A DNA stretch of 18,446 nucleotides, taken from a virus (lineage: Duplodnaviria; Heunggongvirae; Uroviricota; Caudoviricetes). The position numbers and the translations under genes were made by a program. Positions 1-18,446 of this stretch are shown here, one piece after another (within the stretch, counting starts at the first letter, position 1; the number at the start of each line of letters is the position of its first letter). The stretch is taken from IMG/VR virus record IMGVR_UViG_2526164613_000015; one strand, written 5' to 3'. The notes beneath the pieces were generated by a model that did not search any database, was not told where the DNA came from, and saw nothing but the letters and a program-made list of their open reading frames with translations.

Positions 1-423
1 ATACGCATCAGTAACCTCTTTTACCCGAGCACGCCGGTTGCAAAGGCGTGATCAAGAAAACGAAAAATTAAATCAACCTGGGAACCATGCTTTTCTTCGA
101 ACGCCAGCGGATCCGCATGAAGCTCGTTGTGATGCTCCCGACACAGCGGTAGCGTGAAAATATCGTGGGATTTTGTTCCCATTCCGCCCTGACCATGACC
201 AATCAGATGATGAGGATCGTCCGCTGGCTACCACAACACGAACACGGCTGTGTCTTTACCCAGCGTGTGTATTTCTCATTTACCCAGCGGCGACGTTTAG
301 GTCGTTTCATGAAGGATTCCGGAGACTCCGGATCAACGGCAATGCTGACCACCGTCTTTTCCTGTGGTGGGTTCTGTTGCTGGTGGGCGTGAGGCAGCGG
401 CGCAAGATTTTTTGTGCGCTGTT

Positions 424-1068
424 TCAGTATGCTGGTGGCGGTCTGCTCTCCCGGTACGATGTCGCTTTCGCGGTACACCGAGCAGATTTTTCCGCTGGTA
501 ATCCCAGCGAGCGACGTAATACCGCTTCCGGTAGCGCGTCCGCCAGCTGATTGCGGACCGCCCACCAGGATAATTCAGCCAGAGATAATTCACGCTCCTG
601 CGTACCGCTTATTGCGTGACCGATGACGTCAATCATCCATGCTGACAGGTTTTGATGAGCAAGTTGCTCGAGTGATTCGGATGTCTGGTCACGCAGCTGG
701 TTGTCGCAGAGCCAGCACAACACCATTGCGCCGGTACCATAACGGTGAATAACGGTTTCACTGTGATGATAGTCACCATGAGGCCACTGGCAGGATTTGA
801 CATGACGCAACAGCCAGTCAGACAGTGCACCAGCGCCACCAACAGCACGAATCACACGCTCATTGCTGAAAAACGGCAGTAATGATTTATCCTCCACCAG
901 CGGCTGGCGAACAGTGGGAACCGCTCCGGATGGCAGCGCCCGCATGTTTTTCGGTTCCGGCTCAACCAGCACCCTGCTGTGATGAAAAACCGGCAGTGAT
1001 TCGCGCCCGGGCTTAAGGACCACCAGCCCGAGTTCCGGTACCAGAACCGGTCGAAGTAATACCCGCAC
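424..1068 (-). CDS. hypothetical prophage protein (214 aa, GTG start); possibly a fragment of a frameshifted larger gene
   Basis: ORF with E. coli-like codon usage; start overlaps the stop of the upstream ORF 1070..1348 in another frame; further overlapping minus-strand ORFs at 203..593 suggest frame disruption. No family recognised. Confidence 0.4.
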   Translation of the reverse strand: MRVLLRPVLVPELGLVVLKPGRESLPVFHHSRVLVEPEPKNMRALPSGAVPTVRQPLVEDKSLLPFFSNERVIRAVGGAGALSDWLLRHVKSCQWPHGDYHHSETVIHRYGTGAMVLCWLCDNQLRDQTSESLEQLAHQNLSAWMIDVIGHAISGTQERELSLAELSWWAVRNQLADALPEAVLRRSLGLPAEKSARCTAKATSYRESRPPPAY

Positions 1069-1069
1069 G

Positions 1070-1348
1070 TTACCTCCAGATGCGTTGCTGGAATGTGCGG
1101 GACGGACGCGGTGGGCGCTCGGAGTACGGCAGCCTGACGTAGATTATCCAGTGACGATAATCGAGGCTGAGGGCTTTCCTAAACTCATACCCACGTCTGC
1201 GGTAGTTCTGAATCAGCCATTCGGCCTGTTCTTCAGTGCATGGGGCGTGCCGGAACCAGTCAGATTTGAATGCATGAGAACGCCGCCCGTGCCTGCTGGC
1301 AAAGACGGCTGAATTATCAGAATTGTGTAGTCTGGAATTTTGCGCCAT
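1070..1348 (-). CDS. hypothetical protein (92 aa), possibly N-terminal piece of a disrupted gene continuing in 424..1068
   Basis: ORF ends 1 nt before the GTG start of 424..1068; no recognisable motifs. Confidence 0.3.
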   Translation of the reverse strand: MAQNSRLHNSDNSAVFASRHGRRSHAFKSDWFRHAPCTEEQAEWLIQNYRRRGYEFRKALSLDYRHWIIYVRLPYSERPPRPSRTFQQRIWR

Positions 1349-1417
1349 CGGCTTTCTCCGGTGGCACAGTGTTACTCAACAGGGGTTCAGCCCTGCGCTG
1401 AATTGTAGATGAATTCA

Positions 1418-1675
1418 CTAATCTTCAAAAGCAGAAAAACCAGCCTTAATCCCAGCTTCTTTCAGAGACGGCAACGATGTGACAAATTCATTTTCACGCA
1501 AAATAAAACCATCCGTCACAAGTCCATCCACAAAGTAAATTAACGCAGCTCCACTCTTCCTATGTAGAGACTGTAAACATTTAATACGGCAGTGGCTGAC
1601 AATAGCGCCATTCTCAACGCGCACAGTATAGAGGCCATCTTCACTAAAAATTTCACGTAATTCTTCGATTTTCAT
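1418..1675 (-). CDS. small hypothetical prophage protein (85 aa); occupies the position that rem holds next to hokD in E. coli K-12 Qin
   Basis: ATG at 1675..1673 preceded by GGAAGGA Shine-Dalgarno 8 nt upstream; ORF-track version (1418..1723) likely over-extended. Synteny argument only. Confidence 0.5.
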   Translation of the reverse strand: MKIEELREIFSEDGLYTVRVENGAIVSHCRIKCLQSLHRKSGAALIYFVDGLVTDGFILRENEFVTSLPSLKEAGIKAGFSAFED

Positions 1676-1800
1676 CAACAGAATCCTTCCAGATAAATAG
1701 CACTCCCCCTGTTCGGGGTCCATCCCTCTTCTCCCTGCGCGCTACTTAAGTATTTTTGATTCTATTCTGGCACCGTCCAAAACTTCAAACACGTTGAAAA

Positions 1801-1827
1801 TAAAAACAAAAAACCCGCCGAAGCGGG
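1801..1827 (-). terminator. rho-independent terminator downstream of the HTH-ImmA gene
   Basis: Minus strand reads CCCGC-TTCG-GCGGG followed by TTTTTTGTTTTT; hairpin 1814..1827. Same hairpin sequence recurs at 3649..3662. Confidence 0.6.
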
Positions 1828-1832
1828 TATAC

Positions 1833-2939
1833 TCAAACAATCTGGAAAATATTTCTTGGATTTGTAATAGGTCTGTTGATGGAGAACAACTCACGAATTA
1901 AATCTTGGCTCAAGCCAGTTTTCATAAGAATTCTTAGCCAGGTTGCATCATCCAGCATTTCAATCGCCTCGGCCAGCATGCCGGGTTCTTCAGGGCGCAA
2001 AAGTTCATCACCAGGTTCAACTCTCGTATACCCTCTGGAATTAAGATGCATATAGCCAGTTCTTGCCTGTTCCTGGGTCAATAAGCCTAATGCGCTGGCT
2101 CGATAAATACACATTTTAAGGCTGATTTTCCATCTAAGTTTAAATTCAACCAGAGCATTCCAGTCGAATTGCTTACCTCGTATTCGTGGAAATTCTTTAA
2201 TGAAAGATAACCTGGGAACTAATAAGGCGCTCGAAAAGTGATCGGCTTGTGATTCCGTAAGTTTATCACCTGTCGTTATGCCCTCATGCATTACTAAATG
2301 CCCTAATTCATGACCTAAATCAGAGCGAAATCTACATATGCTTTTTTTAACATTGTTCCTGATGATAACAGGCCTGTTATTGTGAACAGTAAAAGCATCA
2401 ACACGATCATCGACTCCCGTAACATGCGCAACGATTACCCCTAAACTCTCCGCCAATTTAACCATTGATGATATAGGGCCAAGACCTAAATTCCAGGCAC
2501 GGCGACAATCTTCTGCCACTCGCTCAATATCATTCGGAGTAAGTAATTCAGCCCCTGGGTGCTCCGGTATGTTAACGTCAGGAAATTCGATTTCACCTTC
2601 AACAGCAGAAATTATAATATTAAGAATCTCAGCCCTGGCCAATACACTATTAGTCAGCGTTTGAGTCCTGGACTTCTTACTCCGAAAATGGCAGACATCA
2701 CTTTCCAGAGCGTATTTTCGTTCAGTAAAAAGAAAACTGGACTTAATCATAAGCGCTGAAGATATTAACTCAAGACATTGCTCCGATGGCCTGCACCCCT
2801 TCTCCAGTTTGCTAACAAATTGCTTTGTCTTGCCAATTTTTTCGGCTAACTCTTCACAAGAAAGCCCAACAGCCATTCTCGCTAGTTTGAGCTTATCACC
2901 CCGATACTCAGTGAAGTTATTCACCTGATGTTCCATCAC
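1833..2939 (-). CDS. fused XRE-type HTH / ImmA-IrrE family zinc metallopeptidase (COG2856-like), 368 aa
   Basis: N-terminal HTH (LARMAVGLSCEELAEKIGKTKQFVSKLEKG); HEXXH zinc-binding motif in SDLGHELGHLVMHEG; start is GTG at 2939 or ATG at 2936; overlaps upstream ORF by about 20 nt. Confidence 0.8.
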   Translation of the reverse strand: MMEHQVNNFTEYRGDKLKLARMAVGLSCEELAEKIGKTKQFVSKLEKGCRPSEQCLELISSALMIKSSFLFTERKYALESDVCHFRSKKSRTQTLTNSVLARAEILNIIISAVEGEIEFPDVNIPEHPGAELLTPNDIERVAEDCRRAWNLGLGPISSMVKLAESLGVIVAHVTGVDDRVDAFTVHNNRPVIIRNNVKKSICRFRSDLGHELGHLVMHEGITTGDKLTESQADHFSSALLVPRLSFIKEFPRIRGKQFDWNALVEFKLRWKISLKMCIYRASALGLLTQEQARTGYMHLNSRGYTRVEPGDELLRPEEPGMLAEAIEMLDDATWLRILMKTGLSQDLIRELFSINRPITNPRNIFQIV

Positions 2940-3567
2940 TGCTCACATCCAAATCTTTATCCTTCGTACGCCGACGAAGAGGCACCTTATTAATCTCCGC
3001 TTCGTCAGGGAGTGTGTTATAATCAAGAGGCATAAGCGGCATCGATGCTGTAGATTGATGAGAAACTATACTAATCTGAGCACCATAAGTATTAAATCCA
3101 ACAAGAGCTACCTCCCAACGAGGCAGTGTGGACTCTAATTCACCATCGCCCTCTTCGGATAAAAAAGGCTCAGCTATGACTCGCCATGTAATATCTTGCT
3201 CAGCCTCAACATCACCAAACAATGAGAGCTGCTCATACTCTACTTTATTTCGACGCAGACGATGTTTCTTTTTGGGGTTATTAATGCAATCTTTGGTAAA
3301 TTGTAGCGGAACTTTATTTAAAGCAACTACATAGTCCAACCCCTTGGAAATCATCTCAAGGCCAGGAATTGCATCTTCATTTTGAATAAGATGATTTCTG
3401 ACCCAATCATAAGCCCTTACACCTTCAGACCAGTTGCTGTCTAATGCGTGCTTATGATAGTACAGCTGCTCAAGTACGTTAGCGATCTCCGCCAACAAGT
3501 GGCGAACATAGTTTTCAGCAAGATAAGGTTGAAATTCCCAACAAGGAGCTAACTGATTTTCATTCAT
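2917..3567 (-). CDS. hypothetical acidic protein (216 aa), first gene of a two-gene operon with the HTH-ImmA peptidase
   Basis: ATG at 3567; no TM segments; acidic stretches (GDVEAEQD, SEEGDGELES); stop overlaps start of 1833..2939; preceded by promoter-like sequence with perfect TTGACA. Confidence 0.6.
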   Translation of the reverse strand: MNENQLAPCWEFQPYLAENYVRHLLAEIANVLEQLYYHKHALDSNWSEGVRAYDWVRNHLIQNEDAIPGLEMISKGLDYVVALNKVPLQFTKDCINNPKKKHRLRRNKVEYEQLSLFGDVEAEQDITWRVIAEPFLSEEGDGELESTLPRWEVALVGFNTYGAQISIVSHQSTASMPLMPLDYNTLPDEAEINKVPLRRRTKDKDLDVSSDGTSGE

Positions 3568-3595
3568 TTCAAGTTTCGCTTTTTTTAGAATTCGT

Positions 3596-3631
3596 AAACC
3601 ACATATTTTCGCATTTTTCTATTTTTGTCAA
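3596..3631 (-). promoter_or_regulatory. candidate sigma70 promoter for the 216-aa / HTH-ImmA operon
   Basis: Minus-strand TTGACA at 3631..3626, AT-rich spacer, weak -10 candidates (AAATAT/AATATG) about 17-18 nt downstream; about 35-60 nt upstream of the ATG at 3567. Confidence 0.35.
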
Positions 3632-3643
3632 CCAGACTAATGC

Positions 3644-3662
3644 AAAAACCCGCCGAAGCGGG
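3644..3662 (-). terminator. rho-independent terminator, probable 3' end of the hok transcript
   Basis: Minus strand CCCGC-TTCG-GCGGG followed by TTTTT; lies about 70 nt downstream of the hok stop; identical to hairpin at 1814..1827. Confidence 0.6.
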
Positions 3663-3732
3663 TTAAGTGCGGGTGCGTTGAGGATGCCTGGCACATCAGA
3701 GGTGGCGGGAGATTACTCCCCCGCCGGGTCTC

Positions 3733-3888
3733 TTACTCCTCAGGTTCGTAAGCTGTGAAGACAGCGACCTCCGTCTGGCCGGTTCGGATTCGTACCTCGC
3801 AGAGGTCTTTCCTCGTTACCAGTGCCGTCACTATGACGGTTAAACAGATGACGATCAGGGCGATTAACATCGCCTTTTGCTGCTTCAT
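3733..3888 (-). CDS. hokD: Hok/Gef family type I toxin (51 aa), HokD/RelF-like
   Basis: Manual translation of minus strand gives MKQQKAMLIALIVICLTVIVTALVTRKDLCEVRIRTGQTEVAVFTAYEPEE, matching HokD/RelF as recalled; single TM helix plus conserved C-terminal Cys region. Below the 60-aa ORF-track cutoff. Confidence 0.85.
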   Translation of the reverse strand: MKQQKAMLIALIVICLTVIVTALVTRKDLCEVRIRTGQTEVAVFTAYEPEE

Positions 3889-4099
3889 AGCCTGCTTCTC
3901 CTTGACCTTTTGGTCCGTAAGAGGCTAATCTCTATGTGTCGCATAGATATGGCCTCAGATTAATGTTAAGCGTCTTGCAGGACGCGTAATGTTAACTGGG
4001 GCTTTTCTCTATCTGCCTTTTGGTGTTCATGCCTGAGGCAGATAGCCTCAAGCACCCGCAGCAATTCTACTTAACTCCCGTCACCTCGCCAATATAAAA

Positions 4100-4189
4100 T
4101 CAATCAGAAAGGCGATCCATAAGAACAATAGCAAGACAATAAATTGCCACTACAGCCGCAATAGCCAGCGCGCATTTGAGAACCAGCAC
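4100..4189 (-). CDS. candidate small hydrophobic peptide (29 aa)
   Basis: GTG at 4189..4187 preceded by AGGAGG at 5-nt spacing; translation MLVLKCALAIAAVVAIYCLAIVLMDRLSD is a single predicted TM helix; about 70 nt downstream of the SIR2-like gene stop. Confidence 0.3.
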   Translation of the reverse strand: MLVLKCALAIAAVVAIYCLAIVLMDRLSD

Positions 4190-4259
4190 GATAACCTCCT
4201 GTATTGGACGTACACCAGCTCTGATAAATATGAGGCTGCCTCTTTAACTTCGCATTGCG

Positions 4260-5291
4260 CTACCAATCAATAAAATCAGTGATGTTATCCAACCTAATTA
4301 CAGTAACTTCCCGTCTCAACTGGTTTTTCCAATATATCTCACGAGCGTTTTGTTCACCAGCACCGCTCCACTCAATTACTCTTAAAGGCTTAGAGGTTAG
4401 GTAAGGTCGAATAAGCAGGTTAAGGTGAATATCGAGACCAGAGTAACCAAACAATATTATTTCTTCTGATTCAAATAATGCAAACTGCAAATAATCCCAG
4501 TACGTAGAAAGAACATTAGATGCTGCTATAACTGACGGTTTTCTTTTTATATGAGTTAACACTATATGCTCACTAGGTTCATCTATGTCAAGAGTAAGTT
4601 GTGAGCGTGAAAGTTTTAAAACATTTTCATGCTGATTAATAAATAGTGGTGAACCATGCAAGTGCAAATAATAACCAAACCTACGATTGTATTTCCGTTC
4701 GAGCGCTGCAGAGGAAAATCCGTGGCTTAGCATCCCATCAACTAAAACCCCATCATACCCGTTGAATATATCATTATCTATGAATGAATTGTATAATAAT
4801 TTGTCATAGTTTAATGTCGCGATATGTGAGTGTGTGTTCTTTACAAACTCCACAAGCGCATTTTCGAATCTTTGTGGCAAACCTTTATCGTAATTATGCA
4901 ACCTGGTTGCAACTTTGTGAATATAAGTGGCGGTAATTTTGGGGAAGTTTAGTCCATCTTCAGTAAGCCAATGCACGTTCCCCTCTCCAATTTGAGCAAG
5001 AGCTTTACAATATGTGACAGCCTGGTGAAGGGTATCCAACTCATGTTCTCCTTCTGGTGGACCTTGCCGCTGAAGACAACGCTCGATAAGTTGCTTGTGG
5101 ATATCTTTTAAAAAATTGGGGCGATGCCAAATTTCTTCCAACGCTCTGTCTAAGGAGAAGTGAGCAGGATCTAAAGCCATACCGAGACCGTTGCCGAATA
5201 TTATTAATTTTCTTGCCATATAGGGGGACTCATATTGGAATAACGCTGGATAGCGTAGCGCGATACGCTTAAGTTTAGGATTAATAGACAT
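4260..5291 (-). CDS. SIR2-like (sirtuin-fold, SIR2_2/DUF4020-type) putative NADase, 343 aa, stand-alone
   Basis: Ordered motifs LIIFGNGLGMA (Gly-rich loop), ATLNYDKLL, YLHLHGS, ILFGYSGLD as in defence-associated SIR2 domains; gene and 370-bp upstream region are markedly AT-rich. Confidence 0.8.
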   Translation of the reverse strand: MSINPKLKRIALRYPALFQYESPYMARKLIIFGNGLGMALDPAHFSLDRALEEIWHRPNFLKDIHKQLIERCLQRQGPPEGEHELDTLHQAVTYCKALAQIGEGNVHWLTEDGLNFPKITATYIHKVATRLHNYDKGLPQRFENALVEFVKNTHSHIATLNYDKLLYNSFIDNDIFNGYDGVLVDGMLSHGFSSAALERKYNRRFGYYLHLHGSPLFINQHENVLKLSRSQLTLDIDEPSEHIVLTHIKRKPSVIAASNVLSTYWDYLQFALFESEEIILFGYSGLDIHLNLLIRPYLTSKPLRVIEWSGAGEQNAREIYWKNQLRREVTVIRLDNITDFIDW

Positions 5292-5659
5292 TCCGTTTGA
5301 TTACACTCGTTATTACAAACTTGCATGCAAAGAAGCCCAAGCTGTTAGGTAAACAGAGACCGCAGTGGCAAGATAATCTAGATATAGCCTATAAAATCCA
5401 ACAACAAATAGCGGCCTGTTTTCTATGACTTTTCTTTTCCCTAAATATCACTTATCTAATAAAATGCAATAATGTATTGCACAGTATTTAATGTGTATTA
5501 ATATAGATAAGTATTGGTCTTATTTGATAACAAATCCTGAGCCTCAAAATGTCTGCTTTTCACACAAAACCAACAAGTAGGCTATTTTTAGCTCTGTGCC
5601 GCGAAAATGTCAATTCATATCCGAACCAATACTCTTTAATTTCATTACCTGTGACAATT

Positions 5660-6067
5660 CTAGGCATATCCCTGATAGAACGCCAATACACGCTGCATAA
5701 CTTCGCTCTTCCGGCACTCGCGACAGATTATGTTCATACGCCTGTCGTAGCGGCGTATTTCTCCGTCGGGTAATGTCCAGATAAGGCCCGGATCAACCAC
5801 AACAGGTTTCTTCACCTTTGCCCTCGAGAGTTTTTTGCGGGCGTTTTGCCAGTCCTTACGAGCCTGTTCTGACGGGAACAACCCATAGCCAGAGTGATAT
5901 ACATCACCACTGGCAACCAGCTCTCTGGCAAGAATGCTCATCAGATATCTTGTCGCACCTGTTTTAGCTTCCAGTTGCCGTAGCGTCTCACGACCGCTCT
6001 GGCGCACGAGTTCCACCACCTGCCCTTTAATTTTTTCCCGCTCTTCTTGTGTAAAAACTTTTGCCAC
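5660..6067 (-). CDS. hypothetical prophage protein (135 aa), basic C-terminus, downstream of replication initiator
   Basis: GTG start with GGGGG Shine-Dalgarno-like element 4-5 nt upstream; 40 nt after the initiator gene stop; no family recognised. Confidence 0.5.
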   Translation of the reverse strand: MAKVFTQEEREKIKGQVVELVRQSGRETLRQLEAKTGATRYLMSILARELVASGDVYHSGYGLFPSEQARKDWQNARKKLSRAKVKKPVVVDPGLIWTLPDGEIRRYDRRMNIICRECRKSEVMQRVLAFYQGYA

Positions 6068-6107
6068 AAGTCCCCCTTAAAATTACCTCATGACCTGAAA
6101 TCAACAC

Positions 6108-7073
6108 TTATCCCCTGAAACCAGGCGGAATTTCTGTATCCGGTTCAGAAATATGATTCACACAACGCTGTATAGACGAACGCCCCAGACGGATGACCAG
6201 TTCATCCCATTTTTCACGAAGCTTTGACGGGCTCATGATGTTTTTTACCCAGAATGGATCTCGCTGTACCCGACCAAACATTTCGCAAATTTGTCTGTGG
6301 CTTCTGCCATCCAGCATCCGCATTGTGCGCACGTCATTGGCCCAGGCAGTCCAGTTAGGCTCTTTTGGTCGCATGATCTCGCCATCATCACTGGCTGCCT
6401 GTTCGTAGAGACCCACGATCCGCCCCCAGATCCACTGCGCACACGCCAAATCCTCCCTGCTACCCCACTGGCGTTTTTTCGCACTAAACACAACCGCGTC
6501 GGAGTTCCGGGTTAAAAAATCCTGTTCAGTCGTCTGCGGGTCCGGTTGCGAAGCTTCCGGACGAAAAGTGTTTTTATTCTCTGTAGTAATCTCTGTTGTA
6601 TTCTCTGTAAGATCATCAGGCCATTTTGACCCGATGACATTGGGTCGTTTTGAACCAATGGAGCGTTTCATTTTGACCTCTTCCATCGTGTCATTTTGAC
6701 CTGATGGAGCGGCGCATTTTGAACCGATGGATTCGCTCAATTTGCCACCATCTAAAAGCTCGCTCCCATAGTTGATCGTGTAGAAATTGGTCATATCGCG
6801 CTTTGATTTATTGAGCTTTTCACAACGCAAAAGCCCCAGCGTTTTCAGACTTGCAAACGCGCGCTTTAACGTTGACTCTGACCAGAATGGGAACTGTTCC
6901 AGCCATTGTTCCGTTGTGTTGTAAATCCAGCGAACACCATCACATTCCATGCCGGAATTGGTATCTCTCAACCAGTAATGCAACTGCTGCAACACAATGG
7001 CTTCATTTAAGCCAATCTTCATCGCAAGCTGTGTGTTTATAACCAGTGGGCGTTCAGCAAAAAGAAGGCTCAT
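6108..7073 (-). CDS. phage replication initiator (lambda O-like replisome organiser) with DnaT-like C-terminal domain
   Basis: N-terminal HTH-like region; central repeat-encoded linker (IGSK repeats); C-terminus ...SEPDTEIPPGFRG resembles the E. coli DnaT C-terminus as recalled. ATG at 7073 preferred over the TTG at 7127. Confidence 0.7.
   Translation of the reverse strand: MSLLFAERPLVINTQLAMKIGLNEAIVLQQLHYWLRDTNSGMECDGVRWIYNTTEQWLEQFPFWSESTLKRAFASLKTLGLLRCEKLNKSKRDMTNFYTINYGSELLDGGKLSESIGSKCAAPSGQNDTMEEVKMKRSIGSKRPNVIGSKWPDDLTENTTEITTENKNTFRPEASQPDPQTTEQDFLTRNSDAVVFSAKKRQWGSREDLACAQWIWGRIVGLYEQAASDDGEIMRPKEPNWTAWANDVRTMRMLDGRSHRQICEMFGRVQRDPFWVKNIMSPSKLREKWDELVIRLGRSSIQRCVNHISEPDTEIPPGFRG
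6581..6752. repeat. replication-origin-like iteron array inside the initiator gene
   Basis: Five to six direct repeats with core ATTTTGA(C/A)C at exact 23-bp spacing (TTTTGA at 6625, 6648, 6671, 6694, 6717, degenerate 6740), preceded by three 12-bp CTCTGT-containing repeats (6581-6615). Confidence 0.65.
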
Positions 7074-7575
7074 AATTCCATCCAGCTTTTTGTTGGTATT
7101 GCTGTCGATACGCAAGTTTGAAAGCAATTGCTTTTTCTATAAGTTCGTCAGTTTCACGATCCACTACGGCAGGATCAGCAAAAAGCAGTCCGGACTCCAC
7201 CACATCGCCATATTCTTTGTTTAACCCGGCGATCATGTACGTGATGCTTTTTCCGTCACTAATTTCACGATACAACCTGAAATCATTAATCCGGATAGCC
7301 TCCATAATTGCAGGCACTAGCGCCGTGAACTTTTCACGCTTATCCCTAGTGTCGATAGCCTTCCAGCGTTCGAATATCTTCACTCGATTAACGCCAAGCG
7401 CTCGCTGATCAACCGCGCCACCTTCATCTGTGACACGCTGAACCTCGATGTTCGGGCGCTCTTTCAAAGCCCAGAATGCTTCAGTGATTAATATCGTCGC
7501 CTGCTCCTGTGTCATTCCTGGTCGACATATCCAGGCATCCAGAGCCTCACGAGCCTGTTCAGGAGTGATTTTCAT
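7054..7575 (-). CDS. hypothetical early-region protein (173 aa) at the CII/YdaT position downstream of the cro-like gene
   Basis: ATG at 7575; overlaps the cro-like stop by 17 nt and the initiator start by about 20 nt, indicating an operon; family not securely recognised. Confidence 0.55.
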   Translation of the reverse strand: MKITPEQAREALDAWICRPGMTQEQATILITEAFWALKERPNIEVQRVTDEGGAVDQRALGVNRVKIFERWKAIDTRDKREKFTALVPAIMEAIRINDFRLYREISDGKSITYMIAGLNKEYGDVVESGLLFADPAVVDRETDELIEKAIAFKLAYRQQYQQKAGWNYEPSFC

Positions 7576-7786
7576 TGTTCAACCGCCCCGCCCGCTTCGT
7601 CTTACGATATTCGTCATAAACCTTGGGATCATACTGAAGCTCGCCGCCAGATGCCTCCTGTAGACGCATCGCGCGACCTTCAGGAACCAGCTCTTGCCAT
7701 TGAGAAACAGCAGATGGGTCAACGCCAGCAGCTTTCGCTACTTTAGCTTTCGTACCGTAAAAATTAATTACGTCTGATTTAAACAT
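7559..7786 (-). CDS. dicC: Cro-like regulator, DicC/YdaS-like (75 aa)
   Basis: ATG at 7786 with GGAGG 4 nt upstream; sequence ...VPEGRAMRLQEASGGELQYDPKVYDEYRKTKRAG resembles DicC as recalled; divergent from the repressor gene. Confidence 0.7.
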   Translation of the reverse strand: MFKSDVINFYGTKAKVAKAAGVDPSAVSQWQELVPEGRAMRLQEASGGELQYDPKVYDEYRKTKRAGRLNNENHS

Positions 7787-7798
7787 CGCACCTCCAAT

Positions 7799-7814
7799 AT
7801 TGAGTTTTCTCAAT
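7799..7814. promoter_or_regulatory. candidate operator in the dicA/dicC-like divergent promoter region
   Basis: Perfect palindrome ATTGAG-TTTT-CTCAAT, with CTCAAGGAATCTCAAG half-site repeats at 7822-7837, in the 77-bp intergenic region. Confidence 0.45.
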
Positions 7815-7863
7815 GCTAATCACTCAAGGAATCTCAAGCCAAGGGTTATTAAGATATCTAAAT

Positions 7864-8271
7864 ATGAACGAGAAAACTTTAGGTCAACGCATTAGAGAAA
7901 GACGTAAGCAGGTAGGCTTAAGTCAAAACGGTTTAAGCAAAGCTGCTGGCGTATCTGGCTCATCAATTTCATTATGGGAAAGTGACCATACAGCCCCGCG
8001 CGGGCAAAATTTGCATCGCCTCGCCGAGGTATTGCAATGTTCACCAACCTGGATACTGTTTGGCGACGAGGACAAAACACCAGCTCCCCCTGTTTCACTC
8101 GATAGTGCCTTAGACTTATCGGAAGATGAGTTAGAGATGTTGCGTTTGTATCGCGCACTTCCTAAATCAGAGCAACAAGCACAACTCAGCGAACTCCGCG
8201 CCCGCGTTGAGAATTTTAATCGCCTGTTCACCGAGCTATTAGAGGCTCGCAAACGCAACAAGCATCAATAA
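7864..8271 (+). CDS. dicA: CI-type prophage repressor, DicA-like XRE HTH protein (135 aa)
   Basis: HTH LGQRIRERRKQVGLSQNGLSKAAGVSGSSISLWES; motifs VLQCSPTWILFGDEDK and RARVENFNRLF resemble DicA as recalled; ATG at 7864 gives DicA-like length (ORF track starts at 7813). Confidence 0.8.
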   Translation: MNEKTLGQRIRERRKQVGLSQNGLSKAAGVSGSSISLWESDHTAPRGQNLHRLAEVLQCSPTWILFGDEDKTPAPPVSLDSALDLSEDELEMLRLYRALPKSEQQAQLSELRARVENFNRLFTELLEARKRNKHQ

Positions 8272-8463
8272 TCATCCCTTCACAAAATTTTAAAGCCTTA
8301 CATTTCAATGTATTGGCTTTATCTTGCGTCAATACTTGAGTTTTATCATCAAAAAACCTTAACGAAAAACAATGAGAAAACTAAATTACCTCCATCAAGA
8401 CACCGCACGGTGTTCTCAGCAAACAGTTCCGCTACCCCGGCGTTAAGGGGAAATGAGGTCAAC

Positions 8464-8616
8464 ATGGATACTATCGATCTTGGCAACAACGAATCTCTGG
8501 TATGCGGCGTGTTTCCCAACCAAGACGGCACGTTCACCGCGATGACGTATACCAAAAGCAAAACGTTTAAAACCGAATCTGGCGCGCGTCGCTGGTTAGC
8601 AAGAAACTCTGACTAA
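8464..8616 (+). CDS. ydfA: small protein (50 aa), YdfA-like first gene of the dicB operon
   Basis: ATG at 8464 with GAGG 5 nt upstream; ...TAMTYTKSKTFKTESGARRWLARNSD; position downstream of dicA-like gene matches K-12 ydfA. Confidence 0.5.
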   Translation: MDTIDLGNNESLVCGVFPNQDGTFTAMTYTKSKTFKTESGARRWLARNSD

Positions 8617-8729
8617 TGAAATCTGGTAATTAAGGAATCCTCCACGGGGGGGAGTGGTGCACACGCGCCGGACACAAGCAAGCATCCGGCATGCTCTTTA
8701 ACAATCTGGATATCCATAACAGTAAAAAT

Positions 8730-9221
8730 CTACAGATTGCCGTTCAGTTTTCTGGCCAACTCTTCAAGAGATGGAGGCGATACGTAATCCGGATTTTTAT
8801 TCATAAGAAACTGATTTTCACAGTACAGGCACCTGCTTTTATGAAAAAATTCACATTCTCTAACCGGGAATAGCTGAAGTATCGATACTATCTTTTGTCC
8901 AAAACATTTTGGACAAAGATGCATGATTATGCTGCCGCCGTTCACGGTTACCTCCTTCGAGTACACAAAAGTTCCCGACTCAAGTTGGCTAAGGATATAA
9001 CCTTCCGTCTGAGCCTCAAAGTTTTCAAATTCTGCAATTTTAGCTTTGAGAGAAGCATTTATTTCTTGATAAGTGCCCACCAGCTCAACGAGAGACACGC
9101 ATTCGCGCTGAATAGATGCAAGCTTTGAGTTCAGTTCACCAATAGCCGCATTTACTTCAGCTTGAGTTTTTGCCTCGTTCATTAGTTTTGCAATCTGGGC
9201 GGTTTCACGAATAGCCGTCAT
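8730..9221 (-). CDS. hypothetical coiled-coil plus C4 zinc-ribbon protein (about 163 aa), antisense within the dicB-operon interval
   Basis: Predicted N-terminal helical/coiled-coil region and C-terminal CPKC...CLYC pair; start uncertain (ATG 9221 preferred; ORF track extends to 9479 through a repeat-rich region); convergent with dicA/ydfA. Confidence 0.45.
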   Translation of the reverse strand: MTAIRETAQIAKLMNEAKTQAEVNAAIGELNSKLASIQRECVSLVELVGTYQEINASLKAKIAEFENFEAQTEGYILSQLESGTFVYSKEVTVNGGSIIMHLCPKCFGQKIVSILQLFPVRECEFFHKSRCLYCENQFLMNKNPDYVSPPSLEELARKLNGNL

Positions 9222-9559
9222 TGCTGCCGTTAATTCAGCGATCACATTCAATACTCTTATTGTTGTTGGGAATATCCAGATTAACAAGATCCTTGTTGTT
9301 GGGGAATAACGGGGACCACCTCGCCTGACGTGGTAAAAAGCAGGCACACAACACGAAAGCACACGGCGAGGTTGCTGGTTCATAGATAGCCTATCGTTAA
9401 ATTTTCGTCGACCGTGCGCTTCCGGTTGTGGCAATCCGCGAAATGGCGCGGCGGTAAGTATGGCTGGGGTTTCCTCCATTGCTCCAGAAAATGCACCGGG
9501 TTGTCAGGTTGACCATACGCTTAAGTGACAACCCCGCTACAACGCCCTCTGTTATCAAT

Positions 9560-9612
9560 TTTCTGGTGACATTTGGCGGTATCAGTTTTACTCCGTGACT
9601 GCTCTGCCGCCC
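9560..9612 (+). ncRNA. dicF: DicF-like small RNA
   Basis: TTTCTGGTGACATTTGGCGGTATCAGTTTTACTCCGTGACTGCTCTGCCGCCC followed by TTTTT matches K-12 DicF as recalled with about one mismatch; lies immediately upstream of the dicB-like gene. Confidence 0.65.
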
Positions 9613-9786
9613 TTTTTAAAGTGAATTTTGTGATGCGGTGAATGCGGCTAAGCGCACGCGGAACAGTTAAAACCAAAAACAGTGTTATGGGTGGATTCTC
9701 TGTATCCGGCGTTAATTGTTAACTGGTTAACGTCACCTGGAGGCACCAGGCACTGCATCACAAAATTCATTGTTGAGGACGCGATA

Positions 9787-9975
9787 ATGGAAACGTTATT
9801 ACCAAACGTTAATACGTCTGAAGGTTGTTTTGATATTGGTGTTCTGCTCAGTAATAAAGCGTTTACTGAGGATGCCATTAATATGCGGAAATATGAGCCT
9901 TATCTGCTCAATGATAATTCCATACTTTCCCGAATTGCTCTTCTTGAACTTGGTATTTTCGGAGAACAGCAGTGA
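9787..9975 (+). CDS. dicB: DicB-like cell-division inhibitor (62 aa)
   Basis: METLLPNVNTSEGCFDIGVLLSNKAFTEDAINMRK... closely resembles the DicB N-terminus as recalled; GAGGA Shine-Dalgarno 7 nt upstream of the ATG. Confidence 0.75.
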   Translation: METLLPNVNTSEGCFDIGVLLSNKAFTEDAINMRKYEPYLLNDNSILSRIALLELGIFGEQQ

Positions 9976-10160
9976 CCTCAGCATTTGCACTGGTGATGAC
10001 CGTTTTTCTTATAACGGGTGAGCCGCAGAATGTAATTACCGGAATTTATGACAGTAAGTCATCCTGCATTCAGGTAAGGGACGAACAAAAAATCCCCGGT
10101 GAATGCCTCCCGTTAAAAAAAGTGTCGCTGAACCTGAATAACGAAATACCGGCTGGATAA
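9972..10160 (+). CDS. ydfD: YdfD-like small protein with N-terminal hydrophobic segment (62 aa)
   Basis: GTG start overlapping the dicB stop (GTGA), GGAGA Shine-Dalgarno 6 nt upstream; N-terminal TM-like segment AFALVMTVFLI; synteny with K-12 ydfD. Confidence 0.55.
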   Translation: MTSAFALVMTVFLITGEPQNVITGIYDSKSSCIQVRDEQKIPGECLPLKKVSLNLNNEIPAG

Positions 10161-10252
10161 CCCTCCAGCCATATTAACGCCATACCAACGGATTAAAAAT
10201 ACCAGCAATGGCAGGAATTTGTTCATCCTTAAAATGGTTATGAGGTTTATCA

Positions 10253-12670
10253 ATGAACGCTGATAAAGAAGAAATTGCACTATATTACGAAGCCAAAAAT
10301 GACAAAGTCAGAAAACGCCTTGGGATTAAAGGTGGTTTTTACTGGCGCACAGCAAAAAAATTATCGGTTGCAATATCACGCGGTGTTGCTGCAATGGACG
10401 ATGCCGGATTTGACGAAGAGGATTTTAAAAAACCCATCCGCGTCCATTTACCCGTTGTGAATGACCTTCCACCGGAAGGTGTGTTTGATACTGAATTCTG
10501 CAACCGATACGAAAAAGGCGGAGAAGATGGTATCACAATGATACTTATCGCGCCCTCTGTTCCGGACAAACCAGCCAGTACTGACAATACCAACGTCAAC
10601 GGCGAAGACATGGCTAAGATTGAGGAGAATATGCTTCTTCCGGTTTCAGGTCAGATTCTGCCTGTTCGCTGGCTGGCGCAACACAACAGCGAAAAACCGG
10701 TCACGCACGTTTCACTGGACAAACTGCGCGCATTACATAACGCACAGGATGAAAAACTTCCCGCCGTTACCGCGCTGGCCATCTCAAATAAAGCAGTGCA
10801 ACTCGAACCGCTGGAGATTCGGGATTTGTACAAACTGGAGCGAGACACTGACAAAGTTTTCCCCGCCCCCGTAAATTCGGACCTGGGACTGATGACCTCT
10901 TTTATCGAAGCATACCTGGGCGCTGACTACACCGATCGCGGTCTGCTTACAAAAGAGTGGATGAAAGGAAATAGTGTTTCACGCATCAGCCGCACGCCAT
11001 CCGGCGCTAACGCTGGCGGCGGCATTCTTACCGATCGCGGCGAAGGTTTTGTCCACGATGATGCGTCAGTGGCGCGTGACGTAGCCACTGGCGTACTGGC
11101 CCGTTCAATGGACGTGGATATTTATAACCTTCATCCCGCACACGCTAAACGCATTGAGGAAATTATCGCTGAAAATAAACCGCCATTTACTGTGTTTTTC
11201 AGCAAATTCATCACCATGCCGGGCCACAAGGATTACTCCCGCGCCATCGTGGTTGCGTCCGTGAAAGAAGCACCAATTGGTATAGAGGCTACTCCCCACC
11301 GTGTCACCGAATACCTGAATAAGGTGCTGACTGAAACCGATCATGCCACCCCTGATCCGGAAATCGTGGATATTGCCTGTGGCCGCTCCTCTGCCCCGAT
11401 GCCGCAGCGTGTAACAAAAGAAGGAAAACAGGATGATGAAGAAAAACCGCAGCCATCTGGCGCAATGGCAGATGAACAGGCAACGACTGAAGCAGTGGAA
11501 CCGGATACAACTGAACATAATCAGGACACGCAGTCGATGGATGCTCAGCCACAGATAAATTCTGTTGATGCGAAATATCAGAAACTGCGTGCAGAACTCC
11601 ATGAAGCCAAGAAAAACATTCCACCCAAAAATCCTGTCGATGCAGATAAATTACTGGCTGCTTCTCGCGGAGAATTTGTTGAAGGGATTAGCGACCCGAA
11701 TGATCCAAAATGGGTGAAGGGGATCCAGAGTCGCGATGATGATGACCAGAATCAGGATAAAGCGGAACAAAACAGCCCAAATGCGTTACAAAACGAGCCA
11801 AAAACAAAACAACCAGAACCAGTAGTGCAACAAGAACCAGAAAAAGTTTGCACCACATGTGGTCAGACCGGTGGCGGCAACTGTCCTGACTGTAGTGCGG
11901 TGATGGGGAACGCAACCTACCAGGAAACATTCGATGAAGAGAATCAGGCTGAAGCTCAGAAAAATGATCCGGAGGAAATGGAAGGCACTGAACATCTGCA
12001 CAAGGAGAACACTGGCAGCGATCAGTATCACGCCAGCGATAATAAAACTGGCGAAACAGCAAATCCCTTAATTAAAGTGAACGGTCATCATGAAATCTCA
12101 TCCACCAGCAGGTTGTGGCACCATCTGATGATTGACCTTGAAGCAATGGGAAAAAATCCTGATGCGCCAATAAACGCTATAGCCGGTAAGTTTTTTGATC
12201 CGGCAACCGGAGATATGGGGCCAGAATTCAGCAAAACTATCGATCTGGAAACCGCAGGCGGGGTCATCGATCGGGACACCATTAAGTGGTGGCTGAAACA
12301 GTCACGCGAAGCACAATCCTCCATTCTGACCGATGAAATCCCGTTGGATGATGCACTGCTGCAATTACGGGAATTTATCGACGAAAACTCCGGTGAATTT
12401 TTTGTTCAGGTCTGGGGTAACGGTGCAACTTTCGACAACGTGATTTTACGCCGTTCATATGAACGGCAGGGGATCCCCTGCCCGTGGCGTTACACCAATG
12501 ATCGCGATGTAAGAACGATGGTTGCTCTGGGACTGGTGATGGATTTCGACGCAAGAACGACTATTCCATTCGAAGGTGAACGCCATAACGCCCTGCACGA
12601 TGCGCGTTACCAGGCAAAATACGTTTCAGCCATCTGGCAAAAACTGATCCCGAGTCAGGCTGATTTTTAA
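10253..12670 (+). CDS. RecE/YdfE-like protein (805 aa) with C-terminal DnaQ-like DEDDh 3'-5' exonuclease domain
   Basis: C-terminal Exo motifs MIDLEAMG (D-x-E), [26 protein letters not shown] (H-x4-D); central acidic low-complexity region with zinc-ribbon-like [15 protein letters not shown]; GAGG Shine-Dalgarno; sits where lambda exo / Rac recE map. Confidence 0.8.
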
Positions 12671-12684
12671 TGTTCAACCCGGAT

Positions 12685-12712
12685 CGCCGCTAACGGCATA
12701 TAGTTAGCGGCG
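12685..12712 (+). promoter_or_regulatory. perfect 10-bp stem hairpin between the exonuclease gene and xis-like gene
   Basis: CGCCGCTAAC-ggcatata-GTTAGCGGCG; no U-tract follows, so function (terminator, attenuator or processing site) is unclear. Confidence 0.4.
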
Positions 12713-12728
12713 GTTGTGAGATATAGCT

Positions 12729-12932
12729 ATGAGCAGCATATTTTTAACCGAAAATGAATTGCAAACGTTAACGGGCTGCAAATATGCAAGCCACCAGCGC
12801 AACTGGTTAATAAAAAATGGGCTTCCGTTCTATACCAATCGTAGTGGAAAACCGATCGTCAGTCGGGAACTGTTTACCTGTATAAAAACTTTACCACCAC
12901 GTGAGGCTGAACCTGATTTCGGTGCGATCTAA
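12729..12932 (+). CDS. excisionase-like small protein (67 aa) translationally coupled to the integrase
   Basis: ATG start; stop TAA overlaps the integrase ATG (TAATG); immediately upstream of int as in lambdoid xis-int modules. Confidence 0.55.
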   Translation: MSSIFLTENELQTLTGCKYASHQRNWLIKNGLPFYTNRSGKPIVSRELFTCIKTLPPREAEPDFGAI

Positions 12933-13957
12933 TGGGAAGACGAAGGAAAAATCCCGAACACGAAAAATTACCGCCAAAGGTATACCCCAATAAATATAGT
13001 TATGTATGGAAACCGACATCCAGAGAATCTGTAACCTTAACTGCAATCGAGGATGGTTTAGCCGCATTATGGAAAAAGTATGAAGAAACGGTTAACCATC
13101 GCGATCGCGCAATGACATTTGGGCGTTTGTGGGAAAAATTTCTCGCCAGCGCCTATTACAGCGAGCTTAGTCCTAGAACTCAAAAAGATTATCTGCAACA
13201 TCAAAAAAAGTTGCTGGCCGTATTCGGTAAGGTGCTGGCCGATTCTGTAAAACCAGAGCACATCAGACGATACATGGACAAAAGAGGCGAGCAGAGTAAA
13301 ACGCAGGCAAACCATGAAAAAAGCAGTATGTCGCGCGTTTATAGTTGGGGGTATGAACGAGGGTATGTAAAGGCTAATCCTTGTGCCGGTGTAAGTAAAT
13401 TCAAGGCAAAAAACCGAGAGCGCTATGTGACTGACAAAGAATACCAGGCCGTATTAAGCGTGGCTCCTGTGCCTGTTTTTATCGCGATGGAAATTGCATA
13501 TCTGTGCGCAGCAAGGATTTCCGATGTGTTATCTCTGAAATGGGAACAGATCGGAAACGATGGGATCTTTATCCAGCAAGGTAAAACAGGAAAGAAACAG
13601 ATAAAAGCCTGGAGCCCCCGCCTGCAATCAGTTATAGAAAAAGCCAAACAACTCCCCAAGTCGGCCTATGTAATCAGCAATCAGTACGGCAACCGTTACA
13701 TGTATAAAGGATTTAATGAAATGTGGGTTGAGGCAAGAAATTTAGCAGGACAGATATCTGGGATCGCCACCGATTTTACGTTCCATGACCTTAAAGCCAA
13801 GGGGATATCAGATTACGAAGGTAGTAGCCGGGATAAACAACTTTTCTCTGGTCACAAGACCGAAGGACAGGTATTAATCTATGACAGGAAAGTGAAGATC
13901 TCACCTACACTGGATGTACCTTTACCCCAGAATATTCCAACAAAATATTCCAAGTAA
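12932..13957 (+). CDS. int: tyrosine recombinase / phage integrase (341 aa)
   Basis: C-terminal catalytic region FTFHDLKAKGISDY...SGHK...QVLIYDRK consistent with the His/Tyr box of tyrosine recombinases; 3' end lies about 50 nt from the tRNA-derived att core. Confidence 0.85.
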   Translation: MGRRRKNPEHEKLPPKVYPNKYSYVWKPTSRESVTLTAIEDGLAALWKKYEETVNHRDRAMTFGRLWEKFLASAYYSELSPRTQKDYLQHQKKLLAVFGKVLADSVKPEHIRRYMDKRGEQSKTQANHEKSSMSRVYSWGYERGYVKANPCAGVSKFKAKNRERYVTDKEYQAVLSVAPVPVFIAMEIAYLCAARISDVLSLKWEQIGNDGIFIQQGKTGKKQIKAWSPRLQSVIEKAKQLPKSAYVISNQYGNRYMYKGFNEMWVEARNLAGQISGIATDFTFHDLKAKGISDYEGSSRDKQLFSGHKTEGQVLIYDRKVKISPTLDVPLPQNIPTKYSK

Positions 13958-14009
13958 TTCCAAGTGTGATTTTTATCACTGACTTGATGGCGTGTAAGTG
14001 ATTGAATTT

Positions 14010-14071
14010 TGGCGGAGAGAGGGGGATTTGAACCCCCGGTGGAGTTGCCCCCACTCCGGTTTTCGAGACCG
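14010..14071 (-). other. 3'-terminal fragment (about 62 nt) of a tRNA-Ser(CGA)-like gene; attachment-site core / integration junction
   Basis: Reverse complement reads CGGTCTCGAAAACCGG...CGGGGGTTCAAATCCCCCTCTCTCCGCCA (anticodon loop with CGA, T-arm, acceptor 3' strand); 5' half of the tRNA is absent. Confidence 0.7.
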
Positions 14072-14465
14072 ATGATACAGAGTCGAAAAATCAAAGAGTT
14101 AAAAATTTTTCTTGGAATAAATGTCTTAAAATCGTACACGAAAAATCAATAAATTACATAACATTTAAAGAAGAATATTCCAAGCCATCTTGAGGCCACC
14201 ACCTGTTTTCAGGTGTCATTCAGACGTGATTTACCCCAGATTGGGAAAGCACGCTTTTTTTCTCAGCTTATTCCGTTTTGCCTGTGTGTTGAATAATTCC
14301 ACTGAAGTTATATAAAATCGGTAACGGCTGGAAATCATCCAATACTAGCACTATCGAAAGTTCACCAACCAACCGCAGTACGTTCTTGCATACGAGGTGC
14401 CGTGTTTTACATGCCGTACCGAGAATTAATTTCATTTTACGAAAAGTTAACCCGCCATTGCTATC

Positions 14466-15107
14466 TTAATTTTTTAAAACGAAGTTACCTCTGTCAGGGT
14501 CAAAAGCACAATTATCTCTTCCTACAATCATTGAAACTGCGATTGACTCCCTGCTCAAAGGATGAGCCGCCCTTGTTTTAACAAGATGTATTAATGCCAT
14601 TTTATCATACAACATACAAACATTTGAATTCATTGAATTCCTCATAAATACCCCATCTTCTGGTTCACATAATGTAACAGGGCATGTTCGTAAGCTCTCT
14701 GGCACTTGCAATTGTGCATGCTCCACATTAAATGCACATACTTCAATTTTATCTAACAACTCCTCTAACTGGTAGTTAGAAAGCAAATCCATATTTTCGA
14801 GCATCTCAATTTCACGCAGTACTGTAACTTCACGGCTTGTCAAACTACCATGATTAAGTGTACGTTCAATATGTTCTATATATTGAAGGCCAATCTGGAT
14901 ATTATCATTCGATAAACCATCCTGGTTAAGACTTCCCATAAAATATCCATTTACCTGCATAGGTCGTATTGACACCATCAACTCACCCAGTCTTATTTGA
15001 GCTTCTCCACGAATAGTCTGATTACGTATCTCAGACAAGGTTTCTTGAGGAATGTCAGACAAAAAACTAACCCCAGGTAAAATATAAGGCGTTAAATCTA
15101 CAGGCAT
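14466..15107 (-). CDS. nleG: NleG family type III secreted effector (U-box E3 ubiquitin ligase), 213 aa
   Basis: MP N-terminus; conserved C-terminal U-box region CPVTL...GVFMRNS...HPLSRESI...FD...GNFV shared with three downstream paralogs; AT-rich. Confidence 0.8.
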   Translation of the reverse strand: MPVDLTPYILPGVSFLSDIPQETLSEIRNQTIRGEAQIRLGELMVSIRPMQVNGYFMGSLNQDGLSNDNIQIGLQYIEHIERTLNHGSLTSREVTVLREIEMLENMDLLSNYQLEELLDKIEVCAFNVEHAQLQVPESLRTCPVTLCEPEDGVFMRNSMNSNVCMLYDKMALIHLVKTRAAHPLSRESIAVSMIVGRDNCAFDPDRGNFVLKN

Positions 15108-15188
15108 TCCTCTCCCTCCATTTTAATAACTTAATTTTGCTTTAGTAAAAAATAAAAGTACATAAAACTATATTTATATCATTAATTA

Positions 15189-18446: not shown

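Follow-up and report, generated by a model that had tools for sequence, protein, structure and literature searches.

Within the window, by which we mean the whole 18,446-nucleotide stretch of DNA analyzed here, a two-gene cassette occupies the gap between hokD and rem in a lambdoid prophage of Escherichia coli O55:H7. As an earlier note on this DNA had described, two overlapping genes lie between flanking repeats; the minus-strand open reading frames are 3567..2917 and 2936..1833, and they overlap by 20–23 nt. The first, rmrT (2917..3567), encodes a predicted toxin of 216 amino acids with a pI of 4.9, which is soluble and carries no transmembrane segment. The second, rmrA (1833..2936), encodes 367 amino acids from an ATG codon, or 368 amino acids from a GTG codon at 2939, and is an antitoxin/regulator by family assignment. 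The toxin and HTH/zinc-peptidase genes point the same way and share a single promoter-like leader and a single terminator, as in a RosmerTA operon. Upstream of the cassette are the hokD toxin gene (3888..3733, minus strand; Pfam HOK_GEF, E = 1.2e-23) and the sok/mok regulatory region (3886–4057, minus strand), where sok was recognized by Rfam RF01794 with 107.5 bits. Downstream, a rem homologue (1723/1678..1418, minus strand; PHROG 340) aligned to the annotated rem genes of PPompW and mEp460. Within the same prophage, the RusA and DUF6645 genes are frameshifted, a SIR2-domain gene adjoins the cassette in a variable cargo region, and Cro/CI-type immunity genes are annotated elsewhere, at approximately 7559–8271 of the window.

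The putative promoter/operator-like leader (3572..3633, minus strand) contained a perfect −35 element, TTGACA, at 3631..3626 on the minus strand and a weak extended −10 element, TGCGAAAAT, as read from the sequence. The cassette had been proposed to possess its own TTGACA promoter. The hexamer was indeed present, but a consensus promoter scan did not call a full promoter in the leader because the −10 element is weak. The leader also contained two imperfect tandem copies of a 29-nt repeat, at 3633..3605 and 3600..3572, which are identical at 20 of 29 positions with a period of 33. This region was kept in the 94% and 80% cassette variants, and two copies of the GTTGAC and GCGAA elements were observed upstream of the Xenorhabdus homologue. 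We infer a promoter/operator function for 3572..3633, and the HTH domain of RmrA probably autoregulates the cassette via the repeated GTTGAC...GCGAA elements.

The flanking direct repeat, AAAAACCCGCCGAAGCGGGT, is exact over 20 nt, with copies at 1809–1828 and 3644–3663. It had been placed at 1807–1828 and 3643–3663; the repeat itself was recovered, whereas the length of 21–22 nt was not, since this extension includes an extra C and six versus five A residues. Each copy scored as a minus-strand intrinsic terminator, in agreement with the earlier reading, and has the stem ACCCGC/GCGGGU, a UUCG loop, and a U-run. The folding energies of the two copies were −10.9 and −15.1 kcal/mol. The left copy (1809..1828, minus strand) lies 4 nt past the rmrA stop codon, and the rem-side sequence beyond it is identical to that of insert-free phages. 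The right copy (3644..3663, minus strand) follows hokD, and only this copy is represented in insert-free relatives.

The insertion boundaries were defined by alignment with PPompW_132418 and mEp460_ev081, which are insert-free and carry a single terminator copy each. Window positions 1300–1828 aligned to 1501–2027 of PPompW_132418, and window positions 3643–4077 aligned to its positions 2007–2419, so that the two blocks overlap; in both PPompW and mEp460, this overlap is exactly one terminator copy. Because the insert-free relatives carry one copy and homology breaks exactly there, the insert amounts to 1835 bp, that is, the cassette plus one terminator. The repeat-bounded insertion that had been suspected was therefore confirmed by these alignments. 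The hokD and rem genes are direct neighbours in PPompW, mEp460, and many E. coli prophages. The GC content of the cassette is 41.5%, compared with ~50% in its flanks. Judged from the sequence, the promoter-like region, the cassette's own terminator, and the deviating GC content fit the pattern of a phage "moron".

In RmrA, an XRE helix-turn-helix domain (approximately residues 14–63; Pfam PF01381 HTH_3, E = 5e-7) is fused to a Peptidase_M78/ImmA-IrrE domain (PF06114, E = 6e-11) bearing the intact zinc-binding motif H209-E-L-G-H213, which is the fusion that had been recognized by eye. All six RmrA proteins compared, with identities as low as 32%, retain this HEXXH motif. RmrA matched the PADLOC RmrA profile PDLC03943 over residues 12–351 (E = 6.2e-105), bearing out the earlier guess of a "Rosmer-type RmrA", and belonged to PHROG 2439. 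The NCBIfam spr1629 model scored 155.9 bits on this protein, well below its 335-bit cut-off.

RmrT was assigned to PADLOC PDLC03929 (E = 4.6e-25), with residues 7–209 aligned to positions 5–195 of 198, and to PHROG 5786, whereas searches of Pfam, NCBIfam, and PDB sequences returned no match. The acidic partner had been described as having no recognizable domain; this holds for Pfam and NCBIfam, but the protein is not an unclassified one. By its family assignment, the window toxin is distinct from the two Rosmer toxins that have been studied, and a literature search found no published experiments on PDLC03929. The E. coli E101 toxin WP_001179380.1 (Rousset 2021) was considered as a possible member and set aside as probably not of the window family: its T46S suppressor fits T46 of the OLC-716 family, and the window toxin has W46.

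Across the complete E. coli genomes, the cassette was detected in 237 of 5426, and 224 of the 238 matching E. coli records shared ≥99% identity with the window. The empty hokD-rem junction was common in E. coli, and the two genes are therefore not a core phage gene pair, an option that the earlier note had left standing. In contrast to the match with PHROG 5786, tblastn with RmrT in 50,697 deposited phage genomes gave 0 matches. For each of the more distant relatives of RmrT, down to 22% identity, the next gene overlaps it and encodes ~368 amino acids with HTH and M78 domains; these relatives match the same PADLOC model, PDLC03929. They were located in a Xenorhabdus prophage, a Tn7-like element, and an integrase island. 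The co-occurrence survey that had been suggested thus found the toxin-first overlapping pairing kept across mobile elements.

Overall, we read the unit, with a probability of roughly 80%, as a toxin-antitoxin module of the RosmerTA type and a candidate for anti-phage defence, which the O55:H7 lambdoid prophage carries as an autonomous moron inserted at the hokD terminator. A Rosmer-type cassette is an already catalogued kind, and standard defence-finding tools would label this one Rosmer. Its parts would be a promoter-like leader and a terminator of its own, with two translationally coupled genes between them. Phage defence has been shown for the Rosmer system of E. coli OLC-716, of which a version deleted for rmrA could not be transformed (bioRxiv 10.1101/2022.05.11.491447). 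RmrA has been treated as an ImmA-protease antitoxin that is paired with diverse RmrT toxins (PMC10440598). By analogy with such tested systems, where rmrA is not deletable, the RmrT of the window may be a soluble toxin that is restrained by RmrA, and toxicity of RmrT, its neutralization by RmrA, and phage protection by the cassette would follow the same analogy. Rosmer toxins are not uniform in action, because at least one of them, that of Gordonia phage Kita, has the membrane as its site of action; the Kita system likewise protects against phage (PMC10440598).

The pair might instead be an addiction module only, which stabilizes the prophage by post-segregational killing in the manner of hok/sok and has no role in defence. 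The cassette does adjoin hok/sok and has a toxin-antitoxin architecture, Rosmer toxins show ClpX/ClpP-dependent lethality in non-infected cells (PMC13566846; 10.1101/2020.05.25.114553), and the frameshifts in RusA and DUF6645 raise the possibility of a defective prophage that needs a means of being retained. However, the OLC-716 and Kita systems protect against phages, the cassette is part of a variable cargo region, beside the SIR2-domain gene, and its relatives lie on Tn7-like and integrase islands, which are typical of defence cargo. We therefore regard addiction alone as improbable, bearing in mind that the roles of addiction and defence are not mutually exclusive.

As for the action of a RosmerTA toxin of this family, the most conserved loop of RmrT is Q113-L-S-L-F117, which equals the β-clamp-binding consensus QL(S/D)LF (PMC9690074). 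Among 54 family members, E110 was conserved in 91%, Q113 in 80%, and L116 in 72%. The clamp-motif pattern was found at the aligned site in 44 of 74 RmrT members, compared with 3.4% of background open reading frames, and the strict pattern was not matched by the other 30 of the 74. The motif was noticed post hoc. In the OLC-716 RmrT family, a conserved clamp-like motif takes the form QLKLDL/NLDLF, and the family of RipA, a Rosmer toxin of Streptococcus pneumoniae, has an invariant internal Q-[ML]-E-L-[VIF] (QMELV/QMELF). The N-terminal QDLF of RipA was also considered as a clamp motif and dropped, being not conserved in the RipA family. The target of RipA is the DnaN sliding clamp; the toxin is sensitive to ClpX, and its suppressor mutations map to the hydrophobic pocket of DnaN (PMC12795458). 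That paper gives the genetics of the DnaN cleft and mentions no motif, so a link between the clamp motif and RipA would be new.

No profile-profile similarity among the PDLC03929, OLC-716, and RipA families was significant; the best comparison, which set the window family against that of OLC-716, gave E = 0.067 and was collinear over 136 columns. For this reason, we do not claim common ancestry of the three families, and the "equivalent position" of their motifs is a judgement rather than an alignment result. Part of QLSLF falls at the end of a predicted helix (108–115), and conservation of the loop could be structural. We tentatively propose, at somewhat less than even odds, that the Q-[LM]-x-L-hydrophobic loop is a genuine β-clamp-binding motif and the shared functional core of the three families. 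[quoted passage not shown] Such docking might, with the same reserve, stop replication of the host, and of a phage that depends on the host clamp, once control by RmrA fails during infection.

Alternatively, RmrT could be a nuclease toxin of the PD-(D/E)XK fold that cuts DNA, possibly while tethered to the clamp, rather than a protein that occupies the clamp. The structure prediction that the earlier note had called for bears on this point. A first model, built from 15 close homologues, was discarded with a pLDDT of 64.9; the AF2 model built from 54 sequences reached a pLDDT of 85.5 and showed a soluble protein with a weakly restriction-endonuclease-like fold that lacks the catalytic motif. 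The candidate residues for a canonical PD-(D/E)XK signature, D78 and K92, vary across the family, and the conserved residues lie elsewhere. A Foldseek search of the model against BFVD viral structures returned nothing meaningful. We consider cleavage of DNA by RmrT unlikely and prefer occupation of the clamp.

The 20-nt repeats, in turn, could be read as a target-site duplication or the attachment-site footprint of a dedicated insertion mechanism, given that they are exact, bound the insert precisely, and occur as a single copy in empty sites. A two-copy match was found in 0 of 200 dinucleotide shuffles, but the identity of the copies is less remarkable than this test implies because the 20-mer is a widespread generic terminator. 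It was present in at least 120 IMG/VR contigs, and the hok flank accompanied only 17 of its 124 occurrences. We therefore take it not as a mark specific to this insertion but as a commonplace terminator in wide use, since it serves as a complete, generic terminator in more than 100 unrelated viral contigs. Furthermore, no transposase, integrase, or terminal inverted repeat was found within the 1.8-kb unit, which holds the two Rosmer genes only. The 80%-identical cassette of strain KL53 is located elsewhere, with a different terminator and without the repeat. This terminator is, in many prophages, simply the point from which homology to the hok region starts, as expected of a mosaic junction. 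A survey within 2 kb for other cargo at the same terminator detected only empty sites, IS insertions, and rem-less junctions. With the 20-mer widespread in viral contigs and the KL53 variant ending in another terminator, target-site duplication was rejected, and a dedicated footprint of any kind is very improbable. Instead, the two repeats would be generic terminator copies, one belonging to hokD and one to the end of the cassette, which probably offered short homology for recombination of the cassette. An ImmA/ImmR- or IrrE/DdrO-like derepression switch for prophage induction or expression, which the earlier note had entertained and which an ImmA/IrrE (M78) peptidase fused to an XRE domain inside a prophage might suggest, is scarcely credible, as a single fused protein contains both the HTH and the peptidase, the prophage has separate Cro/CI-type genes, the cassette is absent from closely related sister prophages and insulated by its own terminator, an RmrT-type partner is always present, outside prophages too, and PADLOC assigns RmrA rather than merely a generic M78 group.

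Read as a RosmerTA-type module, the cassette adds to a lambdoid region, between the replication genes and Q, that gathers defence and toxin-antitoxin cargo, with hok/sok, Rosmer, and a SIR2-domain gene side by side. The comparison with empty sites also suggests that a generic terminator hairpin can be a junction for swapping a promoter-genes-terminator cassette into a phage genome. For the action of Rosmer toxins, the conserved QLSLF-type motif leads to a direct hypothesis, namely binding to the DnaN cleft. This would tie E. coli defence systems to pneumococcal RipA and to the recurrent need of Rosmer carriers for ClpX/ClpP. If correct, many Rosmer systems would act in abortive infection by poisoning the clamp, and the RmrA peptidase, perhaps with the aid of ClpXP, would keep their toxin harmless.

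The morons of lambdoid phages, reportedly described by Juhala and Hendrix in 2000, are autonomous promoter-gene-terminator inserts between genes that are adjacent in relatives. The cassette resembles them in its position between hokD and rem, which are neighbours in relatives, and in its own terminator, promoter-like leader, and deviating GC content; it differs in having two genes instead of one, and its promoter is putative. ImmA/ImmR of ICEBs1 and PD-lambda-2 (HigB, an Xre-peptidase, and a third gene; Vassallo 2022) similarly tie an M78/ImmA-type peptidase to an XRE DNA-binding function. In contrast to these, the window cassette has a fused HTH-peptidase and is without a separate repressor substrate, a HigB-like partner, or a third gene. 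SocAB of Caulobacter crescentus, in which ClpXP degrades the toxin SocB, would be alike in the proposed action, SocB binding in the DnaN cleft via a QL(S/D)LF-like motif (PMC9690074). The analogy is confined to function: neither the proteins nor the logic of the antitoxins are related, SocA being a proteolytic adaptor rather than an HTH-peptidase. OLC-716 RosmerTA (Millman et al. 2022) shares the toxin-first two-gene operon, an RmrA of ~370 amino acids with XRE-HTH and zinc-peptidase domains, an acidic toxin of ~200–240 amino acids without a known domain, and carriage on mobile elements. However, its toxin belongs to PDLC03935 and the window toxin to PDLC03929, with no significant sequence or profile similarity between them. 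RipA/RipB of S. pneumoniae (Spr1630/Spr1629) has the same architecture, RipB matching RmrA models and RipA an RmrT model. Although RipA falls in PDLC03931 and gives an hhalign probability below 1% with the window toxin, which has no NCBIfam match, both proteins carry the conserved Q-[LM]-x-L-hydrophobic motif at mid-protein.

The genes of the hokD-cassette-rem region lie on the minus strand throughout. hokD and the sok region come first in transcription order (hokD, 3888..3733, −; Pfam HOK_GEF; Rfam sok, 107 bits), followed by terminator copy R (3644-3663, −), a leader with TTGACA at 3631..3626 (−), the 216-aa ORF rmrT (3567..2917, −) and the 367-aa ORF rmrA (2936..1833, −), which overlaps rmrT by 20 nt. 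Terminator copy L (1809-1828, −) lies 4 nt past the rmrA stop codon, and a rem homologue (1723..1418, −) comes last. The two terminators form an exact direct repeat of 20 nt, AAAAACCCGCCGAAGCGGGT (1809-1828 and 3644-3663), and none of the dinucleotide shuffles yielded two copies. Both form minus-strand intrinsic terminators with an ACCCGC/GCGGGU stem, a UUCG loop and a U-run (folding energies of −10.9 and −15.1 kcal/mol). The repeat-bracketed unit of two overlapping genes described in the earlier note was confirmed; its repeat coordinates were right within 1-2 nt, and the strictly identical stretch is 20 nt.

The 367-aa protein showed an N-terminal XRE helix-turn-helix and a Peptidase_M78 (ImmA/IrrE) domain in Pfam, with the zinc-peptidase motif H209-E-L-G-H213. 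It matched the PADLOC RmrA model PDLC03943 over nearly its full length (E = 6.2e-105) and 13 further RmrA models, which supports the previous reading of the second gene as RmrA-type. The HEXXH motif and several more invariant residues are retained down to 32% identity. The 216-aa protein is acidic (pI 4.9) and had no match in Pfam, NCBIfam or PDB sequences, nor was any membrane helix-compatible hydrophobic segment found in it. However, it matched the PADLOC RmrT model PDLC03929 over its full length (E = 4.6e-25), as well as PHROG 5786. Judged by these RmrA- and RmrT-profile matches, the cassette falls under the RosmerTA definition of Millman et al., with RmrT as predicted toxin. In the linker between the helix-turn-helix and the peptidase of RmrA, residues 82-90 (C-H-F-R-S-K-K-S-R; window 2668-2695, −), C82, F84, R85 and S89 were invariant down to 32% identity, and this segment could serve for self-cleavage or regulation.

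The window matched, at 100% identity, a lambdoid prophage of E. coli O55:H7 DEC5B, in which the cassette has the replication genes on one side and the DUF968-RusA-Q region on the other. PPompW_132418 and mEp460_ev081 are insert-free, with hokD adjoining rem and one terminator copy. PPompW 1501-2027 and 2007-2419 correspond to window 1300-1828 and 3643-4077, and these blocks overlap by exactly the terminator; therefore, the insertion comprises 1835 bp, namely the cassette plus one terminator copy. The insert has a GC content of 41.5% compared to ~50% in the flanks, and it fits the classical anatomy of phage morons. Overall, the earlier interpretation, a repeat-bounded cassette of toxin-antitoxin or abortive-infection type with an RmrA-like second gene, was supported.

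The repeat was also considered as a specific insertion footprint, which was rejected. The same 20-mer was present in at least 120 IMG/VR contigs, with a hok flank at only 17 of the 124 occurrences among the matches listed. An 80%-identical cassette in KL53 occupies another prophage position without hok; its homology extends from just before the −35 to the stop codon, and the terminator after the cassette is a different one. A 94% variant adjoining hokD keeps both terminators, with one private substitution in each, and in many prophages the hok-region homology starts exactly at the terminator, with rem missing (loci L007-L009). The hok terminator (3644-3663) behaves as a mosaic junction in many E. 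coli prophages, and most simply, a widespread and highly stable terminator hairpin served as a short shared sequence for module recombination. A duplicated generic terminator accounts for the direct repeat.

Searched by itself, the cassette turned up in 237 of 5426 complete E. coli genomes, and the empty hokD-rem junction is far commoner than the occupied one. The cassette is accessory rather than a core pair of phage genes. Among 238 matching records, 224 shared at least 99% identity with the window, and the match also covered the hokD/rem flanks in 226 genomes. Between E. coli variants, divergence is quicker in the toxin than in the antitoxin (84.7% vs 92.6% and 94.0% vs 97.8% identity). Close RmrT homologues were observed in Enterobacter, Buttiauxella, Serratia, Salmonella, Plesiomonas and Xenorhabdus, and a profile search of 1.84 billion representatives yielded 70 clusters, nearly all of ~200 aa. 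Down to 22% identity, RmrT relatives are followed by an overlapping gene for a ~368-aa HTH and M78 protein wherever the contig was long enough. Such pairs occurred in a lambdoid prophage of Xenorhabdus, in a Tn7-like element with TniB/TniQ and in an integrase island. A distant pair (L012:1-4705; toxin identity 19%) sits right downstream of genes for Mu-transposase-C, TniB and TniQ, and looks like cargo carried by a Tn7-like element.

The leader has a perfect −35 (TTGACA) and a weak −10, with TGCGAAAAT as a possible extended −10; a consensus scan of the leader called no promoter. It also contains a 29-nt imperfect tandem repeat, GGTTGACAAAAATAGAAAAATGCGAAAAT / GGTTTACGAATTCTAAAAAAAGCGAAACT (3633..3605 and 3600..3572, −; 20/29 identical, period 33), whose GTTGAC and GCGAA parts each occur twice upstream of the Xenorhabdus homologue. 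These elements are candidate operators for the RmrA helix-turn-helix, by which RmrA would autoregulate the cassette.

Between the replication genes and hok/sok is another variable slot, which holds a gene for a 343-aa SIR2_2-domain protein (4260-5291, −; Pfam E = 1e-5; GC 39%) with weak PADLOC matches to Aga_SIR2 and PDC-S21, possibly a stand-alone defence gene. In sister prophages this slot is filled by paa/adfO, queH, a chaperonin gene or a pair of hypothetical genes. In a 35-kb stretch of DEC5B around the window (L003), NleG-type effector genes follow the integrase, and RusA, DUF6645, YdfR and TrmB-like are annotated as frameshifted or truncated, so this host prophage may be defective.

In the AlphaFold2 model of RmrT, with 54 family members (pLDDT 85.5, pTM 0.75), a pair of long helices at the N-terminus is accompanied by a three-stranded sheet segment, a helical loop region and three more strands. 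A nuclease-like fold is plausible from this model, but nuclease activity is unsupported; the D...(D/E)xK signature residues are not conserved across the family. The conserved positions are D43, W46, G49, R51, Y53, P87, F90, P98, E110, Q113, L116, W128, R129 and G157.

The window toxin belongs to PADLOC family PDLC03929, whereas RmrT of E. coli OLC-716, with verified anti-phage defence (bioRxiv 10.1101/2022.05.11.491447), belongs to PDLC03935, and pneumococcal RipA/Spr1630, whose sequence we took from a Streptococcus mitis genome via a published primer sequence (L143:3874-5771), to PDLC03931. Pairwise and profile-profile comparisons among the three gave nothing significant, and no published tests of PDLC03929 toxins were found in the literature. 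The window carries, as a moron in a prophage cargo region, a Rosmer system whose toxin family is uncharacterised. Rousset et al. reported a suppressor, T46S, in the ClpP-dependent prophage toxin E101_02645 (10.1101/2020.05.25.114553); since the OLC-716 family has T at residue 46, where the window toxin has W, E101_02645 probably belongs to the OLC-716 family.

RmrT residues 113-117 read Q-L-S-L-F, which fits the bacterial beta-clamp-binding consensus QL(S/D)LF (PMC9690074). Across the family, no linear feature is better conserved than the pattern E-x-x-Q-[LM]-x-L-[FL], whose variants include QLSLL, QLSLPL, QMSLL and QLPLF. A clamp-motif pattern was present at the aligned site in 44 of 74 members, compared to only 3.4% of 1845 background ORFs with such a pattern anywhere. 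In the model, QLSLF occupies the end of helix 108-115 and the next loop, where confidence is lowest within the core (pLDDT ~76). In the OLC-716 family, Enterobacterales members carry QLKLDL and Vibrionaceae relatives NLDLF (alignment A5), flanked by a lysine-rich segment and a tryptophan-containing strand, in a place comparable to that in the window toxin. RipA proteins have an invariant Q141-[ML]-E-L-[VIF] (QMELV/QMELF). RipA binds DnaN in two-hybrid assays, and substitutions in the DnaN hydrophobic pocket suppress its toxicity (PMC12795458); that paper says nothing of a motif. ClpX or ClpP is needed by the Rosmer carriers E. coli E101 (10.1101/2020.05.25.114553), S. pneumoniae (PMC12795458) and three Pectobacteriaceae (PMC13566846). 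Taken with the SocB precedent, the QLSLF conservation, the RipA/DnaN genetics and this ClpX/ClpP need lead us to propose that the window RmrT would occupy the DnaN cleft and block replication. Nevertheless, the motif was spotted post hoc and could in part be structural, and the Rosmer toxin of Gordonia phage Kita acts on the membrane (PMC10440598). SocB of Caulobacter, which poisons the clamp via its clamp-binding motif (PMC9690074), shares a QL(S/D)LF-type motif with the window RmrT; similarly, RipA, for which DnaN genetics are known, shares with it a conserved Q-[LM]-x-L-hydrophobic motif. A clamp-binding-like motif common to three Rosmer toxin families is the point worth following up.

Follow-up and report, generated by a model that had tools for sequence, protein, structure and literature searches.

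The interval from 1.8 to 5.6 kb of the 18,446-nt stretch of DNA analyzed here (the window) is probably a moron region in which two cargo slots surround a hok/sok locus, with RosmerTA and a SIR2-family gene as cargo and with proposed roles in defense and prophage maintenance. In the early-right operon of a lambdoid prophage of the Qin type, this accessory region would be where the nin-equivalent part begins. The window shares 99.98% identity with E. coli O55:H7 DEC5B and its gene order agrees with that of K-12 Qin (dicA-dicC...relBE-hokD-rem-ydfU-Q). By sequence comparison, the host element is a Qin-type lambdoid prophage of E. coli O55:H7. The original prediction placed three independent cargo units, an HTH-ImmA cassette, a hok locus and a SIR2-like gene, between positions 1801 and 5560. 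The RosmerTA, hok and SIR2 units were all found there, and all three are on the minus strand, as are the anchors, the repeats, the leader and promoter regions and the 29-aa ORF described below. RosmerTA and hok are known systems, and the uncharacterized SIR2 gene is a candidate stand-alone defense gene. The term nin-equivalent proved apt because the gene that precedes the interval codes for a Ren-like protein (PHROG 142).

The hok/sok locus and the two cargo slots

The two slots would lie one on each side of the conserved hok/sok locus. Slot A would extend from a conserved element of ~100 nt, located after the Ren-like DUF977 gene, to the hok promoter, and contains here a single-gene SIR2-family cassette. 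Slot B would be located exactly at the hok terminator hairpin and contains here RosmerTA, with the hairpin duplicated over 20 nt at the two ends of the cassette. The Ren-like gene (5660-6067; PF06163, 6e-29; phrog_142, annotated as a Ren-like exclusion protein, 6e-45) lies directly upstream of slot A and anchors it in the backbone. The conserved element downstream of it, the left anchor of the slot (high-identity part 5603-5659, lower identity to ~5560), was defined by alignment and is common to prophages with seven different slot-A contents. It includes a TTGACA at 5608-5613, which the consensus scan reported as TTGACA-18-AAAAAT (10/12). The anchor downstream of slot B (1070-1723) consists of a rem-like gene, with coordinates of either 1418-1723 or 1418-1678, and a gene for a 92-aa protein (1070-1348), matching phrog_340 and phrog_1212, beyond which are DUF968, RusA and Q.

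The hokD gene (3733-3888; PF01848, 1.2e-23; phrog_251, 2.8e-33) codes for a 51-aa Hok/Gef membrane toxin that shares its protein accession (WP_000813254.1) with HokD of K-12. The promoter-like site and 5′ leader of the hok mRNA occupy 3886-4092. The consensus scan placed the promoter at 4064-4092 (TTGGCG-17-TAGAAT), and the leader (3886-4057, mRNA start at ~4057) contains the Sok-target region and matches Rfam RF01794 in full length (1-157) with 107.5 bits (gathering score 59). A mok-like ORF of 19 codons (3885-3944) has a stop codon that overlaps the hok ATG (ATGA), and a plus-strand TTGACC...TAATCT, read by eye, is a candidate Sok promoter. In the predicted minimum-free-energy fold of the 414-nt hok mRNA (z = -8.35, 100 shuffles), nucleotides 1-12 pair with the stretch that directly precedes the terminator. 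The features of a type I toxin-antitoxin (TA) system, a Hok/Gef toxin, a structured Sok-target leader and predicted 5′-3′ (tac/fbi) pairing, are present. Since promoter, RF01794 leader, predicted fold-back pairing and terminator were all identified, the locus looks intact and functional. K-12 Qin hokD/relF codes for an identical HokD protein, but K-12 hokD matches only the coding sequence and the downstream part, whereas the copy described here retains the regulatory leader. The mok-like ORF differs from mok of plasmid R1, which is long and overlapping. In this family, a stable toxin mRNA and an unstable antisense RNA are known to kill cells once transcription of the locus stops, an activity that would contribute to prophage maintenance and possibly to phage exclusion. 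The hok locus had been counted as cargo; it is present, but it behaves more like a near-constant anchor between two variable slots than like cargo that is freely exchanged. Compared with known hok/sok loci (R1; chromosomal hokA-E), it is in addition a conserved anchor and an insertion point for two cargo slots.

Across 57 IMG/VR loci, 15 or more different contents were counted in slot A. In sister prophages, this ren(DUF977)-to-hok slot held Menshen (NsnABC, 1e-123), gop-beta-cll-like genes (Beta_protein+cll), AbiU (AbiU/AIPR), ABC-3C (PDC-M68B), QueH or relBE. Within the same flanks, the SIR2 gene was replaced by QueH, by SMEK with a MTase, by a gene for a 484-aa protein or, in K-12 Qin, by relBE. 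QueH, which is not a defense system, was the most frequent cargo. Slot B was occupied by NgoMIV-type restriction-modification (R-M) genes in 10 loci, Rosmer in 8 and Fic/Doc in 1, with rem only or nothing in the others. The interval was also proposed as a location of defense functions, and Menshen NsnABC, Beta_protein+cll, AbiU and NgoMIV-type R-M do fill the same slots in other prophages. These are the properties of a prophage defense hotspot, with conserved flanks and many alternative cargos that include validated defense systems. The P2 and P4 prophage hotspots (Rousset et al. 2022; Vassallo et al. 2022) and the lambda nin/moron region share with it the conserved phage flanks and a variable, AT-rich cargo, rich in known and candidate defense systems, usually one or two per slot. 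Unlike them, the site described here belongs to Qin/Rac-type lambdoid prophages, where it is found behind ren/DUF977 and at the hok terminator, and has a type I TA locus as the fixed center between two slots. No description of a hotspot at this location was found in the literature searched. Recombination in the conserved flanks is the most probable route by which cassettes would pass from one prophage to another.

The same modules could be chiefly selfish, with two TA systems and a toxic enzyme retaining a decaying prophage and any anti-phage effect being incidental. Post-segregational killing is a classic property of hok/sok and of type II-like TA systems. The near ubiquity of hok (4727 of 5426 E. 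coli genomes, median of 2 copies) and the presence of relBE in the same slot of K-12 Qin fit such a function, and a related prophage TA has been described that rendered clpP essential. However, the slots also accommodate defense systems that are not TA systems (Menshen, AbiU, R-M), the RosmerTA family is validated as anti-phage, and addiction and defense are not mutually exclusive. We consider it rather unlikely that addiction is the main function, and favor cargo with roles in both defense and maintenance.

The SIR2-family gene in slot A

The stand-alone SIR2-family gene (SIR2_2; 4260-5291; PF13289, 26 bits vs. a cut-off of 24.5) codes for 343 aa from the ATG at 5291, or 319 aa from the RefSeq start at 5219. 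The current annotation omits a 24-residue N-terminal extension (R-x-ALRYPxLF) that is conserved in the Escherichia/Klebsiella clade. In the 319-aa numbering, the motifs are GNGLG at 9, LNYD at 136, HLHGS at 186 and GYSG at 258, and N137, H186 and H188 did not vary among 32 sequences. The protein has a SIR2_2 domain with the SIR2 Rossmann fold and conserved catalytic-type Asn (xNYD) and His (HG) motifs; N137 and the His are presumably the counterparts of N112 and H152 of ThsA, a likeness of motifs and not a residue-level superposition. An AT-rich leader and promoter region (5292-5602, GC ~0.36; 0.36 for 5220-5602) precedes the gene. A small peptide had been grouped with SIR2. The unannotated 29-aa hydrophobic ORF (VLVLKCALAIAAVVAIYCLAIVLMDRLSD; 4100-4189), read from the sequence together with an AGGAGG ribosome-binding site, is conserved and open in 6 sequence variants, including one with an in-frame one-codon deletion, but it is part of the hok-side flank and not of the SIR2 cassette, as judged from two SIR2-less prophages (L006 and L007) that share the sequence up to 4242. 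A 40-aa ORF (5204-5326) overlaps the N-terminal extension.

The SIR2 family forms a group of its own, with 356 representative clusters. In the best 150 of these 356 relatives, the protein has at most 397 aa and a single SIR2 stretch spans nearly all of it. Homologues share 56-82% identity among the 120 matches listed, and come from several Gamma- and Betaproteobacteria and one Desulfobacteria MAG. Two E. coli alleles gave a dN/dS of 0.14. The conservation is unusually high for a defense gene. The family was not found in PHROGs or in 50,697 phage records, and HMMER-level searches revealed no connection to a solved structure. Outside E. coli, in all three contexts examined (Klebsiella, Aeromonas, Serratia), the gene is a singleton beside housekeeping or unrelated genes with no evident defense island around it. 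HerA, SLOG, STAND or another partner or sensor was found neither in the window nor in 80 genomic loci, where the largest shared neighbor family occurred in 5 loci, four of them from related Rhodobacteraceae.

Known defense systems with SIR2 components were compared. Identity to the SIR2 of SIR2-HerA (Nezha), ThsA, KomC, DSR and Avs5 is only 14-18%. Membership in SIR2-HerA was rejected because an adjacent HerA-type ATPase/helicase was absent from the window and the 80 loci. In Thoeris ThsA, DSR and Avs5, SIR2 is fused to SLOG, the DSR C-terminal sensor or STAND, or is paired with ThsB, unlike the arrangement found here. These were rejected on the single-SIR2 architecture of the best 150 relatives and on the PADLOC search, in which matches were weak (24 bits) and no ThsA or DSR model was matched at E ≤ 0.01.

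A NAD+-depleting defense role is suggested by the fold, by Asn and His motifs that are intact and by a slot shared with known defense systems. The weakest step of the proposed mechanism is that SIR2 would be a NAD+-consuming enzyme switched on by infection, with NAD+ depletion aborting the infection. We tentatively propose, at somewhat less than even confidence, that the 319/343-aa protein founds a new single-gene anti-phage family, a partner-free infection-sensing NADase that would be modulated in Escherichia/Klebsiella by the N-terminal extension and captured from chromosomal sources by Qin-type prophages. The protein may instead not be a defense effector, and act as a deacylase/ADP-ribosyltransferase, in a regulatory, lysogenic-conversion or host-directed role, or in phage counter-defense on NAD-derived signals. 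A host-directed role would resemble that of SliP, a DUF4917 sirtuin-like deacetylase described in the literature as secreted in Campylobacter jejuni; some members of the SIR2 family match DUF4917. The family is highly conserved under purifying selection, it has neither sensor domain nor partner, and the host is an attaching-effacing E. coli in which neighboring prophage DNA carries NleG-type effectors. We consider these other functions unlikely and retain SIR2 as a defense candidate.

The RosmerTA cassette in slot B

The rmrT gene (2917-3567) codes for the acidic 216-aa Rosmer toxin, which matched PADLOC RmrT PDLC03929 (4.6e-25, 5-195 of 198 model positions covered) and in which no Pfam domain was found. 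Its stop overlaps by 20 nt the start of the co-oriented rmrA (1833-2939), which codes for the antitoxin, of 368 aa from a GTG at 2939 or 367 aa from an ATG at 2936. RmrA combines an XRE-type HTH (HTH_3, 5e-7, residues 17-63) with an ImmA/IrrE (M78) Zn-peptidase (Peptidase_M78, 6e-11, residues 177-282), and its HEXXH is HELGH at residue 210. It had full-length matches to 14 PADLOC RmrA models (best 6.2e-105, over residues 12-351), and rmrA showed a dN/dS of 0.03 against a 93% allele. An HTH and M78 antitoxin with HEXXH and an adjacent co-oriented rmrT in one operon are those of RosmerTA; the domain pair of the predicted HTH-ImmA cassette was confirmed and the gene was redefined as the antitoxin of this two-gene system. 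Shared with described RosmerTA systems (Millman et al. 2022; Ernits et al. 2023) are the two-gene operon with the toxin first and an overlapping antitoxin, the XRE HTH and ImmA/M78 Zn-peptidase with HEXXH, the prophage location and full-length PADLOC matches for both components. Neutralization of the toxin by its antitoxin and protection against phage are known from other members, which do not tolerate deletion of rmrA, and ImmA-type antitoxins paired with diverse RmrT toxins have been described. By analogy with this known family, the RmrA allele found here would restrain RmrT, and phage infection would free the toxin and lead to abortive infection. Among the named sources (21 clusters), the RmrT family found here occurs in Enterobacterales only, and it has no known domain. 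A nuclease-like fold is a weak lead, whereas RmrT of Gordonia phage Kita, a characterized member, is membrane-depolarizing.

Could rmrA be an ImmR/ImmA-like anti-repressor switch for prophage induction? Its domain pair equals that of ImmR/ImmA regulators of mobile elements, and the PHROG families it matches (phrog_2439, 8e-123) are annotated as transcriptional regulators. However, a cI/cro-type switch belonging to the prophage itself is located 4.6 kb away (7559-8271), the overlapping upstream rmrT always accompanies the gene in an 1815-bp cassette, which some otherwise similar prophages carry and others lack, and in addition to the 14 RmrA models RmrA matched the NCBIfam 'repressor/antitoxin' model, although with 155.9 bits where the curated cut-off is 335. 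We regard an anti-repressor as very improbable and an antitoxin as the preferred identity.

A 20-nt direct repeat (minus-strand sequence ACCCGCTTCGGCGGGTTTTT) bounds the cassette in two exact copies, 1835 nt apart, where none were expected (200 shuffles). The distal copy (1809-1828), at the right end of the cassette, is an intrinsic-terminator-like hairpin (1813-1828) 4 nt past the rmrA stop codon. The proximal copy (3644-3663) is the hok mRNA terminator hairpin (3647-3664) and the insertion point of slot B. Two copies were found at Rosmer-bearing hok loci with a near-identical allele, and one at Rosmer-less loci. Still within the cassette, the AT-rich region upstream of rmrT (3568-3643) presumably serves as its promoter; a TTGACA was read there from the sequence (3626-3631), and the consensus scan made no call in the region. 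The cassette promoters are consensus-like or eye-read candidates. Each unit was expected to have its own terminator or AT-rich upstream region. Hairpins follow hok and rmrA and the region upstream of SIR2 is AT-rich, but a search for intrinsic-terminator-like hairpins revealed no convincing terminator after SIR2.

Cassette boundaries and distribution

Comparison of sister prophages delimited the Rosmer cassette at 1809-3643, the hok block at 3644-4242 and the SIR2 cassette from 4243 to ~5560-5602, with homology breakpoints at 1828/3643 and 4242/~5603. The right edge of the SIR2 cassette is fuzzy (~5560 to ~5610). The breakpoints, 1809 to ~5560-5602, nearly coincide with the predicted limits. 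Rosmer is missing from three prophages whose flanks are the same (L002-L004), and in two of them (L003 and L004) homology passes from 1828 directly to 3643 via one hairpin copy. The Rosmer cassette is 100% identical across prophages whose flanks share 87-95% identity, and an 80%-identical allele is located in another lambdoid nin region without hok. The predicted independence of the units agrees with their frequencies: of the 5426 E. coli genomes, 46 had SIR2, 237 had Rosmer and 4727 had hok, and the three were together in only 8, each O55:H7-type. Composition also deviates, as anticipated, with GC of 0.38-0.42 in the cassettes vs. 0.48-0.55 in the backbone, and GC3 of 0.34-0.38 vs. 0.45-0.61. 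Composition alone is not diagnostic because the rem-like backbone gene is as AT-rich as the cassettes. The strong presence/absence polymorphism in the alignments and the deviating GC indicate that the interval is neither invariant nor backbone-like in composition. That it is ordinary fixed backbone clustered by annotation coincidence is practically ruled out, in spite of the conservation of hok, rem and the 92-aa gene in most relatives, by the breakpoints, the absence of both cassettes from most relatives with conserved flanks, the >100-fold range of frequencies and the GC.

Since both slots carry other anti-phage systems in sister prophages, the region appears to be a largely ordinary one of its kind, with one defense candidate, the SIR2-family gene.

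Prophage backbone and independence of the cargo units

The window and the reverse strand of the E. coli O55:H7 strain DEC5B chromosome (NZ_CP038389.1) share 99.98% identity. Two 1-nt deletions (a T missing in the window at each of positions 229 and 487) and two substitutions (710 and 18270) account for the differences from the RefSeq sequence, none of them within the 1.8–5.6 kb interval, and the deletions split the DUF968 (ydfU-like) frame (21–1068) into pieces. By its annotation and ORF map, the window is a Qin-type lambdoid prophage. The plus strand encodes a cI-like repressor (7813–8271), and the early-right operon occupies the minus strand in the order cro, YdaT-like, O-like, DUF977, the interval, rem-like, 92-aa gene, DUF968, RusA and Q. 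The same order is found in K-12 Qin (dicA-dicC-...-relB-relE-hokD-rem-ydfU-ydfT). The product of the DUF977 gene matches PHROG 142 ("Ren-like exclusion protein"), so that the start of the interval corresponds to the start of the nin region in lambda, the position that the original prediction had assigned to it. A permissive Rfam scan of positions 1300–5800 returned the hok leader and no other RNA family, and no tRNAs were found. Elsewhere, the DicF sRNA (9561–9612, plus strand; RF00039, 77 bits) is followed by dicB and a DUF1482 gene, which together form the cell-division inhibition module of the Qin type. Past the integrase gene (12932–13957), very AT-rich DNA (14466–17485, minus strand) carries three DUF1076 genes and a gene for an NleG-family T3SS effector, and an IS2 copy and then tail-fibre genes extend from 17504 onward; these stretches look like the effector locus of a neighboring prophage.

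Domain matches placed the three predicted units, all on the minus strand, at 1833–3567 (Rosmer), 3733–3888 (hokD) and 4260–5291 (SIR2). Each has its own terminator-like hairpin or AT-rich upstream region, as had been expected: the hairpins lie 3′ of hok and of rmrA, and the GC content upstream of the SIR2 gene is 0.36. A survey of 5,426 complete E. coli genomes showed that SIR2, Rosmer and hok are independent cargo units. The SIR2 cassette was present in 46 genomes (30 at ≥99% identity and 16 at about 86%), the Rosmer cassette in 237 and hok-type sequence in 4,727, and a junction-spanning query found all three together in eight, of which seven are labeled O55:H7 and one is unlabeled. The SIR2 cassette adjoins DUF977 in 40 of the 40 records listed. 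Pairwise comparison with sister prophages showed sharp breakpoints. Loci L003 and L004 possess SIR2-hok-rem and lack 1829–3642; L005, L006 and L007 keep hok-Rosmer, and the segment from 4243 to about 5603 is replaced by QueH, by a SMEK protein with a methyltransferase, or by a 484-aa unknown protein. In K-12 Qin the SIR2 position is occupied by relBE. The expectation that the composition of the units would depart from that of the backbone held for the cassettes (GC 0.38–0.42 and GC3 0.34–0.38 versus 0.48–0.55 and 0.45–0.61) but not for hok, which is backbone-like, while the rem-like gene is as AT-rich as the cassettes.

The RosmerTA and hok loci

The unit originally described as an HTH-ImmA cassette is indeed present and can be defined further. 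The ORF at 1833–2939 encodes HTH_3 and Peptidase_M78 domains with a HELGH motif and matches 14 PADLOC RmrA models (best E-value 6.2e-105). Directly upstream, the ORF at 2917–3567 (216 aa) has no Pfam domain and matches PADLOC RmrT at 4.6e-25 over nearly the full model. The rmrT stop and the rmrA start overlap by 20 nt. These matches and the overlap of the genes identify the unit as a two-gene toxin–antitoxin system, RosmerTA. The possibility that the HTH-ImmA gene is a prophage regulator was rejected, its product being the predicted antitoxin of this system. Members of the Rosmer family protect against phage, and rmrA could not be deleted (Millman et al.); diverse toxins are paired with ImmA-type antitoxins (Ernits et al.).

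An exact 20-nt direct repeat, for which the chance expectation is none, brackets the Rosmer insert; this repeat is the hok terminator hairpin (1809–1828 and 3644–3663). Two copies are found in the hok loci that bear a near-identical Rosmer allele and one in hok loci devoid of Rosmer. The cassette is 100% identical between prophages in which the flanks share only 87–95% identity. An allele with 80% identity is located in another lambdoid nin region without hok; saturation of its synonymous sites precluded a dN/dS estimate.

The hokD gene (3733–3888, minus strand) encodes a Hok/Gef peptide that shares its protein accession with K-12 HokD. Upstream of it, positions 3886–4057 match Rfam RF01794 over its full length (107.5 bits), and the leader is preceded by a promoter-like site, TTGGCG-17-TAGAAT. 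The 414-nt transcript (4057 to 3644) is predicted to fold so that the 5′ end pairs with the 3′ region (z = −8.35), the same pairing found in hok mRNAs generally, and a 19-codon ORF terminates on the hok ATG. Since the match to K-12 hokD is limited to the coding sequence and the part downstream, it is the O55:H7 copy and not the K-12 copy that retains the regulatory leader. Regulation of the O55:H7 locus therefore appears intact, in contrast to that of K-12. By the membership criteria that can be computed, hok/sok and RosmerTA are representatives of known families.

An unannotated 29-aa hydrophobic ORF (VLVLKCALAIAAVVAIYCLAIVLMDRLSD; 4100–4189, minus strand) with an AGGAGG ribosome-binding site closely precedes the hok promoter. 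Six sequence variants, one of which has an in-frame codon deletion, all keep the frame open, and the ORF has no match in Pfam, NCBIfam or PHROG. It could encode a second type-I-like toxin, or else a small membrane peptide. The original prediction had placed a small peptide with the SIR2-like gene, and that gene was confirmed. The 29-aa ORF travels with the hok flank and is found there in prophages that lack SIR2, and its assignment to the SIR2 unit was rejected.

A stand-alone SIR2 protein

The product of the ORF at 4260–5291 scores above the Pfam SIR2_2 threshold, and its AF2 model is confident (pLDDT 87). The 24 codons that precede the RefSeq start (5220–5291, minus strand) are in frame and encode an R-x-ALRYPxLF core that is conserved at the protein level in the Escherichia/Klebsiella clade and absent from Serratia, Aeromonas and more distant homologs. 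Because of this conserved extension, the product in the Escherichia/Klebsiella clade is probably the 343-aa protein, and the RefSeq start, which yields 319 aa, may be too short. A 40-aa ORF in another frame (5204–5326) is open in both E. coli SIR2 alleles.

Homologs of about 319–323 aa occur in Pantoea, Serratia, Klebsiella, Aeromonas, Vibrio, Pseudoalteromonas and Chromobacterium and are strikingly conserved, with 56–82% identity among those listed. When 1.84 billion representatives were searched with a profile, only 356 relatives emerged, the best 150 of which do not exceed 397 aa and consist of a single SIR2 stretch over nearly the whole protein. Relatives occupied 112 stretches in 185,579 species genomes, and their range extends from Pseudomonas and Stenotrophomonas to Rhodobacteraceae and Chloroflexi. 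The motifs GNGLG, TLNYD (N137), HLHGS (H186 and H188) and GYSGxD, in the 319-aa numbering, are invariant or nearly so, and dN/dS between the two E. coli alleles is 0.14. Two Vibrio homologs, P0043 and P0051, are called as genes for 506 and 541 aa, in which a 190–220-aa N-terminal region of unknown family is fused in frame ahead of an internal MTRKLIIFGNG start. Either the clade possesses a genuine fusion or partner domain, or the region is an artifact of the way start codons were called.

Comparison of the family profile with PDB sequences produced chance matches only (HmuT, E 0.12), with no sequence-level link to solved structures. PADLOC gave 24-bit matches only, PHROG and 50,697 phage records gave none, and plasmids gave one distant match. 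No conserved partner was detected at 80 genomic loci, where no neighbor family recurs in more than five, and in Klebsiella, Aeromonas and Serratia the gene is a singleton amid unrelated genes. SIR2-HerA, Thoeris (ThsA), DSR and Avs5 each have a defining partner or domain; the protein has none of them, and its membership in these systems was rejected for that reason. The comparisons led us to conclude that it belongs to a distinct, partner-less branch of the defense-type SIR2 superfamily. Its most likely activity would be NAD+ consumption triggered by infection, and by analogy it would act like the effector domains of those four systems.

Two cargo slots around hok

Using the DUF977 protein as an anchor, 80 loci were collected from IMG/VR. 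The contents of slot A, from the DUF977 gene to the hok leader, were scorable in 57 of them and those of slot B, from the hok terminator hairpin to the 92-aa gene, in 46. Slot A has at least 15 distinct contents: a QueH-like gene (31 of 57 loci), SIR2 (4), Beta_protein with cll, a gop-beta-cll or PD-Lambda-2-like arrangement (3), NsnA/B/C of the Menshen system (1e-123, 1e-122 and 1e-89), a DUF2326 and CTD10 ABC-3C pair (PADLOC candidate PDC-M68B), an AbiU/AIPR protein, an NA37 pair and others. Slot B is empty in 14 of 46 loci and contains rem only in nine, an NgoMIV-type restriction-modification pair in ten, Rosmer in eight, a small lipoprotein-like gene in two and, in one (L025, 10880–11742), a Fic/Doc gene preceded by a 59-aa partner ORF, the two lying between two hairpin copies in the layout seen for Rosmer. 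The hairpin may repeatedly serve as a site of recombination or insertion. An element of about 100 nt 3′ of DUF977 (5560–5659, minus strand) includes TTGACA and is conserved ahead of seven different cargos; slot-A cargo may share it as a promoter or as a regulatory site. It also has an imperfect GGCACA...TGTGCC inverted repeat.

In L016 (7030–9260), the restriction-modification pair takes the place of hok, and the hok promoter and leader are retained. The start of the C5-methyltransferase ORF coincides with the leader's mok-like ATG, so the pair appears to be driven by the hok 5′ region and is possibly regulated by Sok. L016 is the one locus inspected in its slot-B length class, which also includes L017–L021, L042, L064, L078 and L080. 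No PADLOC match was obtained for three slot-A cargos: the 484-aa protein of L007 (9342–10796, minus strand), from O55:H7 DEC5A-type strains, the NA37 nucleoid-associated-like protein and its 410-aa partner in L034 (10112–12518, minus strand), and the SMEK-domain protein with a methyltransferase in L006 (8832–11407). They are defense candidates by location.

Prophage defense hotspots are already known (P2, P4 and ICEs). Literature searches on the RefSeq accessions, on DUF977/ydfU, on lambdoid hotspots with hokD and on SIR2 proteins that stand alone turned up no account of this locus, of the two-slot Qin-type arrangement or of the SIR2 family. The varied contents of the slots, known defense systems among them, next to a conserved flank support by location the proposal that the interval is prone to acquire defense or exclusion functions. 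The locus is of an ordinary kind and was correctly observed; it has one candidate component, SIR2, and yields a useful map of where further candidates lie. The two cargo slots are precisely defined, are easy to search for and belong to a prophage type that ranks among the commonest in E. coli. Since Menshen, gop-beta-cll-like, AbiU, ABC-3C, restriction-modification, relBE and Rosmer systems occupy these slots in sister prophages, unknown cargo found there (SIR2, the 484-aa protein, the NA37 pair and the SMEK protein) is a candidate for defense. The most useful lead would be SIR2, a compact protein without a partner that is assigned to a superfamily of NAD-depleting effectors; it would reveal how regulation can work in a bare SIR2 domain.

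What the first reader, a model, noticed from the sequence alone, without database searches (positions are those of the whole stretch)
3733..4099. HokD-like type I toxin gene missed by the ORF track, without the relBE genes that precede hokD in K-12
The 51-aa reading frame matches HokD/RelF as recalled. In K-12 Qin, hokD is the third gene of relBEF. Here the upstream interval (3889-4259) is only 370 bp with no RelE/RelB-sized ORFs, and the upstream neighbours are the SIR2-like gene and the 29-aa ORF. The leader, which should hold mok/sok-type regulatory elements, contains a hairpin-capable segment (TGAGGC-agata-GCCTCA near 4031-4050).
Basis: partly seen in the sequence, partly recalled or inferred. 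Interest (0 to 1): 0.4.

Follow-up and report, generated by a model that had tools for sequence, protein, structure and literature searches.

The report
Intact hokD/sok toxin-antitoxin cassette in prophage
This is an ordinary, complete copy of the well-known hok/sok-type RNA-controlled toxin module (hokD allele) carried by a lambda-like prophage of E. coli; the relBE-hokD arrangement of K-12 is the rearranged minority form, and this is already published.

Summary
A 51-codon ORF at 3888..3733 (- strand) encodes a protein identical to K-12 HokD. No relB or relE is present in the window. The interpretation needs reframing, because nothing is missing. Rfam RF01794 matches the leader end to end (107.5 bits, cut-off 59). 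K-12 shares only the last 14 nt before the hokD ATG; relBE has replaced the rest. The K-12 relE-hokD junction occurs in 1166 of 5426 complete E. coli genomes. This type of leader occurs in 4261. The relBE integration is published, and the 92.6% identical hokW-sokW of prophage Sp5 has been validated by experiment. RefSeq already annotates the gene as hokD. One small twist: here mok is a 19-codon ORF whose UGA overlaps the hok AUG, whereas hokW has a 70-aa in-frame Mok. This variant is common. The cassette lies between cargo genes: a SIR2-family gene upstream and a Rosmer defence pair downstream. Verdict: already known, low interest.

The parts
4064..4092 (-). predicted hok promoter: TTGGCG (4092-4087), 17-nt spacer, TAGAAT (4069-4064)
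   Evidence: The consensus scan scores 9 of 12. It sits 7 nt upstream of the first position of the Rfam leader model at 4057. The -10 TAGAAT is kept in 9 of 10 aligned relatives. The transcription start is inferred, not mapped.
3641..4057 (-). predicted full-length hok (hokD) mRNA, about 415 nt: leader, mok, hok, 3' UTR with fold-back element, terminator
   Evidence: The 5' end is set by the Rfam RF01794 model start and the 3' end by the terminator. MFE is -173.6 kcal/mol, z -7.1, with the 5' end paired to the 3' end. The same long-range pairing appears in the RNAalifold consensus of 12 loci.
3886..4057 (-). hok mRNA leader / sok overlap region (Rfam RF01794 'sok')
   Evidence: 107.5 bits against a gathering score of 59, E 5e-24, model positions 1-157 of 157. 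The match is on the hok-sense strand, and the last three model positions align to the hok AUG. It therefore identifies the leader region, not the strand of Sok.
4034..4050 (-).
   Evidence: The first 33 nt fold into an 11-bp hairpin, -19.6 kcal/mol, z -5.1. In the full-length MFE the same bases pair instead with 3' and internal partners. The name and role come from knowledge of plasmid R1 hok mRNA.
3885..3944 (-). mok-type leader ORF: ATG 3944-3942, 19 codons (MRHIEISLLRTKRSRRSRL), UGA 3887-3885 overlapping the hok AUG (AUGA); GAGG Shine-Dalgarno at 3956-3953
   Evidence: Translation of the three frames and a census of 12 loci. The ATG position is invariant in all 12, but the frame relative to hok varies. 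The same 19-codon form occurs in strain SCU-112.
3733..3888 (-). hokD coding sequence, 51 aa, Hok/Gef membrane toxin; AGGAG Shine-Dalgarno at 3902-3898
   Evidence: It is identical to K-12 HokD.
3902..3931 (+). predicted sok promoter: TTGACC (3902-3907), 18-nt spacer, TAATCT (3926-3931)
   Evidence: Read directly from the sequence. The -10 aligns with TAACCT of sokW. Primer YO-421 of PMC8621323 alters exactly those bases in the sokW promoter-less construct, which lost antitoxin activity. It falls below the threshold of the generic promoter scan.
3938..4008 (+). predicted Sok antisense RNA (about 70 nt), complementary to the mok SD and start codon; both ends inferred
   Evidence: It folds into a 5' single-stranded tail, a long hairpin and a U-rich tract, -31.9 kcal/mol, z -5.7. 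The start is inferred from the promoter spacing. The position corresponds to sokW, which was detected with probe YO-592.
3672..3684 (-). fold-back inhibition (fbi) element CCUCAACGCACCC, pairing with the 5' end GGGUGCUUGAGG
   Evidence: It is paired in the MFE and in all sequences that reach the 5' end in the 12-locus consensus (pairs 6-17 with 389-401). The element is also retained in K-12.
3647..3664 (-). intrinsic terminator of the hok mRNA (AACCCGCTTCGGCGGGTT followed by TTT)
   Evidence: Terminator scan: 7-bp stem with 5 GC pairs. A 20-nt exact second copy lies at 1828..1809, after rmrA.

Best explanation
Window 3641-4092 (- strand) is a complete hok/sok-type type I toxin-antitoxin cassette of the hokD allele group, carried as cargo in the nin region of a Qin/lambda-like prophage.

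Proposed mechanism, by homology with plasmid R1 hok/sok and Sp5 hokW-sokW:
1. A weak constitutive promoter makes a stable hok mRNA of about 415 nt.
2. The 5' end of that mRNA pairs with a 3' fold-back element. The mok Shine-Dalgarno (GAGG) pairs with a downstream GCCUC box. The full-length RNA is therefore neither translated nor bound by Sok.
3. Slow 3' trimming refolds the RNA and exposes the mok start region.
4. The unstable antisense Sok RNA (+ strand, about 3938-4008) pairs across the mok SD and AUG. This blocks mok translation and triggers duplex cleavage.
5. When Sok supply stops (loss of the element, or prophage induction), ribosomes translate the 19-codon mok. They terminate at the UGA that overlaps the hok AUG and so open or reinitiate on hok. 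The 51-aa HokD then depolarises the inner membrane.

Shown here: every sequence element, its conservation, and the predicted folds. Inferred: transcript ends, processing, Sok action, coupling and toxicity in this strain.

K-12's relB-relE-hokD is the derived form, in which relBE replaced the whole leader, mok and sok.
For: - HokD is identical to the K-12 protein and matches Pfam HOK_GEF.
- Rfam RF01794 matches full length at 107.5 bits.
- A promoter lies at the right distance.
- 5'-3' end pairing appears in the MFE (z -7.1) and in the 12-locus consensus fold, where 12 pairs show compensatory changes.
- The mok ATG position is invariant in 12 loci.
- The Sok candidate has a tail, hairpin and U-tract shape.
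- The cassette is 92.6% identical over 417 nt to VT2-Sakai/Sp5 hokW-sokW. There, toxin activity, antitoxin RNA activity and a sok -10 mutant were tested (PMC8621323).
- Homology with K-12 starts 14 nt before the ATG.
- Genome counts are 1166 for the K-12 junction and 4261 for this leader type.
- The relBE integration into hokD is published (PMC6379469).
- The HokD coding sequence was toxic as a control in the Hok survey preprint (10.1101/2025.08.07.668861).
Against: - Nothing was measured in this strain.
- The sok promoter is weak by consensus (3 of 6 in the -10) and the generic scan did not pick it up.
- The mok frame differs from the validated hokW (19-codon uORF versus 70-aa in-frame Mok), so coupling efficiency is unknown.
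- Chromosomal hok loci tested by Pedersen and Gerdes did not mediate post-segregational killing (as summarised in the preprint).
- The aligned relatives are over 88% identical, so covariation support for the fold is thin (covariation term +0.22).
Confidence: 0.9

Rival explanations
1. The locus is a decayed, non-functional hok relic. Relative to hokW, a net 1-nt change between the mok ATG and the hok ATG truncates Mok to 19 aa and uncouples hok from mok, so HokD is never made.
For: The distance from mok ATG to hok ATG is 56 nt here and 57 nt in 9 of the 12 loci; 7 of those 9 encode an in-frame 70-aa Mok. K-12 chromosomal hok loci are known to be inactivated, and tested chromosomal loci did not give post-segregational killing.
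Against: About 790 E. coli records carry the 81-nt mok region at 95% identity or more, and none of the sampled rows has an indel. One of them (SCU-112) was read and has the same frame. Hok, its SD, both promoters, fbi and the terminator are all intact. A stop codon overlapping the next start (AUGA) is a classic coupling arrangement. Another relative ends mok 6 nt before the hok AUG, and P1-type plasmids use the third frame. Frame flexibility therefore looks tolerated, not degenerative.
Confidence: 0.07
2. hokD is expressed here as the last gene of an operon read from upstream (SIR2 gene, 29-aa ORF, then hokD), as relBEF is in K-12, and is not controlled by its own antisense RNA.
For: All three ORFs are on the - strand with short gaps: 70 nt between the SIR2 stop and the 29-aa ORF, and 211 nt between the 29-aa ORF and hok. 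No strong terminator was found between them.
Against: The cassette has its own promoter. The unit that recurs next to unrelated upstream genes in phages and plasmids begins just upstream of that promoter, at window 4069-4077. The leader is conserved as an RNA structure with 5'-3' pairing that needs a defined 5' end.
Confidence: 0.03

Closest known systems
hokW-sokW of Sakai prophage 5 (Stx2 phage VT2-Sakai), Takada et al. 2021, PMC8621323
   Same: It is also carried by a lambdoid prophage. It is 92.6% nucleotide identical over the whole 417-nt unit. The 5' leader, mok ATG position, sok -35/-10 positions, fbi and 51-aa toxin match, with residues 1-44 identical. Toxin and antitoxin RNA functions were shown by experiment.
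   Different: The HokW C-terminus is VDYESEK, against TAYEPEE here. mokW is a 70-aa in-frame extension of hokW, while here mok is a 19-codon ORF ending at the hok AUG. The sok -10 is TAACCT there and TAATCT here. hokW lacks the AACCCGCTTCGGCGGG terminator of this copy. It also lies in a different place in its phage, with different neighbouring genes.
hokD (relF) of the relBEF operon, E. coli K-12 Qin prophage
   Same: The protein is identical. The coding sequence, 3' UTR, fbi and terminator are nearly identical. The position in the prophage is syntenic, upstream of the rem / DUF968 (ydfU) / Q genes.
   Different: K-12 lacks everything upstream of -14: no hok promoter, leader, mok or sok. relE and relB take their place, and hokD is co-transcribed with them. 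This window has none of relBE.
hok/sok (parB) of plasmid R1, the paradigm type I TA
   Same: The architecture is the same: a stable structured mRNA with 5' tac hairpin and 3' fbi, a mok leader frame, and a short antisense Sok overlapping the mok start. Both match the same Rfam and Pfam families.
   Different: From my recollection of the R1 sequence, R1 mok is a long out-of-frame overlap of about 70 codons. The leader here has a 16-nt insertion in the hairpin that is the complement of the Sok terminator (alignment). The location is a prophage, not a plasmid.
hokC/mokC (gef) of E. coli K-12
   Same: The Hok subfamily is the same. The in-frame reading upstream of hok here (PLTDQKVKEKQA) resembles the MokC N-extension as I recall it, and the PPompW relative has MLVTYRLPLTDRKVKEKQA.
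   Different: In this window a UAG at 3927-3925 blocks that in-frame extension. The comparison with MokC rests on memory and was not tested here.

Membership tests
[quoted passage not shown] | Small Hok/Gef-family membrane toxin ORF (about 50 aa, Pfam PF01848) | tested here: met
   PF01848 at 82.9 bits against a cut-off of 22, profile positions 1-42 of 42. The protein is identical to K-12 HokD.
[quoted passage not shown] | Conserved structured leader of the toxin mRNA (Rfam RF01794 region) upstream of hok | tested here: met
   Full-length match of 107.5 bits against a gathering score of 59, E 5e-24, on the hok-sense strand and ending at the hok AUG.
[quoted passage not shown] | Long-range 5'-3' pairing (fbi) that locks the full-length mRNA | tested here: met
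   GGGUGCUUGAGG pairs with CCUCAACGCACCC in the MFE (z -7.1) and in the consensus of 12 loci. These pairs are invariant, so there is no covariation evidence for them.
[quoted passage not shown] | mok-type leader reading frame, with its own SD, that runs into the hok translation start (translational coupling) | tested here: met
   ATG 3944 with GAGG 8 nt upstream; 19 codons; UGA overlaps the hok AUG. The form differs from R1 and hokW. The coupling itself was not tested.
[quoted passage not shown] | cis-encoded antisense Sok RNA with its own promoter and terminator, overlapping the mok start region | tested here: inconclusive
   The promoter-like TTGACC-18-TAATCT aligns with the sokW promoter that was mutated by experiment. 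The RNA has a predicted tail, hairpin and U-tract. There are no transcript data for this strain, and the promoter is below the generic scan threshold.
[quoted passage not shown] | Toxicity of Hok and its neutralisation by Sok | not testable with these tools
   The only support comes from relatives. The HokD coding sequence is toxic (preprint), and hokW-sokW was validated (PMC8621323).
relBEF operon (K-12 arrangement) | relB and relE immediately upstream of, and co-transcribed with, hokD | tested here: not met
   tblastn of RelE and RelB against the window gives a best E of 0.16. The annotation of the identical genome region has no RelBE. Homology with K-12 ends 14 nt upstream of the hok ATG.

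The most novel reading that the evidence does not exclude
The 19-codon mok whose UGA overlaps the hok AUG may be a distinct and widespread way of coupling in the hokD group: termination-reinitiation, with no Mok-Hok fusion protein made. About 790 E. coli records carry this form. Among loci more than 88% identical, mok uses all three frames relative to hok: a 70-aa in-frame fusion, a 68-aa overlap in another frame, and uORFs of 17 or 19 codons. The mok ATG never moves. This would be a natural experiment showing that only the act of translating into the hok start region is selected, and the different forms might set different toxin thresholds.
Probability: 0.3. Interest if true: 0.25.

Novelty: already known. 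Interest (0 to 1): 0.1.

Why it matters
It matters little beyond correct annotation.

- The window carries a textbook hok/sok-type module that RefSeq already names hokD. Its close relative hokW-sokW has been characterised. The literature already treats K-12's relBE-hokD as the result of relBE integration.
- The practical points are modest. The mok ORF, the Sok RNA and the leader are not annotated in the RefSeq records I inspected. K-12 is a misleading reference for this locus.
- The cassette sits among variable cargo and defence genes in the prophage, which fits the published enrichment of hok in prophages.

Tried and rejected
- **relBE-like genes.** I looked in all frames of the window and found none.
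- **In-frame MokC/MokW-like extension of hok.** A UAG at 3927-3925 blocks it.
- **The 29-aa ORF (4189..4100).** I asked whether it belongs to the system or is a known small toxin. tblastn found it in only 4 phage records, unannotated in three and overlapped by one 'hypothetical protein' feature in HannyBb. It is open in 4 aligned loci but carries mostly non-synonymous differences. I left it as an unexplained side observation.
- **A second hok/sok copy in the window.** There is none; only the 20-nt terminator repeat turned up.
- **The generic promoter scan.** It did not detect the sok promoter, so I placed it by homology with sokW instead.
- **Covariation analysis of the mRNA fold.** It adds little, because the relatives are too similar.
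- **Locus files for Python.** Several were not available there, so I made the comparisons with the alignment tools.

Full report
**Where the window comes from.** Window 3600-4300 is 100% identical to the chromosome of E. coli strain 2013C-4465 (NZ_CP015241.1). The annotated region is a lambdoid, Qin-like prophage. On the - strand it reads Q antiterminator, RusA, DUF968, two small genes, an HTH/peptidase gene, a 216-aa gene, hokD, a SIR2-family gene, DUF977, replication and YdaT genes, and cro/cI-type regulators. On the + strand it carries dicB, an exonuclease gene and an integrase gene. Rfam also finds DicF at 9561-9612.

**Checking the observation.**
- The 51-codon ORF at 3888..3733 (-) is present.
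- It carries the same RefSeq protein accession as K-12 HokD.
- It is 51/51 identical by tblastn.
- It matches Pfam HOK_GEF at 82.9 bits.
- No RelE or RelB relative exists anywhere in the window; the best tblastn E-value is 0.16.
- The 370-bp upstream interval has only ORFs of 23-38 aa on that strand.
- The hairpin TGAGGC-agata-GCCTCA is at 4034-4050.

**What the upstream interval contains.** It is not an empty or odd leader. It is the complete control region of a hok/sok-type locus.

- *Leader.* Rfam RF01794 matches 4057..3886 on the hok-sense strand over its whole length (107.5 bits, gathering score 59, E 5e-24). Its last three positions align to the hok AUG. The family is named 'sok', but the model evidently describes the hok leader, which overlaps sok. 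I use it as evidence for the region, not for the strand of Sok.
- *hok promoter.* A promoter-like site, TTGGCG-17-TAGAAT (4092..4064), ends 7 nt before the model start.
- *Terminator.* A terminator at 3664..3647 follows the ORF.
- *Fold of the full transcript.* The predicted 417-nt transcript folds at -173.6 kcal/mol (z -7.1). Its first 12 nt (GGGUGCUUGAGG) pair with CCUCAACGCACCC at about 3684-3672. This is the 'fold-back inhibition' end-pairing known from plasmid R1 hok mRNA. The same pairing appears in the consensus fold of 12 related loci.
From knowledge of R1, this is the metastable 5' hairpin of nascent hok transcripts.

**mok.**
- On the hok strand an ATG at 3944-3942, preceded by GAGG, opens a 19-codon frame (MRHIEISLLRTKRSRRSRL).
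- Its UGA (3887-3885) overlaps the hok AUG as AUGA.
- The alternative in-frame extension of hok, annotated as MokW or a 'MokW-like' protein in relatives, is blocked here by a UAG at 3927-3925.
- In a census of 12 hokD-type loci the mok ATG position never moves, but the frame does:
  - 7 loci have a 70-aa in-frame Mok-Hok.
  - 2 P1-like plasmids have a 68-aa overlap in another frame.
  - 1 phage has a 17-codon ORF whose stop codon lies 6 nt before the hok AUG.
  - The window and strain SCU-112 have the 19-codon form.
- The 81-nt mok region of the window is found at 95% identity or more in about 790 E. coli records. The sampled rows have no indels. The variant is common, not a private mutation.

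**sok.**
- On the + strand, TTGACC (3902-3907), an 18-nt spacer and TAATCT (3926-3931) align with the sokW promoter of prophage Sp5.
- Primer YO-421 of Takada et al. changes exactly those -10 bases in the sokW promoter-less construct, and that construct lost antitoxin activity (PMC8621323).
- An RNA starting near 3938 would be complementary to the mok start codon and SD.
- It folds into a 5' tail, a long hairpin and a U-rich tract (-31.9 kcal/mol, z -5.7).
- The transcript ends are inferred.

**Comparison with K-12.**
- The alignment shows near-identity from 14 nt upstream of the hok ATG through the coding sequence, 3' UTR, fbi and terminator. Upstream of that point there is no similarity, because K-12 has relE and relB there.
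- K-12 therefore keeps the toxin gene and 3' elements but has lost the hok promoter, leader, mok and sok.
- The K-12 relE-hokD junction is present, at 80% coverage or more, in 1166 of 5426 complete E. coli genomes.
- The 101-nt leader segment 3960-4060 is present in 4261 genomes at 8620 places.
- The intact cassette is the common state.
[quoted passage not shown] **Relatives.**
- The unit 3661-4077 is 92.6% identical to the hokW-sokW locus of VT2-Sakai/Sp5 and many Stx2 phages.
- Longer matches occur in phages Tritos ('HokD toxin') and HannyBb.
- In all, 110 phage records match.
- hokW-sokW was shown to be a functional type I TA. sokW RNA disappears and HokW is made on mitomycin C induction, and phage release is halved without the locus.
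- A recent survey reports Hok enrichment in prophages and used HokD as a toxic control.

**Mechanism.** I commit to the mechanism given under best explanation. It is a self-contained hok/sok-type module in which Sok blocks mok translation, and mok translation, terminating on the hok AUG, licenses hok translation. Its biological role is one of the known ones for the family: prophage retention, help with lysis on induction as for hokW, or abortive infection. I cannot discriminate between these here.

**Rivals.**
- A decayed locus. This is made unlikely by the intact elements and the frequency of the variant.
- Operon read-through from the SIR2 gene. This is made unlikely by the cassette's own promoter and by cassette boundaries that recur next to unrelated neighbours.

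**Surroundings.**
- The two genes directly downstream match PADLOC RmrT (E 5e-25) and RmrA (E 6e-105; HTH plus M78 peptidase). This is a Rosmer defence pair.
- That 1.8-kb insert is flanked by two exact 20-nt copies of the hokD terminator (3663..3644 and 1828..1809). After the second copy the sequence resumes homology with the K-12 and EC9 rem region.
- Upstream, homology with other hokD loci ends at about 4242. There the SIR2_2-domain gene begins.
- Other genomes carry different cargo in the same slot: an alpha/beta hydrolase, QueH, or Paa/AdfO.

**Verdict.** The feature is an already known, already annotated kind of locus in its ordinary, intact form. Interest is low.

Noticed in passing
window 1833-3567 (- strand): 3567..2917 (216 aa) and 2939..1833 (368 aa): The two genes directly downstream of hokD match the Rosmer anti-phage system in PADLOC. 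RmrT scores E 4.6e-25. RmrA scores E 6e-105 and also matches Pfam HTH_3 plus Peptidase_M78/ImmA-IrrE. RefSeq calls them 'hypothetical protein' and 'helix-turn-helix domain-containing protein'. Phage Tritos has the same pair after its hokD.
   Followed up: partly
window 3644-3663 and 1809-1828 (- strand): An exact 20-nt direct repeat of the hokD terminator (ACCCGCTTCGGCGGGTTTTT) flanks the 1.8-kb Rosmer insert. After the second copy the sequence regains homology with the rem region that directly follows hokD in K-12 and EC9. This looks like a cargo insertion at or next to the terminator hairpin.
   Followed up: partly
window 4100-4189 (- strand): An unannotated 29-aa hydrophobic ORF (MLVLKCALAIAAVVAIYCLAIVLMDRLSD) has a GTG start 5 nt after AGGAGG. 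It is open and conserved next to hokD in HannyBb, Tritos and EC9, and its region (to about 4242) travels with hokD in about 1557 genomes. It has no Pfam or PADLOC hit. tblastn found it in 4 phage records, unannotated in three and overlapped by one 'hypothetical protein' feature in HannyBb. Differences between copies are mostly non-synonymous, so it is uncertain whether it is a gene.
   Followed up: partly
window 4260-5291 (- strand): This 343-aa protein has a weak SIR2_2 domain (PF13289, E 1e-5) and weak PADLOC hits to Aga_SIR2 and PDC-S21 (E about 1e-6). It is a single gene in the variable cargo slot just upstream of the hokD block and may be a stand-alone SIR2 defence gene. RefSeq starts it later, giving 960 nt against 1032 nt for the longest ORF.
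   Followed up: partly
window 9561-9612 (+ strand): The DicF antisense sRNA is present (Rfam RF00039, 77 bits, full length), next to dicB. This confirms the Qin/dicBF-type prophage backbone.
   Followed up: no
window 3748-3750 (- strand), hokD codon 47 (UAC in GCUUACGAACC): The Tyr codon sits in a UACG context like the TadA A-to-I editing sites reported for hok mRNAs. The Hok survey preprint says hokC, hokD and hokE are edited to give the second cysteine. The site is conserved here, but I did not analyse the local structure.
   Followed up: no
window 3886-4057; Rfam RF01794: The Rfam family called 'sok antitoxin' aligns on the hok-sense strand, and its consensus ends in the hok AUG. A hit therefore marks the hok leader and gives the wrong strand for Sok if taken literally.
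   Followed up: yes
NZ_CP015241.1 (genome of the window): The 701-nt query has 5 places in this one chromosome, and E. coli genomes with any match have a median of 2 places and up to 10. Several near-identical sok RNAs may therefore coexist and could cross-talk.
   Followed up: no

Follow-up and report, generated by a model that had tools for sequence, protein, structure and literature searches.

The window, i.e. the whole stretch of 18,446 nucleotides analysed here, is a Qin-like lambdoid prophage that is 100% identical to E. coli O55:H7 strain CB9615. On its minus strand the genes follow one another in the order cro, ydaT, an O-like gene, a DUF977 gene, a SIR2-like gene, the small open reading frame (ORF) under study, hokD, a RosmerTA-like pair, a DUF968 gene, rusA and Q. 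The presence of the DicF sRNA and dicB confirms the Qin-type immunity and division-inhibition region. The relevant features are:

9561-9612, plus strand: DicF sRNA (Rfam RF00039, 77 bits), followed by dicB
4260-5291, minus strand: SIR2-like gene, 343-codon ORF (Pfam SIR2_2, E 1e-5)
4250-4255, minus strand: position of the -35 hexamer of the small ORF, reading ATGCGA (3/6) in this window
4227-4232, minus strand: candidate -10 hexamer CATATT, found in 39 of 41 distinct upstream variants
4190-4222, minus strand: putative 5' leader of about 30 nt, from a predicted start about 7 nt past the -10 hexamer
4200-4195, minus strand: Shine-Dalgarno (SD) sequence AGGAGG, 5 nt (ttatc) before the GTG
4189-4100, minus strand: small ORF, with GTG at 4189-4187, 29 codons and TGA at 4102-4100; peptide MLVLKCALAIAAVVAIYCLAIVLMDRLSD
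4092-4064, minus strand: hok promoter TTGGCG-17-TAGAAT, its -35 hexamer beginning 7 nt past the stop of the small ORF
3886-4057, minus strand: hok mRNA leader/sok region (full-length Rfam RF01794, 107.5 bits, E 5e-24)
3733-3888, minus strand: hokD toxin gene, 51 aa (Pfam HOK_GEF, 82.9 bits)
3647-3664, minus strand: terminator-like hairpin 3' of hok, the first strong one past the small ORF

Directly downstream of hokD, two genes (1833-3567, minus strand) give matches to the RosmerTA defence pair, with RmrT recognised in the 216-aa product (PADLOC E 4.6e-25; PHROG 5786 E 8e-85) and RmrA in the 368-aa HTH and M78 peptidase product (E 6e-105). Together with the SIR2-like gene and hok, this pair forms a small defence/toxin island in the early-right operon of the prophage. 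Meanwhile, a 14-nt inverted repeat (3655-3668 and 4069-4082, 79% complementary) links the region of the hok terminator to the spacer of the hok promoter. The arrangement is reminiscent of the fold-back pairing between the 5' and 3' ends of hok mRNAs, and it may be due to chance because its upstream arm falls just outside the predicted transcript.

An earlier note, made from the sequence of the window, had described AGGAGG-ttatc-GTG in front of a 29-aa ORF at 4100-4189, 70 nt from the SIR2-like gene. The description is exact for the minus strand, and the SIR2-like ORF stops 70 nt upstream of the small ORF. The 18.4-kb window contains two instances of the pattern AGGAGG-N5-[A/G/T]TG, where chance alone would give 0.34; this excess by itself is only suggestive of a gene, and the comparison of loci carries the real weight. 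The encoded peptide is small and hydrophobic, as type I toxins are (GRAVY 1.90 over 29 aa). Its 19-residue core, residues 6-24, has a mean Kyte-Doolittle hydropathy of 2.84, which agrees with the single transmembrane helix predicted in the note and is consistent with one predicted helix spanning approximately these residues. The helix is flanked by K5 on the N-terminal side and, beyond its other end, by the acidic C-terminal tail DRLSD, of the pattern D/E-R/H-x-x-D/E. According to the positive-inside rule, this distribution of charges suggests that the peptide is probably oriented with its N terminus in the cytoplasm and its C terminus outside. The invariant positions (K5, L8, A9, A12, I16, Y17 and L19) lie on one face of the helix and include several small residues, and the peptide would most likely act in the membrane by helix-helix packing.

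The note had also called the ORF unannotated. This holds for RefSeq and for the examined phage records: among the 60 E. coli matches listed, no feature lies under 4090-4245 except one overlapping DUF977 CDS. It does not hold for GenBank and UniRef, where the exact peptide and close variants already have entries (ACT39199.1 of REL606, ACT43394.1 and UniRef A0A0M1UIT1 among them) under the names 'membrane protein', 'conserved hypothetical protein' and 'uncharacterized protein', the 'conserved hypothetical protein' deposits being those of REL606 and BL21. A HMMER search of 1.84 billion representative proteins, with a 32-aa in-frame translation of the window as query, returned 11 matches, all of the same family and with at least 79% identity. 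Searches of the peptide against Pfam, NCBIfam, PHROGs and PADLOC gave no match, and the Pfam scan found no family even at E<=1 (HokD in the same window scored 82.9 bits). A literature search by peptide sequence retrieved no paper mentioning the peptide; the ORF is not mentioned in the hokW-sokW and Pas-sRNA papers, and the peptide is absent from the O157 Sakai small-gene supplements. The peptide is an uncharacterised one of the small prophage membrane protein kind, known to databases and missing from current RefSeq.

Of 5,426 complete E. coli genomes, 1,968 (about 36%) contain the 156-nt stretch 4090-4245, and most E. coli alleles of the ORF region are at least 90% identical. The region is also carried by 141 plasmids, 124 of them from Shigella (mostly pINV, about 82% identity), and by the temperate phages Tritos, mEp460 (mEp460_ev081), Evi and HannyBb. 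In a scan of species-representative genomes, the ORF was found only in Escherichia, Shigella and three short contigs of metagenome-assembled genomes labelled Collinsella, Ca. Scatousia and Haemophilus, which we assume to be misbinned Escherichia DNA. The pINV allele has an ATG in place of the GTG start and keeps all 29 codons at 82% DNA identity, and the hok coding sequence has been lost there. In Shigella flexneri pWR501 (L008, 1540-1770, minus strand), what remains of the cassette is the candidate promoter followed by the 29-aa ORF, intact and starting with ATG, and then the hok promoter with some 70 nt of the hok leader. This remnant is found within the long upstream regulatory region of icsP, about 260-350 nt before the icsP start codon. 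The allele of E. coli BL21 encodes MLVLKCTLAIVAVMAIYCLVIVLMDHLSD, and its GTG stands 5 nt past an AGGAGA; at this locus (L215, about 3000-3130) a deletion that removed CATATT has put the DUF977 gene straight against the cassette, and the 3' end of DUF977 overlaps the first 40 nt or so of the small ORF in another frame, the 29-aa ORF remaining intact. Natural counter-examples to an intact gene include at least one frameshift allele, produced by an 11-nt deletion in strain 95-3322, and a damaged SD sequence in FORC_082.

The note had raised the possibility that the ORF is functionally coupled to the SIR2-like gene, and the distribution of the two argues against it. The SIR2-like gene (319 aa in RefSeq, 343 aa as the longest ORF) matches SIR2_2 weakly, and its PADLOC matches, to Aga_SIR2 and PDC-S21, are weak as well. 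The junction between it and the small ORF occurs in only 30 of the 5,426 complete E. coli genomes, in contrast to 1,968 for the ORF, and between the two genes, near position 4242, homology to other loci breaks off. At those loci the place upstream of the ORF is taken by a methyltransferase gene (or pair), QueH, an acetyltransferase, HigBA, or directly the DUF977 gene. A component of a SIR2-associated defence system was therefore rejected. On the other side of the ORF, the hok leader and hok coding sequence follow directly and with the same spacing in 103 of 108 distinct contexts. Set against the 30-genome SIR2 junction, this places the ORF in the hok cassette and not with SIR2.

The converse linkage fails, since hok-like DNA occupies about 11,054 places in 4,727 E. 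coli genomes and the ORF only 2,261 places. The hokW loci of Stx phages lack the ORF, and the DNA that they share is limited to 38 nt reaching as far as the hok promoter. In phage 933W (L219), the minus strand carries at 1260-1343 a hydrophobic ORF of 27 aa (MTWPEAFANVGTVMAVVLVVYSICRWR) that is unrelated to the small ORF and is joined to gene L0139 by an ATGA overlap. It ends about 20 nt before the hokW promoter, a position equivalent to that of the small ORF. It may be a mosaic joint, because its DNA is common to the 3' ends of Ea22, EaA and DUF551 genes elsewhere.

Although it adjoins hok, the small ORF is part of neither mok nor sok, because its stop at 4100 precedes the hok promoter (4092-4064) and the leader; the alternative, raised by the note, that its SD sequence and GTG belong to the hok leader or the sok region is thus contradicted by their position upstream of both. 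A mok-type leader ORF was rejected as well, the ORF lying outside the hok mRNA and about 210 nt from the hok ATG (3888). A remnant of Hok or a tandem duplication of hok was likewise discarded: BLASTP of the peptide against HokD gave no alignment at E<=100, comparison with the HOK_GEF model was negative, and no internal DNA repeat was found between 4090-4260 and the hok locus. No intrinsic terminator was found between the small ORF and hok. The sole hairpin found besides that at 3664-3647 lies inside the ORF (4165-4146) and is weak, with 3 GC pairs. Given this terminator-free stretch, transcription of the small ORF would probably continue across the hok promoter, and the hairpin at 3664-3647 is likely the shared 3' end of the ORF-hok cassette. 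Meanwhile, the ORF diverges about three times faster per site than hok, and an ORF allele of 76% identity adjoins a hok that is 100% identical; a tight functional partnership with Hok is therefore unlikely. In addition, the ORF is intact at loci where hok is gone, namely pINV and the chromosomal loci L216 and L220.

The signals upstream of the ORF were compared among 41 distinct upstream variants. The SD sequence is purine-rich in all 41 (AGGAGG in 32, GGGAGG in 4, AGGAGA in 3, ATGAGG and AGGGGG in 1 each), and the leader carries a conserved motif, GT(G/A)TACGTC(C/A)A. The two exceptions to CATATT are a TATATT and the deletion in BL21. The -35 position reads TTGAAT or TTGAAG at most other loci, and a TTGA-type hexamer is present in 35 of the 41 variants, including lineages with unrelated 17-nt spacers (pINV, L216, L031 and L218); at about 21 loci it is replaced by TCTCAT. 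In nearly all contexts outside this window, the order is TTGAAT or TTGAAG, 17 nt, CATATT, a leader of about 30 nt and the SD sequence. TTGAAT-17-CATATT matches the consensus at 8 of 12 positions, below the threshold of the promoter scanner, and we regard it as a candidate for the small ORF's own promoter. In the window the -35 position reads ATGCGA because the SIR2 junction (about 4242/4243) falls inside the 17-nt spacer. With the -35 hexamer replaced, the ORF would here depend on other transcription, most likely read-through from the SIR2-like gene or the early-right operon, or a weakened hybrid promoter.

To judge whether the frame is coding, we needed loci collected regardless of the ORF, since retrieval by a peptide pattern is biased towards intact ORFs. 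Therefore, 120 IMG/VR loci were retrieved by flanking DNA only, CATATTTATCAG ... ATTGGCGAG with a free gap between. The 29-codon ORF is intact in 115 of them. One further locus has lost the stop codon (+2 aa), and in the other four an 11-nt deletion over the stop yields a 35-aa variant whose DNA is 76% identical. Retention of an open frame is by itself uninformative, because the codons are far from stops: among 104 substitutions only about 1.2 stop-creating mutations are expected, and the probability of no stop is 0.29. Substitutions were counted on a minimum-spanning tree of 33 haplotypes, ignoring recombination. Of the 104 changes in the ORF frame, 48 are synonymous and 56 nonsynonymous, where neutral evolution would give 31.8±4.7 synonymous ones (P=0.0012, omega about 0.5). 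The replacements change hydropathy by 1.65, compared with 2.88±0.25 for random mutations (P<0.0002). In the other five frames, neither the synonymous excess nor the hydropathy conservation is significant. The synonymous excess persists when only DNA-ascertained loci are used (P=0.0076) and becomes marginal when the two most divergent haplotypes are left out (P=0.046); hok, put through the same test at the same loci for calibration, gives omega about 0.7 and P=0.12. The ORF is under moderate purifying selection, with omega 0.5-0.6. In addition, between L216 and L220, which share one hok-deletion junction, the ORF shows 10 synonymous and 3 nonsynonymous differences, and in one contig of a metagenome assembly (L218, GCA_946062735.1) an insertion of 6 nt preserves the frame and makes the peptide 31 aa long. 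The frame-specific selection, the conserved SD sequence and start, and the persistence of the ORF in several contexts uphold the suggestion of the note that this may be an independent small protein.

The note had further proposed a type I toxin-like peptide. The toxins TisB, ZorO, DinQ, ShoB, IbsC and LdrD are 19-35 aa long, with a single hydrophobic helix and charged ends, and the mRNAs of the short E. coli type I toxins have long structured leaders that block translation, together with a dedicated antisense sRNA. The peptide is like them in length and in its single helix with charged ends; it may be seen as a second membrane-damaging toxin beside hok, checked by an unrecognised antisense or trans-acting RNA, all the more because the ORF adjoins and is co-inherited with a type I toxin locus and its size and hydrophobicity resemble those of TisB, ZorO, DinQ and ShoB. 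However, the leader is short (about 30 nt) and unstructured, and it carries a consensus SD sequence with no conserved fold sequestering the SD or start. The predicted folding of the ORF transcript is no better than that of shuffled sequence (z-score -0.27), and the consensus fold of eight divergent leaders reaches only -3.55 kcal/mol with 0 compensatory pairs. A structured non-coding RNA was rejected on the same fold score, the lack of covariation and an Rfam search that finds only sok, downstream. On the opposite strand, a promoter-like site, TTAACT-18-TAAAAT (4071-4100, plus strand), lies head-on to the hok promoter and is directed into the ORF's 3' end. It is the sole opposite-strand candidate at the ORF, which could favour a toxin, but its -11 A is not conserved and most alleles read TGAAAT, so that no conserved antisense promoter was found. 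Moreover, the peptide is unlike Hok or any toxin model, and the lone ORF survives intact and under purifying selection where hok/sok is gone (pINV, L216/L220). The consensus SD sequence, the lack of a blocking structure or a conserved antisense promoter and this survival make a killer toxin unlikely; the proposed toxin-like role is thus unsupported, and we consider the toxin reading improbable.

It may also be asked whether the ORF functions at all, as its DNA might merely hitch-hike with the hok promoter or regulate it, the open frame being incidental. Conservation by descent is to be expected among alleles that are mostly at least 90% identical, frame retention alone is not significant, the RefSeq pipeline calls no ORF, and a frameshifted allele exists in 95-3322. 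However, the synonymous excess and the hydropathy-conservative replacements are confined to the ORF frame, the start has changed from GTG to ATG, an indel variant stays in frame, the hok-less pair differs by 10 synonymous versus 3 nonsynonymous changes, and the ORF is kept where hok, its supposed target, has gone. We therefore think a non-functional ORF unlikely. A regulatory upstream cistron, whose transcription or translation, and not its peptide, would matter by modulating hok/sok through occlusion or a 5'-extended hok mRNA, would fit the stop lying 7 nt before the hok -35 hexamer, the lack of a terminator between the two units and the inheritance of the cassette as a single block from the -35 hexamer of the ORF onwards. 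Yet what is selected is the amino-acid sequence with its hydropathy, loci that lack hok retain the ORF, and most hok loci, those of Stx-phage hokW included, work without it; such a cistron is very improbable.

The best explanation, to which we give a probability of roughly 0.7, is that the ORF is a true gene, borne on a hok-linked mobile cassette, whose product is an inner-membrane peptide of 29 residues with a single membrane pass and an accessory role. The small ORF would be the promoter-proximal part of this cassette, in which the order would be candidate promoter, leader of about 30 nt, SD sequence and 29-aa ORF, then the hok promoter, mok/hok/sok and the terminator. The cassette sits at the downstream edge of a variable cargo hotspot, which lies between the replication genes and the Q antiterminator gene in Qin-like lambdoid prophages, and in this window a recombination junction at about 4242 brought in SIR2 and replaced the -35 hexamer. 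An accessory ('moron') function expressed in the lysogen would be favoured over a killer toxin.

Like Hok/Gef (PF01848), the ORF encodes a small hydrophobic peptide; it shares with hokD the strand, the mobile cassette and one downstream terminator, and it has a candidate sigma-70-type promoter as hokD has. It shows no sequence similarity to Hok/Gef, at 29 aa it is without the C-terminal periplasmic part of Hok, and no antisense RNA of the Sok type was detected for it. Unlike mok, it lies upstream of the hok transcription start and does not overlap hok. Its short, unstructured leader sets it apart from TisB-type toxins. It resembles small single-pass inner-membrane proteins that bind larger membrane proteins, as well as prophage morons and small proteins such as DicB of Qin (PMC6832061): the product is tiny, the prophage is of the Qin type, the gene has a candidate promoter to itself within a cargo hotspot, and many strains carry it. 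Among the usual marks of a moron, its presence is variable (36% of genomes), its promoter matches at 8/12 with the -35 replaced here, and its terminator is common to hok. Its sequence is unrelated to that of any of these proteins. By analogy with DicB, one might conjecture that the peptide modulates a membrane protein or serves as an exclusion factor.

A more speculative and unlikely reading is that the peptide forms a third component of some hok/sok cassettes, as a hok-coupled membrane peptide that tunes Hok or gives the lysogen a separate benefit, such as blocking the entry of other phages at an inner-membrane protein. Coupling to hok would then be physical, through transcripts of the ORF running into the hok promoter. 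If true, such a role would explain the retention of the ORF in one third of E. coli genomes and in all Shigella virulence plasmids.

Nothing so far indicates an unusual mechanism for the peptide. If the ORF is translated, RefSeq misses a gene carried by the Shigella virulence plasmid and by about 36% of complete E. coli genomes, the catalogue of small proteins would gain a widespread single-helix protein of prophage origin, and the hokD-type cassette would be larger than the textbook hok/mok/sok unit. The ORF, which the standard laboratory strains BL21 and REL606 both carry, also offers a testable case for small membrane peptides encoded beside type I toxins.

Follow-up and report, generated by a model that had tools for sequence, protein, structure and literature searches.

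A stand-alone SIR2_2-family gene in a Qin-like prophage of Escherichia coli O55:H7 belongs to a widely mobile, partner-less subfamily with a possible role in anti-phage defence

A Qin-like prophage of E. coli O55:H7 strain DEC5B carries a gene whose 319-residue product is almost certainly a SIR2 enzyme and which, in all likelihood, has no obligate partner. On balance, and with modest confidence, we read this product as an anti-phage effector of the abortive-infection type that would hydrolyse NAD+ for the benefit of the lysogen. The analysis covered a stretch of 18,446 nucleotides (IMG/VR record IMGVR_UViG_2526164613_000015), referred to here as the window, which was 100% identical to strain DEC5B across the parts compared. 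The gene itself was known, as it carries the annotation “SIR2 family protein”; the new element is the evidence for a distinct, widely mobile and partner-less SIR2 subfamily. The features of the window are listed in Table 1.

Table 1 Features of the SIR2 gene and its surroundings in the window
Feature	Position	Strand	Remarks
Qin-like lambdoid prophage early region	1-13957
RmrA	1833-2939		E 6e-105; HTH + M78 peptidase
RmrT	2917-3567		E 4.6e-25
hokD	3733-3888
sok (hok/sok leader)	3886-4057		Rfam sok, 107 bits
ORF of the preliminary description	4260..5291	(-)	ATG start, 343 aa
SIR2_2-family gene	4260..5219	(-)	319 codons + stop; RefSeq WP_000101550.1 “SIR2 family protein”
ILFGYSGLD, counterpart of the sirtuin GTS(L) NAD-binding strand	4431..4457	(-)	aa 279-287; G282, Y283, G285, D287 conserved
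YLHLHGS	4650..4670	(-)	aa 208-214; H212 presumed catalytic His
ATLNYDKLL, counterpart of the sirtuin TQNID motif	4794..4820	(-)	aa 158-166
LIIFGNGLGMA, Gly-rich NAD-binding loop + beta1 strand	5175..5207	(-)	aa 29-39; model strand 28-32
Conserved leader	5220..5291	(-)	24 codons in the 343-aa reading; pLDDT 56-59 in the model
AT-rich upstream region moving with the gene	5292..5575	(-)	GC 35%; presumed promoter/regulatory DNA

The preliminary description assigned the gene to a reading frame of 343 codons with four SIR2 motifs. This frame and its motifs are present, and the interpretation held wherever it was open to computational checks, but a length of 319 amino acids is preferred; nearly all homologs have 319-325 residues. 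Translation most likely starts at Met25 of the long frame (position 5219), which is also the start of the RefSeq protein. The preceding stretch is open and encodes the sequence LRYPxLF, which is conserved in close relatives. In the corresponding stretch, the homolog of Pantoea contains an in-frame stop and that of Klebsiella is missing the ATG, while in Citrobacter, Serratia, Aeromonas and more distant genera a stop codon lies immediately 5′ of the methionine. The homolog of Vibrio cholerae begins 20 nt past an attC repeat. The 343-residue reading was therefore ruled out on account of the upstream stops in several genera and the cramped V. cholerae cassette. Due to these stops, the cassette spacing and the pLDDT of this segment, we assign positions 5220-5291 to a leader.

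Membership in the SIR2 superfamily is indicated by profile and by structure, two of the checks that the preliminary description had proposed. The Pfam profile SIR2_2 (PF13289) matches the window protein with 26.1 bits (E 1e-5, aa 156-302), just above the gathering cut-off of 24.5 bits, with an alignment that begins at the ATLNYDKLL motif; it also matches 90 of 95 family representatives with a best E-value of 6.4e-13. The AlphaFold2 model, calculated with 44 homologs, reached a pLDDT of 83 and a pTM of 0.83 and has the SIR2 fold with a Rossmann core and a helical small domain. A Foldseek search with this model against the PDB returned SIR2 proteins exclusively, with the SIR2 subunit of E. coli SIR2-HerA as best match (E 4e-10). 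The alignment to the bare SIR2 domain covers 274 of the 319 residues, in agreement with the earlier statement that no sensor domain is fused to it. The profile of the 44 sequences, compared with all PDB sequences, gave no SIR2 match and only chance matches at E 0.18, and homology to solved SIR2 proteins therefore rests on Pfam and on structure. An hhalign comparison with E. coli CobB was dropped as evidence of homology due to its non-significant probability of 0.4%, although HLHGS fell on HMHG and GYSG on GTSG; residue equivalence to a solved sirtuin was seen solely in this alignment.

The four motifs occur in the order first described, and their key residues are invariant or at least 90% conserved in the 95 representatives. 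Y162, D163, G213, K251 and D287 are invariant down to 30% identity, and G33-N34-G35, T159-L160-N161, H210-L211-H212, G282-Y283-G285, H289 and N291 are conserved in at least 90%. Judged by this conservation, the NAD-binding and catalytic residues of the Gly-rich loop, the N-x-D and the H-G motif are in place. The most variable stretches are residues 225-244, 295-304 and 325-334. Its only cysteines are C72 and C95, which do not form a CxxC pair, and the protein thus lacks the Zn module of canonical deacetylases.

The family comprises 795 homologs (305 cluster representatives at 50% identity), nearly all of 319-350 amino acids, and is a compact, strongly conserved, single-domain family of about 320 residues. 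We surveyed the neighbours of homologs 36-100% identical to the query at 80 loci from different species, with blastp for clustering ORFs of at least 70 amino acids and phmmer (E 1e-3) for the four genes closest to each homolog. No conserved neighbour gene was found across these loci by either clustering, and the SIR2 family alone was common to them (79 loci). The largest neighbour cluster came from 5-6 alphaproteobacteria, where a gene of about 200 amino acids without a Pfam or PADLOC match overlaps the 5′ end of the SIR2 gene. Other neighbours were likewise local to clades, namely pncB in Rhodobacteraceae and an operon with HATPase_c_3 and a 249-residue protein in Pseudoduganella. Among the 143 nearest neighbours, the most frequent PADLOC family (PbeA-type helicase) and the most frequent Pfam family (ResIII) each accounted for 5. 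The preliminary description had noted no TIR, HerA, Argonaute or STAND partner in the flanks; Pfam and PADLOC searches of all sizeable ORFs found none encoded anywhere in the window.

The clearest case of a gene standing on its own comes from V. cholerae, where a homolog with 70% identity lies inside a superintegron array. Its cassette of 1112 bp, with VCR/attC repeats at 5847-5982 and 6959-7093 of the contig and the gene at 6001-6960, consists of the SIR2 ORF and attC and nothing else. The gene is thus mobilised and retained as a single unit in nature. It had been considered earlier that homologs might always occur with a partner which is missing here, so that the window would hold a decayed system. 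This is not the case, because the 80 loci share no neighbour and the integron cassette contains a single gene. We conclude that the SIR2 gene very probably functions without an obligate partner. A toxin-antitoxin pair was not found either, as there is no conserved adjacent ORF and the V. cholerae cassette offers only the ORF and attC; an RNA antitoxin may lie within the enterobacterial upstream region.

These results bear on the explanation that a Nezha-type SIR2-HerA system has left the gene behind as an orphan or in decay, either inactive or reliant on a HerA encoded elsewhere. In SIR2-HerA, whose SIR2 subunits are the closest solved relatives, HerA is needed for full activity. The best structural matches are indeed SIR2 subunits of SIR2-HerA complexes, and PADLOC SIR2 models match weakly. 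However, identity to those SIR2 proteins is about 15%, the profile search of the PDB gave no relative by sequence, and neither HerA nor another ATPase is a conserved neighbour in the 80 loci. Furthermore, the invariance of catalytic residues and dN/dS values of 0.06-0.16, determined against homologs of other enterobacteria, speak for an active gene, and the one-gene cassette for a gene that is selected and moved alone. We consider an orphan SIR2-HerA remnant very unlikely.

Several candidate partners were rejected individually. A hydrophobic ORF of 29 amino acids downstream of the gene (4100-4189) is separated from it by IS elements in other strains, and homology between cassettes stops about 20 nt past the stop codon. 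The conserved upstream region was dismissed as an obligatory antitoxin or regulator since the V. cholerae cassette lacks it. Two Vibrio variants (P0042, P0044) carry N-terminal extensions of 190-220 residues that have no Pfam or PADLOC match and matched none of the neighbour proteins. With 30% mutual identity (E 8e-12), these extensions are homologous but much less similar to each other than their SIR2 parts, which fits the pattern of a fast-evolving added domain.

The prophage region encodes DUF968, an accessory block, DUF977, replication genes, YdaT and a cro/dicC-like gene, followed by a dicA-like repressor, DicF, dicB, an exonuclease and an integrase. The SIR2 gene is carried as a moron between the replication genes and hok/sok, in a slot of variable content. 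Its GC content of 38.9%, and of 35.2% upstream (5220-5659), is lower than the 48-55% of the flanking phage genes (45.1% for the whole window), so that its description as an AT-rich moron, together with an AT-rich upstream region, holds. Just beyond hokD, RmrT and RmrA form a complete Rosmer defence system. The hok/sok module of the window is intact with a complete leader. The preliminary description had overlooked both. Rosmer was rejected as a partner of the SIR2 gene, since it is missing from every other locus, including the Stx2e prophages of swine strains, in which the order is DUF977-SIR2-IS481-hokD.

Between DUF977 and hokD, the content of related prophages is hypervariable. In K-12 Qin, relBE is located directly upstream of hokD, which follows after 71 nt. 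The SIR2 gene had been placed at this very site, and its position stands; however, the comparison is one of position only, and SIR2 and relBE are not alternatives, because a second E. coli allele has both in the order DUF977-SIR2-IS-ydfW-flxA-ydfV-relBE-hokD. Other prophages of this kind have in the slot a DUF4209 protein (1e-102 to the PADLOC candidate PDC-S39), a SMEK-domain protein accompanied by a methyltransferase, a protein with DUF5677, QueH or, in O157:H7, an alpha/beta hydrolase.

The host strain also raises the question of a secreted virulence effector, exported by the type III secretion system of O55:H7 in the manner of Campylobacter jejuni SliP. SliP, which belongs to DUF4917, is reported to be a secreted protein that deacetylates proteins of the host and acts on host histones (PMC10421069). 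The profile DUF4917 (PF16263) weakly matches 26 of 95 family members (best E 2.4e-7), the strain has prophage-borne type III effectors, and a cluster of NleG genes lies 9 kb away. The window protein itself, however, does not match DUF4917 at E ≤10 and has no Zn module, the NleG genes are part of the neighbouring prophage, and the SIR2 gene is situated in the early or nin-type region and not at the tail-fibre-proximal loci of effectors. Environmental bacteria, among them Pseudomonas, Stenotrophomonas, Rhodobacteraceae and marine Vibrio, moreover commonly have homologs. A SliP-like role is therefore extremely improbable.

Among 5426 complete E. coli genomes, 46 carry the gene, always on the chromosome. 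Two alleles are represented, one at least 99% identical to the query (30 genomes) and one about 89.5% identical (16 genomes), and both are located directly downstream of DUF977 in Qin-like prophages. Homologs in Klebsiella, Serratia, Pantoea, Citrobacter, Aeromonas and V. cholerae have a GC content of 37-41%. The low dN/dS values mentioned above show that the SIR2 gene is under strong purifying selection. A plasmid search gave one distant match in Marinobacter. No homologs were found by tblastn in 50,697 phage records, nor in the BFVD library of viral structures.

The enterobacterial cassette also brings its own upstream region. A homolog with 89% identity, located beside TacA/GNAT toxin-antitoxin genes and IS110, has this region in common with the window over about 350 bp in total (5220-5575), with 57-93% identity in 40-nt windows between positions 5292 and 5575. 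Since the upstream region is conserved in this unrelated context and downstream homology ends about 20 nt behind the stop codon, the region travels with the gene. It presumably holds promoter or other regulatory DNA, as far as can be judged from the sequence. Scans for promoters and terminators yielded consensus-level matches only, and the conserved cassette does not include the best -35/-10 pair (5613-5584).

The gene could instead serve the phage itself, being expressed with the early-right operon after induction and contributing to takeover, by remodelling host NAD metabolism or modifying host proteins, or to counter-defence, by destroying NAD-derived immune signals. Its direction of transcription is that of cro, the replication genes and Q, and the intervening sequence shows no convincing terminator, so that expression during the phage's own lytic growth is possible, and this prophage family has kept it in one slot as two alleles that diverge by about 10%. 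Against such a benefit to the phage stand the lack of homologs in the phage records and viral structures searched, the chromosomal location of most homologs outside prophages, and the conserved upstream region carried by the gene. We regard it as quite improbable.

The contexts of homologs in other genomes are mixed. In an integrase island of Citrobacter farmeri, a DNA methylase gene is followed by the SIR2 gene and by HamA and a ResIII/DEAD helicase (Hachiman). At several loci the SIR2 gene adjoins type I restriction-modification genes, the Pantoea homolog adjoins a P2-type Ogr/Delta gene, and the Serratia homolog is located downstream of a 680-residue AAA_16 protein that matches the candidate PDC-M36A. 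In a raw tally without a background rate, the defence and mobile-element contexts comprise Rosmer with hok/sok, Hachiman, TacAT, type I restriction-modification, an integron and the prophage hotspot. SIR2 homologs thus occur near defence genes or mobile elements frequently but not always, and their association with islands is patchy.

In Klebsiella, Aeromonas and at many other loci the gene is found among metabolic genes, and in Rhodobacteraceae it lies 17-55 nt downstream of the gene for nicotinate phosphoribosyltransferase (NAPRTase/pncB). Both observations speak for an NAD-linked housekeeping or regulatory enzyme, such as a deacylase, an ADP-ribosyltransferase or an enzyme of NAD turnover, which would have no part in defence and would be a metabolic moron in the prophage. 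High conservation is typical of enzymes, and the SIR2 superfamily includes deacylases and ADP-ribosyltransferases, which also appear among the structural matches (3u31, 5a3a). We consider such a metabolic role unlikely. The metabolic neighbourhoods, the linkage to pncB and the lack of homologs in phage records and BFVD all count against a function in defence, as do the dependence of the closest solved relatives on HerA, the co-orientation with the early-right operon and a conservation (70% identity between E. coli and V. cholerae) that is unusually high for a sensor of fast-evolving phage proteins.

For the defence function that we favor on balance, we infer NADase chemistry, phenotype, trigger and mode of activation as follows. 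The self-contained SIR2_2 enzyme would bind NAD+ through its Gly-loop, N-x-D and H-G motifs and would be inactive in the lysogen. Infection by another phage would switch it on, probably by an altered oligomeric state, and the active enzyme would hydrolyse NAD+ and thereby stop replication of the phage. Since a cassette with one gene cannot carry an inhibitor, the enzyme would have to restrain itself. SIR2-HerA, ThsA, Avs5, KomC and FAM118B were all solved as rings or filaments, and by analogy the switch would most plausibly be a change of assembly state. That the family is so unusually conserved argues for a cue that is a conserved molecule or a perturbation of the host rather than a variable phage protein. 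A literature search found no publication or experiment on the 319-residue SIR2 family.

The anti-phage effectors of the SIR2 type compared here couple the enzyme to a trigger, be it a HerA ATPase, a TIR-made signal with SLOG, Argonaute, a STAND NTPase or a large fused sensor. The family described here has none of these triggers, yet purifying selection on it is strong and it spreads between genera as a single gene, with prophage morons of pathogenic E. coli (including Stx2e phages) and an integron cassette of V. cholerae as vehicles. Should the gene alone suffice for protection, it would rank as the smallest immune module of the SIR2 type and as a tractable model for how a bare SIR2 protein is restrained and triggered, open to comparison with human FAM118. 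If it does not, the family would represent an NAD-linked enzyme found widely among Proteobacteria and so far uncharacterised. In both cases, the region between DUF977 and hokD in Qin-like prophages deserves mining as a cargo hotspot. We speculate, while doubting it at present, that bacterial SIR2 immunity includes a minimal class without separate sensors, founded by this gene, in which sensor and NAD+-depleting effector would be combined in one chain of 319 residues, self-assembly would be triggered by a conserved infection cue, and one-gene cassettes would spread through prophage hotspots and integrons as a bacterial counterpart of FAM118.

Compared with known systems, the SIR2 subunits of SIR2-HerA (Nezha; PDB 8w9l, 8yhx, 8j4u, 8uae) are longer, with about 360-400 residues, and are encoded next to a HerA ATPase, whereas the gene of the window has no HerA beside it, here or in the 80 loci. 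In a functional selection in E. coli by Vassallo et al., the SIR2 homologue was PD-T7-2A, which is paired with a HerA-like protein; PD-T7-2A is absent from the PADLOC matches of the window protein. DSR1 and DSR2 are single-gene systems with a SIR2 domain as NAD+-depleting effector, and the SIR2 domain of DSR2 was matched by Foldseek with E 3e-5. However, SIR2 is only part of the DSR2 chains of 945-953 residues, while the window protein is a SIR2 domain in its entirety. ThsA of type I Thoeris has a SLOG/STALD domain and a gene for the TIR protein ThsB, in contrast to the SIR2_2 domain alone and a window without TIR. The short prokaryotic Argonaute systems (SPARSA/SIR2-APAZ) are characterized by APAZ and Argonaute; the PADLOC Aga_SIR2 models match the SIR2 core weakly, and no Argonaute is encoded in the window or by conserved neighbours. 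Avs5 and other SIR2-STAND proteins contain a STAND NTPase domain that the window protein does not have. Canonical sirtuins of classes I-IV and U, such as CobB, possess a Zn-binding Cys4 module, which is missing here. SliP is likewise a small, stand-alone sirtuin-like protein, set apart by its DUF4917 domain and by its reported secretion, of which the window protein gives no sign.

No PADLOC model is specific for the family, the best family-wide E-value being about 1e-13. The nearest is PDC-S21, likewise a SIR2-like candidate system of one gene, whose profile has about 336 positions and for which a literature search found no paper. It matches 73 of 95 family members (best E 1.6e-13) and the window protein over residues 26-230 (E 8e-6), and on the basis of these profile matches the family appears to be a PDC-S21-related subfamily, not the same family. 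Vertebrate FAM118B and FAM118A are likewise stand-alone SIR2_2 proteins, which work as a pair and form a separate, vertebrate-specific clade with about 15% identity to the window protein, which falls outside it.

The DUF977-hokD slot of Qin-like prophages, which holds SIR2 here, is a hypervariable cargo hotspot. When window positions 3889-5659 were compared with eight further loci (L082 and L104-L110), the alternative contents of the slot were found to be relBE, a DUF4209 gene (PADLOC PDC-S39, E 1e-102), a gene for a SMEK-domain protein together with a methyltransferase, DUF5677, an alpha/beta hydrolase (in O157:H7), QueH and SIR2. In two lineages an IS element has inserted directly downstream of SIR2: the Stx2e prophages of swine strains have IS481 at this point, and L110 has a fragment of ISEsa1. 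The SIR2 allele of the window is also present, with 99.8% nucleotide identity, in swine ETEC/STEC, among them E. coli K_EC180; its carrier there is the Stx2e-encoding prophage of porcine edema-disease-type strains. A V. cholerae homolog with 70% identity (L102:5847-7093) is a single-gene superintegron cassette, flanked on both sides by VCR/attC repeats. Its array counts at least 15 cassettes, and acetyltransferases, DUF645 and glyoxalase are among their products.

Some neighbours of SIR2 are confined to particular clades. An uncharacterised gene of ~200 codons overlaps the SIR2 start in alphaproteobacteria (L049, L057, L060, L063 and L068), while a nicotinate phosphoribosyltransferase gene (pncB) is located 17-55 nt upstream of SIR2 in Rhodobacteraceae (L062, L069 and L070). 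In Pseudoduganella (L005), SIR2 is the last gene of an overlapping three-gene operon, following genes for a HATPase_c_3 protein (650 aa) and a 249-aa protein. Two Vibrio homologs, P0042 and P0044, carry an additional N-terminal domain of 190-220 aa, for which searches of Pfam and PADLOC gave no match. The two extensions share 30% identity (E 8e-12), the SIR2 parts being far more conserved, and we regard this domain as a candidate fused sensor domain.

The block at 1833-3567, with a GC content of 42%, is a complete Rosmer defence system consisting of RmrT and RmrA, whose genes overlap by 23 nt. The preliminary description did not mention this system. Between SIR2 and the hok/sok locus lies a small hydrophobic ORF, into which a promoter-like site at 4071-4100 on the opposite strand is directed. 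An annotated homolog in E. coli EH2252 (WP_001278454.1) is likewise located ~250 nt upstream of hokD. The ORF may encode another small membrane toxin.

Features of the window outside SIR2
Feature	Position	Strand	Remarks
RmrA	1833-2939	-	368 aa; HTH_3 + Peptidase_M78; E 6e-105
RmrT	2917-3567	-	216 aa; PADLOC E 4.6e-25
hokD with hok/sok leader	3733-4057	-	leader intact; Rfam sok RF01794, 107 bits, 3886-4057
Hydrophobic ORF	4100-4189	-	29 aa, VLVLKCALAIAAVVAIYCLAIVLMDRLSD; unannotated; GGAGG Shine-Dalgarno
DicF sRNA	9561-9612	+	Rfam, 77 bits
Three NleG-family (DUF1076) T3SS effector genes and IS2	14466-16478 (-) and 16763-18446		

The NleG genes sit in an AT-rich block (GC 38.6%) and, like IS2, are part of the end of an adjacent prophage, which directly borders the integrase. 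Strain CB9615 has tRNA-Ser and mtfA behind this integrase, in place of the NleG-bearing prophage end. As in K-12 Qin, DicF is encoded upstream of dicB (9787-9975). While hokD of K-12 Qin is the third gene behind relBE, hokD of the window, where a short mok-like ORF ends at the hok start, forms with its leader an autonomous type I toxin-antitoxin module.

Follow-up and report, generated by a model that had tools for sequence, protein, structure and literature searches.

Where does replication begin in a lambdoid prophage whose initiator gene is followed by no recognizable helicase loader gene, and by what route would a helicase reach that site? The window considered here, the whole 18,446-nucleotide stretch from IMG/VR virus record IMGVR_UViG_2526164613_000015, contains a replication initiator gene on the minus strand that carries two kinds of short direct repeats in its middle (Table 1). 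Judged from sequence and comparison with relatives, positions 6575-6752 are very probably the replication origin of this Qin/mEp460-type prophage, lying within the stretch of the initiator gene that encodes the linker.

Table 1 Features of the proposed origin, the initiator gene and its neighbours (positions in the window).
Feature	Position	Strand	Details and basis
Replication initiator gene	6108..7073	-	321 aa from RefSeq start; stop codon 6108-6110; ORF list
N-terminal winged-helix domain (aa 1-115), presumed iteron binder	6729..7073	-	AlphaFold2 and Foldseek
Iteron 1 (gene order)	6730..6752	-	Degenerate: GATGGTGGCAAATTGAGCGAATC; repeat finder, lag-identity
Iteron 2	6707..6729	-	CATCGGTTCAAAATGCGCCGCTC
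Iteron 3	6684..6706	-	CATCAGGTCAAAATGACACGATG; internal dyad symmetry (inverted repeat I1)
Iteron 4	6661..6683	-	GAAGAGGTCAAAATGAAACGCTC
Iteron 5	6638..6660	-	CATTGGTTCAAAACGACCCAATG; internal dyad symmetry (inverted repeat I7)
Iteron 6, closest to 12-mers	6614..6636	-	CATCGGGTCAAAATGGCCTGATG; internal dyad symmetry (I1)
Three 12-bp repeats, candidate DNA-unwinding element	6575..6610	-	GC 31%; gene strand TTACAGAGAATA CAACAGAGATTA CTACAGAGAATA
C-terminal domain (aa about 199-294), homologous to lambda O C-domain	6192..6479	-	tblastn, BLASTP
C-terminal tail ...RCVNHISEPDTEIPPGFRG, near-identical to E. coli DnaT C-terminus	6111..6170	-	phmmer, NCBIfam
DUF977 gene, directly after initiator	5660..6067	-	Pfam PF06163, E 6e-29; PHROG 142 'Ren-like exclusion protein'
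YdaT/cII-like gene	7054-7575	-	Pfam YdaT_toxin; PHROG 409/163 for pair with Cro-like gene; RefSeq
Cro/DicC-like gene	7559-7813	-	Pfam P22_Cro; PHROG 409/163 for pair with YdaT/cII-like gene; RefSeq

The array at 6614-6752 is made up of six 23-bp units, recovered from the sequence itself, by Tandem Repeats Finder and by a repeat finder, with starts that are spaced 24, 23, 23, 23 and 23 bp apart and thus nearly but not strictly periodic; the Tandem Repeats Finder call covers 3.7 copies of period 23 at 6648-6731. The iteron core on the gene strand is GGTCAAAATG and the consensus of the units is CATCrGGTCAAAATGaCnCGATG. The motif CATTTTGAMC is exact at 6622, 6669, 6692 and 6715 and carries one mismatch at 6646, and five further one-mismatch occurrences across the 18-kb window are scattered and at chance level. 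Self-identity at a lag of 23 is 0.56 for 6614-6752, compared with a maximum of 0.517 among 1803 other windows of the same length, and lies 10.4 standard deviations over shuffles. Three units (6614, 6638 and 6684) show a clear internal dyad, whereas the remaining three of the six retain the left arm and core only. On the gene strand the unit at 6730-6752 reads GGCAAATTG, where orthologues have GGTCAAAGTG. The DnaA box TTATCCACA, allowing up to one mismatch, has a single match in the whole window, at 5096, and none beside the iterons or the 12-bp repeats.

Adjacent to the array, three 12-bp repeats read, by position, TATTCTCTGTAG, TAATCTCTGTTG and TATTCTCTGTAA. Their lag-12 identity of 0.79 has no equal elsewhere in the window, and GC content is 0.30-0.31 at 6563-6612 versus 0.48 for the initiator gene. 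Within 5600-7700, stability is lowest in the 41-bp window that begins at 6571, although across the whole 18 kb the block falls only within the top 2.3% of least stable windows. These results refine a preliminary description made from the letters alone, which had proposed a check with a repeat finder; that check recovers both the 23-nt units and the 12-bp repeats. The five to six copies at exact 23-bp periodicity given there are six units, with four spacings of 23 and one of 24. Likewise, the three 12-bp repeats said to precede the iterons are all present but start at 6575, 6 nt earlier than the 6581 given, and since the gene is on the minus strand they lie downstream of the iterons in gene orientation.

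The protein that would act at these repeats is named 'hypothetical protein' in RefSeq. Its reading frame is intact, with the open frame extending up to a TTG at 7127, and it matches PHROG 391 'replication initiation O-like' at E 5e-91 and shares 99.1% identity with 'DNA replication protein O' of phage PhiR42_1. Pfam returned no family for it at E <= 0.01, Phage_rep_O included, NCBIfam returned nothing except a DnaT tail, and that tail was the only match in a sequence search of the PDB. The C-terminal domain is homologous to that of lambda O by both tblastn (36% identity, E 2e-16) and BLASTP (34% identity over 148 aa, E 1e-26, with only aa 147-294 aligning), and our alignment of the domain (A3) has 29 invariant columns. 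The AlphaFold2 model of the N-terminal domain has a mean pLDDT of 82.6, with order up to residue ~110 and disorder at residues 111-115. Every Foldseek match to this model is a winged-helix DNA binder, the matches being weak (E about 3e-3 to 2e-2, TM 0.5-0.6); 4pql ('N-terminal domain of DNA binding protein') ranks first, and 5kbj ('Rep-DNA complex') is among the others. Relatives of the N-terminal domain at 45-50% identity occur in Staphylococcus, Bacillus and Pseudomonas phages; a broad protein search with this domain returned only proteins below 200 aa, many of them truncated or frameshifted, and served the structure alignment rather than gene context. The iterons encode aa 108-154, and this interdomain position, together with the PHROG 391 match, agrees with the earlier placement of the repeats inside the linker of an O-like gene. 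The term O-like suits the C-terminal domain by homology but not the N-terminal domain, which has no Pfam match and is not lambda-O-like.

How close is this arrangement to known origins? Treated with the same tools, lambda yields the same order of iterons, A/T-rich tract and C-domain, and this order and the C-domain homology uphold the suggestion that the origin within the initiator gene is of the lambda type. As in oriλ, the proposed origin sits mid-gene, flanked by the coding sequences of the DNA-binding N-domain and of the C-domain (34-36% identical between the two proteins), and consists of direct repeats of ~20 bp, spaced 20-24 bp (four units with spacings of 20, 24 and 23 in lambda by the same repeat tool), and of an A/T-rich tract, its purines on the coding strand, directly promoter-distal of the iterons; BLASTP places the 12-mers at the AT-rich tract of lambda. 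Internal dyad symmetry, a feature of the lambda iterons, is clear here in three of the six units. Unlike oriλ, there are six units here rather than four, the iteron sequence is unrelated (core GGTCAAAATG here versus TCCCTCAAAACGAGGGA in lambda), no alignment with lambda O is obtained for the N-terminal domain, the unstable tract is made of three 12-bp repeats, no P gene follows, and the protein ends in a DnaT-like tail where lambda O ends in ...DWIYGVDL.

In published descriptions a lambdoid origin combines iterons with an AT-rich tract midway through O; lambda has four iterons and Stx phages six, and in the Stx phages 933W and P27 the outer iterons are the weaker sites (PMC7466680). The locus resembles 933W and P27 in that six iterons are followed by an AT-rich tract within the initiator gene, and here too an outermost unit is the most degenerate; however, the O proteins and iterons of those phages are lambda-type and work with P, whereas here N-domain and iterons differ and there is no loader. 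A winged-helix initiator, as judged from weak structural matches, and direct repeats at about two helical turns are also features shared with iteron plasmids (RK2, pSC101, P1, F) and staphylococcal RepA_N plasmids. Similarly, these plasmids have an unwinding element of short 12-13-bp repeats beside the iterons. Plasmid origins, however, normally lie outside the rep gene, usually with DnaA boxes, whereas the proposed origin is inside the initiator gene and has no DnaA box beside the iterons. Literature searches with GGTCAAAATG, CATTTTGACC and TCAAAATG returned irrelevant papers only, and the literature found on iterons in replisome-organizer or winged-helix phage initiators and on PhiR42_1 does not describe this origin. 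The arrangement is the textbook one, here in an unstudied initiator type without its own helicase loader.

The same organization recurs in relatives. In Trabulsiella and Edwardsiella there are six units at the same spacing with the first 12-mer 24 bp past the last core, and the layout can still be recognised in genes from Hafnia, Pseudomonas, Staphylococcus and Bacillus phages, with N-domains at 45-56% identity. Where the same C-domain is joined to another N-domain, other repeats occupy the same place, namely TTGACCCGTCAA, CCGCAAAC or GTGTCACTA. Among 80 IMG/VR loci, these iterons occur in 40 of 40 with this N-domain and in none of the 40 others, an association that is partly trivial because iterons and N-domain coding sequence, no more than 300 bp apart, are passed on as a unit. 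A scan of IMG/VR with the C-domain alignment yielded close relatives only (at least 89% identity) and did not widen the diversity.

Such modularity raises the question of whether the 12-bp block is an unwinding element at all, or instead a recombination junction at which N-domain/iteron and C-domain modules are swapped. A 40-bp block here is 95-97% identical in DNA to initiator genes (L003, L004) that have other iterons and are otherwise without DNA similarity, a break between two C-domain types falls just downstream of it, and the 12-mers are absent from genes with the MSSKLHGL-type N-domain. Nevertheless, in phage genes from Pseudomonas, Staphylococcus and Bacillus the iterons are followed by related ACAGAGA(C/T)TA repeats, and a junction is a less apt explanation there because recent exchange with coliphages is implausible. 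In addition, the 12-mers are the least stable DNA of the gene and lie at the position of the AT-rich tract of lambda, and the two roles are not exclusive. We therefore regard a junction in place of an unwinding element as improbable, albeit the strongest competitor. A smaller possibility is that the ACAGAGA(C/T)TA 12-mers, which are conserved from coliphages to Staphylococcus and Bacillus phages, would be bound sequence-specifically as single strands by initiators of this family and would not be mere unstable DNA.

Could the array instead serve mainly as a decoy or incompatibility element that titrates the initiator of superinfecting phages of the same replication type, or autoregulates the initiator, rather than firing? 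Of 5426 complete E. coli genomes, 1978 (about a third) carry the segment, and so does BL21(DE3); other defence or addiction genes (SIR2-like, hok/sok) lie nearby in the prophage; and a plasmid-borne lambda replication region is reported to block plating of lambdoid phages with lambda-type replication (PMC3349717). An effect of that kind is, however, a by-product of an origin and not an alternative to one. Iterons, adjacent unstable repeats and an intact initiator are conserved together across phyla, which a decoy would not need. Moreover, deposited phage genomes carry the array and offer no other candidate for an origin module: the origin sequence is 100% identical in phage PhiR42_1 and differs by 1-2 nt in mEp460_ev081 and HannyBb. 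A temperate phage of the mEp460 type was isolated from E. coli strains in an infant-gut phage collection (PMC6969025). An array acting mainly as a decoy or autoregulatory element is thus quite unlikely, and, because the initiator frame is intact and the origin is identical or near-identical in these phages, it is plausible that the prophage keeps a functional origin. K-12 shares window positions 7296-7687 and 3643-3902 and nothing in between; the contrast with K-12 Qin drawn in the preliminary description is correct, Qin lacking the whole segment. The upstream genes at 7054..7813 belong to the same rightward-type operon, and transcription from there crosses the proposed origin. On the other side, the DUF977 gene is conserved in both module layouts: it either adjoins the initiator or comes after a DnaC-like gene, as seen in 70+ of the 80 IMG/VR loci.

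A third explanation is that the repeats have no DNA function and exist at the protein level only, as a disordered low-complexity linker of IGSK/TTEN modules. The segment does lie between two folded domains, the model is disordered from residue 111, IGSK appears three times, and the 12-mers form in-frame TTEN/TTEI repeats in every enterobacterial gene examined. This constant 12-mer frame in enterobacteria (LTENTTEITTEN) means that frame alone cannot separate a protein-level or junction role from a role of the DNA. For the iterons the situation is different. A 23-bp period does not divide into whole codons, so that the same core turns up in each of the three reading frames: the cores occupy codon phases 0, 1 and 2 and give the unrelated peptides IGSK, SGQND and EVKMK. 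The repeated IGSK segments of the preliminary description are therefore the translation of the units in one reading frame, the others reading SGQND and EEVKMK. A Bacillus relative has its CAGAGACTA repeats at spacings of 11 and 12 bp, in different frames. Pairwise identity by codon position was compared over ten collinear orthologues (Escherichia, Citrobacter, Enterobacter, Raoultella, Izhakiella), which are mosaic and not independent samples. Identities at positions 1, 2 and 3 are 0.87, 0.93 and 0.57 in the N-domain, 0.91, 0.95 and 0.87 in the iteron cores, and 0.96, 0.82 and 0.97 in the 12-mers, and the third positions of iteron cores and N-domain differ with p = 6e-6. This flat profile, with third positions at 0.87-0.97 in the repeats versus 0.57 in the N-domain, indicates that the constraint on the repeats is at the level of DNA and not of protein. 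With cores in three frames and third positions conserved in relatives, a protein-level repeat lacking conservation at the DNA level, which had been named as the outcome that would speak against an origin, is very unlikely. Least credible of all is that the repeats bind another protein for packaging (pac/cos), partition or as operators of neighbouring regulators, for although similar short direct-repeat arrays occur at pac sites, partition sites and some operator regions, the present repeats are located within the initiator gene, a long way from any terminase gene, contain no promoter-like or terminator-like site and no DnaA box, and vary with the initiator N-domain, while loci with the same iterons have different Cro, cII-like and repressor genes.

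If 6575-6752 is the origin, how is the helicase loaded? No P, DnaC-like or DnaB-like gene was found here among the ORFs of the window, by Pfam or in the RefSeq annotation, and the modules of PhiR42_1, mEp460_ev081 and HannyBb are likewise without a helicase or loader gene. A sister layout of the module with a DnaC-like gene exists. Lambda P (PF06992) gave no tblastn match over the 80 related IMG/VR loci, and P-like genes follow only initiators bearing a different tail. 'O-only' modules have been reported for phage LLS and for 34 of 314 surveyed phages, and replication of such lambdoid phages is 'not yet understood' (PMC12315714). In layout the module matches these exactly, having an O homologue without a helicase or loader gene; the word 'iteron' has zero occurrences in PMC12315714, and origins are not described there. 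Among the lambdoid Sakai prophages with a stated loader type (ten, with O/P of Sp3 non-functional), all have a P-, DnaC- or DnaB-type partner (PMC2669165), and for this reason the O157 Sakai experiments do not apply to this module.

One feature that bears on loading is the C-terminal tail, for which phmmer matched PDB chains 2ru8, 6aep and 9zbt_D. The last 17 residues are nearly the same in the two proteins (VNHISEPDTEIPPGFRG in the initiator, VNTVSEPDSQIPPGFRG in DnaT), and beyond this tail nothing of E. coli DnaT is present in the initiator, NCBIfam PRK02854 aligning at positions 158-179 of 179 only (16.7 bits versus a cut-off of 201). The same tail is found on replication proteins of many phages, some of them annotated 'primosomal protein I'. 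A rule that a DnaT-like tail means no loader gene held in 22 genes and was contradicted by a larger sample, where a DnaC-like gene comes immediately downstream in 34 of 80 loci sharing this tail; the rule was therefore revised to 'DnaC-type loader or none'. Every occurrence of the tail in our sample is accompanied either by a DnaC-like gene or by no loader gene; neither lambda P nor a DnaB-like helicase goes with it. A tentative reading, which we put forward as possible rather than probable, is that the DnaT-like peptide (...EPDTEIPPGFRG), copied from or shared with host DnaT, replaces a P-type loader and recruits a loader of the DnaC class. Equally tentatively, what is recruited may be a DnaC-like protein of the phage itself, if it encodes one, and host DnaC·DnaB in 'O-only' phages such as this. 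A literature search identified no partner of the DnaT tail.

We propose the following order of events. Transcription of the operon from the Cro-side promoter would lead to synthesis of the initiator, whose N-terminal winged-helix domain is predicted to bind the six 23-bp iterons (core GGTCAAAATG), and the dyad arms CATCrGGTC....GaCCyGATG in three iterons suggest binding as a dimer. The resulting nucleoprotein complex would strain the adjacent block of 12-bp repeats (31% GC) and lead to its opening, after which the C-terminal domain and tail may bring in DnaB. With no P, DnaC-like or DnaB-like gene here, loading of the helicase would fall to host DnaC.

These results locate to the base the probable origin of a prophage type that is very common in E. 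coli, in an initiator family that reaches Gram-positive phages and is without a Pfam model. The iteron consensus and the candidate unwinding element are ready for binding and replication assays, and possible uses include predicting replication-type incompatibility or exclusion among lambdoid phages and building new compatible replicons. The module, with its defined candidate origin and DnaT-like tail, would also be a convenient system for the question of helicase loading in 'O-only' phages. If the proposed role of the tail is true, it would explain how 'O-only' lambdoid phages replicate and would point to the partner of the DnaT tail.

The window is identical over all 18,446 bases (100%) to E. 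coli O55:H7 strain DEC5B (NZ_CP038389, 2106700-2125147) and represents part of an E. coli O55:H7 lambdoid prophage in which the gene order around the initiator is that of an early-right operon. Past position 14071 the window diverges from other O55:H7 genomes, and no tRNA genes were found in it; hokD/sok and DicF are accessory genes also present in K-12 Qin. The full-length initiator matches PHROG 391 ('replication initiation O-like', E 5e-91) and matched no Pfam family. Towards the C-terminus it shows homology to the lambda O C-domain (36% identity by tblastn; 34% over 148 aa, E 1e-26, by BLASTP). Its N-terminal 115 residues give no alignment to lambda O; they share 45-56% identity with the N-terminal ends of replication proteins from Staphylococcus, Bacillus and Pseudomonas phages. 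An AlphaFold2 model (mean pLDDT 82.6, ordered to ~residue 110) predicts that this N-domain is a winged helix. All of its Foldseek matches are winged-helix DNA binders, at weak scores (E 3e-3 to 2e-2, TM 0.5-0.6), with 4pql ('N-terminal domain of DNA binding protein') at the top and the Rep-DNA complex 5kbj also among them. The iterons encode aa 108-154 and the 12-mers aa 155-167, both interdomain. In almost every related locus the DUF977 gene stands beside the replication genes, and the SIR2-like gene just downstream of the module is possibly anti-phage defence cargo.

Features of the replication module and its surroundings
Feature	Position	Strand	Source or remark
sok antitoxin RNA by hokD	3886-4057	-	Rfam, 107.5 bits
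SIR2-like gene	4260-5291	-	Pfam SIR2_2, E 1e-5
DUF977 gene ('LygF', 'Ren-like exclusion protein')	5660-6067	-	Pfam, PHROG, RefSeq
Initiator ORF	6108-7127	-	ORF list
RefSeq gene in initiator ORF	from ATG at 7073	-	321 aa, 'hypothetical protein'
DnaT-like tail of initiator	6111-6170	-	ends ...VNHISEPDTEIPPGFRG
Three 12-nt units	6575-6610		plus-strand numbering
Six 23-nt units	starts 6614, 6638, 6661, 6684, 6707, 6730		plus-strand numbering
YdaT/cII-like gene	7054-7575	-	Pfam, PHROG, RefSeq
Cro/DicC-like gene	7559-7813	-	Pfam, PHROG, RefSeq
Repressor-like gene	7813-8271	+	Pfam, PHROG, RefSeq
DicF small RNA	9561-9612	+	Rfam, 77 bits
IS2 (IS2E of K-12 Qin), 99% identical	18083-18446		final 364 bases

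The lag-23 self-identity of the iteron array is 0.56, which lies 10.4 sd over shuffles and is reached by none of 1803 other same-length windows of the 18 kb; no other stretch of the 18 kb equals the 12-mers in lag-12 identity (0.79), and exact copies of CATTTTGAMC are confined to the array in the 18-kb window. The array is thus far above chance and unique in the window, and the repeats noted in the preliminary description are real. The period described there as exactly 23 bp holds for four spacings, the first being 24 (24, 23, 23, 23, 23); the 12-mers start at 6575 rather than 6581, and in gene orientation they come after the iterons instead of preceding them. The unit consensus in gene orientation is CATCrGGTCAAAATGaCnCGATG, with dyad arms clear in three units (6614, 6638, 6684) and the other three retaining the left arm and core only. 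An information profile of 49 distinct units gives A2, A10, A11 and G15 as invariant and C9, A12 and T22 as near-invariant.

One alternative, set by the preliminary description itself as a refuting condition, is that the array is a repeat of the protein only, unconserved as DNA in relatives. However, a period of 23 bp is not divisible by three, which spreads the consecutive cores over all three codon phases (1, 0, 2, 1, 1), and one core DNA yields IGSK, SGQND and EVKMK peptides. Mean pairwise identity per codon position was calculated in a gap-free alignment of ten collinear orthologues (E. coli variants, E. albertii, Citrobacter, Enterobacter, Raoultella and Izhakiella). The N-domain has an ordinary coding pattern that is gone in the origin region (core versus N-domain third positions, p = 6e-6, Mann-Whitney). 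It is the flat profile that is informative, not the absolute level, because more recent ancestry alone would leave third positions least conserved. Multi-frame cores and flat conservation together favour a repeat at the DNA level. Several database proteins with the N-domain (P0035, P0047) switch to an alternative frame inside the iteron region, e.g. ...GQIALMF...LQRIQQR, the frame of the small ORF 6512-6658, which suggests frameshifts or assembly errors inside the repeats of some genomes.

Mean pairwise identity by codon position in ten orthologues
Region	Position 1	Position 2	Position 3
N-domain	0.87	0.93	0.57
Iteron cores	0.91	0.95	0.87
Spacers between cores	0.80	0.81	0.77
12-mers	0.96	0.82	0.97

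Lambda O, run through the same repeat finder, contains four 20-nt units with spacings of 20, 24 and 23 and a dyad in each, followed by an A-rich tract and then an inverted repeat. Initiator aa 147-294 align by BLASTP to lambda O 135-270, and therefore the last iteron and the 12-mers coincide exactly with lambda's last iteron and AT-rich tract. GC content is 30-31% in the 12-mers versus 48% in the gene, and the block holds the least stable 41-bp window of 5600-7700 (ΔG -45.6 versus a mean of -56.2, sd 3.6), which over the full 18 kb ranks only in the top 2.3% for instability. Lambdoid origins are described in the same terms as this array, namely as iterons (four in lambda, six in Stx phages) and an AT-rich tract mid-O, with O binding A/T-rich single-stranded DNA (PMC7466680). 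No DnaA box, promoter-like or terminator-like site was found in or beside the repeats. The proposal of a lambda-type ori inside the initiator gene is supported, at the level of sequence, by collinearity with lambda O and DNA-level constraint, which argue for 6575-6752 as an embedded origin; we infer that binding, unwinding and helicase loading would take place at this candidate site. No description of this origin specificity type was found in the literature.

The Trabulsiella and Edwardsiella genes have six units at the same spacing, their first 12-mer likewise follows the last core at 24 bp, and distant genes with a homologous N-domain retain the layout and much of the sequence. The Bacillus CAGAGACTA copies lie 11 and 12 bp apart and are therefore read in different frames. 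Where the same C-domain follows another N-domain, other repeats occupy the same place.

Repeat types in related initiator genes
Source	Iteron-like	Period	12-mer-like
Hafnia phage yong2	GGGACAAATTGTCC	23 bp	ACAGAGATCAC-type
Pseudomonas phage USP_25	GGGCA....GCCCC	23 bp	TACAGAGACTAC x2
Staphylococcus phage phiIPLA88	GGGACAAAATGGCCCGA	22 bp	CACAGAGACTAAC
Bacillus genome (L025)	TGTTCAAAATGA	22 bp	CAGAGACTA x3
Comparison locus L013 (other N-domain)	CCGCAAAC	23 bp	
SfII type (L020 and 34 IMG/VR loci; other N-domain)	ACCCGTCA/TTGACCCGTCAA	15/30 bp	
Comparison locus L029 (other N-domain)	GTGTCACTA		

Among 80 IMG/VR loci with C-domains at least 89% identical, iterons and 12-mers are present in 40 of 40 with the N-domain and 0 of 40 without it. 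This co-occurrence is compatible with initiator-iteron specificity, co-inheritance alone being weak evidence because N-domain and iterons lie within 300 bp. Protein alignment also reveals a mosaic joint, such that N-domain, iterons, 12-mers and '...QPD' are common and are followed by one of two unrelated C-domains, either lambda-O-like or of the 'conserved phage C-terminal domain' type. This arrangement parallels the classical rule for lambdoid phages, by which the origin pairs with the N-terminal half of O and the loader with its C-terminal half. Two E. coli initiator genes (L003 1490-1537, L004 1501-1538) carry the 12-mer block (ATTCTCTGTAG repeats, 6575-6614) at 95-97% identity; they otherwise have no DNA similarity, contain different iterons (GGTTTCCC, TGGTTTTCC) and have a DnaC-like or a DnaB-like gene next downstream. 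In phage genes from Pseudomonas, Staphylococcus and Bacillus, related ACAGAGACTAC repeats come after the iterons. In three metagenome-assembled genomes (L030, L031, L032) the same N-domain is fused to ~790-aa proteins with 21-bp repeat arrays just past its coding part (L032 also has CAGATTA 12-mers), and the embedded-origin layout therefore reaches larger fusion initiators.

Is the origin still functional? The initiator ORF is intact, and Escherichia phage PhiR42_1 has the 206-bp origin segment at 100% identity, with mEp460_ev081 1 nt and HannyBb 2 nt off; all three are complete phage genome deposits that share the order repressor, Cro, cII-like, initiator, DUF977. A temperate phage of the mEp460 type is reported to have been isolated from E. 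coli strains, in the paper on an infant-gut phage collection (PMC6969025). The segment is also present in BL21(DE3) (96.9% identity). In K-12 Qin the flanks 3643-3902 and 7296-7687 are shared at 98%, with nothing between; initiator, origin, DUF977 and the SIR2-like gene are absent there, and the contrast first drawn with K-12 Qin is therefore right. Judged from these sequences, the origin is likely to function in the window prophage.

How, then, would the helicase be loaded? No P, DnaC-like or DnaB-like gene was found in the module by ORFs, Pfam or RefSeq annotation. An O homologue stands alone in 34 of 314 lambdoid phages, whose replication 'is not yet understood' (PMC12315714). The final 17 initiator residues, VNHISEPDTEIPPGFRG, nearly match the C-terminal end of E. 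coli DnaT (VNTVSEPDSQIPPGFRG), a restart protein of the host. Such a tail is found on replication proteins of many (entero-)phages, some of which are named 'primosomal protein I' because of it. It occurs without a loader gene in the window, PhiR42_1, mEp460_ev081, HannyBb, Tritos, SPN1S and 46 IMG/VR loci, and with an IstB/DnaC-like ATPase directly downstream in POCJ13, Gifsy-1 and 34 IMG/VR loci, 10 of which have the window's N-domain and iterons. These 34 loci lead us to reject the idea that the tail signifies the lack of a loader. Initiators that precede lambda P or a DnaB-like helicase have other ends (e.g. ...WNSPEAWENTL, ...DWIYGVDL), and the tail was never seen alongside either in the collected genes. 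A role for DnaT in recruiting DnaB/DnaC is a long-standing suspicion, and its gene lies in one operon with dnaC (PMC13377028); no partner of the DnaT tail was identified in the literature searched. Tentatively, and with considerable doubt, we propose that a DnaC-class loader is brought in through the tail, which would be host DnaC where none is encoded. Initiator and origin are found in two arrangements: DUF977 follows the initiator across a 41-nt gap (window 6067-6108), or a DnaC-like ATPase lies between initiator and DUF977 (L064, L076, L080, L100 and others from IMG/VR); no remnant of a DnaC-like gene was found in the window.

That the iteron core and ACAGAGA 12-mers are deeply conserved, from Gram-negative to Gram-positive phages, adds interest to a module that as an origin alone is of modest interest. 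It is of somewhat greater interest as an entry point to the problem of 'O-only' modules, those lambdoid replication modules with an O homologue and neither helicase nor loader gene.

Follow-up and report, generated by a model that had tools for sequence, protein, structure and literature searches.

The closest described system is Rip1, a single-protein abortive-infection defence (Patel et al. 2026, Nature 651:1060, via the review PMC13434031), which according to that review assembles around rings made by the small terminase or the portal of an invading phage and opens a pore in the membrane. HK446 Rip1 (HK446_037) builds an approximately 12-mer around the 11-mer small-terminase ring of phage T6 (PMC13434031, PMC12908700; PDB code 9oox), and PMC13601566 counts Rip1 among the sensors of small terminase. 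Members of the family are reported to be protective and not toxic alone, with escape mutations mapping to the small terminase or the portal and cell rounding observed late in infection (PMC13434031, PMC12908700), while amphipathic N-terminal helices, with no transmembrane segment before activation, are described as a Rip1 trait (PMC13434031). Homologues are present in Pseudomonas Casadabanvirus phages (JBD30 gp30, DMS3 and D3112 orf25), and the JBD30 gp30 gene lies antisense between the terminase genes.

Other phage-encoded systems resemble Rip1 in position or mode of action. HkaP of HK620 and HK630 is known by annotation only, as a 'putative superinfection exclusion protein', while SieB of P22 and lambda (PF14163) is a lysogen-expressed abortive exclusion protein transcribed against the early-left operon. 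Both HK620 hkaP and HK446 rip1 fill the slot of P22 sieB, a position close to N (gene 24 in P22) and antisense within the early-left operon. Tab, of the Tab/Atab system of JBD26 (PMC10884400), is likewise a small prophage moron and a late-acting defence that interferes with virion morphogenesis, and its location, the small/large terminase hotspot, is also the site of the Pseudomonas Rip1 homologues. However, Tab is an unrelated 83-residue protein, which excludes it as a relative of the protein described here; it acts on the tape-measure protein to prevent tail assembly, is paired with a dedicated anti-Tab protein and is transcribed in the same direction as the late operon (PMC10884400). In the present work an 18,446-nucleotide stretch of phage DNA, hereafter the window, was analysed. 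Its sequence makes it probable that this lambdoid prophage of E. coli O55:H7 carries a Rip1-family single-protein anti-phage defence on a self-contained cassette.

The rip1-like gene and its product

The gene and its neighbours in the window are as follows.

8464..8616, plus strand: ydfA-like DUF1391 gene of the early-left (dicB-type) operon (Pfam PF07151, E 4e-30)
8730..9245, minus strand: rip1-like gene, GTG start, 171 aa (RefSeq WP_000559926.1, 'hypothetical protein'; ORF list)
9254..9258, minus strand: Shine-Dalgarno sequence AAGAG, 8 nt upstream of the GTG at 9245 (sequence)
9561..9612, plus strand: DicF small RNA (Rfam RF00039, 77 bits)
9788..9975, plus strand: dicB cell-division inhibitor gene (annotation, ORF)

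The minus-strand reading frame that an initial annotation, made from the sequence alone, had placed between the YdfA-like gene and DicF/dicB is present; it ends with a TAG codon at 8730-8732 and is convergent with the ydfA-like gene. The start codon differs from both proposals of that annotation. At 249 aa, the interval 8730-9479 is simply the longest possible ORF, while 15 of 16 enterobacterial loci retain the GTG at 9245 together with the ATCGCTGAA that follows it, five loci have an in-frame stop 0-3 codons upstream of the conserved GTG, and A(A/T)GAG occupies the Shine-Dalgarno position in most of 18 aligned loci. Conservation and the upstream in-frame stops in other genera thus rule out the 249-residue reading from 9479 as well as the reading of about 163 residues from 9221, and the conserved gene encodes 171 residues. 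Codon comparisons gave dN/dS values of 0.20 with an E. coli allele of 93% identity and 0.26 with Salmonella; by this measure the gene is under purifying selection and is no chance ORF.

A profile of 20 homologues searched against all PDB sequences retrieved a single significant match, chain 9oox_L (E 1.3e-15), which spans residues 6-152 of the query and 16-160 of the 164 residues of the chain. The entry, 'ring interacting pore 1 (Rip1)' of Escherichia phage HK446, was also the sole structure found by Foldseek with the AF2 model (E 2.4e-7, TM 0.71). BLASTP revealed identities of 27% with HK446 Rip1 (E 3e-12), 29% with JBD30 gp30, a full-length homologue (E 7e-19), and 31% with HK620 HkaP (E 4e-20). 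The protein matches phrog_1244 (E 1e-56), the group common to it, HK446 Rip1, HkaP and gp30 (E 1e-51 to 1e-61). By sequence, predicted fold and PHROG, therefore, the gene belongs to the Rip1 family and is a further example of an already described defence family, not a new kind. The protein had at first been left without a family; the similarity searches and structure prediction proposed at that stage both lead to Rip1, which supplies a named relative of solved structure.

Searches of Pfam, NCBIfam and PADLOC-DB 2.0 (2023) assigned no family, the best PADLOC-DB match being at chance level (E 0.035, 9 bits). PADLOC-DB 2.0 is older than the description of Rip1; neither it nor NCBIfam contains a model of the family, and neither can supply an independent curated call. 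The Pfam zf-RING_7 model, which covers CT398/DUF164-type coiled-coil and C4 zinc-ribbon proteins, did not match. Weak hits to TMF_TATA_bd, MobC and other coiled-coil families were dismissed as compositional, and the Gifsy-prophage defence protein GiPD474, considered as a relative, is an ATPase-domain protein unlike the one studied here.

The AF2 model comprises an N-terminal two-helix region (residues 2-79; helices 2-24 and 28-79, pLDDT 88) followed, in the C-terminal half, by a β-rich domain with four cysteines. These are Cys-111 and Cys-114 of a CPKC motif and Cys-139 and Cys-142 of a CLYC motif, and all four are invariant in every aligned homologue, including HK446 Rip1, HkaP and JBD30 gp30; the helical N-terminus and the paired cysteine motifs recognised in the initial annotation are thus confirmed. 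HK446 Rip1 is homologous over its full length (164 versus 171 residues) and displays the same arrangement of N-terminal helices and C-terminal four-cysteine β-domain, the predicted fold fitting 9oox. It differs in having an ATG in place of the GTG start and in lacking a C-terminal tail of about 15 residues (PPSLEELARKLNGNL) that extends the rip1-like protein. The N-terminal helices are amphipathic (hydrophobic moment 0.40-0.44 for residues 7-30 and 31-54), and neither a signal peptide nor a transmembrane segment was found in the protein (maximum Kyte-Doolittle 19-residue mean of 1.13).

These properties bear on the possibility that the protein stops DNA injection by incoming phages instead of forming a pore late in infection. 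The EMBO J paper on JBD30 (PMC11445458) and its Appendix Table S1, citing Tsao et al. 2018, enter gp30, the full-length homologue, under the description 'moron gene ... blocks phage genome injection', and the exclusion label of HK620 hkaP points in the same direction. Nevertheless, the absence of a signal peptide and of a transmembrane segment would be unusual in an injection blocker, later reports describe escape mutations in the late proteins portal and small terminase together with late cell rounding (PMC13434031, PMC12908700), and a cryo-EM complex of Rip1 with small terminase exists (9oox). An entry block is therefore considered unlikely, and late pore formation remains the preferred activity.

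Still less credible is that the gene is a non-functional ORF left by mosaic recombination in a defective prophage. Its annotation as a mere 'hypothetical protein', the GTG start, a weak promoter, the lack of a terminator in this context and the truncated copies in insect symbionts (Symbiopectobacterium L018, 13 codons; Serratia symbiotica L031, 42 codons) would fit decay. Against this stand the dN/dS range of 0.20-0.26, intact full-length copies in at least 16 genera, the four invariant cysteines, a confident AF2 model and homology to a protein with a solved functional complex.

Cassette structure and the sieB-type promoter region

The rip1-like gene is the only gene of a compact unit, whose elements are listed below.

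8693..9353, minus strand: mobile cassette comprising promoter/leader, gene and 3' motif (BLAST and junction alignments)
9316..9345, minus strand: upstream element GCCTGCTTTTTACCACGTCAGGCGAGGTGG, at about -45 to -74 from the predicted start (alignments)
9271..9306, minus strand: predicted promoter, by homology to the annotated P22 sieB promoter
9257..9282, unstranded: upstream arm of an inverted repeat, overlapping the -10 and the predicted transcript start
8703..8728, unstranded: downstream arm of the inverted repeat, just past the stop codon
8673..8696, unstranded: Qin-type hairpin GCCGGACACAAGCAAGCATCCGGC at the downstream edge of the cassette

The limits of the cassette were set by BLAST of window positions 7501-10300 against loci L005, L006 and L008. 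The same 661 bp occur at 93% identity in an unrelated prophage type (ECOR29, phage PhiR49_1), where the unit of about 660 bp lies between a cI-like gene and yfdP. Its flanks in the window are 92-93% identical to K-12 Qin, in which the cassette is absent, and the window has neither ydfB nor ydfC (Qin locus L008, 2155-2567). About 75 bp beyond the missing ydfB/ydfC, the cassette (approximately 8693-9350) replaces some 42 nt of Qin sequence. By alignment, the window thus differs from K-12 Qin in two respects, a cassette insertion and a separate absence of ydfB/ydfC. The initial annotation, which itself had proposed an alignment to K-12 Qin, was therefore right about the approximate position of the gene, where ydfB/ydfC would be expected, but not about a precise replacement of that pair. 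No remnant of the cassette ends, such as a deletion scar, was detected in K-12 Qin (alignment score 2.0, below the mean of 3.5 from 1,000 shuffles).

A moron, in the sense attributed to Juhala et al. 2000, is a gene added together with a promoter and a terminator of its own. The cassette is present or absent between homologous genomes with clean junctions, as expected of a moron, and no co-oriented partner gene accompanies it in the window or in the HK446, HK620, ECOR29, O157:H7, Cronobacter and Salmonella loci, as for Rip1, in which one protein serves as both sensor and effector. Together with membership of the Rip1 family, these comparisons support its description as a self-contained, convergent cargo gene (a probable moron) of the exclusion or defence type adjoining the immunity region. 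HK446 rip1 is similarly a prophage-borne single gene without a partner, opposed to the surrounding early-left operon and adjoining the immunity region. The difference is one of address, HK446 rip1 residing between N and cIII, whereas the rip1-like gene lies between ydfA and DicF in a dicA/dicB-type (Qin-like) region.

The gene begins downstream of a predicted promoter with a -35 element TTCCCC (9306..9301), a 17-nt spacer and a -10 element TAATCT (9283..9278). It is a weak sigma-70 match in which TAnnnT is kept, and a scan for consensus promoters detected nothing above threshold at this site. In P22, the sieB promoter is annotated at 29690-29720 and the sieB RNA start at 29727. Over 40 nt, the leader of the rip1-like gene shares 85% identity with P22 29650-29690, the stretch directly preceding that promoter, and it can be aligned with P22 as far as the sieB transcript start. 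These alignments show promoter and leader to be homologous to the sieB promoter region of P22, and a transcript start at about 9271-9273 is predicted. The GCCTGCTTTTTACCACGTCAGGCGAGGTGG element is nearly identical upstream of P22 sieB and of rip1-family genes whose proteins are only about 30% identical. HkaP, which shares the antisense slot, has an upstream element of about 40 nt nearly identical to that of the rip1-like gene, but the middle of its leader contains ACCCCTACAG twice, as opposed to CCCCAACAACAA twice here.

The relationship with sieB is thus one of a homologous expression module and not of a protein family. BLASTP of the rip1-like protein against SieB produced no alignment at E <= 100, and P22 SieB matches PF14163 (4e-29), a family to which the rip1-like protein has no match. 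Unlike sieB, the rip1-like gene presents no sign of an Esc-like internal product. Together with the homology to Rip1, the sieB-type slot and the sieB-homologous promoter/leader indicate that the early guess of an exclusion moron was essentially right.

The two direct repeats CCCCAACAACAA (9304..9293) and CCCAACAACAA (9270..9260) lie in, or just upstream of, the upstream arm of the gene-flanking inverted repeat and co-vary between lineages as lineage-specific pairs. The arms of the inverted repeat are 26 nt long and 77% complementary; the upstream arm contains the near-palindrome CTGGATATTCC, and the downstream arm, GGATATCCAGATTGTTAAAGAGC on the gene strand, is conserved among the cassettes of E. 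coli, Salmonella and Cronobacter. Analysed with RNAalifold, the leader displayed 13 pairs with no compensatory change (covariation term +0.29), and it has no match in Rfam. An H-type pseudoknot (GCCTG/CAGGC, CCAC/GTGG) was likewise discarded for want of covariation support, and binding of CsrA or Hfq to the CA-rich leader repeats was dropped because the HK620 and P22 leaders lack those motifs. At the other end, the hairpin GCCGGACACAAGCAAGCATCCGGC has no U-run on the gene strand and a terminator scan found none after the rip1-like gene in this window; a canonical terminator (AAGCGTCC..GGGCGCTTTTTT) is present at the cassette end in the ECOR29, Salmonella and Cronobacter contexts.

Distribution and a possible effect on DicF/DicB

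Rip1-family homologues form 2,195 cluster representatives, almost all of 145-175 residues, and the gene is carried by 654 of 5,426 complete E. coli genomes (about 12%), O157:H7 among them. Single genes antisense to early operons were observed in HK446, HK620, HK630, ECOR29/PhiR49_1, O157:H7, Cronobacter, Salmonella and six more genera; the Salmonella copy lies downstream of cro, and the HK620 copy, like that of HK446, between N and cIII. The initial annotation had held that its guess would fall if this proved a common conserved gene of known function. The gene is indeed common and conserved, and the function since described for the family lies near what had been guessed.

DicF lies beyond the cassette in the early-left operon, and the transcript of that operon necessarily runs antisense through the rip1-like gene. 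A regulatory role can accordingly be conceived, in which the convergent unit, or its product as a nucleic-acid-binding zinc-ribbon protein, damps DicF/DicB read-through and keeps the division inhibitor silent. The cassette or its homologues, however, occur in prophages without dicF/dicB nearby (ECOR29/PhiR49_1, Salmonella, HK446, HK620 and JBD30), and the conserved function is therefore not tied to DicF/DicB. In addition, antisense transcription alone would not require purifying selection on the protein, which has no match to the DNA- or RNA-binding zinc-ribbon families of Pfam. As the conserved function, such a role is quite improbable; a side effect of the cassette on DicF/DicB is possible.

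Proposed mode of action and a portable leader

By analogy with the described members, this 27%-identical protein would have the same activity and be triggered by a protein of the invading phage. In the lysogen, the early-left operon would be repressed by the DicA-like repressor, and the rip1-like protein would be made at low level from its own weak sieB-type promoter, harmless alone. Late in infection by a second phage, the C-terminal four-cysteine domain would bind ring oligomers of the invader, the trigger being presumably the small terminase in coliphages and the portal in Pseudomonas phages. About 12 copies would gather on the ring and the N-terminal amphipathic helices would make a pore in the inner membrane, leading to cell death or lysis before progeny are complete, i.e. 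abortive infection. With only 27-29% identity to the characterised relatives, trigger specificity is probably different.

The prophage might protect itself from its own defence in a manner suggested by the orientation of the cassette. Because the latter faces the early-left operon, strong antisense transcription over the rip1-like gene and its leader would be expected at induction, and this could conceivably switch Rip1 off. In P22, sieB is reportedly switched off by the sas antisense RNA, a finding ascribed to Ranade and Poteete in 1993. P22 sas is mentioned in PMC5415839.

A promoter/leader of about 105 nt is common to sieB, rip1-family genes and an unrelated SfIV gene (phrog_5286), and is more conserved than any of its cargos. 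A speculative and rather doubtful reading is that this leader constitutes a portable 'lysogen-on, lytic-off' switch for plugged-in exclusion genes. It would provide low constitutive expression of the cargo in the lysogen, whereas upon induction the early-left antisense transcript would silence the cargo, through a sas-like RNA or through long-range pairing of the gene-flanking inverted repeats, allowing the prophage to escape its own defence. The same collision here would couple Rip1 expression inversely to DicF/DicB. If true, the leader could serve as a sequence tag in the search for single-gene defences not yet described, the first candidate being phrog_5286; reuse of the sieB promoter region before unrelated cargos is in itself a small, practical lead to further ones.

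Knowledge of how Rip1 works is unchanged by this finding, but a 'hypothetical protein' label gives way to a specific, testable function. About 12% of complete E. coli genomes contain the gene, with the O55:H7/O157:H7 lineage among the carriers, a distribution relevant to the phage susceptibility of these pathogens and, through it, to phage typing, phage therapy and biocontrol. The window also contains a Rosmer (RmrT/RmrA) pair, a SIR2-family gene and hok/sok, which together with the Rip1-like cassette make it a compact multi-defence element.

Family assignment and extent of the rip1-like gene

The protein encoded on the minus strand between the YdfA-like DUF1391 gene and DicF was assigned to no family by searches of Pfam, NCBIfam and PADLOC (2023), and falls in phrog_1244 of PHROGs, a group of "unknown function" (E 1e-56). 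A translated search of phage genomes revealed full-length relatives of ~30% identity, which include HK620 hkaP, HK630 HkaP and the proteins of the Pseudomonas Mu-like phages JBD30, DMS3 and D3112. Comparison of the family profile with all PDB sequences gave one significant match, covering essentially the whole length: chain L of entry 9oox (E 1.3e-15), the 164-residue "ring interacting pore 1 (Rip1)" of phage HK446. HK446 Rip1, JBD30 gp30, HkaP and the window protein all match phrog_1244 with E 1e-51 or better. AlphaFold2, using a 20-sequence alignment, predicted helices at residues 2-24 and 28-79 followed by a β-rich domain (mean pLDDT 88), and the CPKC and CLYC motifs are invariant among the aligned homologues, in agreement with the helical N-terminus and CPKC...CLYC ribbon described in the initial annotation. 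The PDB profile match, the common phrog_1244 assignment and the predicted fold give good support for placing the window protein, previously considered unassignable, in the Rip1 family as a divergent member.

A minus-strand gene is indeed present, although the extent first proposed, 8730-9479, corresponds only to the longest possible ORF (249 aa). The RefSeq gene call is 8730-9245 (171 aa, WP_000559926.1, "hypothetical protein"), and its start at 9245 is favoured because it is supported by cross-genus comparison. The gene opens with GTG-ATC/ATA-GCT-GAA in 15 of 16 enterobacterial loci (one with ATG, one with TTG), five loci carry an in-frame stop 0-3 codons upstream of this conserved start, and MIAEL... 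is the N-terminus of all homologous proteins. A Shine-Dalgarno sequence, AAGAG, lies 8 nt upstream of the GTG, while the ATG at 9221, once proposed as an alternative start, is codon 9 of the conserved protein. Purifying selection acts on the gene: dN/dS is 0.20 in the comparison with the ECOR29 allele of E. coli and 0.26 in that with Salmonella. Within the coding sequence, the codons for CPKCFGQ are spanned by an inverted repeat whose two perfect 11-bp arms are 2 nt apart (TTTGTCCAAAA CA TTTTGGACAAA, 8894-8917). The repeat may be no more than a codon coincidence, and its recurrence would not be expected in relatives with other protein sequence there (e.g. CPQCYAKR).

Cassette structure and the sieB-type promoter module

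The window was compared with the K-12 prophage Qin, E. coli ECOR29 and phage PhiR49_1. Positions 8693-9353 (661 bp) are 93% identical in ECOR29 and PhiR49_1, prophages of another type that carry the cassette between yfdP and a LexA-like cI gene. Identity to Qin is 77-93% in the flanks (8393-8609, 8626-8689 and 9336-9881). At the cassette position Qin carries 42 unrelated nt, in which no recognisable cassette scar was found. Since the cassette is common to ECOR29 and PhiR49_1, the flanks are Qin-like and ydfB/ydfC are missing elsewhere, the locus combines, as judged from the alignments, an inserted mobile single-gene unit with a separate ydfB/ydfC difference. The gene had been placed where ydfB and ydfC would be expected; both are absent, but a neat swap is ruled out as insertion and absence are ~75 bp apart.

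Features of the cassette (window coordinates)
8703-8728 and 9257-9282: inverted repeat bracketing the gene, 26 nt, 77% complementary, near-palindrome core TGGATATCCA
9345..9316, minus strand: leader element GCCTGyyTTTTnnCCACnTCAGGCnnGGTGG, from cross-locus conservation
9260-9304, minus strand: leader direct repeats, two copies, downstream of the leader element
9306..9301, minus strand: predicted -35, TTCCCC, by homology to the P22 sieB promoter
9283..9278, minus strand: predicted -10, TAATCT, by the same homology
near 9271-9273, minus strand: predicted transcript start, by the same homology

The predicted -10 and transcript start overlap the upstream arm of the bracketing repeat; the repeat's downstream arm comes after the stop codon. 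The repeat is kept in the E. coli, Salmonella and Cronobacter cassettes and absent in the HK620 and HK446 versions; it could provide paired operator sites or, in the antisense (early-left) transcript, form a long-range stem.

Conservation of the ~105 nt preceding the start codon greatly exceeds that of the coding sequence, and the leader element is nearly unchanged before HK620 hkaP and HK446 rip1, although their products share only ~30% identity with the window protein. The direct repeats change together between lineages, both copies reading CCCCAACAACAA in E. coli and Salmonella, CCCCA(A/T)TCACCA in Cronobacter and ACCCCTACAG in HK620, HK446 and P22. In P22 the first copy overlaps the -35 region and the second starts at the mapped sieB RNA start. 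In a DNA search the leader element was located in P22 (NC_002371.2) at 29650-29690, where it immediately precedes the annotated sieB promoter (29690-29720; RNA start 29727), and the alignment extends through to the transcript start (window 9246-9353, minus strand, with P22 29650-29727). The predicted promoter is weak and was not detected by a consensus scan. Compensatory base changes and Rfam matches were sought in the leader and none was found, so its interpretation as a structured RNA was dropped.

SieB and the rip1-like protein, when compared, are unrelated. The leader also occurs in Shigella phage SfIV (86% over 92 nt, L033 1801-1892), there in front of a third, unrelated cargo, SfIVp36 (144 aa, phrog_5286). 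Standing before sieB, rip1-family genes and SfIVp36, the promoter and leader thus form one expression module common to at least three unrelated cargos. This provides a lead on a reusable module, and its presence makes phrog_5286 a candidate defence gene.

Distribution and placement

The gene was identified in 654 of 5,426 complete E. coli genomes, in 1-3 copies and always chromosomal, with many O157:H7 strains carrying it at 99% identity. Intact copies extend to Salmonella, Citrobacter, Cronobacter, Enterobacter, Kluyvera, Kosakonia, Buttiauxella, Edwardsiella, Trabulsiella, Scandinavium and Symbiopectobacterium. Two insect-symbiont genomes carry truncated copies, of 13 codons in Symbiopectobacterium purcellii (L018 from 4001) and 42 in Serratia symbiotica (L031 from 4001); both keep the upstream leader intact. 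A profile search of 1.84 billion representatives returned 2,195 matches at E <= 1e-3, of which 562 reach E <= 1e-10; almost all have 145-175 aa and are matched end to end.

Across the enterobacterial loci examined, the gene always opposes an early operon beside the immunity genes. It lies between N and cIII in HK446, HK620 and HK630. In O157:H7 and Cronobacter it follows a DUF1391 gene; the next genes are a truncated exonuclease gene, then excisionase and integrase, in O157:H7, and kilR in Cronobacter. In Citrobacter, Scandinavium, Edwardsiella, Enterobacter and others it is oriented against DicA-like and exonuclease genes. In Salmonella (L010, Logan SRR8995899 contig, 4001-4516; 68% protein identity) the cassette is directly downstream of cro and opposes the early-right (replication) operon, not early-left, and in JBD30 the gene lies between the terminase genes, against the late operon. 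This antisense placement fits expression in the lysogen while the surrounding operon is silent, and suggests that read-through from that operon may lower expression of the gene while the prophage itself grows lytically. In P22 an antisense RNA, sas, reportedly spares the phage from SieB suicide (Ranade and Poteete 1993, Genes Dev). A one-line mention of sas is found in PMC5415839.

Proposed function and prophage neighbours

The Rip1 family was described in 2026 (Patel et al. 2026, Nature 651:1060, via PMC13434031). According to that account, Rip1 is encoded in a P. aeruginosa prophage, between the terminase genes, and is not toxic alone, and superinfection leads to rounding of Rip1 cells; phages that escape are mutated in the portal protein (Pseudomonas phages) or in the small terminase (E. 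coli phages). Cryo-EM revealed 12 Rip1 surrounding an 11-mer small-terminase ring, the pore comprising N-terminal amphipathic helices and a ring-contacting C-terminal half; Rip1 complexes release dye from liposomes, and homologues are widespread in proteobacterial prophages (PMC13434031). A meeting report (PMC12908700) and PMC13601566 are consistent with this description. For JBD30 gp30, PMC11445458 cites the older work of Tsao et al. 2018 for a different role, that it "blocks phage genome injection", which would make the family an injection barrier instead; this alternative is weakened because the proteins compared lack a membrane segment and structural work later than Tsao et al. 2018 speaks against it. 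The best explanation, held with fair confidence and less firmly than family membership, is that the rip1-like protein would act as a trigger-activated, pore-forming abortive-infection protein. The initial guess of an exclusion-type moron thus named the right class, given the Rip1-family membership.

The gene is not an orphan and represents no new kind of system. Specific to this locus are the start codon as corrected, the 660-bp cassette as delimited, the sieB-type promoter module and the placement directly upstream of DicF/DicB; the value lies in a useful annotation of a "hypothetical protein" and is otherwise modest.

The window is identical to NZ_CP038389.1 (E. coli O55:H7 DEC5B, ~2.107-2.125 Mb, reverse-complemented) and comprises the early region of a lambdoid prophage, in the order Q antiterminator, accessory genes, replication genes, YdaT/Cro-like pair, DicA-like repressor, YdfA-like DUF1391 gene, rip1-like gene (minus strand), DicF, dicB, ydfD-like gene, exonuclease, integrase and NleG-type effector genes.

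Neighbouring features (window coordinates)
1833-3567, minus strand: RmrA and RmrT, two adjacent genes, PADLOC match to the Rosmer defence system
3733-4057, minus strand: hokD toxin gene (RefSeq) and sok antitoxin RNA (Rfam)
4260-5291 (4260-5219 with the RefSeq start), minus strand: stand-alone SIR2-family protein, weak PADLOC matches
7813-8271, plus strand: DicA-like repressor
8464-8616, plus strand: YdfA-like DUF1391 gene
9561-9612, plus strand: DicF (Rfam, 77 bits)
9788-9975, plus strand: dicB
14466-17485, minus strand: four NleG/DUF1076-type type III secretion effector genes

RmrA (368 aa, E 6e-105) and RmrT (216 aa, E 5e-25) match the PADLOC Rosmer models; RefSeq labels the pair "helix-turn-helix domain-containing protein" and "hypothetical protein". 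The SIR2-family gene, placed between the replication genes and hok/sok (sok: RF01794, 107.5 bits, 3886-4057), matches Aga_SIR2 (4e-6) and PDC-S21 (8e-6) weakly and is a possible further defence gene. The effector genes lie directly past the integrase/attachment end; beyond them, an IS2 copy is present at the right end of the window.

Follow-up and report, generated by a model that had tools for sequence, protein, structure and literature searches.

An 805-codon gene in an 18,446-nt stretch of viral DNA (IMG/VR record IMGVR_UViG_2526164613_000015, hereafter the window), belonging to a Qin/dicBF-type lambdoid prophage of E. coli O55:H7 DEC5B, encoded a protein in which the N-terminal module and acidic linker of RecE were followed by a predicted DEDDh 3′-5′ exonuclease head of the T4 DexA type, and no annealase gene was found to accompany it in the loci searched. 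The product is probably an annealase-independent exonuclease of the early operon acting on DNA 3′ ends, and not part of a RecET/Red-type two-component recombinase.

The coding sequence and its operon

The features mapped around the gene were the following:

nt 7,864–8,271, + strand: DicA-like repressor gene (57% identity to K-12 DicA; RefSeq)
nt 9,561–9,612, + strand: DicF small RNA, a marker of the dicBF operon (Rfam RF00039, 77 bits; gathering score 48)
nt 9,787–9,975 and 9,972–10,160, + strand: dicB and a DUF1482/ydfD-like gene, respectively (RefSeq annotation of the identical locus)
nt 10,253–12,670, + strand: complete coding sequence of the predicted RecE-N-module/DEDDh exonuclease chimera (ORF list, translation, RefSeq identity)
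nt 12,682–12,718, + strand: stable hairpin lacking a T-run, 3′ of the stop codon and ahead of the xis-like gene (sequence, RNA fold)
nt 12,729–12,932 and 12,932–13,957, + strand: DUF4224 xis-like gene and tyrosine integrase gene, respectively (ORFs, RefSeq)

The coding sequence began with ATG, had 805 codons plus a stop with no internal stops in the ORF translation, and was preceded at a distance of 7 nt by a Shine-Dalgarno sequence, GAGG (nt 10,242–10,245). Its product was 100% identical to a protein that RefSeq lists as "exonuclease" in E. coli O55:H7 strains, and the gene is thus intact, as the initial annotation had proposed. A separate start at Met625, which would yield a free nuclease domain, was rejected because a convincing Shine-Dalgarno sequence was absent, and a 180-aa "free" homologue, P0047, turned out to be encoded by the end of a fusion gene that had been disrupted and not to be a stand-alone nuclease. 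The gene is already catalogued in RefSeq, Pfam and PHROGs and is an ordinary, abundant prophage gene; a literature search on the ydfE exonuclease, Rv2179c-like phage proteins and PF16473/DUF5051 retrieved no study of the N-module/DEDDh fusion, and a search of a plasmid collection added no information.

The order of the locus was dicA-like, ydfA, DicF, dicB, ydfD-like, the 805-aa gene, xis-like and int, with the dicA-like gene heading the leftward-type operon. Both this order in RefSeq and the presence of DicF and dicB upstream agreed with the earlier placement of the gene just upstream of xis-int in an operon of that type. The dicB and ydfD-like genes lay directly 5′ of the 805-aa gene, an order repeated in K-12 Qin and phage mEp460. 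In the 92-bp gap before the gene, no terminator-like site was present on the + strand, and the single promoter-like match (9/12, nt 10,208–10,235) was within chance expectation; gene order is the basis on which expression from the dicBF promoter is proposed. The hairpin that follows the gene had a predicted energy of -24.5 kcal/mol (z = -3.4). The prophage ended near nt 14,071, where homology to single-prophage strains stopped.

Modular architecture of the protein

Within the coding sequence, the following segments were distinguished:

nt 10,253–11,368, + strand: N-terminal module, RecE-type domain, aa 1–372
nt 10,585–12,072, + strand: stretch 82% identical in DNA to Rac recE (window compared with K-12 Rac by blastn)
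nt 11,369–12,112, + strand: acidic low-complexity linker, aa 373–620 (composition, AF2 confidence)
nt 11,543–11,752, + strand: conserved linker island, aa 431–500, with a 10-residue motif (identity, dN/dS, alignment)
nt 11,849–11,893, + strand: Cys4 element of 15 residues, aa 533–547 (regex match)
nt 12,113–12,667, + strand: predicted DEDDh 3′-5′ exonuclease domain, aa 621–805 (PF16473, fold, invariant residues)

The C-terminal head matched the Pfam family PF16473 (Rv2179c-like) at aa 623–795 (E 1.1e-60; 204.8 bits, cut-off 27) and covered the profile end to end (positions 1–177 of 177). The founding member of this family is Rv2179c of Mycobacterium tuberculosis, a chromosomal stand-alone exoribonuclease that has no phage setting and is not a fusion. 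The Exo I motif was represented by D628 and E630 in MIDLEAMG, Exo II by D728 in TFDN, and Exo III by H778-x4-D783 in HNALHD; in alignments of 12 and 35 sequences, these five residues were invariant among the head, T4 DexA and stand-alone phage homologues, all five catalytic residues of DexA (D7, E9, D119, H186 and D191) having their counterparts in the head. DexA (PDB 8KEL/8KEN), which has a DEDDh 3′-5′ exonuclease fold and shares about 24–26% identity with the head, was detected by sequence with an E value of 1.7e-4 (8KEL against the 805-aa protein), and it was also the top PDB match in Foldseek (8KEL, E 1.4e-11, TM 0.72) for an AlphaFold (AF2) model of aa 610–805 (pLDDT 87.7, pTM 0.84), followed by RNase T, DnaQ domains and oligoribonuclease (Orn). 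These matches assign the model to the RNase H-like alpha/beta fold that DnaQ-type exonucleases share.

RecE and lambda Exo folds were absent from the 50 best PDB matches listed for this model, PF12684 (PD-(D/E)XK) was not found in the 805-aa protein by the Pfam scan, and a lambda Exo/YqaJ-type nuclease gave neither a Pfam nor a fold match. A RecE- or lambda Exo-type nuclease at the C-terminus, the outcome that the initial annotation had named as contrary to its own reading, was rejected by Pfam, BLASTP, tblastn, fold and NCBIfam. PF16473, the set of five motif residues and the DexA-like fold instead bore out the DnaQ-type DEDDh assignment over PD-(D/E)XK. The head is thus predicted to be a DEDDh 3′-5′ exonuclease, with a polarity opposite to that of the 5′-3′ nuclease of RecE.

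Outside the nuclease, the label "RecE-like" was well founded: residues 58–607 were 73% identical to residues 50–591 of Rac RecE from E. coli K-12 (BLASTP), and PF06630 (Exonuc_VIII) matched at aa 56–187 (E 1.8e-24). The two proteins differed in their first 57 residues and in their heads, which are PD-(D/E)XK with 5′-3′ polarity in Rac RecE versus predicted DEDDh here. Homology to Rac recE stopped at codon 607 (codon 591 in RecE), which marks the recombination joint beyond which the two nuclease heads part; the RecE nuclease domain has been delimited as residues 564–866 (PMC11611040). Consistent with this, the NCBIfam equivalog for exonuclease VIII, NF007259, matched with 1031.9 bits over profile positions 1–602 of 877 only, short of the cut-off of 1269 bits that Rac RecE itself passes with 1830.3 bits.

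The N-module comprised an alpha/beta subdomain (aa 1–100), two helical subdomains (aa ~130–240 and ~270–375) and a conserved loop, R247-T-x-S-G-x-N-A-G-G-G..T260-D-R262. A PDB sequence profile search with the module gave no match, and its AF2 model (pLDDT 75, pTM 0.43) retrieved nothing under E = 0.4 from the viral BFVD in Foldseek. The N-terminal domain of RecE was called "of unknown function" in a 2023 review, which also states that full-length RecE, and not the nuclease domain alone, raises linear-linear recombination (PMC11611040).

The linker (aa 373–620) was rich in acidic residues (D+E 20% versus K+R 10%) and in P/Q/S/T/N/G (42%), and AF2 pLDDT fell below 50 from aa 386 onward; with the Cys4 match at aa 533–547, this composition agreed with the earlier description of a long acidic linker carrying a Cys4 element ahead of the nuclease. 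This linker is common to RecE, the YdfE-type protein and the 805-aa protein, and it was present in 80/80 loci with a DEDDh head as well as in 80/80 with a RecE head. Rac RecE shared with the 805-aa protein the N-module, the acidic linker, the SDPNDPKW island and the Cys4 element. The island (aa 431–500) was 84% identical to RecE with a dN/dS of 0.21 and nearly invariant alignment columns, and its SDPxD motif recurred in 26 of 63 diverged relatives. The Cys4 element, a possible zinc knuckle, is not peculiar to the 805-aa protein, its Rac RecE counterpart being CNACGQTGGDNCPDC (aligned by BLASTP). It was found in only 4 of the 63 diverged long relatives and is therefore lineage-specific; on the same count it was rejected as a family hallmark.

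The designation "YdfE-like" was correct in part. The K-12 genome annotation lists ydfE as a pseudogene that IS2E overlaps, in agreement with the initial annotation, and direct similarity between the 805-aa protein and K-12 YdfE was rejected (BLASTP, E = 1.9). The surviving K-12 fragment was 96% identical to the N-terminus of the 823-aa form of phage mEp460, and K-12 YdfE is thus the IS2-truncated start of this sister form. The mEp460/Qin-like YdfE-type exonuclease possesses the same linker and DEDDh head, 85–89% identical to those here, together with an N-module of about 440 aa that is unlike that of the 805-aa protein, except that some YdfE-type variants have a short N-terminal stretch with 34–40% similarity to it. 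The likeness to YdfE therefore holds for the linker and nuclease half, which is lost in K-12, and fails for the fragment that survives there. Among the 80 DEDDh loci, the N-module joined to the head was of the YdfE type in 53 and of the RecE-like type in 23.

Annealase genes, prevalence and selection

Pfam and PHROG scans of the sizeable ORFs in the window revealed no annealase, the Sak, Sak4 and Rad52-like families being covered by these window scans only. In tblastn searches, RecT, Bet, Erf, Exo and Gam were found neither in the window nor in the 48-kb DEC5B locus, CB9615, mEp460 or three further loci, and a RecE head was absent from the window and from all 80 related DEDDh loci. The gene following the 805-aa gene was the DUF4224 xis-like gene, and the earlier statement that xis comes next with no annealase alongside was therefore upheld, also over the full 48-kb locus, in which an adjacent annealase had been suggested as the finding to look for. 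In mEp460 the order dicB-ydfD-exo-xis-int, again with no annealase, was identical to the arrangement here.

RecT, Bet, Erf, Exo or Gam occurred in 0/80 IMG/VR loci with the DEDDh head, versus RecT, located after recE, in 80/80 loci with the RecE head, counts that are not independent events because the former were all E. coli-type prophages (heads 86–100% identical) and the latter nearly all Rac. This difference indicates that the RecE head and the annealase travel together and that the DEDDh head travels alone. In either case the gene has a similar position, since recE is likewise placed in the early-left operon by xis-int. A RecBCD inhibitor of the Gam or Abc type was not found in the 48-kb locus or the 80 related loci.

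The DEDDh-headed gene is neither rare nor newly recognised: of 5426 complete E. coli genomes, 4041 (about 74%) contained its head, with up to 7 copies per genome, as compared with 1730 for the RecE head, and among the "exo" genes of E. coli lambdoid prophages it is the most frequent. Of 80 related viral loci, 75 retained an ORF of 805 aa or longer; frameshifted or truncated copies also exist. Purifying selection was evident from dN/dS values of about 0.1 for the head and 0.2–0.36 across most of the RecE-like part. Low dN/dS, the long ORFs and the gene order kept in the cultured phage mEp460 all speak for a maintained function. Among 68 diverse proteins with the N-module, 15 had a PD-(D/E)XK head (PF12684) and 13 a DEDDh head, and each type occurred in numerous divergent lineages of the N-module, from several genera.

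Proposed function and alternative explanations

The protein would be a modular phage nuclease. Its N-module (about 370 aa) and acidic linker (about 250 aa) are those of RecE, and they precede a DexA/Rv2179c-like head that would use two-metal catalysis, with the histidine acting as the general base, to strip free 3′ ends of nucleotides. Within the DicA-controlled dicBF operon the gene directly precedes xis-int, and this early-left position suggests that the protein is most likely made at prophage derepression or infection. It would act alone, with no partner of the RecT/Bet/Erf type, and may trim or degrade linear DNA in lytic development, whether that of the host, of a competitor or of phage recombination intermediates. 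The purpose proposed is vague because 3′-5′ resection would produce 5′ overhangs, and phage recombination has no evident need of these. The N-module may bring the nuclease to its substrate through a targeting function shared with RecE, a role that is a guess because a recognisable fold neighbour was not found.

DNA as the substrate is suggested by the relatives and by the origin of the N-module and linker, which come from a dsDNA exonuclease. The characterised phage and prophage relatives, T4 DexA and the HREX-type DexA homologue EcD (GenBank HAK9828821.1), are DNases (PMC12153337). EcD, the sequence of which was rebuilt from primers in PMC12153337 and IMG/VR loci, belongs to PF16473 and was 37% identical over the head (E 2e-33). 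Both relatives differ from the 805-aa protein in organization: DexA, with 227 aa and additional loops, stands alone and comes from a virulent phage with modified DNA, and EcD is a free 189-aa protein encoded by an early gene of a P2-like prophage, with neither a RecE-type N-module nor the linker.

One alternative, which we regard as unlikely, is a superinfection defence of the HREX type, in which the head degrades modified DNA such as the 5hmC-containing DNA of T-even-like phages and spares host DNA. The prophage carries RosmerTA-like and SIR2-like genes, the head is widespread in E. coli, and the operon contains dicB, which excludes some phages. EcD, itself a prophage early-gene product, degrades T4 DNA and protects E. 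coli against T4 (NAR 2025, PMC12153337); it is not a fusion, however. Trp152 of DexA, the 5hmC reader needed for cleavage of 5hmC DNA, is replaced by Thr in PWRYTNDRD of the 805-aa protein, and this position is variable in the DEDDh subfamily (T/Y/C/W/F/V/S), while the equivalent of DexA D169 is Asp in the phmmer alignment and Val in the MAFFT alignment, an assignment that depends on the alignment. Moreover, the gene lies inside a repressor-controlled early operon and is not a moron with its own promoter, and PADLOC, in its 2023 database that is older than HREX, gave no match.

The protein might otherwise substitute for RecE or lambda Exo, processing DNA ends in concert with host RecA/RecFOR or with the annealase of another prophage. 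Its operon position is that of exo and recE, about 550 aa are in common with RecE, and the shared part matters for RecE, given that the full-length protein boosts linear-linear recombination (PMC11611040); the prophage has also kept a RusA resolvase gene, although it is frameshifted in DEC5B, and DexA is reported to participate in intron homing (PMC12153337). This explanation too appears rather improbable, since a 3′-5′ polarity would destroy the very 3′ tails that RecA and annealases use, and a co-inherited annealase accompanied none of the 80 DEDDh heads versus all 80 RecE heads, with no RecBCD inhibitor of the Gam or Abc type found.

The idea of an exoribonuclease of the kind represented by Rv2179c, RNase T and Orn, acting at RNA 3′ ends such as those of host or phage transcripts, small RNAs or short oligoribonucleotides, keeps a small probability because the namesake of PF16473 is an exoribonuclease and RNases come next after DexA among the fold matches, RNase T and oligoribonuclease being strong ones; RefSeq, too, often labels relatives "3′-5′ exoribonuclease". 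Against this, DexA and EcD, the nearest matches in sequence and structure, are DNases, the head is joined to what is in RecE the non-catalytic portion of a dsDNA exonuclease, and enzymes of the RNase T type cut DNA too, so that the fold does not discriminate. Finally, a decaying, functionless remnant that arose when recE recombined illegitimately with the gene of a phage exonuclease, an idea that draws on the frequent defectiveness of the prophages carrying it, the damaged copies and the destruction of the K-12 copy by IS2, is largely refuted by the strong purifying selection, the full-length ORFs in 75/80 loci, the viable carrier mEp460 and the wide distribution of both heads among divergent N-module lineages of several genera, and its chances are very slight.

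Returning to the preferred reading of an annealase-independent DNA 3′-end exonuclease, one N-module is found on two unrelated nucleases of (predicted) opposite polarity, one of which never occurs with an annealase, which argues that the job of the module is neither RecT-specific nor polarity-specific; natural head-swap pairs are hence available for experiments. A bolder and doubtful extension is that the RecE N-module and linker form a nuclease-agnostic device that docks any head onto one given substrate or host factor (the replisome, a host defence complex or DNA ends, for instance), and that the DEDDh version is a one-protein weapon in conflicts of phages with each other or with the host. 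Such a weapon might serve to exclude rival DNA or to remove a DNA-based immune signal, and not to recombine. Should an activity like that of DexA or EcD on foreign or modified DNA prove true, the protein would contribute widely to competition between phages.

Very many E. coli and Salmonella proteins of the DEDDh architecture are misnamed "RecE family exodeoxyribonuclease" or "exodeoxyribonuclease VIII". These proteins have no RecE nuclease head and no RecT, and the names would thus mislead both the mining of genomes for RecET recombineering systems and the inference of prophage recombination.

Exchange of the catalytic head of RecE

The 805-aa gene is a real feature: a natural variant of RecE, the exonuclease VIII of the K-12 Rac prophage, with a swapped head. 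As claimed in the initial annotation, its ORF (nt 10253–12670, + strand) was uninterrupted; a GAGG ribosome-binding site was located 7 nt upstream of the ATG. Two Pfam domains were predicted for the product, PF06630 (Exonuc_VIII; aa 56–187, 1.8e-24) and PF16473, the Rv2179c-like DEDDh exonuclease, matched over its full profile length (aa 623–795, 1.1e-60). The RecE-like remainder expected from the sequence was seen by BLASTP, in which aa 58–607 corresponded to RecE 50–591 with 73% identity, while DNA homology to Rac recE (82%) covered nt 10585–12072 and then ended. Since the RecE nuclease domain comprises residues 564–866 (2023 review, PMC11611040), these endpoints put the head exchange almost precisely on the domain boundary. 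In agreement with this exchange, the NCBIfam exonuclease VIII equivalog scored 1031.9 bits over profile positions 1–602 of 877, below the 1269-bit cut-off, versus 1830 for RecE. The acidic linker (aa 373–620) and Cys4 element (aa 533–547) described initially both fell in the portion common with RecE; among 63 diverged relatives, the Cys4 element was present in 4 only and an SDPxD island in 26.

The catalytic set (D628, E630, D728, H778 and D783) was complete, and these residues were invariant in alignments including T4 DexA and stand-alone phage homologues. DexA (8KEL/8KEN), whose structure was solved in a 2025 paper (PMC12153337), was the sole PDB relative by sequence and the top match of an AlphaFold model of aa 610–805 (pLDDT 87.7; E 1.4e-11, TM 0.72), followed by RNase T, DnaQ domains and oligoribonuclease, with no RecE- or lambda-Exo-type fold among the 50 best matches listed. 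Thus, the PF16473 match, the catalytic set, the DexA relationship and the fold matches rule out a RecE/lambda-Exo-type C-terminus and uphold the DnaQ-type DEDDh assignment.

For the N-module (aa 1–372), an AlphaFold model of aa 1–420 (27 sequences; pLDDT 75, pTM 0.43) consisted of one alpha/beta and two helical subdomains plus a conserved, disordered loop rich in glycine (aa 254–259). RecE-type N-modules possessed an invariant glycine-rich motif, R-T-x-S-G-x-N-A-G-G-G-x-x-T-D-R (aa 245–262, nt 10985–11038), modelled as a flexible loop. A second subtype was observed with the whole glycine-motif core replaced by an unrelated 'RRSEKPT...DREDWKR' segment, as in YdfE-like proteins. The N-module family was small (181 clusters among 1.84 billion representatives); of 68 long members, 15 bore the PD-(D/E)XK head and 13 the DEDDh head, and 3 had a RecT domain (best E 1.2e-42), which could reflect either RecE-RecT fusion or read-through in gene calling. 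Both nuclease heads were seen in Salmonella, Enterobacter, Raoultella and others. N-module and linker would do for the DEDDh head whatever targeting or scaffolding they provide in RecE.

Related mosaics and their conservation

K-12 ydfE is annotated as a pseudogene cut by IS2E, as had been stated. The label YdfE-like was only partly appropriate: it failed for the K-12 fragment (306 codons, E = 1.9 versus the 805-aa protein) but suited the head type of the 823-aa exonuclease of cultured phage mEp460, whose C-terminal head was about 85–89% identical and whose start shared 96% identity with the first 256 residues of K-12 YdfE. Comparisons of RecE, the 805-aa protein and the YdfE-type indicate at least three mosaics on one linker:

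RecE-N + PD-(D/E)XK head: Rac
RecE-N + DEDDh head: the 805-aa gene
YdfE-N + DEDDh head: mEp460 and intact Qin-locus copies

In 80 IMG/VR loci carrying the DEDDh head, 53 N-termini were YdfE-type and 23 RecE-type, and in 75 loci the ORF reached 805 aa or more. In E. coli strain 1506, an intact 807-aa YdfE-type exonuclease (locus 5128–7551) with excisionase and integrase occupied the K-12 Qin attachment site next to rspB; the prophage remnant there was otherwise IS1-riddled.

The DEDDh head had a median dN/dS of 0.11 in pairwise comparisons with diverged copies (dS above 0.05 only). Versus RecE, values were 0.20–0.23 for the folded N-part, 0.21 for the linker island and 0.36–0.63 for the remaining linker. 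Of 5426 complete E. coli genomes, 4041 carried the head DNA (coverage 80% or more), some with as many as 7 copies, and 1730 the RecE head. The head family was represented in 689 phage genome records covering many hosts; a free protein of about 185–230 aa was the usual form. The gene is abundant, already in RefSeq, Pfam and PHROGs, and no new kind of system; it exposes how often such genes are misnamed 'RecE' or 'exonuclease VIII' and offers a handle on the unexplained N-terminal domain of RecE.

Operon position and predicted role

RefSeq annotation of the same locus, in which the 805-aa gene lies upstream of xis-int as first placed, gave:

minus strand: DUF968/HNH, HTH-peptidase gene, hokD, SIR2, DUF977, O-like replication gene, YdaT/CII-like gene, cro
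plus strand: DicA-like repressor, ydfA, DicF RNA, dicB, DUF1482/ydfD-like gene, 805-aa gene, DUF4224 xis-like gene, integrase

The order dicB-ydfD-exo-xis-int was kept in annotated other strains and mEp460. Given this order, with neither a + strand terminator nor a convincing own promoter found upstream, the gene is probably expressed with dicB on derepression. Downstream of the exonuclease stop codon and ahead of the xis-like gene lies a hairpin (nt 12682–12718, + strand; 13-bp stem, core CGCCGCTAAC...GTTAGCGGCG; -24.5 kcal/mol, z = -3.4 versus shuffles), which has no T-run after it and may serve in processing or read-through.

When the remaining ORFs of the window were scanned with Pfam and PHROG, the hits comprised regulators, proteins of replication, toxin-antitoxin genes and defence-like genes; the RecT, Bet, Erf and Sak families gave none. 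Rac RecT, lambda Bet/Exo/Gam and P22 Erf as tblastn queries had no match in the window, the 48-kb DEC5B locus, CB9615, mEp460, three other loci or any of the 80 DEDDh-head loci, so the reported lack of an adjacent annealase extends, for these families, to the full element. RecT was present in all 80 RecE-head control loci; these were nearly all Rac and the DEDDh loci were related E. coli prophages, a consistent pattern and not 80 independent events.

The sequence reading of the initial annotation was correct overall: the gene is a conserved, selected chimera in the early-left operon, its head fully equipped as a DEDDh 3'-5' exonuclease and no annealase present in the loci searched. The protein would act on DNA 3' ends, given that the closest relatives to have been characterised are DNases and that the RecE-like part comes from a dsDNA exonuclease. 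A Red/RecET-type mechanism is unlikely: a 3'-5' enzyme has the wrong polarity to make 3' tails, and the partner annealase, constant beside the RecE head, is consistently lacking beside this one. No study of the RecE-N/DEDDh fusion was found in the literature searched.

A less likely alternative is exclusion of phages with modified DNA. EcD, an E. coli DexA homologue, reportedly degrades 5hmC-containing T4 DNA and protects cells, such enzymes being termed 'HREX' (PMC12153337). Its sequence, rebuilt from the paper's primers and matching IMG/VR loci (Ala78 agrees with the paper), was a PF16473 protein with 37% identity to the head. Its gene lay in a P2-like prophage early operon (IMG/VR locus 6401–6970, - strand), between cox and a ParE-like/Dam methylase/gpA block, and thus the reported host defence is prophage-borne. 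A link of the 805-aa gene to DexA/EcD-type nucleases may exist. However, DexA Trp152, required for cutting 5hmC DNA (PMC12153337), is replaced by Thr in the 805-aa protein and variable within the subfamily; the DexA Asp169 equivalent differed between alignments. Rac RecE reportedly degrades retron msDNA and acts against restriction (bioRxiv 10.1101/2020.06.22.160242), indicating that 'recombination' nucleases can have conflict-related effects, which is no evidence on the 805-aa protein itself. Participation in recombination, assisted by helpers in trans, would suit the RecE-derived half; the 3'-5' polarity and the lack of a co-inherited annealase speak against it. An RNase role recalls the RNase T and oligoribonuclease folds, set against the DNase activity of the nearest relatives. 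A dead remnant, opposed by the selection data, is essentially excluded.

Prophage surroundings

The full 18,446 bases matched E. coli O55:H7 DEC5B (NZ_CP038389.1, 2106700–2125147, reverse strand) with 2 single-base deletions (~230, ~492) and 2 mismatches (710, 18270), none inside the 805-aa gene. Both deletions hit the DUF968/HNH gene (21–1070), split in the window (ORF 424–1068) and intact in RefSeq. The window spanned the left end and the early part of a Qin/dicBF-type lambdoid prophage, with a plus-strand repressor 57% identical to K-12 DicA and a DicF RNA (Rfam, 77 bits). The DicF-dicB leader (nt 9607–9771, + strand) was 80% identical to the Rac stretch that separates kilR from the kilS small RNA (K-12 Rac locus, about 7250–7416), which relates the early kil leader of Rac to the early dic leader of Qin. 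Other features were:

1833–2939, minus strand: RmrA (HTH + M78 peptidase), RosmerTA match (PADLOC E 6e-105)
2917–3567, minus strand: RmrT, RosmerTA match (PADLOC E 4.6e-25)
3733–4057, minus strand: hokD toxin gene with sok antisense RNA (Rfam RF01794, 107.5 bits)
4260–5291, minus strand: SIR2-like gene within a stretch of low GC (about 0.38–0.40)
14466–17485, minus strand: four NleG/DUF1076-type type III effector genes, right end of neighbouring prophage
~17550–18446: IS2 copy after these genes, right end of neighbouring prophage

In single-prophage O55:H7 strains, homology to the window ended at 14071, where those strains carry a tRNA-Ser gene; ARAGORN found no tRNA gene in the window. This suggests that a second prophage integrated in tandem at the same tRNA-Ser site, with part of the tRNA left (around 14010–14100); beyond 14071 lay the end of this prophage, carrying the NleG-type genes. 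The SIR2-like gene, with weak PADLOC matches to Aga_SIR2 and PDC-S21 (about 1e-5) and no partner gene identified, is a possible defence moron. The RmrA/RmrT pair (1833–3567, - strand), in the rightward region, matched the RosmerTA anti-phage system, and hokD/sok formed a type I toxin-antitoxin module within the prophage, as in K-12 Qin.

Follow-up and report, generated by a model that had tools for sequence, protein, structure and literature searches.

The truncated tRNA gene that lies between an integrase gene and an nleG effector locus in this DNA is, we argue, the middle att site of a tandem array of two serU-specific lambda-like prophages. We put the probability of this reading at about 93%. 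The window is the whole stretch of DNA that was analysed, 18,446 nt long. The prophage on the integrase side of the junction is called B, and the one on the nleG side is called A. The fragment at 14010-14071 is a recombination site and no tRNA gene. It places the border between two virulence prophages (nleG in A, tccP/espJ in B) to the nucleotide. Together with the outer ends of the array, it identifies three sites where either prophage, or both, could be excised. The features of the window that enter the argument are as follows.

12729..12932, plus strand: putative excisionase/directionality factor of prophage B, 67 aa, DUF4224 (Pfam PF13986, E=3.8e-15)
12932..13957, plus strand: integrase of prophage B, 341 aa, intact (Pfam PF00589, phmmer)
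13918..14009, no strand: P' arm (integrase-proximal) of prophage B, with repeats overlapping the last int codons
14010..14071, minus strand: att core with the phage-type allele G48/C59, a non-functional tRNA (sequence comparison, ARAGORN, folding)
14053..14070, minus strand: 18-nt common segment GGTCTCGAAAACCGGAGT, tRNA positions 30-47, found in all att copies
14072..14311, no strand: P arm (cargo-side) of prophage A, with motif copies at 14111-14122 and 14173-14184
14313..14406, plus strand: ecpE-ykgJ-like block, 95 nt, 89.5% identical to the chromosomal ecpE-ykgJ intergenic region
14466..17338, minus strand: exchangeable effector locus of prophage A (Pfam PF06416 and DEC5B annotation)
14466-15107, 15189-15818, 15891-16478 and 16763-17338, minus strand: the four NleG-family type III effector genes of prophage A

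Read on the minus strand, window positions 14010-14071 are CGGTCTCGAAAACCGGAGTGGGGGCAACTCCACCGGGGGTTCAAATCCCCCTCTCTCCGCCA, 62 nt that begin within the 5' strand of the anticodon stem and end in CCA. They are identical at 62/62 positions to positions 29-90 of the intact 90-nt tRNA-Ser(CGA) of the same genome; the 5' 28 nt of the tRNA are missing. The serU gene of K-12 is identical at 60/62 positions. The two differences, A48G and U59C, are pairing partners of each other in the stem of the variable arm, and the phage-type and K-12 alleles have the same cloverleaf and minimum-energy fold. The substitutions are therefore compensatory. The common segment makes up most of the anticodon stem and the loop, and the anticodon CGA is at 14063-14065. 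What remains is not a working tRNA. ARAGORN calls none in the window, and Rfam gives no tRNA model match there, just sub-threshold partial matches. The 62-nt piece has no significant fold by itself (z = -0.49) and falls short of a full cloverleaf, with its acceptor stem and D arm. Among the sub-threshold Rfam matches are a tmRNA and a plastid UTR. Another RNA was considered on this account and rejected, as these matches are the truncated tRNA seen through its overlap in the T arm and acceptor.

The interval 13958-14071 consists of a 52-nt spacer and the 62-nt tRNA fragment. The int stop codon is 52 nt from the 3' end of the tRNA, and the two genes are convergent. Beyond the missing 5' half there is AT-rich phage arm DNA and then the minus-strand nleG genes. 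An earlier note, made from the sequence alone, had described much of this: the 3' 62 nt of a minus-strand tRNA-Ser(CGA), compensatory changes in the variable arm relative to serU, an integrase 3' end facing the tRNA 3' end, a missing 5' half toward the nleG side and no intact tRNA at the spot. All of it is borne out by the comparisons above.

The surroundings of the window decide what the fragment is. Over its full 18,446 nt the window is 99.978% identical to the E. coli O55:H7 DEC5B chromosome (NZ_CP038389.1, reverse strand), with 2 mismatches and 2 gaps. We examined 127 kb of DEC5B around it, and annotation and a pattern search give this order.

DEC5B: mtfA, intact serU, prophage A, 62-nt core, prophage B, third core, yodB

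In the pattern search the tRNA 3' end turns up three times in this region and no more, at 2063673, 2111075 and 2161088, all in the same orientation. From one core to the next it is 47,402 bp (A, 47.4 kb) and 50,013 bp (B, 50.0 kb). ARAGORN finds one intact tRNA-Ser there, the 90-nt tRNA-Ser(CGA) gene at 2063645-2063734, which adjoins mtfA. The two prophages have the same orientation, and each is complete with its own integrase-side and cargo-side arms. About 66% of their length is common to both, at 75-99% identity. The empty site is preserved in K-12 MG1655, where yodB, serU and mtfA are contiguous and the flanks match the outer flanks of the array. A four-way alignment with K-12 resolves the three sites.

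attL: K-12 left flank and the 5' 28 nt of serU, phage-type core, P' arm
Middle site: P arm of A, phage-type core, P' arm of B
attR: P arm, native-type core (A48/U59), K-12 right flank

The tRNA at attL matches K-12 in its 5' flank and its 5' 28 nt and has the phage allele in its variable arm. The only serU gene of DEC5B is now a host-phage chimera. Direct repeats bound the elements, a tRNA has been reconstituted, a tyrosine integrase gene is adjacent and an unoccupied attB exists elsewhere, which is what a tRNA att site should look like. The chromosomal outer flanks and the P-core-P' junction in the middle are those of a tandem array. This pattern of att sites is the one that classical Campbell integration would leave. 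The earlier note had suspected a junction of two adjacent integrated elements, as opposed to a simple prophage-chromosome border, and that suspicion was right: the site reads P(A)-core-P'(B), both its flanks are phage DNA, and host DNA appears at the outer flanks. The two sequence checks that it had proposed both bear it out. The intact tRNA-Ser gene is found 47.4 kb off, beside mtfA, where the nleG element has its other end; a further core copy at an element boundary, the third of the array, is 50.0 kb away next to yodB; and the unoccupied mtfA-serU-yodB locus of K-12 aligns with the outer flanks.

The arms on either side of the core can be recognised by short repeats. The P' arm of B has three direct (A)ATATTCCAA / AATTCCAAG copies at 13932-13940, 13945-13953 and 13956-13964. 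Exact ATATTCCAA occurs in the 18.4-kb window at 13932, 13945 and 14175 only, in each case at most 130 nt from the core, and related copies are at 13956 and, inverted, at 14112. The repeats cluster around the core alone. The P arm of A has an inverted copy, CTTGGAATAAAT, at 14111-14122 and GAATATTCCAAG at 14173-14184. The P' arm of A has the same three repeats as that of B, and the P arm of B has the same two motifs as that of A at the same spacing, with the remaining sequence diverged. We consider the (A)ATATTCCAA / AATTCCAAG motifs candidate arm-type sites, which integrase would presumably bind. The core and the P arm of A are also found in the phages mEp332, ev099 and PhiR70_1 at 94-95% identity, and the records vB_EcoS-689R5 and vB_EcoM-606R7 match int and core. 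Two of these were tried as attP references and set aside. No integrase is annotated in mEp332 in the ~2.3 kb from the core to the record end, on the int side of the window, and it was dropped for this reason. The record of vB_EcoS-689R5 includes host mtfA, so it is a prophage cut-out and was rejected as an independent attP.

A second O55:H7 strain, 2013C-4465 (NZ_CP015241.1), has the same two prophages in the reversed order.

2013C-4465: yodB, native-type core, prophage A, phage-type core, prophage B, serU, mtfA

Its prophage A has the same four NleG proteins and the same frameshifted int. Its prophage B starts with espJ/tccP, and the int end adjoins intact serU. The four prophage ends compare with those of DEC5B as follows.

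A effector end: 100% identity over 3,387 nt
A int end: 99.97% over 9.3 kb
B int end: 99.98% over 4.5 kb
B cargo end: 99.8% over 2.2 kb

The same arms have been re-assorted between DEC5B and 2013C-4465 exactly at the core. A full-length reciprocal junction, P(B)-core-P'(A), is seen solely in 2013C-4465. We compared nine junctions from DEC5B, 2013C-4465, DEC5A, O157:H16 98-3133 and 2013C-3264, six of them from the first two strains. The flank switches at the 5' edge of GGTCTCGAAAACCGGAGT in all nine, across all five genomes, and the variable-arm allele (position 48, window 14052) goes with the 3' flank every time. With a common break point and an allele tied to the 3' flank, the exchange must fall within tRNA positions 29-47. 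The alignments put the crossover in or near the anticodon loop; they define an interval of 18-19 nt, from which we infer the cleavage positions. A crossover at the anticodon stem-loop agrees with many tRNA-integrating phages. Work by Williams on the sublocation of integrases within tRNA genes (2002, in Nucleic Acids Res) reportedly describes att sites with a crossover in the anticodon loop. In such sites the phage copy covers the tRNA from its anticodon stem-loop onward to the 3' end, the integrase gene lies by the 3' end and the tRNA is restored. The same is true here, except that we have an 18-19-nt interval at positions 29-47 rather than mapped cleavage positions.

The reversed order suggests a recent integrase-mediated rearrangement of apparently defective prophages. 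Two routes could lead to it. The whole of A+B could be excised by attL x attR and re-enter through the other attP-like junction, or one prophage could be excised and re-integrated at the far boundary of the other. By either route the junction in the window would be a substrate or a product of integrase. The reversal in 2013C-4465 amounts to a natural experiment, and it bears on how effector repertoires are reshuffled in the O55:H7/O157:H7 lineage. The tail-fibre region of A in 2013C-4465 differs from that in DEC5B and is 96.7% identical to the one of B in DEC5B. This suggests an additional homologous exchange between the tail-fibre regions of the two prophages.

Other explanations of the fragment must be weighed against this one. 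Where a truncated tRNA copy stands at a prophage end, it is usually attR with host DNA beside it, so one could take the fragment for a simple prophage-chromosome border, or for a tRNA pseudogene that remained when a second serU-like gene lost its 5' half by deletion. There is phage DNA on both flanks, though, with no host genes for ~47 kb and ~50 kb. The truncation point is the exact flank switch of attL, attR and the empty site, and it is used again in four other genomes. Against this, a border or a pseudogene has next to no probability, the smallest of any we assign. The case is hardly better for one phage having entered a serU-like attB that the other carried in its genome, which we regard as highly improbable. 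Copies of attB next to effector loci do exist in STEC (PMC8112680), and a block like attB-in-PP_2 is found 240 nt from the core. Such an insertion should be enclosed by DNA of the outer prophage, but the outer flanks are chromosomal, the serU 5' half beside A and yodB beside B. A and B are each complete from int to tail and cargo. The core is also contiguous with the integrase arm, which makes it an attP-derived copy and no captured attB. Very improbable as well, if slightly less so, is an origin by homologous recombination or inversion between similar prophages, or by an error of assembly. The ~66% that A and B have in common at 75-99% identity would favour such recombination, inter-prophage inversions are common in the O55:H7 lineage, and the serU prophage of DEC5A is mosaic. 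Homologous exchange would nevertheless not break exactly at the tRNA core with both arms intact, nor would it give the reciprocal junction of 2013C-4465. An assembly artefact does not explain why the same junction type recurs in independent assemblies of other lineages.

A more serious doubt attaches to the reversed order. A and B could have been acquired independently, in a different sequence in each strain. A second phage can enter attL or attR of a resident prophage, and A-type effector-locus phages are present at serU in other lineages (O157:H16). This would require the same variants to enter twice, since the four ends are 99.8-100% identical and the frameshifted int is the same. We think independent acquisition unlikely, while giving it real weight. 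Even so it would proceed by the same site-specific mechanism and would leave the identity of the fragment unchanged.

If the fragment is the middle att site, as we argue, its history can be pictured in a few steps. Each phage would bring a copy of the 3' 62 nt of serU beside its integrase gene, and integrase would exchange strands in or next to the anticodon loop. At attL the phage copy would complete the host tRNA gene, and at attR the displaced host 3' end would remain. With two phages in series, the P arm of A would be joined to the P' arm of B via the core as an attP-like hybrid. This middle site would let A, B or A+B excise via the intact integrase of B and its DUF4224 protein. Because a sister strain has the reversed order, the site would have been a substrate or product of integrase in the recent history of the lineage. 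Which integrase acted, and its present-day activity, we infer. Neither A nor B is likely to be a viable phage: the int of A is frameshifted, and in B a tail gene contains an IS and the tail-tip gene is broken by an internal stop. Their movement would need help in trans. The core alleles give the same pattern for either arrival order of A and B. DEC5A was considered as a collapse product that might reveal this order and was rejected, since its single serU prophage (extracted locus 15749-49001) is a mosaic. At its int end that prophage has 93% identity with prophage A of DEC5B; from ~11 kb onward, in the late region, it is 99.2-99.4% identical to prophage B.

The integrase of B is, by homology, a predicted tyrosine recombinase of the lambda-Int family. 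It scores 44.1 bits with Pfam PF00589 against a cut-off of 27.1, and phmmer matches it to the lambda Int structure 1Z1B at E=6.7e-11. The aligned catalytic residues are R195, K218, H285, K288, H308 and Y317. Lys288 aligns with the second catalytic Arg of lambda, R311, and the others with lambda R212, K235, H308, H333 and Y342. At window 13784-13807 (Int residues 285-291) the sequence reads FHDLKAKG where lambda Int has FHELRSLS. This motif is identical in every serU-type integrase of the loci examined (85-100% nucleotide identity). The protein is WP_000533608.1, the same that adjoins intact serU in 2013C-4465. The DUF4224 protein is a putative excisionase, a role assigned solely from its position directly upstream of int.

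From the integrase onward B has DUF4224, exonuclease, dicB, DicF and hokD/sok, and farther on Q, lysis, head and tail genes. Its cargo end has tail fibres, a partial tccP and espJ, followed by the core and yodB. Several RNA matches lie in its early region: the DicF sRNA (window 9561-9612, 77 bits), an STnc100-like match below threshold (9610-9819, 34.7 bits) and the sok antitoxin RNA with hokD (3886-4057, 107.5 bits). These account for the impression in the earlier note that the element is Qin-like. The description suits the gene content of the early region (DicF, dicB, hokD/sok) and fails for the site, which is serU and not ydfJ, and for the tccP/espJ cargo at the far end. Qin of K-12 has DicF, dicB, ydfA-D-like genes, hokD/sok and exonuclease VIII-type early genes in common with prophage B. 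Qin is cryptic and sits at ydfJ, whereas B is full-length at serU with a different integrase specificity and effector cargo. The end of Qin next to ydfJ has an ecpE-ykgJ-like copy in a K-12-like genome, as does the end of prophage A. Between hokD and the replication genes of B there is a SIR2-family gene (window 4260-5219, minus strand; ORF 4260-5291). DEC5A has another gene in that place. The SIR2-family gene may be anti-phage defence cargo.

Prophage A begins with its frameshifted gene for a serU-type tyrosine integrase, followed by DUF4224, exonuclease and dicB, and then by Q, lysis, terminase, head, tail and tail-fibre genes. After the tail fibres come IS2 and the four nleG genes. The earlier note had left it open whether the nleG side was a prophage or an island; it is a complete lambda-like prophage with an integrase gene of its own, and the island can be dropped. 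The three NleG ORFs that were tested match Pfam PF06416 at E=1e-43 to 1e-47. The IS2 runs from 17549 to the window end at 18446 and separates the fourth nleG gene from the tail-fibre genes. Both 2013C-4465 and O157:H16 98-3133 lack it in an nleG locus that is identical in other respects.

The ecpE-ykgJ-like block follows the P arm at 240 nt from the core and precedes the first nleG gene. It fits 'attB-in-PP_2' as described by Nakamura et al. 2021 (PMC8112680), a match made by description and not by sequence. They presented attB-in-PP_2 as a potential docking site for phages, an attB copy linked to effector loci. The likeness to attB-in-PP is that a 95-nt block derived from ecpE-ykgJ lies at a prophage end by effector genes. 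The difference is that the block is unoccupied in the window and takes no part in the junction, which is of the classical tandem type. It was suspected to be part of ttcA from the uspF/ttcC context in DEC5A; this was rejected, since it matches the ecpE-ykgJ region. PGAP annotates a 55-aa 'capsid protein' ORF across the block (window 14268-14435, minus strand). The ORF has no Pfam support and is probably spurious.

Arrays of this kind are well documented. Tandem prophages that share one att sequence are the usual reading of such junctions (PMC8112680), and O121:H19 has four tandem prophage sites (PMC8767318). As in lambda polylysogens and in the STEC tandems at ompW and ydfJ, the prophages here have the same orientation, P-core-P' between them and attL and attR outermost. 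The site is familiar too: prophages integrate at serU in O145:H28 and O121:H19, and Stx phages insert there in LEE-negative STEC. The nearest relative is Sp14/CP-933U of O157:H7, which occupies the same site as the array, between yodB and tRNA-Ser(CGA) (PMC8190617), and like B has tccP(espFU) and espJ as cargo at the yodB end. The xis-int module of O157:H7 is homologous to that of B at ~91%, and its attR has the P(B) arm and core at 97%. Sp14 is alone at serU in O157:H7 genomes (PMC8190617) and is ~43.7 kb long, whereas here the nleG prophage lies between B and serU. Circular Sp14 DNA was detected by PCR after mitomycin C in O157 Sakai, and its att core was determined (PMC2669165). The circles were rare, and the Sp14 excisionase of O157 Sakai was judged probably non-functional (PMC2669165). 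The paper on closed O55:H7 genomes reports an occupied zinT-mtfA site for O55:H7 and O157, with no mention of a tandem pair or a reversed order. Our analysis thus concerns a feature of a known kind and leaves the understanding of the mechanism unchanged. We found no published report of the serU A+B pair or of its reversed order, and this specific pair and its permutation appear to be unreported in the literature searched.

The core is nearly universal and the junction is rare. Among 5,426 complete E. coli genomes, 5,414 have the 62-nt core, at 6,991 places in total, and the median genome has one. For 1,185 records the top copy reaches 99% identity or more, which for 62 nt means the phage-type allele. 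The xis-int module is present in 1,104 genomes, and in O157:H7 its nucleotide identity is ~91%. Both counts imply that about one genome in five has a phage of this family at serU. The junction type of int end, core and P arm of A is found in 10 of the 5,426. We inspected two of the ten, O157:H16 98-3133 (with the same four NleG proteins) and 2013C-3264 (with different cargo). In each, tandem prophages meet at an integrase-to-tail junction. Many O157:H7 genomes have three places that match the serU core query, where Sp14 alone would give two.

The effector end of A has travelled farther than the array. In DEC5A (NZ_CP038394.1) the same nleG locus and arm, 99.5% identical, are at a prophage end next to ttcC/uspF. 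Many O157, O26, O111 and O145 genomes match the same span of the window (by sequence match alone), and in these and in DEC5A the homology ends at 14054. What DEC5A retains of the serU core is CTACGGATTTCGAGACC, with 2 mismatches from the anticodon stem-loop (window 14054-14071), followed by a second, more diverged ecpE-ykgJ-like copy (extracted locus 5912-6350). Such a half-site might have been left behind by integrase acting in an exchange at a secondary site, or it might be an arm belonging to a related phage family with ecpE-ykgJ as its site. We tentatively propose, at somewhat under even odds, a joint reading in which the defective pair still moves as substrates of integrase, and the nleG locus, P arm and attB-in-PP_2-like block form a portable end-module. 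If this is true, a 97-kb A+B unit re-entered serU, or one member of the pair passed the other. The break at 14054 would then reflect integrase-mediated, not homologous, exchange between phages of different site specificity.

It must be added that the ~210 nt adjoining ttcC in DEC5A have no yecE- or ompW-like match. They are present in only 1,011 of the 5,426 genomes and are therefore no core chromosomal sequence. We read them as a putative Rac-type phage arm, because the matches include BL21 and TTTTGCCCC-type repeats are present.
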